Source of the DNA: Eledone cirrhosa
Taxonomy: Eukaryota
Length of the DNA stretch: 64,000 nt
Assembly: GCA_964016885.1 (NCBI GenBank)
Contig: OZ024746.1
Span: 89,156,001-89,220,000, forward strand
Direction of reading: 5' to 3'
Part shown: piece after piece, positions 1 to 64,000 of the stretch
Numbering within the stretch: position 1 is the stretch's first letter
Layout of the letters: every line of letters starts with the position of its first letter
Notes under the pieces: model-generated
Database searches by the model: none
Told to the model about the DNA's origin: nothing
Seen by the model: the letters and a program-made list of their open reading frames with translations, nothing else
Translations under genes and position numbers: made by a program

Positions 1-713
1 TCTTTCCCATCTTTTCCACCCCATTTCAACATGACATCACCCAGAATAGGCAGCATAAATGCGCGTGGCTTGGGGTCGTCATGGAAGCAGGGCCACTTGA
101 TCAACGACGTCAGGTCACTAAACATAGATGTAGTGGCCATCAGTGAAACCAGAATCTCCGAAGCACGGGCCTTCGCACCGATCTTCGGCGGCTACGATGT
201 GTACGCATCTCCCAGCCGTCCTGGATCGGGGGGAGGAGCTGCTGTGTTTTTTCGGAAAGGTTTGGATCTCGCCATACGGGCCATCTTCCTGGACCCAGAA
301 GGTAAGTTGGTGGTGCTGAACGTGACCAGCGGAGACGGGCATACTTTCAGGCTAGTGGCCGTCTATGCCCCGACAGGAGCAGGGCGGCCTGATTTCTTCC
401 GGCGTCTGGAGACCTTTCTTGGAACGTCCCGCACTTTAGTGTTAGTGGGCGACTGGAACGGGATCTTAGATGCCCGCTGGGACTGTGTGGGATTAGCGGA
501 TAGGGGAGGAGGGTGCAAGAGCCTCACCACCCTGTCCCTCGGAAGTTTCCCACCTATTGGGGAATTTTTCATTGTTATTTTTTGTTACATCCTCTATTTT
601 TTTTTTTTTTTACACGCAGAAATGCCCATTTATACCGTCCTGTATTGTCCTGTGCTGTCCTTAATGTCTACTTTATGTAAACCCTTGTGGTTAATAAAGA
701 AAGCATTATTAAT
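1..713 (+). mobile_element. Internally deleted L1/Tx1-type LINE: APE endonuclease N-terminus fused directly to the 3' UTR
   Basis: 31-533 encodes SINARGL..AISETR..VAVYAP..LVGDWNGILD (APE motifs), homologous to 57936-58435. 533-710 is the reverse complement of the LINE 3' UTR at 45236-45405 and ends AATAAAgaaagcattatt. Confidence 0.9.
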
Positions 714-734
714 AGTAAAAGTATTAGTATTAGT

Positions 735-922
735 AATGGTGATTATCGTGACTATAATGACCTTGGTAATCATCACAATAGCATAATCGTGATAATGATA
801 ACAGTAATGACGATAATGATTGTGATGATGATGATAATGATAATGATGATGATGTCGATGATGATAATGATGATGATAATGACGATGACAATGGTGATGC
901 TGATGATGATAATGATGATGAC

Positions 923-953
<31 letters not shown>

Positions 954-1426
954 ATGATGAGTAGGATTGCCATGTTCGTCAACCCCAGCATGTTCTTAAT
1001 TATCATTGCAACAATAATAATAATCATCATCATCATCACCATCATCACCATCATCACTATCAACATCATCATCATCATCATCATCACCACCATCATCACC
1101 ATCATCATCATCATCACCATCACCATCATCACCATCATCACCACCATTACCATCATCACCATCATCATCATCATCATCATCACCATCACCATCACCATCA
1201 TCACCATCATCATCATCATCATCACCATCACCATCACCATCATCATCATCACCATCATCACCACCATCACCACCATCATCACCATCATCATCATCATCAC
1301 CACCATCACCATCATCACCATCATCACCATCATCACCACCATCATCACCACCATCATCATCATCACCATCTCCATCATCACCATCATCTCCATCATCACC
1401 ATCATCACCATCATCACCATCATCAC

Positions 1427-1461
<35 letters not shown>

Positions 1462-1599
1462 CCATCACCATCATCATTACAATACTAATAAAGATTAGCT
1501 ATGTCATCATAGAACTCTTTCATCGTTAATATAATCATTATTTTTTTGCTATCATCTTTGTTATTCACATATTCATCACTATGATGATGATGATGATGG

Positions 1600-1650
<51 letters not shown>

Positions 1651-1960
1651 CTATCATCAATAATATCATGGTCATGGTGGTCTTTTAATCATCATCAGCA
1701 GCAGCAATATTAGCTCTCGTCAACATCATCTTCATCGCCTTTATCATCATGATGATCATGATGATCACCATCACCATCACCATCACCACCATCACCATCA
1801 CCATCACCATAACCACCATCACCATCACCATCACCATCACCATAACCACCATCACCATCACCATCACCATCACCACCACCATCACCGTCATCATCATCAC
1901 CATCATCTTCAACATTATCATCATCATCATCATCAGTGATATGGTCATCACGTTCAACAT
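735..1960. repeat. Compound (ATG)n / (ATC,ACC)n trinucleotide microsatellite
   Basis: Directly visible; explains the Met/Ile/Thr-rich ORFs 687-1529, 773-1477 and 1685-2023. Confidence 0.97.
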
Positions 1961-2019
1961 AGCTGTATAATCATTACCATCCCACCCTTCGCCCTTTTTC
2001 ACCATCATCATCATCACCC

Positions 2020-3080
2020 ACAACCACCACCACCCGCACTCCCAGCACTACCACCACCAGCACCACCACCAGCACCACTACAACCACCACCACCACCATC
2101 CCTATTCCCACCATCACTACCAACAACAGCAGCACTACTACTACCAGCACCACCACAACCATCACCACCACTACCAACAACACTAGCACTACTACTACCA
2201 GCACCACCACAACCATCACCACCACTACCAACAACACTAGCACTACTACTACCAGCACCACCACAACCATCACCACCACTACCAACAACACTAGCACTAC
2301 TACTACCAGCACCACCACCACTACTAGTACCAGCACCACCACAACTATCCCCACCATCACTACCAACACCACCACCACCACCAGCACTACTAGTACCAGC
2401 ACCACCACAACTATCCCCACCATCACTACCAGCACCACCACCACTACTAGTACCAGCACCACCACAACTATCCCCACCATCACTACCAACACCACCACCA
2501 CCACCAGCACTACTAGTACCAGCACCACCACAACTATCCCCACCATCACTACCAACACCACCACCACCACCACCACTACTAGTACCAGCACCACCACAAC
2601 TATCCCCACCATCACTACCAACACCACCACCACTACTAGTACCAGCACCACCACAACTATCCCCACCATCACTACCAGCACCACCACCACTACTAGTACC
2701 AGCACCACCACAACTATCCCCACCATCACTACCAACACCACCACCACCACCACCACTACTAGTACCAGCACCACCACAACTATCCCCACCATCACTACCA
2801 ACACCACCACCACTACTAGTACCAGCACCACCACAACTATCCCCACCATCACTACCAGCACCACCACCACTACTAGTACCAGCACCACCACAACTATCCC
2901 CACCATCACTACCAACACCACCAGCACCACCAGCACTACTAGTACCAGCACCACCACAACTATCCCCACCATCACTACCAACACCACCACCACCACCACC
3001 ACTACTAGTACCAGCACCACCACAACTATCCCCACCATCACTACCAACACCACCACCCCCACCATCACTACCAACACCAA
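2020..3080. repeat. ACC-derived minisatellite: 48 bp units then ~57-66 bp units (accagcaccaccacaactatccccaccatcactaccaacaccaccaccactactagt)
   Basis: Tandem higher-order units visible by eye; unit length varies in multiples of 3. Confidence 0.95.
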
Positions 3081-3365
3081 TTCCATCATATTCATCACTA
3101 CGTTTAGAAATATTTTTCTTTTGCCCATGAAGAAAGAAATGAAGACTATTTTTTAATATAAGAAATTAACAAACAAAATAAAATAAATCAGATAAAACTA
3201 AAAAAAAAGAGAGAAAAGAAACGAACAAAAATAGGACAAAATAAAAACAAGAATATAATTTAAAACTAGGGTATAAAATAAAGAAAACGGGCAAAACTAA
3301 ATGTTGAGAAAAATATCAAAAACAAAATGAACCACTACCGAATAAAGAGACACCCAACCCATTCC

Positions 3366-3434
<69 letters not shown>

Positions 3435-4886
3435 GAAAAATCAATAGAGTAGAATTTTCGAAGATTTTGTAAAAAAAAAAATGATATGCTAAGTATCGAT
3501 CAAAAGAGATTGCCAAATGGTGATCTCTGTGAAGAAATGAAAATCGATTTGCAATTAAAACAGTAGGTTTGAATTCAATTTGCATATGTTACTGATATTA
3601 GCACAGCTCATTAAGATGCAGTACTGTGGCCTCTTATCAAAATCTTGAGTTGTCGAAACAGATGGTATTGTATTGGGTAGGGTGATTTTTACGGTGGTCG
3701 AGGAATATTAGCGCGTATTCAAACCTAGAAGTTATTGTTGCCTTGTCTGTCACTGACTGCTTCCGATCTTCCGGAGAAGGAAGTAGATCCTGCAAAGAGC
3801 TATAATTCTTTACCATCGTAGCCACAGTGACCGCACTGTAAAACTACTAATTGTTTCATTTCATTACTGTTTGTATTGGTTACAACTAAAAAAAACAAAA
3901 AACGCTTTAGGTTATCACCTTCGCTAAATAAGCATCTTATCGAAGATTCTTTTCAAACAAGAGAATGCCGGATGTTTGTTTGAAACAAATCCATGCATAA
4001 CTTAGTTACTGGGTTAAAATTTTCAAATTCAAATCTCTCTTGGAAGGACTTTAACATAATTCCTTTGGAGACTAATATTGTTGAGTTTATAAAAAATAGT
4101 GCAGTATAATTCTGTATGTTTAATGGATCGTTTTTAGTTCCGAGATAGAATTACCAATATAAGATGTTATAACTTTAAACAAATTGCGAAGGGATAGTAT
4201 AGCAGTTTCACTTTCCTTAAACTGCAAATCTTTTGAAAACTAACATGTTAATGTTTGAGTTAATCATTTTCTAATCGGTCCTTTTACAAATAATATGTCA
4301 ATATTGAATCTATTCATATGAAATCAAAGGTATTTTACAAGGTATTAACTCCAAGGAGTACGGGTGGTGGTGGTCAGGGTAATTTTATGATACCTATGGC
4401 CTTAGGTAGAGGGATCTATTCGAAATATATATTGCAGTCTCAATTTCATGCTGTAAAAACTGGCGATGTGCCTGCGGCCTGTCGGGGGAGGAGTGGGATA
4501 GACGGACAAAGATCGCGTATCTCGAGACCCCCAAAAGGGTCCAAAATGGAGTAAACCTGTTTTAAGGGCAAACGACCAGCTACGAAACCACTATAAGATC
4601 AGATATTTCGTTCAATATTATCAAATACTAGTATATAAACCGTTGCTTTACGGAGAGAGTATGTAAAATTCGGTTTCTTCACAAAATCTAACACATCCAC
4701 GTCTCACGATTATACACACACCCGTATACACACAAATACAGATATGTGAGTGATTGCATATCTATGAATATGTAAGTTTCTATATTTGTGAGTCTGCATT
4801 TAAGTTTAGAACACATGCTTAACGGCCACTTCTATTTATGTGTGGCCTGCAAATGTCACCAACCTCACACATACACACACATAGAG

Positions 4887-4952
<66 letters not shown>

Positions 4953-5995
4953 ATAGGCACAGCAGACCCATATTTTCACACACACACACTAATAGATAGG
5001 TAGCTAGAAATAAAAATTTAGAAACAGACAGATAACACCGTTGGCAGAAAAATTGAACCCTGACATTAATAAAACCACGTTAGAACATTTCGAATATTTT
5101 TGAGACTGACTTTTAATTGAATTACATGAAAGTTAAAATAAAAATCTTTGAATGATTTTCTTAAATTCTAGTGTTCGTGTGTGACAGATGGCAAAGTAAA
5201 CATACAACCGTTACAATATAAATTATCATCAGAATGTAAGATAAATTATGGAAGAAGATGACATTTAGCTACATGCAGTTTTTTCTTTGTTGGAAAAATT
5301 ACTGAACATTTTTGAAAACATTTTGACTCTTGCTATTCCAGTAAAGAAAGCGAAATACAACTTGTCAAGTGAATAATTCTCCAGATATATCACATAGGGA
5401 ATGTGCAGTTTAACATCAAAATATATTTTATAAGAAAATAGTGCATTTATAGTTTCTATATTGTACATTAATCAACTTGGAGATATACATTAGATAAAGT
5501 GCTACACATATCTACATTTGCTTAACTGATATAATCGAGCTAAAAATGGAAGATTCTACGTGGTTACTCAGTCTGCAAGAAACAACAGTCATATACTTCA
5601 CTAATATTTTGAAAAATGAAAGGAAATACTGGATAATTTAGTATTCAATACACAATGTCTGAAAAGAATGACTGAAAGATCCTAGCTGTAACAGCTTAGA
5701 CTTGAAATCAGTTCGATTAGAGCTGAACTGAAGATAATAATAAGAAAACGGTATATTTTAGATGTGGCAATTAAAGTAATTCGAATGATGAAGTTCTAGT
5801 GTAGTAATTCAATCGTGTGAGTTCGGCGACAGACGAGGCTTCGCTATCCAACATACTGAAGAGCGCAAGCGGTAGAAATATCAGCCACCTTCCAATATGT
5901 TTGTCATCGAGAGATCGCTCACATTTCCAGGTCTCTCCCTCTTTCACTCTCTCCCTCTCTCTTTCTCTCTCTCTCTCCCTCTATCTATCTATCTA

Positions 5996-6069
<74 letters not shown>

Positions 6070-6682
6070 TATAAATATATAAATAATGTAATGTTCCATC
6101 TTGTTACCCATAGGCAGATCTCACATAATGCAGCCTCGACAGAAGAATATTGCTCGCCTATGGCAGACAATAGATATACCCAGGACACCATAGTGAAATA
6201 GCAATATATAGAAAATTACATTCATATAACCATCTTTTTACCTTAATTTATATTCCTTTTGAAGTTCCGATGAACTTCTCCAATTTTACCTAAGTTAATT
6301 GTTTTCAACTGAACCAGACCAGATCAATAATGATCTATAATCATTTGATCCAGAAACATATGTAGTAGCGAAACAATTGTAAACGGACATTATTAGTATT
6401 ATTATTATTATTATTCTCTACATTCCTTACATTAAACTAAAATTATGTTGACAATCTTTTAATAATGTCTTCCTTGTGAAATTTGTGGTCTTGTTTCGCT
6501 TAACTAATGAATATTTTCAGCTCTGTGCATCTAACCTCTGCATGAACCCAGCCACCTAGCTGCCTTCCACTGCATATTGCACATTGAGCACATGCCTTTA
6601 CGCTTTGGCTTCTAACTAATTCACCAATCTCTCTTCTCCTCTCCTATCTCCATCTCTCTCTTTAAGATTTGTTACTCTTGAA

Positions 6683-6723
<41 letters not shown>

Positions 6724-6732
6724 CAAATTAAC

Positions 6733-6849
<117 letters not shown>

Positions 6850-6869
6850 CACTTAGAGAACATTAGTCT

Positions 6870-7140
6870 ACGACCTCTTTTATACCATAAACGTGGTTCT
6901 GTCCTTGCACGTAATTGTTTTTCACCGCTCCTATTATTAACGTATTATTCGTTTTTTCCCGTTCTTTGCCAGCGAACGTCACCATGAACCAAAGTATCGT
7001 CTTCCTGTCTTCCTCCGGTTGCAACGTTTTTTGAAATATCCAGTTCTGCGTTTACAGATTGACTTTGTTAGTTTCAGAAGATCCCGTTAAGGGTGAAAGC
7101 AGCGATTCTTTGCTTAAACTTTAATCTGTTATTTTAATAA
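6870..7140. repeat. Dispersed repeat family flanked by (TA)n; other copies at 35175-35445, 35588-35700 and 38272-38327 (reverse)
   Basis: Shared ataccataaacgtgg...ccaaagtatcgtcttcctg...gtttcagaagatcc...gaaagcagcgattctttgcttaaact. Confidence 0.85.
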
Positions 7141-7247
7141 ATATATATATATATATATATATATTCATATATATATATATGTGTGTGTGTGTGTATATAT
7201 ATAAACTATTGAGGAAATTCAATATATTTGGACTCCTGTCATTTTAT

Positions 7248-7330
<83 letters not shown>

Positions 7331-7515
7331 AAAAAGAAAATGTTCGCTCTACATGGCTGAATAAAATAAATGTAATCTGAGTTTTTCGAATATTAATAAT
7401 AAAATTCCATTCGTTTGCGATTATGCAATCAAGCCTCAATTTTATAGCCATGTCAGTAGAATGAACCCTTCATTCTTGCTCTTGCGTTTGTCATTTATCG
7501 CTCGTATACGGGAAA

Positions 7516-7626
7516 CTGACTCGCCAGTCTGCTGATATGCAAATCTGGCTGATCAGTGGATCTGCTAATATGCAGATCTGACTGATCAGCCAGTCTGTTA
7601 ATATGCAAATCAGGCTGATCAGTCAG
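7516..7626. repeat. ~3.3 copies of a 33 bp tandem repeat containing ATGCAAAT
   Basis: Unit ctgatcagccagtctgctaatatgcaaatctgg; two copies carry an exact ATGCAAAT. Confidence 0.85.
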
Positions 7627-7695
7627 TGCGTATTTTTAAATATAGCATATATTTTCACTAGCTCTGACAGTTTGGCAGGTGAACAGTGAGCTGTA

Positions 7696-7724
7696 CTGAT
7701 GAAGGGTGATACCCAGAAACGTTA
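7696..7724 (+). ncRNA. Minimal hammerhead ribozyme motif
   Basis: CTGATGA-a-gggt-gat-accc-a-GAAA-cg-TT; palindromic aacgtt stem III; stem I imperfect. Confidence 0.65.
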
Positions 7725-7866
7725 GTGTATGCACTTCTGTTCACATGCCAACACAAGAGCAAGAATGAAGGGTTCATTCTACTGACATGGCTATAAAATT
7801 GAGGCTTGTTTGCATAATTGCAAACGAATCGAATGTTATTATTAATATTCGAAAAACTCAGATAAA

Positions 7867-7941
<75 letters not shown>

Positions 7942-8199
7942 CACATGCATACACATATATGTATGTATATATGTATGCATGTATGTATGTATAAACGCAT
8001 GTATATGTATATATGTATGCATGTATGTATGTATCAATCTATAAACGTTGGTTATGATGATAATATGCAGCCATTATTTCCTTATAATGGGTTTTCTTAT
8101 AATTACCGCAATATAGGTTTGAAGTCGACATTGAAATATCCGAAGTCCGGCTCGATTGCTTAGTTCTACAACTATTTACAGCAATGTTTACAATGCTCA

Positions 8200-8385
8200 T
8201 CATAACCGAAATTCTATGCGGTTGTTTGATCTGCTAGACACAGGGTGTAAATATCCTATCAATTCACACCTTACTATATTAAAAAAAGGACAAAGTATTG
8301 GTTAATATAATCTTAGACATATGTTAAGAGAACAATGTCTGGATAGTCAGGCATTAAACATTTTGATCATAAGTCTACTTAGCTA
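8200..8385 (+). repeat. Old dispersed repeat, probably SINE-derived; related copy at ~20365-20515
   Basis: Visual similarity between the two loci (gaaat..tatgcggt..ctgc..ga...aat.tagt...tttgat). Confidence 0.45.
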
Positions 8386-8456
8386 TAGAACAACATCAAC
8401 ATCAACGTTCAGCAAACTGGACATGCTTATTAAGCAAACATGGTTGGAAGAGAGAG

Positions 8457-8541
<85 letters not shown>

Positions 8542-8747
8542 AGATAAAAGATAAAAAGATGGATAGAGAAACATATATATATATATAGAGAGAGAGAGGG
8601 TGAGAAGGGAGGACAGAAAGAGAGAAAAAGATAAAAAGATGGATAGAGAAACAGATATATATATATATATATATATATAAGAGAGAGATAAAAGGAGAGA
8701 AAATAGAGAGAAGGAGAGATAAAGTGGAGAAAGAGGGGGATAAGATA

Positions 8748-8808
<61 letters not shown>

Positions 8809-9477
8809 TGTGTGAAATGAAATTGCTGTGTTCAGAGACTAAATACGAAACAGCCAACTCTGTTTTTCCAATCAGATCATTTAAAACAGATGAAAGGAGA
8901 ATTAACAAAGGGAAATCGATAAGAGGTTTGATGGTTTTATAATACCGAGATAGAAATATTATTTTTTTTAAATCTAGGAAAATGAAGTTAAGATAAAGAA
9001 TTACTATTGTTTCAGGTTTTTAATTTCGAATTGATTGCCTTCTTTGAATTGTTCTCTTCACGAAGACGACAGGAACGGACGAGTAAACAAGCAAAGAAAT
9101 ATTCAGAAGCCCCCTAAAACAACAACAAATAAACATTGCTCTGTCTGGATTATACTGCAATAGAGTTAAAAAATTAAAAACCAAATTTTGCTCGTGTTTA
9201 AAGCTTGTTTATGTGAAGTTATAATTTTCTATTTTGCGCCATCCGCATCGAAATATATGGTAATATATACCAAAATAGTCATTTAGAAACGGAACAATAA
9301 AATATATAATACCATAAAGAACTATCAAGAAGCTCAGATGTTAAATATATTCGAAATTAGTAATAAAGAAAAAAATGTTTTGAATTTCAATATATACCAA
9401 TACACATACACACACAACTAATACTTATATATATATATATCTGCAACAACTTATATATATATTATATATCTACAAAA

Positions 9478-9518
<41 letters not shown>

Positions 9519-10750
9519 CTACAAAAGCATTTATATATGTATATTGTAGGAAACAAAATGAAGGAAAAAGAAAAATAGATTTCTTTGGTAATTGTAGGAA
9601 GAATTTGAAATAAAAATAACAAAGGAATGAAGTAAGAGAACACAACATTTTGAAAAGATAGTTGACAAACTAAAATGATAAGAAAAGAATTGAACAAAAC
9701 CAATTCTTTAGGAAGACTACAAAAGTTAAAGAGCCAAAATAGAATGCGAATATTTTTATAGCTAATACACATTTAGTACATTTTTGCAATTGATAATAGT
9801 ACTTCATGTTTTTTATCTTTTAATATCTATATAAGCTATACGAACAATTTCATATTCTGAATGATTGGAAAATTATAGGTATTAAGGAAATTGTAAATGT
9901 TATATAGAAATTTTGTAGATTGATTTTTTGTTATGAAAACTTTTGGTTGTATTTAAATAAAGAAAACAGAAAACGTAAAATAGACTGTAAAATATAGAAT
10001 CTAATTTAAATCAATATCTCTGTTTTATTGTATAGTCAGAAATAGTCAGCATTTAAAAGGAATTAGAACTGAGTAGATTGCGATGTTCATGCTTTTCGTA
10101 TTAGGGGAAGGATAATTCAAACTAACTGTTTTTAAACGGTAAGCTAAAACATATAGAAAATTAAAGGAATTGGATGCTAAACGCAGCACATCGTCACATG
10201 GTATAAAGGAGATATCAGTGAGTATCAACACTGGGTTGTATGATCAATTTTCTGGGTATTCATCTTTTACATTAGAAACTTTGGCGTCAAATTATCTGGG
10301 AGCACATTTTAGTATCTCATAACTTGACATATTTCCTATGTTATTAGCTTCCAAAATGTACTATTAGCTTCCAAAATGTACCATTATGCAATCCTTATAA
10401 TATTATACGTATTGTTTGATTGAATTACTGTCAATGATTCAGTTACAAAACAAGTTTGATTGACTTCAGTTTTATTTCCATATCACTGTTTCTCTACACA
10501 TCCTGATTTTCTCTGATAATGTTTCTTTAATCCAGTGACTATCATTCATTTCAGATTTTGTGTCTTCTGAATATCAAAAGTATATATAGAATTCACTTCC
10601 TCAAGCTTATAAAACAAATAGATAATTTCATTTTAGGGAGGCTTATTCGGACATGCAATACACACACATACTCTTATATATATATATATATATAGATATA
10701 TATCAAGGGGTACAGTCCATATATGGTCATGCAGTTAAAGCAAAAATAAG

Positions 10751-10799
10751 TTCAGTTAGATCCCCGCCCTTCTATTAGAAGGGCGGGTATCTAGTTGAA
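10751..10799. other. GC-rich near-perfect hairpin
   Basis: ttcagttagatccccgcccttct-att-agaagggcgggtatctagttgaa. Confidence 0.9.
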
Positions 10800-11009
10800 T
10801 AAAAATAACAGGTGCATTCATGTTGACATCTCTTGCAAAACTGTTGTTGCTGGCGTTTTGTGTATGATTTATTTTTTAGAAAAATGAATGATGGAGCGCG
10901 TCTACCTGAAATGGAAAAAAAAACATTTACCCTACCACTCCAGCGACATATCCTCCATTCCTTGTTTATCCTCTCTTCTGACCTCCACGACCTCCTGCTT
11001 GGGCTATAC

Positions 11010-11056
<47 letters not shown>

Positions 11057-11116
11057 TATACAGAAAAACATTCTCCCTAAAAATAATTTTGTTCTGTGAA
11101 AAGGCACATGTACCAT

Positions 11117-11117
<1 letters not shown>

Positions 11118-11149
<32 letters not shown>

Positions 11150-11155
11150 AACAAC

Positions 11156-11188
<33 letters not shown>

Positions 11189-11293
11189 ACTACTACTACT
11201 ACAACAACAACTACTACTACTACAACAACAACAACAACAACACCGACAACAACAACAACAACAACAACTACTACTACTACAACAACAACGACA

Positions 11294-11354
<61 letters not shown>

Positions 11355-11382
11355 TTACTACTACTACTACTACTACTACTAT
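11118..11382. repeat. (CTA)n/(CAA)n microsatellite
   Basis: Directly visible. Confidence 0.97.
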
Positions 11383-11883
11383 GACAACCTCTCTCTCTAT
11401 ATATAAGGTTTCACTTTAGACCCAGTTTTCTCAACAAGAAAATGAACACACCTTCTTCAACACTTAATTTTAAATTTTATATTTTTAATTCTTCTTAATT
11501 CTTCTTAATTGTAATATTCAGAATCTGATAAGATGGATTACACCGATACATGGAAACCGTTTATATTTTATATATTTTATATATATTATAAAACTCCTTT
11601 TTAAAAAAAAAATTGTTCCTCTCATTTTTTCAATAATGTCACTCGACGAATCAAAAAGAAAAAAAAAACTGATCCTTTAAATATATTTTCCGTGCTGTTT
11701 CCAATTCCACGTTTTCTCTATAATCTATATTTTCTATAGAACGAACCTTACTCCCTTTTCATATATATATATATATATCATAGATTGAGTTAGAAACTCA
11801 AAATAGTCTTTTACAGTTAAATAGCTCATTTGCAATTGGAACACATGCATTATTATATCTGTGTTCATGCTTCTCATATATCC

Positions 11884-11914
<31 letters not shown>

Positions 11915-12374
11915 CTTATACGCAAATACACGCATATATATTAGAATAATTAAGGTAAATTTAAAGTAGATAAAAGTGCGCTGTGATTAGAAAGAAGTGT
12001 CAACATTTTCCACTATTCCATCTGTACACAAAAAATATAAGCACCTTTATGAATTTAGTGGAATATTTTATGTTTACTAGACGATATTTACACAATGATT
12101 CTGTCCACACAAAGATCTTTTTATACCGTCACTATGTATTCCCCAAAAGATGGAAGATCACACTAAATTGGTCAGTCTAATTTGGATGACGGGCACTCGT
12201 TTGGAAACGTAATTAATTGATTAACATTTATGGCAGAGCATAAATATAGATATGGTGCGGAATTCTAGTATATATGTGCATCCATATTTATTTATCTATT
12301 ATGTAATCTGTACAGAACAGAGAGATAAAAATAGAAGGGCCAACGGGAGACAAAAGAAGCATAAAAGAAATAAT

Positions 12375-12559
12375 TGTTTCTACTTTAGGCACAAGGCCAG
12401 CAATTACTCAGTACATTACTGGTACTTTATTTTATCGAACCCGTAAGGATGAAAGGCAAAGTTAACCTCGGCGGGATTTGAACTCAGACTGTAAAGGGAC
12501 GTAACTATGCTAGAAAGCATGGCGTCCGACCCTTTACCGATACTGCCAATCCACCGCCC
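12375..12559 (-). mobile_element. tRNA-derived SINE (short subtype), full length, with 18 bp TSD
   Basis: Minus strand: A box tggcagtatcgg, B box gagttcaaatcc, body gcctttcatcctt..tcgataaaataaagtaccag, 3' end ccttgtgcctaaagtagaaaca. TSD aagcataaaagaaataat at 12357-12374 and 12560-12577. Confidence 0.95.
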
Positions 12560-12619
12560 AAGCATAAAAGAAATAATAAGGTGAAAAACAAGGGCAGCTC
12601 TAAAGCAACTAAAATTTCA

Positions 12620-13440
12620 GTTCTTGAATCTTTTCGAAGCTACATGCACTGAAATGTCTTGTTTATGGAGAGTAGATCTTTGACAAAATATTGTGCCTCA
12701 AATTCTGGTAGCTTTTTAATGGTCAGATTTATGATGTCCTCTCTGACCGGTAGTTTTCTGCATTGGACCAAATAGTATAATAGATTTTCTGAGCAGTCTC
12801 ACAATATAGAGGTGATTCTCTACATCCTGTTCATAATAAAATACAGTTCAATGGTGTATAGCCCGTTCGAAACCAGCATAGACTTTGTATATTAACAGTT
12901 TTCAGTGTGTGACATGTTTTAAATGTTGGCAGATCTGGCTGAGATAGTGGAGGAATGAAATTTGAGAACTTATCTCTAGATTCTTCGTCCAAATTTTCCT
13001 ACACTTGACTAAATATATTTGTGATAAATGATTTTTCTTGCGATAGATTGGGAATGCAGTTTATATCTATTTTCTTTTGTGCTCCCTCCTTGCTAATTCA
13101 TCAGCCTTCTCCCTTCCCCTCATATCCACATAGCCTGTTATTTTGTTATTTCTTAAATATTTTCTGAAAGATAGTTTTTTATTGTTAGAAGAACACTGTC
13201 AATATCTCTAACACGATCTCGTTTTCTTGATTGAAATATTTCTAGGTTTAATACCTAGGTTTCCAGTAAATAGGAAACCTTGGAATTTTTTAGCTGAAAT
13301 TATTTTGTGAAATCTGAAGCTCATATCACTTATTATTTTCCAATGACCAAGTATCTTCCCACCATACTCCATCGTATGAATGTACAACATCGGTATAACT
13401 GACTCTGTTGTTAAAACTGATTGAGTGTGTGATATTGTCA
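12620..13440 (-). pseudogene. Decayed RNase H + zinc-knuckle 3' region of an I/Nimb/Tad-like LINE
   Basis: Hand translation on minus: SYTDVV..DGV (YTDGS-like), GYVDMRGREKADELARRE (GH.GI.GNE.AD.LA-like), FRTGYTPLN..*TGCRESPLYC (RLRTGH..LN...SP.C-like); many stops. Confidence 0.6.
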
Positions 13441-13628
13441 TGGAATTCGTTTGATTCCTCCATTGAGTTTTAATCGTTATTTTAAACGATTTTAATTGCT
13501 TTACTTACGGAGGAAGCTACAAATCATGTTATGAAAATATAAGCGTGCGTGTGTGTGTGCTGTTATAAACCAGACTAAGCTATATGAGGAATATATGGAT
13601 TACTTGTATTATAATGTTTTATTGCACA

Positions 13629-14345
13629 CTAGCTGAGGTACCCGGCTTCGCCCGAGAGAACAGTTTTGGAAAGACGGATAAAAGAGGAAACGACTGCATT
13701 GGATGTGTTGTCTGGTATGAGATGAAACCATAATATGTGTGTGTGTGTGTGTGAGTGTTTGTGAGAGAGACATAAACAAATAATCATAAAACGTTTTTAT
13801 TAGGCTAGGGGAGTAAACTGCCGATTAAATGGTGGCATAGGCCTTGGATTTTAAATGTTGTGAAATAACCATAGTCAGTATGATCTTTTTCAGATGCAAA
13901 GGACGTCATCTGAAACACAGCAATATACCGTATAACATTGCTTCTGAAGTGTTGCTTCGTTAGTACAGACTGAAAGTAGGATATGGATGAAAGCTGGAGG
14001 GTAGATTAATTTCAAATAGTATCAATTTGTCTTTGTTCTGTAAAATCAAAGATGTAAAACTACTTTATAAAAGCTAACGCAATATTGTTAAACCTTCAAC
14101 TTATACTTTTGAGGGACATCACTCTCTCGCTCTCTTACTCTCTCTGAATATCTAACACTTTAATTGTAACTCTCTCTGTATAACGGCCTATCTCTCTCTT
14201 TTTGTCCCACTCTTTGTGACTCTCTCTCTCTCTTTTGATGTGTGTGTTCATATTTGAGTGTGTGTGTGTGTGTGTGCGTGTAGTTTTCGTGTTATTCAAC
14301 CACCCAACCGACCAATAAACAACTTTCTTTTATATTATATATAGA
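13629..14345 (-). mobile_element. Non-autonomous Helitron-like element
   Basis: Minus strand begins A|TCTATATATAATATAAAAG and ends with the hairpin cgggcgaagccggg followed by CTAG|T: TC...CTAG termini, AT target, no TSD. Confidence 0.75.
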
Positions 14346-16208
14346 TTAGGTAGAATCTACATATTTCTATCAATGGAATCATATATTTGGATGGTGTTGT
14401 TATTTGCCCTAAGCCACTCTTCTATTTCTTTCTAAACGAAGAAAATATTCTTCTTTATAAAAGAATTATGAAGTAATGAACACATATATTTCAGTTTTTG
14501 TTTGTTAATTTTCGTTTCAAATAGAACTCTGTCAACTTTGATACTTTTCTCTTAATTCATTTTTGTTGCACGGGAAACAACACTTTTATCTATATAAATA
14601 TATTTGGATGAAATATGTTTGGTGTTGCCGTCGCTTACTAAGTTCTGCCTGCGGCTGGGATTGAACACTTTACTTCAGGTTAACGAACTAGACACATTCG
14701 TCAATTTTACAGTGTTTCTTATACGATATGTGATCTTCATTTATACAATTTCTTTCGGCTATGATATTCAAATACATGTCAAATACATGTTCAATTTCAG
14801 TGTCTTTATACAGACGGCCGGTTTCGTTTTAACTTGCCGGATACAGCTTTTATTCCTCAATTATTTATATATCAATAGGTACCAGTAATATTCTATGATG
14901 GACATTATCTAATATAATTGCTTTTATTCTTGCAACTAATCTGGATTTGTGTCCTATCAAAAGAAATCAATATTAGCAAAAAAAAAAAAAAAGAATGTGA
15001 TGATAACAAAGAAGACGAAGCAGAAAAAAAAGTAAATGGAAGATATACTTTATATAGTTTTAACCATGCGTATATGGAAGCTTGTAGTCTGTCTTCAATT
15101 GTTGGCATGCCACTTATTTGTCTACAAATTTGTTTTTAATACTTTGTGAATGGCAATTAACCAACGGGAAACACACAAAAATTGAAAAATAAAATCAACT
15201 ATCAAGAATATACAAGATAAATAAAAATAAATGTGTTCATTCATCTCGTCTGGGTGTTAGACTAATGTCTAGAATGTCAGTCTACAGAGAATCAATTTAA
15301 AAACATTGCTTAACAAGCAAGAATTTGAGCACAACACTGGCAAACAAATATTTAAAATAAACCTTCAAATAAACAGACAAGATGAGAAAACAATGTTTCG
15401 TCATAAAAGTAAAAGCAATAATGGGAAATATAATAAACAACATCAAGAATTTGGCACGGTTCCTTCCGGCATGTGGTGCCAGATGGAGTGACTCAACATT
15501 TATTGAAAGAACTATGTCAAAAGAATATACATGAACATTTTCGACTCTTGGATTTACATGGCAAATTCTTGAAGGATGTAGATAACATGACTCTTCGTCT
15601 ATTTCGGTGAAGAATCTTCCGGTTGTTCCAGCAGAGCAGTGTGTTTCACGTAGAACCAACGGAATTCAAAATCCATTACCAAACTATCCTGAGGTACTCT
15701 CCATATGATCAAAACCAAATCAGAATTTCAAATGTTATGTAAACTAAAGTAGCCCTCACTTTGTCACATATTCTCGAATTGCAACAAAGACATCAATTGG
15801 AACTATAGTTTGATCAAAACAACTGTTTAGTCATTGAACTATAGTGTAAGTTGTTTGTATTCCAACCACTTAACGTACTCAGGTCGATTCATCGTGTTAC
15901 CGAGAGACGTTTTGAATTCCAGGGACGGTCCATCAAATAGGTCTCTGTTTCCAATGTCTGTGTTTATTATTTTTACTAACAACATGTGGGTGAACCAGAC
16001 GATATGAGATCATGTGTTCGATGTACATCGAAACGAAACCTAACAGATGTAATGACTGCAAAGTATATTTTCAAACTAGTCCGTCATTAAGATAGTTAAA
16101 ATAATCAGTATTTGAAGAATTTATACTGCAGGGGTTTAGAATATAACATAGCTAATACAATATCCCTCAAAACGGAACCCCTTGTTTAAAGCAACACTAG
16201 AAACTACT

Positions 16209-16277
16209 CAACTCTTGGTGACACCATAGGCAACTCTTGGTGACACAAGTAGGCAACTCTTGGAGGCACAAGTAGGC
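16209..16277. repeat. 3 x ~23 bp tandem repeat (caactcttggtgacacaagtagg)
   Basis: Directly visible. Confidence 0.9.
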
Positions 16278-17104
16278 CCCAGTAATATAGCATATTTGAG
16301 ATACCGCAGCTAATATGAATACTGACATTTTAGATTTCTGCCAGTTCTCCAAGACAATCAATGGTACAAAAAACCACTGTGTAAGGAATTATAGTTCCTT
16401 GGTCTATTTCTTTAACCACTGAGTATATTTAAAACAGTTGTATTCGTTACACGTTCTATATTAAATTATGTACTAAGCAATTGAAGCACTATAAATTATT
16501 TGTTATTTATTACTTAACTTTCCCATCCACGTATAACATTTGGTACAACAAAAGCAAAACATTGTTATATGCCACATAAATTAAATAGCTAACATTTCCC
16601 CACCTTCCTGAATTCGAAATGAATAAACAAAAATAAATCTTTACAAAATATTCTAAAATTTGAACATTAACCAAAATATTTTGTTTGGTTGCCAACGCTA
16701 AAGGTCATTATCCATATCATAATTATTATTATATGGAGTAATAAACTGTATAATCTTTGGCGGTATATAGCAGGAAGGAAAATCCATATCTAGGCAATAA
16801 TAGTTGTAATTTTATTGAAAACCGTGTGTCAATATTGAAAACAAATTCCTTTCAAAATTTATTTTACTGTTATAAAAATGTACTAATGTATCGGAGTGAC
16901 GCTCAGAAAAGAAGTCGAACGGCCATAGAGTTTATGCCGTTCTAATCCTATAAGTTGGCTACGATTCTGCTTGACTCGAATGCTAGAATTTCTAAAAACT
17001 TAGGGTCATTCAAAATACTCACAAAAAGACAACCAAACAACAGCTCTTACAGGAACTTCGTACAAAATACCTGATATTACAGACAAAATAATGGCAATAA
17101 TAAC

Positions 17105-17288
17105 TGTTTCTACTATTGGCACAAGGCCAACAATTATCCCAGTACATTACTGGTACTATATTTTATCGACCCCGTAAGGATAAAAGGCAAAGTTAAACTC
17201 GGCGGGATTTGAACTCAGACGATAAAGGTACGTAACTCTTTGCTGCGAAGCATGGCATCAGACCCTCTACCGATACTGCCAATCCACC
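17105..17288 (-). mobile_element. tRNA-derived SINE (short subtype)
   Basis: Same A/B boxes, body and 3' end as 12375-12559. Confidence 0.93.
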
Positions 17289-17656
17289 AATAACAACAGC
17301 AGCAACGATAAAACACGAGGTACCATTATCTCTCTCCTTAATATCATATTTACGCACTGAATACATTTTTTAAACACAAAAAATTCTGAATATTTCCATT
17401 CTGTATTTTTGTTGTGATGGCCATCACTGCTCCGCATTTACTTACAGTATGTCTGAAATTCTGATTTTTTCGGTGTCTTCTATTGCTATGCTTTTTGGCA
17501 GATTCTGTAGAGCCGTTTGTTATTTACCTCAAATTCTTTCTTTTATCGGAAGAAACGTTGCGCTTATTATGGTTCTTTATTGACAAATTATTGATCCCAT
17601 GCTCTCCTTGAAATCTTTTTTAAATTCCAAGTTGACTTTATTATTTATGTTATATT

Positions 17657-17835
17657 TGGATTGGCAGTATCGGTAGAGGGTCGGACGCCATGCTTTCCAG
17701 CATAGTTACGTCCCTTTACGATCTGAGTTCAAATCCCGCCGAGGTTGACTTTGCCTTTCATCCTTACGGGGTCGATAAAATAAAGTACCAGTAATGCACT
17801 GGATAATTGCTGGCCTTGTGCCTAAAGTAGAAACA
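17657..17835 (+). mobile_element. tRNA-derived SINE (short subtype), first of a tandem pair
   Basis: tggattggcagtatcgg...gagttcaaatcc...gtagaaaca; flanked by attatttatgttata at 17640 and 17836. Confidence 0.95.
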
Positions 17836-17856
17836 ATTATTTATGTTATACTTGCA

Positions 17857-18074
17857 GGGCTGCGGATTGGCAATATCGGTAAAGCGTCGGACACCATAGT
17901 TCACGGCATAAAGTTACTGGCATTCATGTCCTGTGTTCAAATCCCTCTGAGGTTAGCTTTGCCTTACATCTTTACGGGGTCGATAAAATAAAGCACCAAA
18001 TATTGCACCGGGGTCGATTTAATCGACTTTCCCCTCTTCTTCAAATTGCTGGCCTTGTGCTTAAAGTAGAAACA
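17857..18074 (+). mobile_element. tRNA-derived SINE (long subtype with extra ggggtcgatttaatcgactttcccc segment)
   Basis: A/B boxes and shared 3' end; flanked by attatttatgttata at 17836 and 18075. Confidence 0.9.
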
Positions 18075-18972
18075 ATTATTTATGTTATATTTATTTGTTA
18101 TCTGGGTCCTTTTCTTTCCTTTTTCCTGTCGAATCCCTCTTTGTCAAGTTTATATAGTAACGATAGACTTTTCTTTTGTTTTTCGATTTTATGTGCTTTG
18201 GGTCCTTTCCATTAAAGGGTTTTCGGTTTGGCTGGATTATTTCCCTGTTAGGGTCACGCTCAATTTCTCTTGACATCGCTACTACTGACTAGTTAAAGTC
18301 CTTCATTCTATAGATATTCAGCTATTTTGTTGTCAAGGCGATATCATATTATATATTTCTTCATAGAGCTGTTTATTCCTTTGTAGGTTGGGAGGGTTTT
18401 ACACTGATTATAGATAACTGAATCTGTGATATTGTATCTCTCATTTCTATTTCAATATTGATTCTGGTAGATCTATCATTGTATGTTTTGTTTATTTATG
18501 TATGTTGTAATGTGTGGTGATAAGTATATATTTTCATTTTTCCTGTTTCTTTCGTTGTGTATTTCTATGGTTGTGTCTACTTACGTTTCATTTTTTATTT
18601 CTGTGTGTGTATGTTTGGTATGCTGTACTGTAGTCGTCTCATTTTACATAGTAGTAATTTCTCTTTAGTTCTAGTTCTCACTTGTTGTATGTGTGATAGC
18701 CTCTGTTCTCTTTCTTTATTTCGTGAGGTATCATGTATTTCGGAAACAGTAGGTTTTGTTAGTATCTCATTCTTTTGTGTGGTTAGATGTTTTCTATTTT
18801 TTGTCAATAATATTCTCTATTTCGACTTTGGAAACTTTAGCCTTTCGCAGAATAAATTTTTGCATATTTCTTTTTGTATTTTCTGTTACAATCTTTCTTA
18901 CCCCTTTGGGCACCTGAAGCAAAATGTCTTTGCAAGGTTGACAATGCGCTTCTTCTTCTTCTTCTTCTTCTT

Positions 18973-19003
<31 letters not shown>

Positions 19004-19030
19004 TTATTATTATTATTATTATTATTATTC

Positions 19031-19560
19031 TTTGAGTCTCAGTCATTGATGTTAGTTAACTGACTGGAAAGTTTGTTGAAATGAATATCAAGCCACTACC
19101 TGCAGACTCAGATATTCAGGACGTATCAGAGAGTTCTTGCTGTTCCCAGCAAGCATGCCTTTTGAAGTGTTCCAAAAAGCGGGGCGGGGGCAATTCTCTT
19201 TAACCAACCCTTGAAACTCCTTGAGATAGTACCTAGTGCGCCTATGCCAATCGGGACCACTTTGACTTCATGGCAGTTCCAAATCCTTTTTACCTCCCAC
19301 TTTAAGTCCTGGTATCGGTTAATTTTCTCCCTCTCCTCCTCTTGCACTCTCGTGTCGAATGGGCAGGCCACATCCACAATCAGGCACGATCTTTTTTCCT
19401 TGTCCAAAACCACCAGGTCAGGTCTATTGTGTTCAGTTTCTTGTCCATCTGTATCCTAAAATCCCACAGCACCTTCACCTGATCGTTTTATATCACTGAC
19501 TCTGGCTTATGCTCATACCAGTTCTCAGAATGTGGTAAATTGTTTAACATTTCTTCTGTA
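19031..19560 (-). mobile_element. 5'-truncated R4/Dong-like non-LTR retrotransposon (restriction-like endonuclease domain and 3' UTR)
   Basis: RPDLVVLDK..IVDVACPFD..EKINRYQDL..VPIGIGALG..LQKACLLGTARTL is a PD-(D/E)xK REL C-terminus. The 3' end abuts (TAA)n, the known Dong target type. Confidence 0.88.
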
Positions 19561-19689
19561 GCTTTTTTAAGATCTCTTTTTAACCAGTTTCATGCCTGTG
19601 GATCTCTAAATTCCGTTTTCTTAAAGAAGGTGCTATGAAGGGATATTTCATGAAGGTTGTTCGCGCCTCCTTGTTGTTTTTTCCTCCTT

Positions 19690-19866
19690 GGACATCCCCT
19701 GGTCTATTTTGCAGCATAGAATTATGGCCATTTACTTTCTCAGTTCAAATACCGCCTAGGTTAACTTTGCCTTTCATGAAAGAAAGTACCAGTAAACACT
19801 GGGGTTGATTTAATCAACTTTCCCCTCCTCTTCAAATTACTGGCCTTGTGCCTAAAGTAGAAAAAA
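19690..19866 (+). mobile_element. Degenerate tRNA-derived SINE (long subtype)
   Basis: cagttcaaatacc..ttaactttgcctttcat..ggccttgtgcctaaagtag. Confidence 0.8.
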
Positions 19867-19889
19867 TGATTATTATTATACTTATTGCA

Positions 19890-20109
19890 AGGGCAGCGGA
19901 TTGGCAGTATCGTTAGAGCGTCGGACAACATGCTTCGTGACATAGAGTTACGCACCTTTACGTTATGTGTTCAAATCCCAGCGAGGTTAGTTTTGCCTTT
20001 CATCTTTAGGTGGTCGATAAAATAAAGCACCAGTCGATTTGACTGGGTCGATTTGATCCACTTTCCCCACCCCCTTCAAGTTGCTGGCCTTGTGCCTAAA
20101 GTAGAAACA
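19890..20109 (+). mobile_element. tRNA-derived SINE (long subtype), tandem with the previous copy
   Basis: gggcagcggattggcagtatcg..gttcaaatcc..gtagaaaca. Confidence 0.9.
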
Positions 20110-22162
20110 ACTATATCATTATATTTATTATTGCTGTTGGACGAATGCAGCATGTTATTGAGTAAGTAACATCTTTTTTGTTACCAATTCAAAGATTGAC
20201 GATGCCGCCATTGCATACCATTCCCATGGGATCAATAACATGAATACCTTTCGTGTACGGAGATTGACTTAATCGATCATAACGCTCCTCAATTGTATTG
20301 TGTTTTAGTTAATCGATATCATAGTTATAATTCCAGTCGACCCACCTTACTTCTCACCACTACCTACGAAATCTCAATGTGGTCAGTCAACCTGCAAGAA
20401 TAGCATCTAAACTTCCCTCAAACAAAAATAAGAGACAGTGAGATTGAATAATGTAGTACGAGATATGCTATGGTGAAAACAAAACAATGGTTGGAATGCG
20501 TTTGATAGTAGCTCTGTTCGATGATAATTGGTTTGTGGCGAAACACCACAACCAGCACCGTCACCAACAACAACTATAACATAACAACAATCATATAATA
20601 TACGTGCCATGCGAGAAATCACTCTTCATTTTTCCTGTCATTCGTTTTCACCATTTCCTTTTGTCTTGTTTGTTTCTGATGTTGGTGATAACATAGAAGG
20701 CGATGTTGATAATAATCTTTGATATGATGTTGCAGCTGTTATTGCTGTTGCTACAAGAACCTGTAATTATGCTTATGGTGTATTTGGAATTTACATTATG
20801 ACTTTATATAGGTAAAAGAAACCGAACATGATCGTCTTCAATTGATGGAGAAAAAAAATCAATATAAAAAAAGACCCCCCCCCCCCCAAAAAAAAATACA
20901 GAAAGCAAGGATGAATTTATCCAACGGCTTAGTTGGTAAGACTTCGATATATCTCGGTAATGGATCGAAGCTTCCATTCATTGGTAGATTTACGTTTGTC
21001 AAACGGACAGAGAATAAATCTTCCAGAACTGCCATAGAAAACGATATTTCTTCCCGGCAGATTACATTTAGTATAAAGCTTATCAAGTCATTTTAGCTCA
21101 ATCTCTATTCATGCTGAATATAATATCCATTGTAAACTTCAAAAATCTTTGTAATTCCACTAGTGGCTTACCAATGAGATAAACGTACACAAACAGAATG
21201 TAACAAAAATCAACTGAAAAAGAAAACTGTAGAATAAAAGTGAAAACGTTATTCCTGCATTGTCTCGTGTAATTTCCCTTCCATAAGAAGCTTAAGCATT
21301 AACGAAAGTATGTCTGAATCAAGGAAAAGATATGCGTATATATAAAGTATAGAGGATGGCTATACTGTTTATATAGGAGCAACCAATAAAAGTTATATAC
21401 ATGTTCTGCCTTGTTAGGGCAAGACTTATAAGCATCTTAAAAGTAGATGTAGTGTTGATGTCAATACTCAATCGAAGCAGAGGACCATCTACTTTTGTGG
21501 AACCATGGTCTCGTATATTTCGCTGAATACTCAAACAATAAACTCAAATGCATAATGTTGAACAATGAAAAAATTAGATCCTTTCGGTGAGCAAATACCG
21601 ATGTGCAAAGTAACTGGTGGTAATTGTATAACTACATACGACCAGTGTTGAAAATGAACATCTTTTCTGCTGGCCTTGTTCAGAGACAAATTCATTTCAT
21701 TTTTATTAAACAGATGAGTGAGACAGGTCACGTGGAAAGGAAAAGAAATGGTAGTAATACAGTTTAATAAATCAATAAAAGAATACTTTAAAATATATAA
21801 ACAGATAAAAATAAAAATATGATAAAAAATAATAAATAATAAAAATTAAGTCACTGAAATAGATAAATAAATAAAAAGACATGAATCATCAACATTTCTC
21901 CAATATTCTATCTTTTTTGATGTAATCTCTTTATTATTAATTAGCTTGCTTTCTTTACATTTGCTTTCCATGTTACCTACAAACTCATCTCATTAATAAA
22001 AAGAAATCCATTCGCTTCTGAACCAACCAATAGAAGAAAATGTATATTTAAATGTTAGATGGTATTGGTTATATAATTACCATGTATTTTGCATATCGAT
22101 ATTTGCTCAATGAAACGATCGTAAAAATTGATTATTTACAAATGTATTCATATTACTTAATC

Positions 22163-22241
<79 letters not shown>

Positions 22242-22242
22242 A

Positions 22243-22296
22243 TTATCCCTAATTGTTTGATGGTTATGTTTAAGAATTCTACTATCTCTTTTTGCA

Positions 22297-22342
<46 letters not shown>

Positions 22343-22397
22343 TGCAAAAAGAGATAGTAGAATTCTTAAACATAACCAACAAACAATTAGGGATAAT
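22243..22397. repeat. Palindrome: ~58 bp arms around a central (TA)n at the 5' truncation point of a Penelope-like element
   Basis: ttatccctaattgtttg...ttttgcaatac (TA)n gtattgcaaaaa...caaacaattagggataa. Confidence 0.92.
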
Positions 22398-24372
22398 GGC
22401 AATATTAACATTAGCAATAATATTGATACTGTGAAATACAATAACATTAACTTAAGCACTCACAACAGAACACCGCCAACTATTAGCAATGATAACGTGT
22501 ACAGTTTAAATTATAATAATAACAGTAAATCGAAATGTAACTGTAGAAATAGATCGAATTGCCCTCTGCAAAATAATTGTCTTGATAAGAACGTAGTTTA
22601 TAAATGACCCGTTAAAGCAAATAACATCACCTACAACTATATAGGTGCAACCTCATCGAGCTTTAAATTAAGATATTCGAATCACAAACACTCTTTTTGA
22701 ATCCGGATAAGAAATTCTCTACCTCTTTATCACAACTCATATGGTCCTTAAAAGATTTAGAGTACTCAATATCTTGGTCAAAACTTTGTAATAGCCAAGT
22801 CTACGTAAACTCCTCCGTATCACCTAATTACAATCTTTGCGATATGGAGACCCTATTAATAATTAATAATTATGATAAGTTAATTAACAAAAAAGTAAAT
22901 TATTCTCAAATTGCTTGCACAAAGCTACATCTACATTCCAAGCTTCACAAAAAATTAGGAAAAAACATTGAATAAATGTGAAATGATTTAAACGTTTATT
23001 AATAACTCTGAGCGTGAAACAATATTGTCTCAGATTAAACATTCTTGTAATGCTTTTATTATTTATACTATTATTAATATTAGATTAAGGGTTTCTACCT
23101 TAACATTGAAATTGTTAACCTGATCTCTGGTTGAGTACGTATGACCTTTAGATTGTTTAAATACATTTAATTTTGGTTTTTGGTTTTTGTATTTTCTAAA
23201 TCTTATCTCTTATATATTTGATACCTTTAATATATTCAGACTTGTAAACCGTTTAATTACTTTGAATAGTTGTTTACGATTCATGAGGATATGATTATAC
23301 ATTTATAGTATAAAAGTCTCCTTAGATCCTAGTTGATGAATTTTTTTTGTACTTAAATTGATGTAACATTTTAAATACAGTAAAATCTAGTTGAATCAAA
23401 TTTATAACACTCTTAACAGTAATTATATTATATGTAAGTGACTAATATCGTCTTAAACCTTAACATTTATAGTCTATATATAAATTATACAAATGTGTAT
23501 AGCTAGATAAATCTGGTTTAATAATATCTTATTAAATACATATGACTTATTAATAGCATCTTAATTTTAATGATTTTGACTAATATATTGATTATATTCT
23601 CAATTTTAATATACTTTTAAATATACTCGTGATTACCTTTGGAGTTATGATAAACATAAATTTATCTCTTTCACGTTACTTGAACTCTGATATAATACAA
23701 TAATATAAATCCTTTAAAATTTTATAGTCTAAAATCTTATGTCATTTGATTAATTGACTATTTCTAATTAACTTAAGATTTGAAAATAAACGGTCACGCA
23801 TCATGTGCCTAAATATTCTCCCACCCACCCCTATCTAATTATACGCTATTTATATGTTACAATGCATATCTTCCTCCCTTTGTTTATACCATTTAACTTA
23901 TTTTCCTCTCTCTATCATTTGATCATTTCTCCATTCTCTTGTTCCTACCATCAAATCTCCTTTTTCTCTCTTCCCTCATGATTTGCTATCTTGATCTCTC
24001 ACTTCCACTATCTACAATAATGAGGTATGAATACATTATTATTATTAACATTTTTAACAGTTATATAAGTTTATGTATTATATATTATTAGTTATTTATA
24101 TATCTTATACACATTCTCATAAGCACCCTCTGTATTATATGTAATTTTTCATGTTTCAACTTAAGGTATATAAATATCGAGTTTTGTCATAACTAATCAC
24201 TGCAATGACTAAATTATAACCATCAACATAGTCAAGGTATGTCAGGCATCAACTTATTTTATCTGATGAGGACGTACTGTTGAAATAGCTCAGTACCTCT
24301 GAAATATGTATAATAAAATATTTTTGATCACATGAATGTCTATATTTATTAATATTTTGAAGTAATAGTATA
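22338..24372 (+). mobile_element. 5'-truncated Penelope-like element: decayed GIY-YIG endonuclease, long AT-rich 3' UTR, terminal hammerhead
   Basis: [62 protein letters not shown], homologous to 32891-33550; bounded by (TA)n. Confidence 0.88.
24255..24320 (+). ncRNA. Minimal hammerhead ribozyme in the Penelope 3' terminus
   Basis: Stem I tattttat/ataaaata (8 bp), core CTGATGA, stem II gtactg/cagtac, GAAA, near-palindromic tatgta, UH = TA. Confidence 0.85.
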
Positions 24373-24659
24373 TTTATATATATATATACACATAAACACT
24401 ATTATATATACATATATATAAACATATACATATCAGAAAAGGTAGGGTACAATACCAGATGGACCATAACCTCCAGAGTAATCGATACTTGGGGTAGTAG
24501 AATAGAACTAACTGTCGAAACGGCCGGATCTCAGACGCCGGGGTCCTGGATATTCTCATATTACTTATACATATTTATATGTGGCAGTCGATCGACTTTC
24601 GTCAAATAGGACCGAGGAAACAATGTTTCCATTGGTCTTTCCAATTGGTACTACTATCT

Positions 24660-24752
24660 ATCGGTCGCAACTCCAGGTACAAGGAGCAACATGAAATAAA
24701 GTGTCTTGCTCAAGGAAATAACGCATCGCCCGGTCCGGGAATCGAACTCACT
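24660..24752 (-). mobile_element. Fragment of a different tRNA-derived SINE with a CORE-like segment
   Basis: Minus strand: gagttcgattccc (B box)...ccttgagcaagacacttta. Confidence 0.7.
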
Positions 24753-24780
24753 TCCTCATACGCCTTCACCCCCACGCCCC

Positions 24781-24861
<81 letters not shown>

Positions 24862-24910
24862 TATATATATATACACATATATATATATACGTATAGTTAG
24901 AGAAGCAAAC

Positions 24911-25012
24911 TATTTTGAAAATTTGGACTGTGAACAACAATTATAATTGAGTGGCTGCTATTTGCAGTATAGCAATATAAGGTTGCACTTACCAATGAAA
25001 CGGTCGTAAATA
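24911..25012 (+). ncRNA. Hammerhead-like motif, U3/A8 core variant with long stem II
   Basis: tatt-TTGAAAA-t-ttgg...ccaa-t-GAAA-cggtcg-TA-aata. A paralogue at 53626-53715 ends a GIY-YIG Penelope relic. Confidence 0.6.
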
Positions 25013-25133
25013 CCTGGATAAAATCCTTCTCTTAATGCTTACCTGTGTTTTCTCTTTCATACTATATATACATATATACATATATATATATAAATATATA
25101 TATATATATGTATGTACATATATATGTATAAAG

Positions 25134-25345
25134 GGTCACGAATGACCATGGGATTTGTACCTCCGAGGAACATGTCCGGGCAAGGTTGTTTGTGGAAGAC
25201 CAGCAGTCGATGATCCATGCCTTGTGCTAGGATGAAACGATCGTTAGTGATTAAATGATTTAAACACACTTTGATTATGATTTACATTGTATTTCAGCTC
25301 TGTCGTATACTTTTTTTTATTTTACATTGAGCTATTTACATACTG
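25134..25345 (+). mobile_element. Chimera: unrelated repeat fragment joined to a Penelope-like terminus (tcc..gga-t-GAAA-cgatcg-TT)
   Basis: 25211-25345 matches 38585-38697 (reverse) and 38712-38794. Confidence 0.65.
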
Positions 25346-25398
25346 GTAACTGGGTAATATTTACTACTGCCCACATTATATATATTCTTATGTATAGC

Positions 25399-25516
<118 letters not shown>

Positions 25517-25858
25517 CATGTATAAATATGATATATGTATATATATAAGAGTAATATATATATGAATGTATATATAATATATATATATAATATATATATA
25601 TAATATATATACATATATATATACATATACATATATAACTTTGATAGGTTCCAGCCAGTATTGGCCCAGGCCATGTCTAACTTAATAGCACCACCTGGCG
25701 AAGTCTTACAAATCAGTGTTTGGGCACTATGGCCCACTCGAGCAGAGAGTTATTGTTTACGGAGCCATATATATATACATATATATATAAATATATATAT
25801 ACGTTTATATTTTATATATATATATATATATCCATACATATATATATACATTTATATT

Positions 25859-25890
<32 letters not shown>

Positions 25891-25981
25891 CATATATACA
25901 TATATATATATGCAAATATACACACATATATATACATATATACACACACACATATATATAAATATATATATATATATATAT

Positions 25982-26440
25982 GATGGCTTCCTCCTCGTTA
26001 TCGAGTATGGCCATTGCACGATATACCATTATTAACAATTATTAATTAATTCTATCGTGCAATGCCTGTGCGTGAAGATATTTTTTAAAGTGAGGAACGA
26101 CTGTGCACTGAGCCAATCCCACTCTCTGAGCGACAGTAGCTATTACCCGAAAAGAAGGACAGATCAACATCATCTGTAACTACTGAGCCGCAGGTTTTAT
26201 ATCGGTGTTATCCCAGTTTCCTGAGTTGCCTTCTCCTAGAAGAATGCCCTGACAAAGGCTAGGGGTCTTTCACTCCCAGTGGTTTAACCGCGCAATCGGG
26301 TGTCCAGCCTGACTATTTCCATGTCTCCGCGCATATACATACACATGCACCCATGTATATACACATTTACATATACATACACATGTACATGTGTATATAC
26401 ATATTTACACACTTTTGGATGGCCGTTGGCTCTTAAGAGA
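25982..26440. mobile_element. ~460 bp dispersed repeat beside (TA)n; second copy at 54680-55128
   Basis: Colinear identity between the copies (cctcgttatcgagtatg..gagccaatcccactctctgagcga..ttgccttctcctagaagaatgccctgacaaag). The ttgccttctcctag motif recalls RTE-related 5' ends (from memory, unverified). Confidence 0.85.
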
Positions 26441-26604
26441 TCTTCCGCCCTTTGTTATACACACACACACACACATACACACACATATATATACATATAT
26501 ATACATATAGATGTATCCATATATAAATAAATGAAGAGAAATATAGATATATATCATATGTGTGCGTGTGTATGCGTGTCCACGCGTAACATATGTAAAT
26601 AATT

Positions 26605-26778
26605 ATTTCTACATTTGGCCCAAGGCCAGCAATTACTCAGTGCATTACTGGTACTTTATTTTATCGACCCCGCAAGGATGAAAGGCAAAGTTAACCTCCG
26701 CGGGGGGATTTGAACTCAGAATGGCAAGGGCCGTAACTCTATGCGTCAAAGCATGGCATCCGACCCTCTACCGATACT
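26605..26778 (-). mobile_element. tRNA-derived SINE (short subtype), slightly 5'-truncated
   Basis: Same body; flanks tatgtaaataat / tatgtaaagaat. Confidence 0.92.
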
Positions 26779-27236
26779 ATGTAAAGAATGTCAGAACGAC
26801 AACAGTCACTATATGGTAGAATGCAATTTATTACAAATTGTTTCGTGTATTATGCCATATTCAGATGAAGCATGTTTAATACCATCTTGACCTTATCTGC
26901 TGGGTGAAATACCCGAATAAGTGGTTATTACTGTCATTTTCATGTATACTGTAATAATGCAAACGTCGCTATTCCAATTTCTTATCATTACCAGAATGCA
27001 AGATATTTGAACTGGACATTGAGTTTCATTGAATGATATTTAAATGCATACACTACGCTATTAGGCCGCACTTGGTAATAGGATTTTCTCGAACTGTGAT
27101 GTATTTTGCTGCAACTATTACCATAGCATGAAGTATCACGATGTGGAATGTTCTATTTTTAAATTAGTCTATTTGAGATAATATTGTTACCGATAAAAGT
27201 GTTAAATAAATACATTTTATATCATGCCAAATATGG

Positions 27237-27446
27237 TTTCTGATTTAGGCACGAAACCAACAATTTGGAGTGAGGGGAAAGTCGATTATATCGTGATTTA
27301 TTGGAACATTATTTTATTGACCCTTTAAGGATGAAAGGCAAAGCTCACCTCGACAGGATTTGAAGTCAGGTCGTAAATAGGTGTAACCCTCTGCCATAAA
27401 GCATCTTGTTCGACGCTCTACCGATATTGTCAATCCACCGCCCTTG
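27237..27446 (-). mobile_element. tRNA-derived SINE (long subtype, diverged) with 15 bp TSD
   Basis: TSD tcatgccaaatatgg at 27222-27236 and 27447-27461. Confidence 0.9.
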
Positions 27447-28056
27447 TCATGCCAAATATGGATAGAAATAGATCTTTTGTGCGTATACTAAGTCAACCGA
27501 TTTTCACAAGGCAGATCTGGAGGGCCGTACTGTGCCTATGACCTTCATTGGTGCTGCTAGACCAGAGGTATCGGTGTTTATGACAGCCGATTTAACACTC
27601 TATGCCACGTTTATTGAAAACCTCAATCTTTACCCACGGATTAGTAAATTATAGATTATTCCTTAGCTTACTGGCTTCAGGTTTGTTTCTGATGACGAGA
27701 TATTTCATAAATATATAGAACTCATCAATTCTATGCCTAAAATATGTGGCGCACATAATACAATTTATGAGTTGTTTATTGGATTTCTATTTGTATTCAT
27801 TTTGTTATATTTGCGTTTTAAATCTCTCAATTTAATTCCATTCTACACCACATTTCTGACCGTATGCTAAAGTACTGCATCATTAGTTTTCTTATTTGTT
27901 TCCCCTCTTTCATTAATGCTAGGTGATCATCATGGTTATATGTTTACACACACACACACACACAAACAAACACACACATATATATATATACATAGTCACA
28001 TTATATATATATATATATCATCACTCTTAAACGCCCACTTTTCCACGACCTCTCCC

Positions 28057-28103
<47 letters not shown>

Positions 28104-29153
28104 CATGATCAATATCATCTTTCTATCGTCATCGTTTCCTCATCCTCCTATTCCACCTCCCCCCTCATCATCATCATGACAATCAGCTTCATCTTTATCA
28201 ATAGTCCTTGCAAAATAAAGTAAGATATGATGACGTGTAGAGAATATAGAACAATATATTTCACAGAAGACAGTCGGTCTATTTTGTTGAGATATTGTAA
28301 TCTCATTGTTCATATATTTACATACAGCATAATAAATATTACAGAGAATGTCTGAAAGAAAAATGGAAAAAAGAAAAAAGAGAGAGAAATATGGAAGAAG
28401 AGAACAAGAGAGAAAGAGGCAGGGGACATATATAAAGGGAAAAAGAATCAGAGAAAATATGGGAGAGGGAGAGAGATTGCGCAACACACGTGGGGAGTTC
28501 ATATGTAGACATACTACATTTATAAGACAAGATTGCAAACCGAAGAGAGATATGAATGTGAGGATCGGGGGGGGGGGGAGAAGAGGGGGAAGAAGGAGAT
28601 GAGCGAATAAAGAGTATCAGAGAATTTGACATGAGGAAGAGATAGATAAGATGGATAGATAGATAGATAGATAGATAAGCGTCAGGAAAATGGAGGAGAA
28701 ATATAAGTTGGAAAATTTGAATTGAAAATGAGATATAACACTAAAGAATAACAGAAATCGAGAGATAGAATGATAGTGAAATATAAAGAAAGTGCTCATG
28801 TAATACATTGAACAAGAAGTTGTACTGATACTATTGCGATCGATAAACAAAGTAGAAGTCCAGTACTGGGGTCAAATCTTCCTATATATCTCTTTCTCAT
28901 TCTTCGATTCTCTGGAAGAAATTTCTTAGGGTGAGCTTCGCCAGGTTTACATGCCGAAGACACACCCTATGTTACATTGGCACACCTACGATTTAATCAA
29001 AAGTTAAAAACTCAAAATTGGATATATAAACTTACAAGGAAAGTTGCATCAAGCCAATTTACCTAGTGAGTCAATAACCAACACTTTTAGGCGTCTCTCT
29101 TTGTATATATCTGAGAAATCAGATATATACGAAGAGAATGAGAAAGGGTTGTT

Positions 29154-29231
29154 CTGTGAGAAAGCATTATGAACTGCTGTGAGAAAGCATTATGAGTGAG
29201 AACAGGTTTTCCTGTGAGAAAGCATTATGAA
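29154..29231. repeat. Three copies of ctgtgagaaagcattatga
   Basis: Directly visible. Confidence 0.9.
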
Positions 29232-29249
29232 CTGCAACAAAAGTGCGAT

Positions 29250-29452
29250 GTATTGGCAGAATTATTAAAGCGCCTGACAAAATGCGTTATGGTATTCATT
29301 TACGGTGTCATATATTCTGTGTTCAAATCCTAACAAGTTCAACTCTGATGTTTATCATCCCGAGGTCGACAAAACCCAATAACTTACTGGGTTTGATATA
29401 ATCAACGTTCCTCTCATCCCAAACGTCTAACATTGTGCCTAAATTAGAAAAT
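29250..29452 (+). mobile_element. Highly diverged tRNA-derived SINE
   Basis: ttggcagaatt..gttcaaatcc..catcccgaggtcgac..ttgtgcctaaattagaaa. Confidence 0.7.
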
Positions 29453-29876
29453 ACTAATAATTACAACAAACGTATCTGGACGAAAAATGCATGAATGTCG
29501 TTTGATACACAACATAACATATATTAGAAAGTCTTAGATAAATTTGCTGTAGGCATCAATACAAATTTGTGAGAATAGCAAGAAAGATGCTTGAAAATTA
29601 GAAACAAACATATATACAACGTGAGGCATAGAGGAAGAGAGAGCGAGAAAGAAAGAGAGCGAGAGTGAGAAAAAGTAAGAGAGAGATAAAGAGGGAGAAA
29701 GATAGAAAGAGTAAGAGTAAAACAGGATAAAAATTGAGAGATAGTACAGGTGTGTTAGGGTGGGAGGAGGGAGGAAAGGGGAGAGAAAATCTGTGTAAGA
29801 CTGATTTTGGAGGCGGGGGGTGAGAGAAGATGAGGATTTACATGTAATAGAGAGAGAAGATGATGATTTACATGTA

Positions 29877-29931
<55 letters not shown>

Positions 29932-30446
29932 GATAAAAAAGAGAAAGAAAGAGAATAAGAGTGTGATGATGGGAAAATGAAGGGAAATTAGAAATTAAGT
30001 AGCGAGAGAGAGAGAAGGCGAGTATAGGGAGTGGCTGTGTGTGGGAGTGTCTATTTGTAAATTAGTAAGGATGGGTTTGTAGGCTAAAGAAAGTCGAACA
30101 TAGAAATAGAAATTGCCAACATTTCTGAATTTTGTTTTTAGTCACACGATTATAACGATATAGATACTGTTGTCATCAACCATTACGTCATCGGAGAGAT
30201 ACTACATACACTTTCAGTATAAATAATTCAAGAACATATAGTTGTAAACAGACACACACATATACATATATATATATATATAGATAGATAAATATACACG
30301 GGTGTGTATGATTGTGTATAGAAGATTATATTAATAAGAGGAATTCCAACTTTGTCTGATTTACTCGTTTTATTTACAATCCTTTAAAATTTATAATGGT
30401 ATTATAATGAAATAGTATGATAGAATATTAAATTCTAAGTGTTAAT

Positions 30447-30485
30447 TGAACAAGTACTTTCATGCTTTCGCAATCTTCAGGTTCA
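30447..30485 (-). ncRNA. Minimal hammerhead ribozyme (left-arm copy)
   Basis: Exact reverse complement of 30572-30610. Confidence 0.8.
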
Positions 30486-30571
30486 TAATGTGTGGTGACA
30501 GTCAAGTTTGCAATTTACAACTGTCTTTTATCACAGTTGAAAATTGCAAACTTGACTGTCACCACATATTA

Positions 30572-30610
30572 TGAACCTGAAGATTGCGAAAGCATGAAAG
30601 TACTTGTTCA
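30572..30610 (+). ncRNA. Minimal hammerhead ribozyme (right-arm copy)
   Basis: tgaac-CTGAAGA-t-tgc-gaaa-gca-t-GAAA-gtac-TT-gttca: 5 bp stem I, GNRA-capped stem II, palindromic aagtactt stem III. Confidence 0.8.
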
Positions 30611-30678
30611 ATTAACACTTAGAATTTAATATTCTATCATACTATTTCATTATAATACCATTTCATTATAATACCATT

Positions 30679-30753
30679 ATCCTTACGGGGTCGATAAAAT
30701 AAAGTACCAGTAATGTACTGGTAATTGCTGGCCTTGTGCCTAAAGTAGAAACA
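30679..30753 (+). mobile_element. 5'-truncated SINE inserted in the palindrome arm, 16 bp TSD
   Basis: TSD attataatacc(a/g)ttat at 30665-30680 and 30754-30769. Confidence 0.92.
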
Positions 30754-30824
30754 ATTATAATACCGTTATAAACTTTAAATTGTAAATAAAACGAGTAAAT
30801 CAGACAAAGTTGGAATTCCTCTTA

Positions 30825-30885
<61 letters not shown>

Positions 30886-30889
30886 GTGT

Positions 30890-31275
<386 letters not shown>

Positions 31276-31428
31276 ATATATATATGTAAAAGATACAGGA
31301 ACGAAAACCAACCCAAACCAAACAGTGAGTGTGTTCTGTTATTATTTCTGTATATATATTATTTCTGTGTATATATATATATATATACAATATTAAATAA
31401 ATGGAAACTATATTTATAAAACCATATC

Positions 31429-31494
31429 TATTTCATTATATATATTTCAGGGATATCATATTAACAATATGCTATGCCTTCCTCAGACAAAATA
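31429..31494 (-). ncRNA. Minimal hammerhead ribozyme in the 3' pLTR
   Basis: Reverse complement of 34724-34789. Confidence 0.85.
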
Positions 31495-32890
31495 CAATAT
31501 AAACAGTTTTATAGATAAATAGATTCGACATACCGTAACAACATCGACTTGTATTTGAAAAGGTTGATTTGGCAGTGAAAAAATTGTACACAGAGAGAAA
31601 GAAAGAGAGAAAAAAAGGAAAGAAAGACAGAAAACGAAGAAAAAGAAGAAAAAGAAGAAATGCATGGAACAAAATAGAGAGATGGAAAGATAGATAAAGA
31701 GAAGAACTTCATGTAAAGAAACAGAAAGAGATATATATATATATAGAGAGAGAGGAAATAGAGATAGATACATATATATAGAAAACTAGGTAGTGGGACG
31801 TCTGTTGAGTAAACGTATCAATGATACATTTATTTATTTATTTATTTATTTAGCTCTAGTATTAATGTAAGGGAGATATATGGAGAGAAACCAGCTGTTA
31901 TATATATAGAGAAAAAATATAGAGAGAGGAAAAATATAGAGAGAGAAAAAATTAAAAAATAACCAGATATAGGCGAGGCGTAAAAAACCCTATGTTTTAA
32001 TGTAGAGGTATTAGTATTTATAAAAACCAGCCACTATATTGTAAATATCAGTATTCCTGAATGAGACATGTATCCATAATGTGTGAAAATTAATGAACTT
32101 ATGTTTAGTTTTAAAAAAAAAATTCATATGTTTAAGTGATAACTACAAACATCTATGTGAATCTACATGATCAACTCTGCAAACCCTAAGTTCACGGAAA
32201 ACATTCTCAATGTGGTATAAAAATGTAAGTATACATATATGTTTATATATATACACACAAATATATATAGAGTCAATATTATTATTCCTGTCTTTACTCT
32301 ACAAGATTATCTATCAAGCAGAAATAGAGAGCAGATTTCAATATACTAATAAAAATATATATCAGAAACAAAACTAAAAAATAACAATAATAATAATAAG
32401 TAATAATAAAATAGAAAACTAAAAAATATTACGAAAGAATATTACATATTAAAAATATTACATATTAAAAATTTACATATTAAAAATATTAAAAATAAAA
32501 ATATTAGAAAATACTACAATAATAAAAATAAAAATAAACCACAAAGATCAACCCTTCAAAATTAATTGACAATATATTGCCAAGTTCATTATAAGCATCA
32601 GAGTCGAAAAACAGATAAAGCCAAAAATTATCTATCAAATCGCATCTAGCAAAGATCATTTCAAAAAAGTTTAGGATGCCCAATTTGGTCTACATGTGTT
32701 CTTATATTTAATATAGAAGTTTATCTAGTGTAACGTTTATTCGAAATATTTGGAGCATCAACTTTTAGGGTAGCTTAATTTTTCATGAAGAATGTTTAAA
32801 TAAAAATAAATAAAAATAAAAAGAATAAAAAGAAGGAATCAAAGATTTATCGGCTAGTTTCCCATATAATTATAAATCAAACTAAATATA

Positions 32891-34250
32891 CTACATTTTA
32901 AATTTAAATTTATATTTAAACGTTGAGTTTAATCTATGTTTGCAACAACTGAATAAATTTGTCCGTAGATTAAGGGAATTTTTAGATTTTAGTATAAAGA
33001 ATATCTCCTCTGCGCAGAGGTCACATGTCTCAGAGGATGAATTAAAAGGAATCCCTCTTGAGACTATATTCCAAGCCGTCGAATATCTAACGTTATCTAG
33101 CTTAAGTTGCCAGAGTACGCCTGATAGTGCCGTTGAAGATTTTTTGCTTGGATCTGTGAAAGAATTCTTGTGGTTATTATAGCGAAGTTTAAATTCCGTC
33201 GATGTGGAACCGACGTAGTTAAAAGAATTAGAGTCAGTATTAACATTACAATTGTATACTATATTTTTAACTAAGCAGTTGTTATTTAACGGACATTTAG
33301 ATCTATCTCTACAGTTACATTTGTTAACTTGTATATTATTTATGCTATTATCACTAGGTTTTAAGTTCCTATTATTTATTCTATTAATATTTTGTGCTAA
33401 ATTTTTGGTGGATGAGTAGGTCAATTTTATTGTATGTCTATTGAAAATTGAGTGATACCTATGTGTTCTAGGGAAGCGATTATCAAGAGCTTTAAAAAAT
33501 AGTTTAGCGATGTGGGTTTTAATGTTTAGTGAGAAAGGGGGGGGGGGCAAACCAAATTATGTTCCTAGTTCTATTTCTTTTTTGGCCTTTGGAATTATTG
33601 TAATGCTTTCTATTATAGTTGTTAAGGTTGTTGCCGTAATTAAAAAAGTTGTTACTTTGTTTAGTTTGTCTATCATTATCTATGTACACAATCTTATCAG
33701 CATATCCTGCTCTAGCTAATGCTTCATTGTAGTATTGGGCTTTTTCGTCGAAAATCTTTCTATTCGACGAGATCCTAGAGATACGTTTTTGAACAGAGTT
33801 TACTATAGTGTTTTTGACAGATCTGGGGTGGTTAGAGTTAAAGTTGACATAGTTTAAGTTTTCATTCAACTTGTGAAAAGGATAGTGAAGACATGTGTTG
33901 AGATTTAATGTTATATCTAGGAAATTGACTATTCTATGGTTGTTCTCAATTTCTATTTTAAGATTAAAGTAATTAAAAAATTGTGTAATTTGTTTACATT
34001 TTCTATTTAGTTCAGAGTTATTATTATCAATAAGTAAAAGCATGTCATCTCTATATAAACCTCCGGTAGTACCAGGTATTTTCCTATGTAGCGAATTGAT
34101 TAAAAATAAGCCCACAAGGTCAGTTACCTGAGCTGAGTCGGATGATCCCATAGTAATGTCAAAATTGCTATCTCTATCTGCTCTGGTCCATAGTTGGTCA
34201 TTAAATTCTATCAAAGGTTTCCTAGCCGATAATATAATATGCATTTCATA
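32891..34250 (-). pseudogene. Penelope RT (C-terminal half) + GIY-YIG endonuclease, one frameshift in a G/C run at ~33540
   Basis: FDITMGSSDSAQVTDLVGL, GLYRDD, VNFLDITLNL, YVNFNSNHP, IIWF.PPFS, CNCR..CPL..CL..NIVY, YVGSTSTEFKLRYNNH, CDLCAEE, CKHR. Confidence 0.93.
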
Positions 34251-34723
34251 TTTTTAAATTTTTATTTATTTTATTTATTTTTAAATTTTTTCTCTCTCTA
34301 TATTTTTTCTCTCTCTATATAACAGCTGGTTTCTCTCCATATATCTCCCTTACATTAATACTAGAGCTAAATAAATAAATAAATAAATAAATGTATCATT
34401 GATACGTTTACTCAACAGACGTCCCACTACCTAGTTTTTTATATATATGTATCTATCTCTATTTCCTCTCTCTCTCTATATATATATCTCTTTCTGTTTC
34501 TTTACATGAAGTTCTTCTCTTTATCTATCTTTCCATCTCTCTATTTTGTTCCATGCATTTCTTCTTTTTCTTCTTTTTCTTCGTTTTCTGTCTTTCTTTC
34601 CTTTTTTTCTCTCTTTCTTTCTCTCTGTGTACAATTTTTTCACTGCCAAATCAACCTTTTCAAATACAAGTCGATGTTGTTACGGTATGTCGAATCTATT
34701 TATCTATAAAACTGTTTATATTG

Positions 34724-34789
34724 TATTTTGTCTGAGGAAGGCATAGCATATTGTTAATATGATATCCCTGAAATATATATAATGAAATA
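34724..34789 (+). ncRNA. Minimal hammerhead ribozyme in the inverted pLTR
   Basis: Stem I tattttgt/atgaaata (two GU), CTGAGGA, stem II agg..catat/atatg..cct, GAAA, palindromic tatata, UH = TA. Confidence 0.85.
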
Positions 34790-34993
34790 GATATGGTTTT
34801 ATAAATATAGTTTCCATTTATTTAATATTGTAAATATACTCCAAATATTGTCGAGTGCTTTTATATCAGTTATAAATATTTACTAGTTGTAACCCAACAA
34901 TTTAAATATAACTTTCCATGTATATATATATATATATATATATGGAGGAGGTTACAGTTCACTTGAAGCATTGTGTAATGAGGTATAAACGTT

Positions 34994-35059
<66 letters not shown>

Positions 35060-35063
<4 letters not shown>

Positions 35064-35852
35064 CAGAAATAATAACAGAACACACTCACTGTTTGGTTTG
35101 GGTTGGTTTTCGCTTCTGTATCTTTTATATCTCCATAGTTAATATTTCTGAAATCAATGTTTATCATTGATTGACGACTTCATTTATACCATAAACGTGG
35201 TTTTGTCATTGCGTGTATTTGTTCTCAACGGTCCATATAACGACGTTTTATGTTCGCTTTTTTCCGTTCATTGCCAGGGACGTCTCCACGAACCAAAGTA
35301 TCGTCTTCCTGTTTTCCCTCGGTTGCAACGTTTTTCGAAATATTTACTTCTGCGTTCACAAATTGATTTTTTTAGTTTCAGAAGATCCTGTTAAGCATGA
35401 AAGCAGCGATTCTTTGCTTAAACTTGAATCTGTTATTTTAATATATATAAGACCTTCTTCCTGCTATATCAAGCGTTAACCTAATATATAACTTCCATAT
35501 ACTGTACCGATTGTTTTTTTTATTTCTGTTTACCTTTTATATATATATATATATATATATTGAAACTTAACTTAGTGTTAGAAATTGAAATATTTACTTC
35601 TGCGTTCACAGATTGATTTTTTAGTTTCAGAAGATCCTGTTAAGCGTGAAAGCAGGGATTCCTTGCTTAAACTTTTTAATCTGTTATTTCAATATATATA
35701 AGACCCTCTTCCTGCTATATCATATCAAGCGTTAACCTAATATATACCTTCCATATATTGTACCGATTGTGTTGTTATTTCTGTTTACCGTTTACATATA
35801 CATATATATATATATATATATATATTGAAACTTAACTTAGTGTTAGAAATTT
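35060..35852. repeat. Copy of the 6870-7140 family with a ~255 bp tandem duplication (35338-35586 and 35588-35852)
   Basis: gaaatatttacttctgcgttcaca...ttgaaacttaacttagtgttagaaatt occurs twice; 35063-35130 is also inverted at 31285-31350. Confidence 0.88.
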
Positions 35853-35853
35853 G

Positions 35854-35942
<89 letters not shown>

Positions 35943-35984
35943 GCACACATATATATATATATACACGCACACATATATATTTAA

Positions 35985-36345
35985 TATAAGTTTCCGGTTT
36001 GTTGGTTGGTTCGATAATCCGAGGTTGTTTATATATTGTCAAAGATCTATCGTCACACATTCTGTGATCTCTACAAAAACAAGATGGTGTAGGTCAGAAC
36101 AAAGGAGGGACAAAAAATAAAAACGTAGTCACTGAAGAGGTCAGAGAACGTGTGACGAAAGAGCTTTGATATTATATAAACAACGTTGGTTATCGAACCA
36201 ACCAATCGGAAACTTATAATAAATTCAAGTGAAAACCAACAGGTGCGTGTGTTTTTATTGGCCGCATGACCCTCCAAAATTACAATAATATTTGTTTCAA
36301 CACACGTTTTCAGATAAGGAATCTCGCAAAACAAATTCAAAATCG
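35985..36345 (+). mobile_element. Diverged fold-back element between (TA)n tracts, with hammerhead at 36128-36170
   Basis: 35985-36077 pairs with 36132-36218. Motif gtca-CTGAAGA-g-gtca..tgac-GAAA-gagc-TT-tgat. The unpaired tail recurs at 49550-49650. Confidence 0.8.
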
Positions 36346-36348
36346 AAT

Positions 36349-36379
<31 letters not shown>

Positions 36380-36958
36380 ATGTTTACGCCTAAATATAAT
36401 TCTGGAAAATTGAAGCTCTACAAATCATTCTAGCCTATATGGTATTTGAGCTATTTAAGGTGAAATATGAAAGAAATAATGTTATTTTAGTCTATTCTAA
36501 TATTATTGCTACTTCCTTTAATTAATTAAATTAAGGTGTTTATTTGGAGGTATTTGTGTATCTATATCTAGCTTCATTTTTAACCTATGGCTTTTGACGT
36601 CAGACATACTATTTTAAAGCTAAACTCACGTGGAAGTTTATTTAAATTCGTTTTGCAGTCTAGACATATAACAACAGAAGATATTTCTCTTGAATTTTCT
36701 TGTAAAAGTTACAAGGCATGTTTTAAAATATTTACTTACTGATCATTTCTGGTGTCTTAATGTATTGATTAATTACTTTAATATCTATTTCTTTGTCAGA
36801 ATGAAACCGCGATATGAGCACGAATATGTAGGTGAAATTATATTTTTATTTTAATATGTAATTTTTGCTTGTAATGCTTACTTTTAATATAGTTAAATAG
36901 GATTTTGGAAAAATTCAGCTCTAAAAATGATATATATATATATAATAAAGACACACAT

Positions 36959-36989
<31 letters not shown>

Positions 36990-37031
36990 CATATATACAT
37001 ACATATACATACATATACATACATAGGTATG

Positions 37032-37119
<88 letters not shown>

Positions 37120-37459
37120 GTATAACAGATGGGAGAAAAACCACAGACCCTCCATCTCAATTCTACTTTTGAAAAGAAACCGGAAAACGAACCAAATAAA
37201 TATATATATTTTTTAAAAAATTAAGACTCCAGTTGCATTTTCGATTTCATCTTTTTTTCTTTATACTCTCACTCGTGTAGGACACCTCGGTTATTTTTCA
37301 TTTTGTAAAAAAAACCTCACTTTCTAATATATATATATATATATATATACATAACTTTAATAATAACAACAATGTTGCTATTATTGGGTATAAACTTACC
37401 CAGCAGGTTTAAATCTCAATGCAGTCAGGATCATTCAGAGCTGATATATAAAGAATAAT

Positions 37460-37640
37460 TGTTTCTACTTTAGGCACAAGGCCAGCAATTACCCAGTACA
37501 TTACTGTTACTTTATTTTATCGAACCCGTAAGGATGAAAGGCAAAGTTAACCTCGGCGGGATTTGAACTCAGACTGTAAAGGGACGTAACTATGCTAGGA
37601 AGCATGGCGTCCAACCCTCTACCGATACTGCCAATTCATC
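37460..37640 (-). mobile_element. tRNA-derived SINE (short subtype) with 20 bp TSD
   Basis: TSD gctgatatataaagaataat at 37440-37459 and 37641-37660. Confidence 0.95.
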
Positions 37641-37774
37641 GCTGATATATAAAGAATAATAAACACCAAAGAGGTGATATGTTGTCAAATTAACATATGT
37701 TTCAACTGCTCGAGATTTATCCCGAGGATATGAGACTATTTATAGTCTGTTACCCTTGGGATGAATTTATTATT

Positions 37775-37809
<35 letters not shown>

Positions 37810-38035
37810 CACACACATACATACGCCCACAAGTACACGCACACGCACACGCACACACACACACACTCTCTCTTACACACACGCATATTTACAAATTCTC
37901 CAATGTCTCCCTGTGTTTTCTATTACTGCCCCGTGTGCATTGAAAACATAGTCGCAACTTTAATGAACTGGAATTATAAGTATTTCTAGAATATGATTGA
38001 AGCGAAGGGCATATTCGTTTTGTCTCTGATTAGTG

Positions 38036-38100
<65 letters not shown>

Positions 38101-38107
38101 ATATATA

Positions 38108-38180
<73 letters not shown>

Positions 38181-38328
38181 ATAATAATAAATGTGAAGAC
38201 TAAAATCCAAAGAGGGCTCGATAAGGATAAATATATATCAAATATATAAAACCGTAGAGCAAATATTTATTAAAATAACAGATTAAAGTTTAAGCAAAGA
38301 ATCGGTGTTTTCACCCTTAACAGGATTG

Positions 38329-38439
<111 letters not shown>

Positions 38440-38446
38440 CTATAGC

Positions 38447-38536
<90 letters not shown>

Positions 38537-38584
38537 TATAGCTATATATAAAAATGTATATAATGTCGGTAATAATAAATATTG

Positions 38585-38790
38585 CAAGTATGAAAATAGC
38601 TCAATGTAAAATAACAATTATACTACACAGCCGAAATACAATGTAAATGACAATCAAAGTGTGTTTAAATCATTTAATCACTAACGATGATATCATCATA
38701 GTACGAGGCCGATGAAACCGGCCTTGTGGCAGGATGAAACCACCGTAAGTCATTAAATGGTTTAAACACTCTTTGATTGTCATTGACATC

Positions 38791-38794
<4 letters not shown>
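38585..38794. mobile_element. Small fold-back element between (TA)n tracts, with degenerate hammerhead (CCGATGA..GAAA..TA, 38709-38747)
   Basis: 38636-38697 pairs with 38733-38794; family copy at 25211-25345. Confidence 0.75.
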
Positions 38795-38847
<53 letters not shown>

Positions 38848-39006
38848 AGAAAGTACGTCCATAGAATCATTTGATAAAATATTGCTCTGATTGTTGATTA
38901 TTTAATTAATTAATTCGTCATTGAGCGACATCGTGAAAGGTTGCCAAAAACACATATATATATCTATGGCTTTGTCTAGTTTATGTATATGTAAATCTAT
39001 AGATTT

Positions 39007-39112
<106 letters not shown>

Positions 39113-39658
39113 TGTGTGGGTGTGTGTGTGTTTGTATATTAGAGTTCAATATTTAAGCATATCAGATATGCTGATGTATAATAACCAATACTTCAGCCTC
39201 ACCATGATTTTTTAATAAGCTGTGATCATGTCACTTCTATCTCATCTTTTTACCTATGATGCTCTCTGGTGAAGTCATGTTGGTAGATGCGCGAGTAGAG
39301 AAATCTGTATTACGGATGATTATGAATAAAAGGACTTATGAATATCTATATTGGCCATTCGCAGTTATAGTTATTGTAAGTATACTACTAAATATTATTT
39401 GGAAAGACATATACACAACGTCGAATGCTTGAACCTAATTTCATCATATTTTGCATAGACAAACTTGGTTAGTGAAAAACTAATAAAATATATATGTGTT
39501 TATATAATGTATATATATTTATATATATATCTATCTATGCATATCTAAATATGGATATACAGATGTATATGGATTTATATCTATGCCTAAGTATGTATAT
39601 ATGTATATGTGCATCGAGATGATTGTATAATGTTTTTCCTTTAACTGTCTGCTTATAG

Positions 39659-39865
39659 ATTGAAGGCTATGGTGAACATTCGGAAAGATTCCAATTCAGA
39701 CGAATGACAACACTGTCGCCTTATGATAATCCGATTTGTTTGATAATACGGAATGAATTCACCTGTCAAAAGAGTGATATTAAAAGCGATGAAGTGAAGA
39801 ATGTATATGTCACTGGGAAGATGGATGCAGAACGCAGAATGTTTTATGTTAATTTTCTTCCTTGA
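39659..39865 (+). other. Candidate isolated coding exon, unknown product
   Basis: Pyrimidine-rich acceptor (tgtttttcctttaactgtctgcttatag) followed by 68 open non-repetitive codons, IEGYGEHSERFQFRR...CQKSDIKSDEVKNVYVTGK...LP*. Confidence 0.3.
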
Positions 39866-40262
39866 AGTTACCATAAATCAAATATATCTTCGATGTATGA
39901 ACGAAAAAATGTTATTTTTATGGATTCTGTTTATATATACATGTTTATATACGTACGGTAATACATACATACATTCGTATATATGCATGGTGCATATCTA
40001 TATCTTTCTGTCTCTCTCCCTCTCTCTAATACATACTCTTTCTCTCTCTATATATATACATTCACAAACATACATAAATTCACACACACACACGTGTATA
40101 TATGTATTCCAGTTATTTGAACAACATAACAGCCTGATTTCCAAATCAATGTAAGCGTGACTTACAATTGTACAGACACTAGTAATTTTAGCGTAGTTCT
40201 CAAACAGTTTCTATATGAAACAGTTTATCAAACTGGCCCTTTGAATTAGAGATACAAATAAT

Positions 40263-40446
40263 TGTTTCTACATTTGGCACAAGGCCAGCAATTATCCCAG
40301 TGTATTACTGGTACTTTATTTTATCGACCCCGTAAGGATGAAATGCAAAGTTAACCGTGGCGGGATTTGAACTCAGACCATAAAGGGCCGTAACTCTTTG
40401 CTGCAAAGCATGGCATCCGACCCGCTACCGATACTGCCAATCCACC
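40263..40446 (-). mobile_element. tRNA-derived SINE (short subtype) with 13 bp TSD
   Basis: TSD agatacaaataat at 40250-40262 and 40447-40459. Confidence 0.95.
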
Positions 40447-42380
40447 AGATACAAATAATATTTGGCAGTCGAGTAGATTCGAGAAACGTGATATAGAGTG
40501 ACTTGCTCATCAAATACACAATGCACCGTTGGAAATCGAAAATATGACCATAAAATTCATGAAACAAAATTGCAGGTGGTCTCTCCTTTGAGTCAAGATA
40601 TCAAAACCACAAGCGATGTAATATTTTCTTCTGCCGATGATATATAATCAAAAATTGTGTCGCTGTAGACAACTTTTGAGGGAGTACATTTTGAGTACTA
40701 TATAGCCAAATTTATTGCTAGGAGTGACAACCCCGTGGTACTTTCGAAATATTTCCCTTTTAGCATGAAAACTATATTTTGTTAACGACATATCGATACA
40801 TCTCCCTCTTCGTTTGTTTACAACAGTTTTATATTGAGCATACTGGTAGAAATTGATAGATATTAATTCAGTCTACTGTGTTTAGAAAGCAGTTAAATTT
40901 TTGTGATTTAATAAAAATTAACCTATTATAACGCTGTTTAGTTTTTTTAACAGAATTATTGACCGTGTGAACTGATTTGAAAAAGATTACAGTAATCCTA
41001 AAAGAGGAGTTTAGCCTAATATTTCTTCGATGTATGAGAACGTTAATTGCCATAGTCGCAAGGTTTAAGGTACTATTAAGGGAAGATGTGGGTATTAGAT
41101 TCGCATGTATGAGAGGAAATCGAAGTATATGTATTGTAAAGATTCCTATTGTTACCTATAGAATTCATCGAATTAAAAGTGCAAAAATAATTTAATTTCA
41201 CAGTTGTTTTTTATGTTAAACATATGATCTCAAAGGAAATATTTATATATAGAATTTAGAAAATCTCTATCCCTGTGGGAACGGGTATTTAATCTATAAA
41301 TACGATATTTTCCTATCATAATTTAGTCTTTAGTGCCACTCGTATTAATGCATCACTTTAATAATTTACTACACTAAGTCACGAGTCTTCATCCGAAAAT
41401 ATGCTAGGTATGCATTTTATATAGTTAGTAATATTTTTGAAAGCTGTGCTTGTGTGGTTTTGTGAATATCGATTTTTAAAATGTCGACTGGTGCACTAAG
41501 AGCAGTATAAGCTCTTAGTGTATTAATTTGAAGTTTTGTCTAAAACATTGAAAACACAGTGTCACTTCTGGCCTTCCATCTCTGCCATGAATCATGGCAA
41601 TAAACTAATGCTTTATACATATTGGTGAAATCTTGTTTAACTCTGTATAATTCGCTGTGTAAGAAATGAATTATTTTTTAGTAAATTAAAAACATAAAGA
41701 TCCATACCAATTTACTTACCATGAAAGACATTGATAATTCTCAGATTTTCTTTATACTCTTTACACTCAATGAAATTCTCAATTCATAGAAATTATAGTA
41801 TGATGTATTTAATAGCTTCTTTTATTTTGTTTTAGTCCTGTAACTCCAGAAGGAGTCACAAGGACGCCGTATATTAATAAGGCGTTTTCCAAGGCGTTTC
41901 TAGGGCGTTTTAAGACTGGCGGACCCCATCACGTCTCCTGGTTGACTGCAGCAGATTTCTTTCAGAGAAGGATAGAACGCGAGAGAGAGGAAGCGAGAAA
42001 GAGTTATAGTGGAGAAATCGATCCTAATACTATAATGGTACGTTTTTATCGAACTTGAAAGGATGAAAGTCAAAACTTAACGATCTTAATATTGAGTTTT
42101 GTGAATGAAGAGATATAACCATTGAGTAACAGATATTACTTTACATCATTGTTAGTTGGCTGTCCAGTGTCATAGGGTTGCCGTAGAGTGGAACACTGTA
42201 TCACCTCTGGCTTTCCATCTTTTTCCATTCCATTTGAAACAACACAATGACTTGTGTTTTCTCGAATCTCTAACAGTCTATTCCGTGATATTATTTGGCC
42301 AATTTCTTTTTCAGCGGACGTCATTTGTAGATGGTTATGTTCAATCCATTACATCTTGACCCGTATTCATACCATTGATT

Positions 42381-42560
42381 GGTTAAAGGCCACACATAGA
42401 AGTTATGGTCCCGATTCCATTATCGATCTGTTCTTCTGGATCACCAGTCTGAAGAGCAGATCGATAATTGAGTCGGGTCCATAACACCTATGGGTGACCC
42501 TAAACCTGTACTCTGCGAAACGCGTGTAACAAGTCGATACGCAATAAAATACTAAATACA
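42381..42560 (+). mobile_element. Fold-back element with long-stem-II hammerhead (42447-42530)
   Basis: 42381-42436 pairs with 42451-42506. Motif CTGAAGA-gcag...ctgc-GAAA-cgcgtg-TA followed by AATAAA. Confidence 0.72.
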
Positions 42561-42608
42561 TGTAAACCAAACTGCATCGTTTTTATTAATGTATATACAC
42601 ACACACAC

Positions 42609-42709
<101 letters not shown>

Positions 42710-42897
42710 TGTTTCTACTTTTGGCACAAGGCCAGTAATTATCCCAGTGCATTACTGGTACTTTATTTTATCGATCCTGTAAGGAGGAAAGGCAAAGTTA
42801 ACCTCGGCGGGATTTGAACTCAGACCATAGAGGGCCGTAACTCTTTGCTGCAAAGCATGGCGTCCAAATCTCTAACGATTCTGCTAATCCACCGCCC
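42710..42897 (-). mobile_element. tRNA-derived SINE (short subtype) flanked by (TAA)n
   Basis: Full body with A/B boxes; (TAA)n on both sides. Confidence 0.95.
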
Positions 42898-42914
42898 ATA
42901 ATAATAATAATAAT

Positions 42915-45012
42915 GGTTTCTTTATAGATCACAAGGGCTAACATGAAGAAAAACATTACAGACGGCCCAGAACAGTACAGGACGATACAAAGTGGGTTTG
43001 GTCGTGTAAACAGGTTATAACAAGATAGAAATCGGGATAGAAAAAAAACAACAAAAAAAACAACAAAAATTCCCCCAAAAGGGGGAAACCTCCGAGGGTC
43101 ACTTGTGTCGAAACACACACAAAGACCACGGCCACCGTGACCACCAGAACAAGCGCCCTCTCTCAGTTTTCCACGCCTCAGTCTGCAGACGCATACTTAG
43201 AGTGGATCACGCTCGCCACTTTCACCCACCTTTCAACAAACTTACTAGAAGCCAGCACTTGCCTCTCGACCCTCATTTTCCTCTTCAAGTGAAATTTGAA
43301 AAAGTTAATCAGTGATTCGCCGAAGAGGAAAGTGTCCGTCTTCAATCCTTTCAACCTTGTCCACCATACAATCTCTTTAGCCATGGCCACCAGGCAGATG
43401 AAAATTACCTGCCCTTCCTCCTCCTTAAAGGAGGACGGCGAGGCTATCTGCACAATGGACTCAGTCGATAACAGGATCCATCCTACACGTGACAGCAAAT
43501 GTTCGACATAGCTTCACAAGTGAGCAATGCTCGGACACTGAACCAGTGCGGACACAACAGTTGTGCCGCTCTGTGCGCATCTCGGACAGGTTCGGCTGAC
43601 GGCACTTCCGTGCCTGCAGAGCTTATCTCGAACCGGCAACGCTCCCCGGTAGCACTGCCAGGCCAGGGATTTCCGGATGTTGTCCATAGACCCCGGGCTG
43701 AAAGTTCTCTTGAAGAGAACGAACAGCTGATCGTCTTCGACGCCCAGGGTCTCCGCGAGAACGTCATCATTCTTCCCCTCCACTAGTCCTCTATAGAACG
43801 CCGAGGTGGATGTTCCACCAATATTAGTGCCCAACTGGTAGAAGGCTGTGAGTGCCTGGAGACATTCACCTTCCAAGCTCTATCCCTCGCTCTTTTCCTG
43901 ATCCAGGACTGCAGTTCCGTTAATGAAACGAGCTGAGGAAAAACACGTCTGGCAAACAGTGACCACACCTGTTCACCGGCAAGGAAGCACCAGAGATATC
44001 GCAGCTTCAGCCCGTGTTTGCGCATCATCAGCCACGGCATGCCCAGCCCTTCAGGCAACGGATGTTGACAGCAGATGGATCGTCTGACCATGGGAGCCCG
44101 TCCCTTCCATAAAAAGTGGAAGAGGAGGCGCTCCATTTTGGTTAGAGTTGAGCGGGGGCAAGGCACAACGGTTAGGCGGTAGTAGATAAAGGATGCGATG
44201 AACGCATTCGCCACCTCTGCTTCACCTTTCAGGGACAGCCTCCTTTCGGCCCATTTCTGCGTGAGAGAGGCCACCCTGTTCGTCATCTCACTCCAGTTTC
44301 TCTCCATCTGGAGGTCCGGACCGAACCAGACCCCGAACAATTTAACCGGTCCTTTACGTCCAGCGCCCCCACAACTCTGCCGGGCGGCATGAACTTGCCT
44401 CTCCAGGTGTCGAACTGCAAGCCCACCGACCTTTCCTGGTTTAACTTTCCTCCTGTCACTGCTTCATATTCCTTGAGTGCGGTGCCCAGCATATGGACAT
44501 GTCCAGTGCTTGACACCACCACGGTGACGTCGTCGGCGTAAGCCGATATGGATCTCCCACATCCCATTTCACGTGGGACGTCTCTCATCGCCTCCAATTT
44601 GTGCAGTAACGGCTCTAGGGCCAATATGTACAAGGGCGACGAGAGGGGACAACCCTGGCGGACCGAGCGCATGATGCTGAACTGCTGTGACAGATGACCA
44701 TTCACCTTCACAACTGAGCAGATGTCGCTGTGCATCGCAGCGATCCAACCCCTGAAAATGGGCCTGAAATCAGTCGCCTCGAGGACCACCACCAGGTACC
44801 GATAGTCGAACCTATCAAATTCCTTAGATTGATCTAAGTTGATCAGGGCCCCTCTCGTGCCAGGTTCCTTAACCACTCTCTCTATGATGTATCGCATGAG
44901 GTGGAGGTTGTCTTGGATGGATCTGTCTGGAATGGCTCATGTCTGTGTCTCTCCTACCAGATTAACGACGACAAGCGCCAATATCGTTGCTAACACCTTG
45001 GCCAAATTCTTG
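42915..45012 (-). mobile_element. 5'-truncated, frameshifted L1/Tx1-type LINE (RT, C-terminal Zn motif, 3' UTR)
   Basis: LINLDQSKEFDR, VRQGCPLS, AYADDVT, CPRC motifs; homologous to 59520-61370; (TAA)n flanks. Confidence 0.93.
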
Positions 45013-45034
45013 AAATAATAATAATAATAATAAT

Positions 45035-45198
45035 AGAAAATTGGCCCTTCACCCTTTTTGGAACGCTTCAAAAGGCATACTTGCTGGGAACAGCAAGAAC
45101 CCTCCAATACGTCCTGAATATCTGAGGCTGCAGGTAGTGGCTTGATATTCATTTCAACAAACTTTCCAGTTAACTAACATCAATGACTGAGACTCAAA
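45035..45198 (+). mobile_element. 3' tip of the R4/Dong-like element inside (TAA)n
   Basis: Reverse complement of 19031-19200 (LFGTLQKAYLLGTARTL + 3' UTR). Confidence 0.9.
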
Positions 45199-45235
45199 TA
45201 GTAATAACAATAATAATAATAATAATAATAATAAT

Positions 45236-46427
45236 GCTTTCTTTATTAACCACAAGGCTTTACATAAAGTAGACATTAAGGACAGTACAGGATAATACAG
45301 GACAGTACAAATGGGCATTTCTGCGAGTAAAAAACAAAAACAGAGGATGTAACAACAAAATAACAATGAAAAATTCCCCAATAGGGGAGAGACTTCCGAG
45401 GGACATTTGTGAAGAAAGCCCATTAAAAGGCCACAGTGACCCTGACCACCAAGTGCCCTCTCCCAGTTTTCCACCTTTAATTTACAGACACATACTCAGA
45501 GTAGGCTCATTCACTCGGGCCATTCTTGCCTCTCTCACCCATCTTTCAACAAAATGCTGAGAAGAGAGCACTTCCCTCTTTACCCTGATTTTCCTTTTCA
45601 AATGAAATTTGAAAAGGTTTATCAGGGCATCACCGAAGAGGTAAGTGCTCGTCTTCAGCCCTTTCAAACGTGTCCACCATACTATCTGTTTCGCCATGGC
45701 CACCTGACAGATAAAAACTGCCTGCACTTCCTGACTAAAGGAGGAGGGCGGGGAAATCCTGACGATGGACACAGCTGATAGCCGGATCCGTCCTACACGC
45801 GACAGCAGGTGTTCGACATAAACCCACAAGTCAGCAATGCTCGCACATTGGACGAGTGCGTGCATGACAGTTTCGTCGCCCTGCGCGCATCTCGGACATG
45901 CCCGGCTGACGGCACCTCTATGCCTGTAGAGTTTATCCCGAACTGGCCAAGGTCCTCAGTAGCACTGCCAGGCCAGGGATTTCTGGAAGTTGTCCATAGG
46001 CTCCGGCCCGAAAGTTCTTCCGAAGAGATTGGCTAATTGATTTCCGTCGACGCCTAAAGTTTCCCCAAGTACTTCGTCGCTCTTCCCCTCCACTAATCCT
46101 CTATAGAACGCCGAGGTGGAGTTTCTGCCGATCACATTGCCCGATTGGTCGAGGGCTGTGAGCGCCTGAAGACATTCCAGTCTCCAAGCGCTGCCTCTCG
46201 GTCTTCGCTTAACCCAGGACTGCAGCTCCGTCAAGGAGACGAGCTGAGGAAAGACACGTCTAGCAAACCGCGACCACACCTGATCACCGTCGAGGAAGAG
46301 GTGGAGATGTCGTAGCCTGAGCGCGTGTCTGCGTATCATCAGCCACGGCAAGCCCAGCCCTCCACGTAGCGGGTGTTGACAGCAGATGGACCGCCTGACC
46401 ATCGGAGCGCGTCCCTTCCACAAAAAG
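45236..46427 (-). mobile_element. 5'-truncated L1/Tx1-type LINE
   Basis: WKGRAPMVRRSICCQHPLRGGLG..WQCY..CPRC..HALVQC; 3' UTR shared with 533-710. Confidence 0.93.
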
Positions 46428-46445
46428 CGAAATAATAATAATAAT

Positions 46446-46544
46446 TGTTTCTACTTTAGGCACAAGGCCAGAAAATACCCAGTACATTACTGGTACTTTA
46501 TTTTATCGACCCCGTAAGGATGAAAGGCAAAGTTAACCTCGGCG
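46446..46544 (-). mobile_element. 5'-truncated SINE
   Basis: SINE 3' half; gcgaaataataataat occurs at both 46427 and 46542 (possible TSD). Confidence 0.9.
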
Positions 46545-46566
46545 AAATAATAATAATAATGATAAT

Positions 46567-46617
46567 GCTTTCTTTATTAACCACAAGGTTTGACACAAAG
46601 TATAATATTAAGGACGG
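46567..46617 (-). mobile_element. 3' tip of the L1/Tx1-type LINE
   Basis: gctttctttattaaccacaagg matches 45236-45257. Confidence 0.85.
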
Positions 46618-46649
46618 TAGTGATGGTTGTGATGATGATACAAGATGAA

Positions 46650-48330
46650 GAACGCTACTTAACTGCTCTTCTGAAGAACGCCACATGTCTGTTTGAGAAA
46701 AAAAAACTCTACTTGAGAACTCGAGAGGATTCCACTTCAGTTTTCCAGAAAATATCTATTAACAGATTAAATAGTTATAAAGCGAGTGGATAAATAAAAG
46801 GAAAAATAACAAAATGTTGAAAGACAACTTTGCAATTAATACTTGTAAAATTTATTGATCTCTACCTCATATAATTAATATATTACACATGTTTTTATTA
46901 GTCATTGCTCATTTACCATGTGAAAATAATCTAATGGTGCAGGTGTAATATGAGCGGCATAACTGCAAATATAAGCTTTGTGATTGTGGTGCACGTGGTA
47001 GAAATTGCAGTGCATACTCTGAATGTGAATGCATGAAAAGAAAAATATACCACTTAAATCTAGGTGGTTTTAGAAACAAATTACCGTGAGAAAATTATGA
47101 GAATCTGAATAACTTGTCGAAAAATAAAAGTTGATGTGTGAGAAAATTGTTTCTATTCGTTATACGTATTCGGCAACTACACTACGAATAGAGATTTGGA
47201 TTGGAAATAATCGTTATCTCAAGGTACGTTTGATCTCAATAGATTTATTATATAATTGTGATAGAATACGAAACCTAAACCACTGTCAGAATTTGAAATA
47301 GAACCCTTAGAATTAAACTACAAGTACCGAAGAAAATACGAATGAAAATTACAAACATGGCCCTAAAAATTCCAAACTGCTCTGAATCAGTGAAAATAGA
47401 TTATTATGATAAACTTCGAAATTGAATTAGCAATAATAGTGGTTTCTTTATTTATTATATATTTATCAATGCCAGGAAGGGCAGGTAATTTTCCTCTATC
47501 TAATAGCAGTAATGAAAGAGGTTGTATGGTGGACCAGGTTGAAAGGACTGAAGACAGACACTTTTCTCTTCGGCCAATCCCTCATCAACTTTTTCAAATT
47601 TCACTTGGAAAGAAAGGTGTAGGTGGAGAGAGAAGTGCTGCTCCCCAGTACATTTGCTGAGAGGTGGGTGAATGTGGCGAAAATGGCCCGTGTGAGTGGG
47701 TCTACTCTGATCATGCGCCTGTAGGCTGGTGAATTTGAGGAGGAGAGGGGAGCCCTCGAAGCGCTGGGTGGTTCAGGGTGGGTGGAATCAACTTTTGGTG
47801 GTTATCGCCCCCTATTGGGGAATTTTCATTGTTGTATTTTTCTTGTTCATTGTTATTGTTTTCCTATTTTACTCGATTTTTGTGTAACACCCCACTGTCC
47901 CCGTCTATTGTATTGTCCCCTATATGTCGGCTCTTGTGAACAATAAATGAAATTTAGCAATAATGATATATTTAGCAATACTGATAAAAACAACAAACAT
48001 GACCAGCACAGAATTAATGAAAGAAACTATATCACAAGTTTAAGCGAAATAATAAATGCAATAGCCAAAATAGTTACATGTATAACCATGTACCTCAACG
48101 GTGTTACTTCTATAGTTATAGCCAAATCCAAGTAAACTATATTGAAGACAAATGTAATAAGAGTCTCTCAATTCTTAAAGAAATCAATAATTAAATAATT
48201 CAACTGAAAGAAAATACTACAGAAATATAACATAACGAATATGTCGTACCCCGGGAAGTACTTCTGAAATAATACAACCACGCTAAATTAGAAATATTAT
48301 CCTACAGAGATTATTTGAAGAAAGTAAACA
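46650..48330 (+). pseudogene. Highly decayed hAT-like transposase, interrupted by a LINE fragment
   Basis: Hand-read motifs: SNGAGV (DGA.VM-like, ~46930), C-S-A-(H)-T-L-N across a frameshift (~47005), and DKCNKSLSILKEINN (ERSFS.LK.IK-like dimerisation motif, ~48150). Confidence 0.45.
47471..47953 (+). mobile_element. 3' fragment of the L1/Tx1-type LINE (same subfamily as 55724-61650)
   Basis: Colinear with 61118-61637. Confidence 0.92.
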
Positions 48331-48504
48331 GTTTGAATCCAAGAAGTAGGTTAAATCAAAGAGAAATCGATGCAAAACCAATAACAACAGATAAACCATA
48401 AGCATATGGATGGATCAATGGATAGATGGTTCGGTCGATAGAGAGACAAAAAATTGGATTGATCGACCGATTCATCGATCGACAGATAGGCGCTAGAGAG
48501 AGAT

Positions 48505-48543
<39 letters not shown>

Positions 48544-49799
48544 CGTATGTGGCTACATGGACACAATTAAACATAATGATGTTTAGTGAGAATGAAATGG
48601 AATTCGATTGAGAGGGGATTTGACAGTCGTAGAATATTTATTAAGTTAAGTGATAGATGTATATTGATAGATGGATTCAATAGCATGACAAAATTCTATG
48701 ATTCCGTAGTAAACTAAATAGATGAAATTAGATTAAATTAAATTTGCTATCAAGTGACATATTTAAAACCGAAAACGCTCGCAATTGAACATTAACAAAG
48801 CTCAAAGTCTACGGATTTGTTAGTTAATTTAATTTATCTTAATTTTCTCCATTTACTTCGCTACTCTATTATGAAATCCTGTCATACAATATCTATATAT
48901 GCATGCACTTACAACTTAAATTACTTAACTATTCTCAGATTACTTTCTCTGGCTATTGATAAAATACTTTCTATCTCTCTTTCACTAAACATGTTTACCT
49001 CCCTATCGACATAGCTCTCTATTTGTCAGTCTGTATGTTTCTCTAAGTGCTTAACTGTATCTGTGGTTAAGTATTAAACCAGTAATAATACATATATCGC
49101 CAACTTTCCGTTTATTTAGAAGGGCAGCATCCATGCCCCTTTATATTTTCAAGATATTTCGAGCTGGGTTGATGAGAGCACGAAGGTGTCTTCAATAGTT
49201 AAAATGCTTGCAACAGATCAGAGTCCATTAATGCAACAAATGTCTAGACGGTGTTAATAAACTGAGCAACAGATTAAGACTATAATCAAAGTAGACCACG
49301 CTGGAATTTAAACTCAGAAAGCACTGAGTGAACATAATCTTTATACTCACATGTTTCTGCAAATTCCTCACCCTAGATTGGAAATTTGTTTAACGACACT
49401 TAGAAATAGTAATAGATAAAGTTTACCTCGGTAGAAAGTAAACTCAGAAATCAAGTTTTAGGATGAATTCCTCGTGTTATTTTGTCCAATGCACTTTCTT
49501 CCAATTAGCCGTGTTCCAACTGCAACTACTGAAATCTAACAAAAATAAATTAAACCAACCAACTGAAAATGTGTAATAAATTGAAGTGAATGCCAACAGG
49601 TACATGTGTTTTTATTGACAGCATGACCCTCCCAAAGTATAACGATAAATGAATATACTTTTTGTTTAATATGTGCACAGGATGAGAATTTACACCTGTG
49701 TTTGTTAAGGATTTGTAAGGACACTCACTACCATCCACTTACATGTGCTATACATCTAGAAGGTTACCGTATTATAGTCTATAAACCTTTAAGAGAAAT

Positions 49800-50850
49800 G
49801 TATCATTGTATTTTATGTGCAATGCAGCACTTACAAGCTCCAACTACTGAAAGCTCATTCCTTCCTCAATCTTCACTTCATTTTTTCCACTACCTTCTCG
49901 CATTTCCATGCAAATCGTCATTGACTTATCTGCTGGCTATTCGTAAGACTGCAAACTCAATACCTTCCCATGGGAAGATGGAGGTTTGCTCCATATCATA
50001 CGCACTTTCTGTATGAATCCCTTTACATATGATTTTGTTTTCTTTTGTCCTCACTGGCTTCAACTGCTGTTTTTCTTTCTCTGCACTTTCAAATTCTCTG
50101 TTCAAAAGCTTTGCAGATGGTACCTTCTTCTGTATGTATAACAGATGCGTCTTTTACCATACAAAATTGATTCCACCACCTTCATTCCCAAGGAATATAG
50201 TTCTGGTTTCGTCTATGGTATTTAGGGATTACCAGAAATTTTATATTCATATAAATGCTACATGAGTAATTGTAATTTCATGTCAACCAGTTGCTCGTTA
50301 ACTGCTCGTATTATCCCTCAAACCTGAGAGCAATCCGATATTCAACATCACTGTTAGTATCACTTTCTTTAACATATGTTTTACATTATCTCTTGTATTA
50401 TGGAACTGCTTGCGGCCGCTTGCGTAGTGTACTAGTTCTACCTGTTTACTGAGGCCGTGCTTTTTTTTCGAAGATTAGACACATCCCACTATATCTTCTA
50501 CACCAATTAATCAAGCAGATATCATGCAACACATCGTCTATTCTATTGAAAGATTGTAGATATCCTCCCCGGTATTCGGGAAACAAAAGTATGACCCCGT
50601 ATTTATTTCCCGCTGATGGATAAATTTTCCGGATCAAGAGATACATATCTTTGTGATAAGACATTTACCACGCCTCTGTTTGCCTGAAATCTAATGTTTA
50701 AAACATCACTTTAAATTGTAATGCCAGCAAAAGAGCCTCAGGTAATATCACACAAGTTATATTTTTGTTGCTTCATATATTCATGTTCATGTCGAGCATA
50801 TTTGGGTTTTTTACTGTTTATTCATTATTGATTCTCTTTGTTAATATATT
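49800..50850 (-). pseudogene. Possible decayed piggyBac-like transposase
   Basis: RKIYPSAGNKYGVILL..GGYLQSF resembles piggyBac QYIPSK..KYGIKL...GY..NF, with a KWW-like motif near 50175; very degenerate. Confidence 0.3.
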
Positions 50851-51399
50851 TGTTTTTCCAGTGGCAATTTATCTATGTCTATCTTTCTTCAAACGACTAC
50901 ATTTCTTTTACATTCCCATTGGTGTATTCAAAAGTTATTTCGACATATTCGTTTGGGAGGGTGTAACCATCACTATTTTCTTTTTTGTTAACATATATTA
51001 TTGCGCCTCTCGTCGAAAAGGAAATATTGAAAAATGTAAATACAGAAATTGCCATGAAAAAACAAATATCTAAAGGAAATATGTTTTATTATTCTAGATA
51101 TTCTATTCATGTAGCCGTTCCAAAGTTCCCTCTTTGCAAAATAAATTAAAATAACTTATTTCATTTGAGACACAAACATAGATAAAAATCAAATTATCAT
51201 TTTTACCTTGAAACTTGTCTGTTCACCAGTTAAGAGTGAGAGCAGAAGCCCCGGTAACGTCTGCTGCTGCATATAATAATTATATTTAGAAATACACTCC
51301 AATTCCTTAATATTTATTTAAAATAACTTCACTAGTTTCACAATACCACGGTTTTCAGAAGTATCGCAAGATGGATGGCCGTATGCTGCAACTGTGCCT

Positions 51400-51590
51400 C
51401 TATACAAGCTTACATACCGCCTTTAAGCGTGCCCATAATCTCCGTGACCTCCTAGGGTTCCACCCGGCTCTCATCCATGTTCTCGTTCCCGCTCTAACAA
51501 CTGTCCCTTCATTTCTAACCTAACCACTCTCACAGGCACGAATGATTCATTCCGTATCCGTCACTCCTTCACTCACTTGCCCATCCACCC
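51400..51590 (+). pseudogene. Neptune-type Penelope-like linker fragment
   Basis: Hand translation: TAFKRAHNLRDLL...PCSRSRSNNCPFISNLTTLTGTNDSFRIRHSFT, matching the R..NL.D.L / PC...C..CP linker upstream of GIY-YIG. Confidence 0.7.
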
Positions 51591-52289
51591 ACGTAGTCTA
51601 TGGTCTCTGTCGTTCCCTTTGTTAACACTCTTTTCCTACTATATCAAGCGTAAAACTAATCATATATTTCTTTATTGTACTGTGTCGTTTGCTTTGTTAT
51701 TTCTGTTTACCATTTGCACACATATATATATATGTGTGTGTATGTGTGTGTGTGTATGTGTGTCTGTCTCTCTGTGTGTCTCTAGGCGTGTTTGTGTGTC
51801 TGTGTATTTCTGTCTGCCTGTGTGTGCGAGCGCTTGAGTGTGTGCTATGCATGTGTGTATCAATGCAATGTATTGTGTTCCTTTTCTACTAATGAATATA
51901 GAGACCTCTCGTTTCCACCGTAGCTTGTGGTGGATCTCAAATTTGAAACTTATTTCCATTGATTTATTATGAATGTTTCTGGATAGTTATGATTAGTGTG
52001 CCTATCTCTTTGCCCACACAGATCCTCATGAATCCAAAGTTAATGTGGTTATCCGTTAGTTTAGAGCAGATAAATCCACATTGGAAAGCCTTAGTTAGAA
52101 AGCACGCATCACTCAGCTCATCATGGACCACTCATAAAGCATTGTAGCATATTATTCCACTACACTCATCATGGATTCTTGGCTGATTCGCAATGTCTGC
52201 TTATTTGTTGTGTAAACTAACTTATTTAATACCTGGCTATTATATCTAAGGATCACTTCGCTATCTGCTAAATGGAGATTTATAAAAAT

Positions 52290-52374
<85 letters not shown>

Positions 52375-52789
52375 CACACACACAAACATATATAGAGACC
52401 TCTCGTGAAGATTAAATCCTTTTTTAATACTTACCTGTGTTTTCTCTTTTATTCTTATATATATATATATATTTATGTGTGTGTGTGTGTGTGTGAGTGT
52501 GTGTTTGTGTGTGTGTATATATATATATATATAAACACTCACACACACACTCACACACACACACACACACGCACACACCCACACACACACATAAATACAC
52601 ACACAAACACACACTCACACATACACACGCACACACGCACACATATACACATAAACACACACATATACACACATAGACACAAACTCACACACACATATAC
52701 ACACACAAACACACACACACACACACTTACACACATACACACACTCACACACACACACATATACACACACAAACATATGCATATACAAC

Positions 52790-53763
52790 CAGAAGTGGTA
52801 TTACATCGGAGCGACTGGGAATATATTTAAAGCTCGTTGGTATATACATCGTTACGCAATGAAACATTTCCAGCATCATTATGCAACTACCCTTGCGAAC
52901 TAGACCTGGCAACTGAGGGAAAGTAACCATCAATACACCCTAAGTGGAAGAAACTATTGAACGCGCCTGCATATCGGAGTGGTATGAGAAGCTGTCGGTT
53001 GTGTGACCTTGAACTGTTTCACATTTTGAGTTCGAAGAATAATTAACTCAACAATAAAATCGAAAAATCAATTTATTGCAACCATAGACTTAAAGAAAAA
53101 TGATCGCTCTACAAGTGCAAATCAAACCCTTAACCTCCTACTACCACCTGACAAACTGCATATACTTAGACTTTCTACCCTCCTAGTGAATCTAACCCCT
53201 TTAATTACCCACAGTAACCAATACTTATGTCCTTTCCTCCTTCATTCCTTTTCTCTTTTTTTGTTTTCATCTTACTTCTCTCCCCCTTTTTTGTTCTCTT
53301 TTCCTATCTTCTTTTTTCTCTTCCCTCTTTTTTATATATGTATTTATCTCTCTATCTCTCCCCCTCTTTCTCTATCTCTATCTATCTCTATCTCTCTCTC
53401 CCTCCCACTATAAACGATTTAATTCTTTTTAATTCCCTACACTGTAAATTGACGACATCAAGTCTACGAATCAAAACCGATCGAGGAATCCTTCCATCTT
53501 TACCCCTCCCTCAATCCCCGTTTGTCCCTCTACTTTCTAATTCTTCTCCCCTTCCTCTCTCCCTATACTATTAAATACGATTCCCAAAAAATGTTTTTTT
53601 TATATATTAAGAAATTTTTACTCATTATTTTGAAAGTTTGGAGGTGAATAACAGTTATTATCGAGTGGCTGTAGTATAGCGATATAAGCTTGCGCTTACC
53701 AATGAAACGTACATACCTGGATTAAATCCTTTTTTAATACTTACCTGTGTTTTCTCTTTTATT

Positions 53764-53770
<7 letters not shown>
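52790..53770 (+). mobile_element. 5'-truncated Penelope-like element (decayed GIY-YIG + 3' terminus)
   Basis: KWYYIGATGNIFKARW..APAYRSGMRSCRLCDLELFHIL..CNHR. The last ~55 bp are also present upstream at 52410-52460; ends in (TA)n. Confidence 0.85.
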
Positions 53771-53829
<59 letters not shown>

Positions 53830-54679
53830 CACACACACATACATATATACATATAGTATACAGCTCAAGAAAAAAATAAATTATCTTTAGCAGTTCTATA
53901 TTATTATATAATATTTTCTTATTTACAAGTTCTGAAGACTATATACCAGCATTCTAAGAACAGAAACTTTATATTATGTTCTTATTTGACAGGTTTTCAA
54001 TACTTTACTGTGAACTGACTTAAACAGAAATCTAAAATTCTAGATGAAGTAATCTTTTAGGTCAAATGTTCTTGACAATACCAGCATGACGCAATACAGA
54101 AGCCGATTATATAACCATACAATACTGAAATCTCTTTTTAATGGAAACACACACGAAGTGCATCCAAATGAGGTGTCTTTCAGCCGTTACTGTATAAAGG
54201 TTATAATATTCTGTTTCATGTTAATATAGATTGAAGTTAAGTAATAATAATACACAAGAGATAACTAGTGGACACCTGTATTTGAGCATATATTTGCATT
54301 GTTATGAAACTTATAAATGAGAGAATTTATAAATGAGCTTTCTTAGAAGAAATGTTTTATATTATTTTTCACCTTTTCACCAAGAAAATCTTTTCCGTTT
54401 GTCAACAGCAGATCTTACTAGTTAATTAGACGCAAATATTTCCCAGGTCAAAGCGCAGAAATGGAATCTCTATAACTCTGGTATCTGTTCTGATTCAAAC
54501 TAATGACTTAGTGCAAATAGAAATACTTCTTTTGCGGGTACAAATCAGTATCAAATTCAACATCTGTATTGATTTAGTCAAATAATTATTTAATTCAATA
54601 CATATTTCTTGTTGGTGAGTTGATATAAAACCCTGGGTACCATCCTTTATACATTTTTTACAATATATATATATATATA

Positions 54680-55128
54680 TGGAAGGCTGCCCCCTCGTTA
54701 TCGAGTATGCCCATTGCACGATATAACAATATTAATTATTATCAATTAATGCTATCGTGCAATGCCTGTGCGTGAAGATATATTTTCAGGTGAGGAAAGA
54801 CTGTGCACTGAGCCAATCCCACTCTCTGAGCGAAAGTAGCTATAACCGGAAAAGAAGAAAAGCTCAACATCATCTGTAACTACTGAGCCGCTGGTTTTAT
54901 GTCAGAGTTATCCCAGTTTCCCGAATTGCCTTCTCCTAGAAGAATGCCCTGACAAAGACTAGGGGTCCTTCACTTCCAGTGGTTTAACCACGCGATAGGG
55001 TATCCAGTCCAACTATTTCTATATCCCCGCGCATATACATACACATGCCCACATGCAGATACATATATATATACATATACATATGCATAGACATATTTAC
55101 ACATTTTTGGATGGCCGTTGACTCTTAT
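54680..55128. mobile_element. Second copy of the 25982-26440 repeat
   Basis: Colinear identity. Confidence 0.85.
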
Positions 55129-55295
55129 GGGTTTTAACACCCTTCGTCAGGTCTTGTTTTTTGTCCTACTGGGTGTCCAAAACCACCCTCCTCACCAAGA
55201 AAACTTGGTGCGGTCCCCGGTTTAGTCACCGACGACCCGACCATGCAACAGGTTGTACTGGGTTTCATGTTACCAGTAGCACACAAGAGCAAGCT

Positions 55296-55336
<41 letters not shown>

Positions 55337-55446
55337 GTATATATATACAGGGAGTGGAACGTGAAATTACTGTAGGTTAACTCAGGCGACCATTCGATTT
55401 TTAGGTTCACGTCAGAGGCGAGGTGTAGAGCTAAACAGAATGTAAT

Positions 55447-55713
55447 ATAATAATACAAGGACGATTTGTTAAGCCTTCCTTTCGTTTATTGATTGATGAC
55501 GCGCGTTTCGCTACTGACCAGCTCAAGGTTCGATATGTATCCATCTGGCCCGACTCATTACAAGATCCGACTCATTACAAGGTCCGATGATCTTTTTATT
55601 CCAGAGTCGAGCCAGATCGATCCATATCGAACATTGAGAGGATCAATAGAGAAGCGCGCGTCACCAAGCAATAAACGTAATGAAGTCTTAACAAATTATC
55701 CTTGTATTATTAT
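55447..55713. mobile_element. Fold-back element with long-stem-II hammerhead variant (55581-55665)
   Basis: 55447-55557 pairs with 55604-55713. Motif ggt-CCGATGA-tct...aga-GAAG-cgcgcg-TC-acc; the left arm preserves GAAAcgcgcgTC on minus. Confidence 0.75.
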
Positions 55714-56065
55714 TATTATTATTGGTCTAAGCGGACGTATTTTGCTCGCTCACAGTAAGTCGCTTTATTTGCCTGTTAAAATTATTTGTTGTTAAATATT
55801 TCTTGTTGTGTAAGGGATATAAGCCCTTAGACTTTGCCCCGTGAAGGGGAAAGTATAATATTTGGGCCTTTTGGCCCAAATATTTGAACTTCTTTTTACA
55901 TGTTAAAAAATTTACGAAGAAAAAAAAAACATGGCTGAGCCATGCCCCCCCAGCGATATGTCGGCTGTTGTGCGACAACGACGTAGAAGTTGAGAGGAGC
56001 ACTACAGCGAAATTAACACATTGATAACACAAACACCACCACAAACAAGCTAAACAAAGACACCA

Positions 56066-57900
56066 ATGATACCAATAAGAACTCTGATTTTGAAAAAAAT
56101 GACAGTAACAGCGACAACGAAAATACAGATAACAAAAAAAAAAAATAACAAATACAACAACAATATCAACACCACTAACATGAAAACAAATAGCGACAAC
56201 ACCAACAGTAACAATACCAACTGCACCGACAAAAATGGTGGCAACAAAGACAACAATGATAACAGCGACAGTGCTAACAACAACACCAACAAGAACAACG
56301 ACAACAGCACCCCCAACGAAAACAAGAACACTTTCGCTGCGGCAGCAGCAAACAAGAGGCCATGCTTCAACATGGACCTCTCAAACAAAGATAAAAAGTT
56401 GGCCCAGGCCTGGAAGCTCATCAAGCAAGAGCAAACTTGGGCCAACTTAACTGTCCCAGTAGAAGCTATTGAGGCAGTGGAGCGCAAAACGGTGCATTAT
56501 AGATGCATCTCAGCACAAACCAAAAGGGCAGCTTTAATCCCACAAGAAGATGTCGAAGTCGCGCTGAGGTGCATCAGAGAAGACACCCAGTACATAGAGA
56601 GGGACAGACAGTACGGCACCATTTCGGTGTTGTTCAGGTCAGAAGCCCTCGCTATGAAACACGCTATGACTCCTTTCAAAACTAGCAAGGTCATAATGTA
56701 CCCCTCCCACATGGGAAAAAGAACGGCCCGTCTCCGCATTCTCAGAATCCCACCAGGACTTGACATGTAGTGGCTTCTGGGATGTGAGATTGTGGAGGGG
56801 ACGGATACAGTCCCTATAGAAGTGACCAGAACGGCCAGAGAGGACTGGTCCGGGGTTGACCTGGAGATCCTTCTCCAGATCAGGCCCGAGAATGTGAAGA
56901 CAATCCCAGACCACATCCGCCTTCAGAATGGGACGGTCATTCACATTATGACTGAAGGCAAAAGGCCGCAGTGTTTTGTTTGTGGGGAAAAAACCCATTT
57001 GCGAGCCTTCTGCCCTTAACTGCTGAAAGAGGCAAGGAGTCGAAAGGCTCCATTGCTGCCGACGCCGGGGCGAGGACCACAACCAACAACAGCACCGGCA
57101 AAACCACCAACAACAACACCAATAGAAAGACCACCACCAACATTGACCACCCAAGGGGGAAACGAGGAAAGCTGTCAAATTCCCCCTCCTCCCCAAAATA
57201 CACACACCAATAAAACCATAAACATACATACAGACACACTTACAGACACAGAGCCCTCATCTACCAGTAGTGAAAATGAGGGAAATCCAAAATCCCCCAA
57301 AATACAAAAAAAGAAACACAAAAAGAAAAAAAAATCTCAACAAAGCAAAAAAAGCACCCACAATAAAAAACGCAGACACCACCCACGCAAACATCTCTAC
57401 AATAACACCAACATCAACACCTCCATCACCATCTCCAGAATCCCCCAAACGCAAACAGCCGAAACAGACGCAAGAACAAATCTACACACAAACATCTGAA
57501 ACCCACCGCACTCACAACAAACACAGATACAACCGAAACAACACCACCAAAACCATCACCACCACAGCCACGCAAACAAATAAAATCACACCAACAAAAC
57601 ATACAAAACTTCGTGCTCGTCAGGAGGGCCAACAAGGAACTGATGGCCCTCGTAGCACGAAGAGAAAATATACAAAAAGAGGGGGAAATTTTTAAATCGA
57701 GCACATTTCGCGTGCCGGAATGATTTGGTTCTGGTGCGAATGTCGCTCGACGTATTCAAAGAAATACGAGACACCTTTCCTCGGGACGTGGGAACCCCGA
57801 ACGTAAAACCCACTTCAAGACTTTTAAAGGGGTTCCCAAAAGAAACCCCACTAACTATGGAGATCGAACAACCCGACCTTCACAAGAGCCCGGAAGGTAA
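56066..57900 (+). pseudogene. LINE ORF1 (gag-like) with in-frame stops and frameshifts
   Basis: Asn-rich N-terminus; stop at 56768 in the same frame as ...EGKRPQCFVCGEKTHLRAFCP (C-X2-C-X4-H-X4-C knuckle); then a low-complexity T/K/P tail. The end coordinate is approximate. Confidence 0.85.
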
Positions 57901-57935
57901 GTAAACCTTCCTCTCTCTCTGTTTAACCTGCCAAC

Positions 57936-60900
57936 ATGGCCGTATTAAGAGTAGGATGTTTAAATGTTCGAGGCCTGGGATCGTCCTGGAAGCAGGGTCA
58001 CCTGCTCAACGGCCTCAGGTCTATAGAAATGGATGTAATTGCAGTCAGCGAGACCAGGATTTCCGACACGCGCGCACTAGCCCCATTTTCGACGACTATC
58101 AGATCTTTGCATCTGTTAGCCGGCCGGGAATGGGAGGCGGGGTGGCAGTGCTGTTTAGGAAAGGCCTGGATCTCGAGGTAAGGTCGATCTTCTGGGACCC
58201 GGACGGGAAGTTAGTGGTCCAGGACGTGAACAATAATGAAGGTGGTGCCTTTAGACTGGTGGCCGTCTATGCTCCTACTGGGGCAGGGCGGCCGGACTTC
58301 TTTAGACGCCTGGAAGCCTTTCTGGGTACGTCTCGCCCTTTACTGTTAACGGGGCACTGGAACAGCATCTTAGACGCACGCTGGGATTGTGTGGGAGTAT
58401 CCGATAGGAGCGAGGGGTGCAAAAGCCTCCAGAACCTGATCAGCCAGTTCCAACTGTCTGACAGGTACCGACTAGATTTCCCTAATGCGCCAGTGTGGAC
58501 CTGGGCTAACCGCATAGGGTCATCTAGTTCGTATATAGACAGGATATTCATTAGGAAAATAGACAGAAATAGTGTAAGCTGTCCCCGTTTTGAAACGGTC
58601 GCCTATTCAGATCACAAGTTTGTGATCTGTATGGTCGACCTAGACAAGACGCGTAGGTTAGGACCTGGTTACTGGAAGCTGAATATGTCATTTCCGGCAC
58701 GTAAGGCTTACAGGGACCAGGTCAACAATTTAGTTAAGAAAAAGTTGACAGGGGGAATCGTCAACAATAGATGGTGGGGGGGGGGGCTCTCAAAAGAGAG
58801 ATTAGAGTAATGTCGATAGAGTTTAGCAAAGAAGTAGCATTAGAGAAAAATAGAAAGGAGGGGGAGTTGGTAGATAAGTTAGACGAGGTTATTGGTAGTG
58901 GCATTGCAACTGATGTGCTAGCGGCGAGAATGGCATTAGACCATTTCTTCAATGCGAAACACGAAGGTTGCATTGTCAGAGCTAAGGCGCGTGCTCTGAG
59001 AAACGAGGGAACCAAAGCTGTTCGATGGGCCTGCGTGGCGGAGGCGCAGCGTGGTAATAAAACCACGATTCGGTCTTTGACGTACCGAGACGGGCACGAG
59101 CTGAGGGATTCGAAGAGGATGTGTGAGGCCTTTCGCCAACATTTTGCTAGGTTGTTCGGGGGAAGTGGCGGGTCAGAGATGGTGGCGGACTTCAGTCCCT
59201 ACCTCGATGGCTTGCCGCAACTCTCGACGGCTGTTGCTGGGCGCTGCAAAAGGCCAATTACTTCAGCCGAGATTCAGGATGCCCTTGTCGGCTGCACGAG
59301 GCGCAAGTCACCCGGTTTGGATGGTCTGCCCTACGAGCTTTACGTAAATATGCCAGACTTGTTCTCCAATCTCCTCGAAGCCCTCTACTGCAACTGGCTG
59401 CAAAACGGGAGTATTCCCAGTTCTGTGAGCCGTGGCGTAGTGACGCTGATAAGGAAAGACGAGAACAAGAGGGACACATTAGACAATTTCAGGCCCATAA
59501 CTCTGCTCAATACAGAGTTTAAGATTTTGGCCAGGGTGTTAGCGAAGAGGTTGGCGCTTGTCGTCGGGGATTTGGTCGGGGAGGCGCAAACTTGCGCAAT
59601 CCCAACCAGGTACATACACGAGACCTCCACCTAATGCGATACATCATAGAGAGGGTAGGGTGTAAACCTGGCTTCGGTGGGGCTCTGATCAATTTAGATC
59701 AATCGAAAGCATTCGATAGGGTCGACCATCTGTACCTGGAGGCTGTCCTCAAGGCGGCTGGCTTCGGCCCCGTCTTCAGAAGCTGGATCGCTGCAATGCA
59801 CAGCGGCACCTGCTCGATGGTCAACATTAATGGCCACCTCTCAGAACCATTTCGGGTCTCCCGATCGGACTGTCAAGGGTGCCCTCTCTCCTCCGTTCTG
59901 TACGTATTGACTCTCGAGCCTTTACTGCGGAAGCTGGATCTGTTGCAGGGCATCCCGCTCGAACCGGGACGCGGAAAGGCTGTGTCGGCTTATGCGGACG
60001 ACATCACCGTAATGGCGTCGGACACCTCAGAAATCGAGGTGGTCGGCAACTTATTGGAGGAATATGAAAGGTTGACGGGAGCAAAACTTAACCCGGAAAA
60101 GTCAGTGGGCTTGCAACTCGGCACCTGGAGAGGCAAGTCCATGCCGTCCCACAACGTCGTTAGGCGCTGGACGGACAAACCGGTAAAGTTGCTAGGGGTT
60201 TGGTTCGGGCCAGAGCTCCAGGTGGATAAGAATTGGGACGAGGTGACGAGCAGGGTAGTCAGTCTCACCCAGAAATGGGCTGGGATGAAGCTATCACCGA
60301 AAGGTCGGGCGGACGTGGCGAATGCGTACACCGCGTCCGTCATCTACTACCGTCTGACTGTCGTCTCTTCCCCCCGTTCGCGCCTCGCCATCTTGGAGCG
60401 GATCCTCTTCAAATTTTTATGGAGGGGTCAGGTTCCGCTGGTGAGGCGGTCCATCTGCTGCCAGCACCCTCTACGTGGAGGGCTGGGCATGCCGTGGCTA
60501 ATGATGCGCAGGCACGCGCTGAGGATGCGACATCTCCAGATATTCTGCCTAAACGGTGAACAGGTGTGGTCGCCGTTTGTCAGACGGGCCTTTCCGCAGC
60601 TCGTTTCTTTGACTGAGTTGCAGTCCTGGCTCAAGAAGAGACCGAGACTGGGTGACTGGAATCTGCAATGTTGCCAGGCACTCACTGCCCTCTGCCAGGC
60701 GGGCAATGCGGTCAGTGGAACTTCCACTCTCGAGTTCTATAGAGGATTAGTGGTGGGCAAGTGTGACAACGCACTCGGAGAGGTTCTGGGAGTCAACGAA
60801 GTCGAACTAACCAGTCTGTACCGGAGGACTTTCGAGTTGGGGACGATGGATAATTTCCAAAAATCCCTCGCTTGGCAGTGCTACCGGGGGGGGGGGGGGG

Positions 60901-61370
60901 CACTGCCAGTTCGAGATAAACTCTACAGGCACGGAAGTGCTGTCAGACGGACCTGCCCGAGATGCGCGCAGAGCGACAAAACCGTTCTGCACGCACTCGT
61001 CCAGTGTTCGTGCATTACTGACTTGTGGAGTTATGTTGAACAGCTGTTGTCGCGTGTAGAACGGATCCGGCTATCGGCCGAGTCCATAGTGAAGATCGAC
61101 CCGCCGCCTTCTTTTAACCAGGAAGGGCAGGCAATTTTCCTCTGTCTGGTGGCAGTAGCGAAAGAGGTTGTATGGTGGACGAGGTTGAAAGGACTGAAGA
61201 CAGACACTTTTCTCTTCGGCCAATTCCTCATCAACTTTTTCAAGTTTCATTTGGAAAGGAAGGTGAGGGTGGAGAGAGAAGTGCCCCCCCCCAGTACATT
61301 TGCTGAAAGGTGGGTGAATGTGGCGAGAATGGCCCGTGTGAGTGGGCCTACTCTGGTCATGCGGCTGTAG
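57936..61370 (+). pseudogene. LINE ORF2: APE endonuclease + reverse transcriptase + Cys/His motif, three frameshifts (~58085, ~58780, ~59620)
   Basis: LNVRGL, VSETR, YAP, IDRIF, SDH, WKLN, KSPGLDGLPYE, NFRPITLLN, DQSKAFDRV, QGCPLS, YADD, CPRC..HALVQC. Confidence 0.95.
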
Positions 61371-61650
61371 ATAGGTACATTTGAAGAGGAGAGAGGGTGC
61401 CCTTCCAGGGTGCTCTCGAAGCGTCGGTTCGTTCAGGACTGGTGGGGGTACCTGAGCGAACCCTAGATGGTCATCCCCTCTATTGGGGAATTTTTTCTTG
61501 GTGTAATTTTCTTGTTACTTTATTGTTACTTTGTTATTGTTATTCATATTGTTTACTCGATTTTTCTGTAAAACCCCACTGTCCCAGTGTTTTGTATTGT
61601 CCCCTTTATGTCGGCCCTTGTGGCCAATAAATGAAATCATTATTATTATT

Positions 61651-61812
61651 AGTTACGTCCCTTTACGGTCTGAGTTCAAATCCCGCCGAGGTTAACTTTG
61701 CCTTTCATCCTTACGAGGTCGATACAATAAAGTACCAGTAATGTACTGGGTAATTGCTGGCCTTGTGCCAAAAGTAGAAACAATTATTATTATTATTATT
61801 ATTATTATTATT
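61651..61812 (+). mobile_element. 5'-truncated SINE with (ATT)n tail, directly after the LINE tail
   Basis: agttacgtccctttacggtctgagttcaaatcc...gtagaaaca(att)n. Confidence 0.95.
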
Positions 61813-62603
61813 GGCCAATGATGAGGCAGTCATGCTCATTCTGAGTACCTTAGGCTTTTTGATGTAATTTGTAGCATTTTCTTCTTTGCTCGACCATTAC
61901 ATCATCCTAATGTTGATATTCACACGAAGAGCTTATACAGCGACAATGTTCTCTGTTACGCTATTCTATAACAGTATACCTCCCTGAATCTAGATTCTTA
62001 AAAACATTCAACTGAATTTCTTTCAGTAAAAAATGGATTCCTATTAAAGAATCATGATGTTTTGAGGAGAGAAGCATAATGGGGTGACGATGAGAGAGAG
62101 GGAGCAAGAGAAAAAGTAAGAGAGAGAGAGAGAGAGAGGGAGGGAGAAGGCGGGAGGGAGAGAGAAGGAGGGAGATAGAAGGATGAAAGAGTGACTGGGA
62201 GCAGATCTGCCAAAATACTCTCACAATAAATATAAGGCGTACAGAAAAAAACCCCCAGAAACATTCAACAACAACAACGTTAACAGCAACAAAAATATCA
62301 ACCGCAATAAAACATTCATTTTAGCTTAATTTGAGCAAGTACCGCATAAAAAACAATTTCACCATCACCACGACCAACAAAATCTCCACAAGAGTGTTTA
62401 CTTAATTCGCTTATACACGACCAATAACAAGACGAAAGTAACACAATGTGGCTCAAAGCAGCAACTATATCAAATAAACCACTACAAATGAAGGTAAAGC
62501 ATTAACATTTTCAGATGATAGTCAACACTATGAGGAAGGTCAAACATCCAATTAGAGATAACTCAAATTTACACAGTCTCGGAAAATATCTAGTATTCTG
62601 GCA

Positions 62604-62661
<58 letters not shown>

Positions 62662-62886
62662 GGGGAGGGGTAAAGAGGGTTTAACAAAGTTAAGCGATGC
62701 AGTAGGGTTTATTTCTAGCATTTACATATGTTTCATTGCCTGGTTGCTGTCTTGAAATCGTTATTCTGAATTACCAATCAATCAATCAATCGTTCAATCA
62801 ATCAATCAATCAATCAATCAATATATATATATATATATATAAGAGAGTATTGAAGTTTGCTTGAAGCATTGTGGAATAATAAGTAA

Positions 62887-63395
62887 ATATCTTTAAGTCG
62901 TTTGGAAGCCTCGACAATGCAAATGGGTAAATCTCCGGGTAACAAGATCCGGTGGTGGAGAGAGAGATGTAAGTGGGTGTACGTTAAGATGCGTGGTGTG
63001 TATGAGATGTGTAGAAGAATGAAGGAAAGAGTATAAAGGATAAAATAAAAATAACAACACGAGAGAGAGTTACCTTGGGAGAGATTTAATAGTCCCTATA
63101 TATTTCGGATTCACATCCATCAACTGGGGGTTTTCCCCCACCCCGGAAAATACCCCAGTTGATGGATGTGAATCCGAAATATATAGGGACTATTAAATCT
63201 CTCCCAAGGTAACTCTCTCTCGTGTTGTTATTTTTATTTTATCCTTTATACTCTTTCCTTCATTCTTCTACACATCTCATACACACCACGCATCTTAACG
63301 TACACCTACTTACATCTCTCTCTCCACCACCGGATCTTGTTACCCGGAGATTTACCCATTTGCATTGTCGAGGCTTCCAAACGACTTAAAGATAT
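62887..63395. mobile_element. Near-perfect palindrome (~250 bp arms, 8 nt loop) running into (TA)n
   Basis: 62887-63136 is the reverse complement of 63145-63395, with one substitution and a small central mismatch noted. Confidence 0.95.
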
Positions 63396-63532
63396 ATATA
63401 TATATATATTGTATAATGAAAACAAAAGTTACGAGCGAAAGAGGGCAATATCCATCGTCAGTTGTCTGATAGGAATCATAGGTATTTCTTCGTGTTAGAG
63501 ACAAAGATTCCTAAAGATATCAAAATCATTTA

Positions 63533-63574
<42 letters not shown>

Positions 63575-63830
63575 AAAGAATAGAGGTGTAACACACGAGT
63601 TGTGATATATTGGTAAAAGGAAAAGAAAATGCTGACAAATTGTTCCCAGTGAAAAATAGTTTAATTAGGAATAAGTAAAAATTAGTAATAAGTATTGGTT
63701 AGTATTCAGTTTGGGTTTTAAGTTTTTACCGGTTGCGCATTTGTAATGTTTTTCAAAAATAATTTTGAGATAGAGCGCCCGTGATGTTTGCTCTAATCAT
63801 TAGATTATATAAAAACTTAAAACCAAAACT

Positions 63831-64000
63831 GAGCCTTTCCCAGACTCGTCTCGTTCACCGAGCTGCAATCCTGGGTCAAGCAAAGACCGAGAAAACTGGG
63901 CGTCTGGCACACCGAGTGTTCGGTAGGACGTTCAGCCTCGGACCTATGGATAATTTCCAGAGGTCCCGGGCAGTGCTACCGAGGGGCTCTGCCCGTTCGA
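63831..64000 (+). mobile_element. Deleted fragment of L1/Tx1 ORF2 running off the window
   Basis: Homologous to 60587-60916 (gcctttcc..ctcgt..gagctgca..tcctgg; atggataatttcca; cagtgctaccg). Confidence 0.85.

Follow-up and report, generated by a model that had tools for sequence, protein, structure and literature searches.

A palindrome in the 64,000-nucleotide stretch of Eledone cirrhosa DNA analysed here (the window), whose arms carry mirror copies of a hammerhead motif, is probably a twin-arm insertion of a Penelope-like element (PLE) into a (TA)n tract, in which two separately primed cDNAs would have been joined head to head and into one arm of which a SINE would have inserted later; in a minority of its relatives the template RNA would have been cut at the hammerhead. 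The locus is an ordinary one, one of at least 870 similar palindromes, and is itself likely inert. Taken singly it matters little, and what is interesting is the set of junctions across the family, which likely record both the position at which the RNA starts and that at which the ribozyme cuts in vivo. The family bears on two questions about PLEs, whether their hammerheads cut in vivo and how their head-to-head structures originate, and as it is young, has apparently intact copies and offers about a thousand mappable junctions, both can be tested directly.

Architecture of the locus

Each arm consists of the initial 200-240 nt of the terminal repeat (pLTR) of a 4.2-kb element that encodes reverse transcriptase (RT) together with an endonuclease of the GIY-YIG kind (EN). 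The left arm (30327-30524, minus strand) spans pLTR positions +1 to +198, with +1 at 30524, as seen from its alignment to the right arm and from its match to the natural full-length copy L046, to which it is 93% identical over 291 nt. The right arm (30533-30832, plus strand) runs from +1 to about +198, and the two +1 ends meet head to head across an 8-nt filler, CTTTTATC (30525-30532). The initial annotation had placed the palindrome at 30327-30832, but the left arm reaches further, to about 30290, because it alone carries the PLE tail, a 37-nt 3' extension (30290-30326, minus strand) that matches a 5'-UTR stretch preceding ORF1; the right arm is tailless. To the right lies a (TA)n microsatellite (30828-31107), the likely insertion target, and to the left a shorter (TA)n tract (approximately 30262-30281). 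The arms, of about 198 bp, had been described as free of coding sequence, and indeed the ORF list holds no long non-repeat ORF across them. An ARAGORN scan found nothing, and we discarded the thought that TTACAG might be a 3' splice site, since the arms retain ACAG.

The arms are not identical. Their 184 compared columns contain three substitutions; there is also a 3-bp indel and, in the right arm, an insert of 105 bp, which consists of a 16-bp tandem duplication (30635-30678, plus strand; TRF period 16, 2.8 copies) adjoining the 3' piece of a 5'-truncated SINE (approximately 30679-30758; repeat family D17), the latter occupying 30665-30769 on the plus strand together with its flanking target-site repeats (30665-30680 and 30754-30769, 15 of 16 positions identical). 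Palindromes next to long (TA)n tracts are generally error-prone, and while the repeat itself is present in all four contig sets, no Logan contig covers the whole locus, so that one might think of a fold-back artefact of assembly or library preparation. However, the arms have a SINE, a tail and substitutions that set them apart, and on many contigs the centres fall at the same two positions of the element while the letters at the junction vary, which leaves this idea a negligible probability, and we agree with the initial annotation that the palindrome is genomic.

The hammerhead motif

The two 39-nt motifs are letter-identical, that at 30572-30610 (plus strand) being the same as the reverse complement of 30447-30485 (minus strand), just as had been annotated. 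Each is composed of a 5-bp stem I (UGAAC/GUUCA), CUGAAGA, a U.U apposition, a 3-bp stem II with a GAAA loop, a second GAAA and a palindromic stem III, AGUACU, and so contains the type I minimal core (CUGANGA / GAAA / UH) together with stems I and II; this core and the palindromic stem III bear out the description of a minimal hammerhead of the dimer type with a CUU site. The sequence and a descriptor scan place the predicted cuts between 30605 and 30606 on the plus strand, after element position +73, and between 30452 and 30451 on the minus strand. In fold predictions stem III cannot close in the monomer but permits dimerization: its duplex is put at -8.8 kcal/mol, and two copies of the motif cofold as a double hammerhead at -16.4 kcal/mol, with an extra A14-U17 pair. 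The hammerhead is thus predicted to be active only as a dimer. The pair G10.1-C11.1 is absent, the U.U standing in its place as originally noted, and since this is a described natural variant (Perreault 2011, PMC3088659) the expected activity is lower while the likeness to a hammerhead is unaffected.

No hammerhead appears among the 108 Rfam matches to the window with E<=1, the matches being microsatellite-driven miRNA, and the 39-mer alone folds no better than its shuffles (z -0.28), so that the hammerhead is called from its core letters, its stem pattern and the context of the family. Among 100 arms there is no common polymorphism from +39 to +89, a span of which +44 to +60 was fixed by the search itself, and there are no compensatory changes. 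By descriptor, the window holds two further type I hammerhead-like motifs, at 36132-36175 and 7696-7737 (both plus strand), with a G-C-closed stem II; the fold intended for the former differs from the predicted minimum, and the folding of both is like that of shuffles.

The source element

Upstream, longer copies of the repeat pass a promoter-like region and enter a GIY-YIG ORF, which is the linkage to a Penelope ORF that had been proposed as a check. Two loci, L046 and L048, are elements of about 4.2 kb in which a 476-codon frame overlaps a 775-codon frame for RT and EN; the latter matches Pfam GIY-YIG above the cut-off (E 3.3e-6) and RVT_1 slightly below it (E 2.9e-6; 27.6 bits against 29.6). 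In both, the sequence of the 37-nt tail follows the pLTR and precedes ORF1. L048 has two direct copies 4.2 kb apart and one inverted copy, with a hammerhead in both direct repeats, and L046 is a head-to-head double full-length element. Read by eye, the translation has a C-terminal EN with a CxxC inside the GIY-YIG core and a linker, CNDNRCGTC, that fits CX2-5CxxC; this linker, a mark of Neptune and Nematis (PMC8557442), is accompanied by the CCHH motif of that clade.

The two overlapping frames of L046 and L048 depart from the single ORF of EN+ PLEs, although a two-ORF Neptune has been described (PMC12602865), and the two may be expressed as one protein by a -1 frameshift. The overlap of the 476-codon frame with that of the RT is 90 nt long, lies in the -1 phase and has an in-phase T TTT TTA heptamer (L046:6000-9661, plus strand; L048; L049), which makes it a candidate for programmed -1 frameshifting, although the predicted downstream fold is only a weak one (-5.8 kcal/mol); our literature search found no programmed -1 frameshift of this kind for Neptune. 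Separately, at L046-L047 (G000:C1:21872000-21880700), two full-length elements with open frames make up a near-perfect palindrome of 8.4 kb whose centre lies at the hammerhead site. It runs for 2,981 consecutive matching bases outward from its centre, and such a structure with its frames still open indicates that the PLE family is very young.

The PLE fragments beside the palindrome in the window belong to a different family: the pieces at 31109-31249 and 32891-34253 were considered as its source and rejected, as they have no DNA match to the full-length copy, and Pfam and PDB searches with them came back blank. This second, broken family occupies 31400-34830, with RT and GIY-YIG pieces at 32891-34253 (minus strand) lying between the two halves of an inverted repeat, each of about 550 bp (31400-31960 / 34290-34830), and an RT fragment also at 31109-31249. 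Elsewhere in the window there is another palindrome with a (TA)n centre (22259-22380 and 22515-22697), adjoining a PLE endonuclease fragment, and, by eye from the ORF list, there are broken LINE-like endonuclease/RT frames at 57905-61370 (plus strand), 43514-46450 and 19126-19455 (both minus strand).

Copy number and SINE insertions

The 28-nt hammerhead core occurs in 5,871 exact copies in the 3.0-Gb genome and its reversed-pattern control in none, so the motif is not a matter of chance. Mirror pairs with a spacer of 76-105 nt number at least 870. When the first 100 listed copies were examined for neighbours less than 10 kb away, 23 pairs were head-to-head, 2 direct and none tail-to-tail, and 38 of 50 sampled palindromes had (TA)>=5 on both sides.

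The SINE of the window had been taken as proof that the palindrome has persisted in the genome. A SINE with a 16-bp target-site duplication is indeed present in one arm, and its restriction to that arm means that it most likely inserted after the palindrome had formed; yet nine other loci of the family have this SINE at that very site, one of them (L280/L281) as a piece in both arms, which weakens the proof. Altogether 11 of its 15 matches, representing 10 loci including the one in the window, lie at the same PLE site with different 5' ends, and longer copies are found at that site elsewhere, which makes the site a recurrent target. A single SINE subfamily has thus been found repeatedly at the ATTATAATACC site of the PLE with varied 5' truncations (window 30665-30769; L271, L274-L277, L279-L283).

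Junctions at the putative RNA start

Junctions were scripted for 49 of the 870 palindromes plus the one in the window, for 50 of the 111 palindromes centred near +74 and for 15 of the 37 in a flanking control. In the first set the longer arm begins at -1 to +2 in 44 of 50 cases (41 under a stricter rule), and 889 copies begin at +1 behind three foreign bases. The centres thus concentrate on a single base, and 31 nt above it stands a TATA box: four of five longer copies, belonging to two subfamilies, have the motif at -31, and CCAAT boxes lie upstream. Many junctions have spacers of 1-7 nt with 1-4 nt of microhomology. On these motifs and junctions, +1 is likely the 5' end of the RNA, in which case the templates that end there would have kept their hammerhead uncut and would have left behind loci without a promoter. 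For the palindrome in the window this can be put directly, as both of its arms begin at element +1 and the putative TATA/CCAAT promoter is therefore missing from the locus.

Junctions at the predicted cleavage site

A second cluster lies near +74. There are 111 palindromes centred at approximately +69 to +84 against 27 and 37 in the flanking windows, a comparison in which the ratio of 111 to 37 is inexact because the downstream control was anchored differently from the other two. The longer arm begins at +72 to +78 in 45 of the first 50 palindromes of this class, no two of which had both flanks in common, and 18 of the 27 palindromes of the upstream window likewise have one arm at +72 to +77. 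The double full-length locus L046, 8.4 kb in extent, is also centred here. Single ends set the cut site apart less clearly, with only 23 ends bearing foreign bases there as opposed to 12 at +4 and 2 at -6; inspection by eye shows 4 of the 23 to be substitutions or deletions, and some 8 of the 12 at +4 to be joins at a shared AATT or indels. Several non-palindromic joints begin exactly at GTTCAATT after ORF or foreign sequence. In four loci (L077, L082, L083 and L090) the ORF is joined straight to the start of the predicted 3' cleavage product in direct orientation, and these are possible template jumps from cut RNA ends.

The precision of this cluster has limits. The cut site falls within a natural 4-bp inverted repeat, TGTT-CAATT-AACA, which favours joining and is used by 10 of the 50 junctions, so that their true end may be anywhere in +73 to +77; 11 of the 50 end at +76/77 rather than +74, and the class peaks at 73, 76 and 78. 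It could therefore be argued that the hammerhead is silent in vivo and that the pile-up marks a pause of the RT or a hot spot of microhomology in this AT-rich sequence, an account that competes with one step only of our proposal and overlaps the others. It would draw on the natural inverted repeats at +63 to +84 and on peaks that are not confined to a single base, as well as on the weak stem II, the ability of U17 to pair with A14 in the dimer fold and the low in vitro activity reported for PLE hammerheads (PMC4209133). On the other hand, longer natural repeats nearby yield far fewer events, 6 of 37 for a 6-bp inverted repeat at +88/+99 and 4 of 15 for the perfect 8-bp palindrome of stem III (both read from listings), microhomology amounts to just 1 nt in the 11 events of the 76/83 class, and several joints that are not palindromic at all start exactly at GTTCAATT. 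We regard silence of the ribozyme as possible but the less probable alternative, and are inclined, with some reserve, towards hammerhead cleavage in vivo; the junction counts would suggest that about a tenth of the RNA templates of the family were cut. The expectation that cleavage-centred palindromes would mostly be full-length was not borne out (1 of 50, against 0 of 50 in the other class), so that the anticipated tie to RNAs with two hammerheads is not seen.

Tails, arm alleles and a model of integration

In 130 of 142 palindromes one arm, and one only, bears the tail, and of 109 informative loci 58 have the tailed arm as the longer at the centre. A tail on one side that has no association with which arm is the longer at the centre is best accommodated by two cDNAs, started from two target ends and then joined. 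In the model that we propose, the RT/GIY-YIG protein would cut both target strands within a (TA)n tract in a single integration event, and each target end would prime cDNA synthesis on the same RNA or on sibling RNAs, one cDNA beginning at the end of the tail and the other some 40 nt further in. Both would be extended to the RNA 5' end at +1, 31 nt below the TATA box, and their 3' ends would be joined through short microhomology or filler, with either one trimmed. Where the RNA had been cut, in a minority of roughly a tenth, palindromes centred at about +74 would result; in the window the predicted hammerhead would have been carried along uncut, with the SINE inserting later in one arm. The RT of PLEs is not known to have an RNase H, and could thus use a single RNA as template twice.

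The arms of a palindrome generally share their alleles. At the double site 90/91 only one of 98 pairs is discordant for both common alleles, against 0.54 of pairs expected at random, and the idea that the arms usually come from RNAs of different subfamilies was rejected for this reason. Matching haplotypes fit equally well with copying by fold-back, in which one cDNA would reach the RNA 5' end, prime itself there and copy itself, the endonuclease trimming the second arm before the tail. Some rare variants are also common to both arms (17, against 143 confined to a single arm), the SINE piece in both arms of L280/L281 and the short spacers with microhomology at many junctions are as this route would have it, and self-priming has been proposed for the palindromes of rotifer PLEs (PMC3846280). 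Yet the tailed arm, being the first, should then always be the longer at the centre, which is so in little more than half of the informative loci; in some loci, that of the window included, both arms begin at +1 and filler lies between them; and a few, such as L118 and L227, carry different subfamily alleles on their two arms. Fold-back is in our view unlikely, and twin priming followed by joining remains the preferred reading.

The initial annotation had also suggested that the locus might be a self-inhibiting ribozyme or a source of long dsRNA. Its premise is upheld by prediction: a transcript read through both arms would fold into a very stable hairpin of -311 kcal/mol that hides the ribozyme, burying all 39 nt in their own antisense. 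That such a device is kept here by the host is nevertheless very improbable, as the locus has no promoter, is one of 870 that are alike but vary in their junctions, as befits a routine product of integration, and has taken up substitutions, an indel and a SINE in its arms with nothing to single this copy out. A collective output is another matter, and it is possible that hundreds of such loci jointly feed dsRNA into small-RNA or editing pathways; antisense small RNAs are reported for rotifer PLEs (PMC3846280).

Relation to known systems

Pairs of hammerheads on opposite strands, head-to-head palindromes, the one-sided tail and U10.1-U11.1 have all been published before. What may be new is the use of the family as a fossil map of 5' ends, recording both in vivo cleavage by a U.U-closed PLE hammerhead and twin priming on sense RNA, a combined reading that we put forward tentatively and with slightly more doubt than confidence. 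In the literature listings and passages that we consulted, genomic 5' ends at the hammerhead site of a PLE are not described.

Thousands of dispersed minimal type I hammerheads in the terminal repeats of PLEs, mostly truncated ones, were described by Cervera & de la Pena (2014, PMC4209133), who already reported opposite-strand pairs about 100-700 bp apart. Their motifs share with ours the palindromic helix III for cleavage as a dimer and the nucleotide after A9, but the stem II here is of 3 bp with a GAAA loop and lacks the G10.1-C11.1 pair called highly conserved there, and the present family is homogeneous in sequence. The U-U start of stem II in our predicted hammerhead is the same as in the natural U10.1-U11.1 variants, in which it is the best-tolerated mismatch (PMC3088659). 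Head-to-head inverted pLTRs with a one-sided tail of 30-40 bp are likewise known (Arkhipova 2013, PMC3846280; Craig 2021, PMC8557442), and the resemblance extends to the inverted 5'-truncated copy at the 5' end, the junction palindrome, the tail at one end, the TATA and Inr of the pLTR and the (TA)n targets. The difference is that hundreds of loci here allow the junctions to be mapped; their clusters, one at +1 of the sense strand and the other at the hammerhead site, favour a sense template over the antisense self-priming suggested in 2013 (PMC3846280).

The closest biochemical parallel is with the purified Anolis PLE protein, which cuts and extends both strands, starting at two sites that bound the tail (Frangieh 2024, PMC11167929). 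The two RT start sites, the AT-rich targets and uncut RNA as the main template are all shared with our model; as a point against it, that study reports no RNA-seq reads ending at the hammerhead site and finds cleavage dispensable in vitro. The Anolis element, PAc, is a one-ORF Poseidon, whereas in the present family the linker is CxxxxCxxC, there are two overlapping frames, and junctions in the genome pile up at the hammerhead site. Compared by motifs, it resembles EN+ PLEs of the Neptune/Nematis type (PMC8557442), with the RT followed by a C-terminal GIY-YIG, the CX2-5CxxC linker, the CCHH motif and a bias for microsatellites, from which it differs in its upstream 476-codon frame overlapping the RT frame at the T TTT TTA heptamer. 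Finally, the metazoan non-LTR retrozymes (bioRxiv 10.64898/2026.07.22.740005) are likewise short units derived from PLEs that do not code for protein and carry a type I hammerhead, but they form head-to-tail tandem arrays in which each unit has its hammerhead, whereas the pairs here are head-to-head, 23 against 2 direct.
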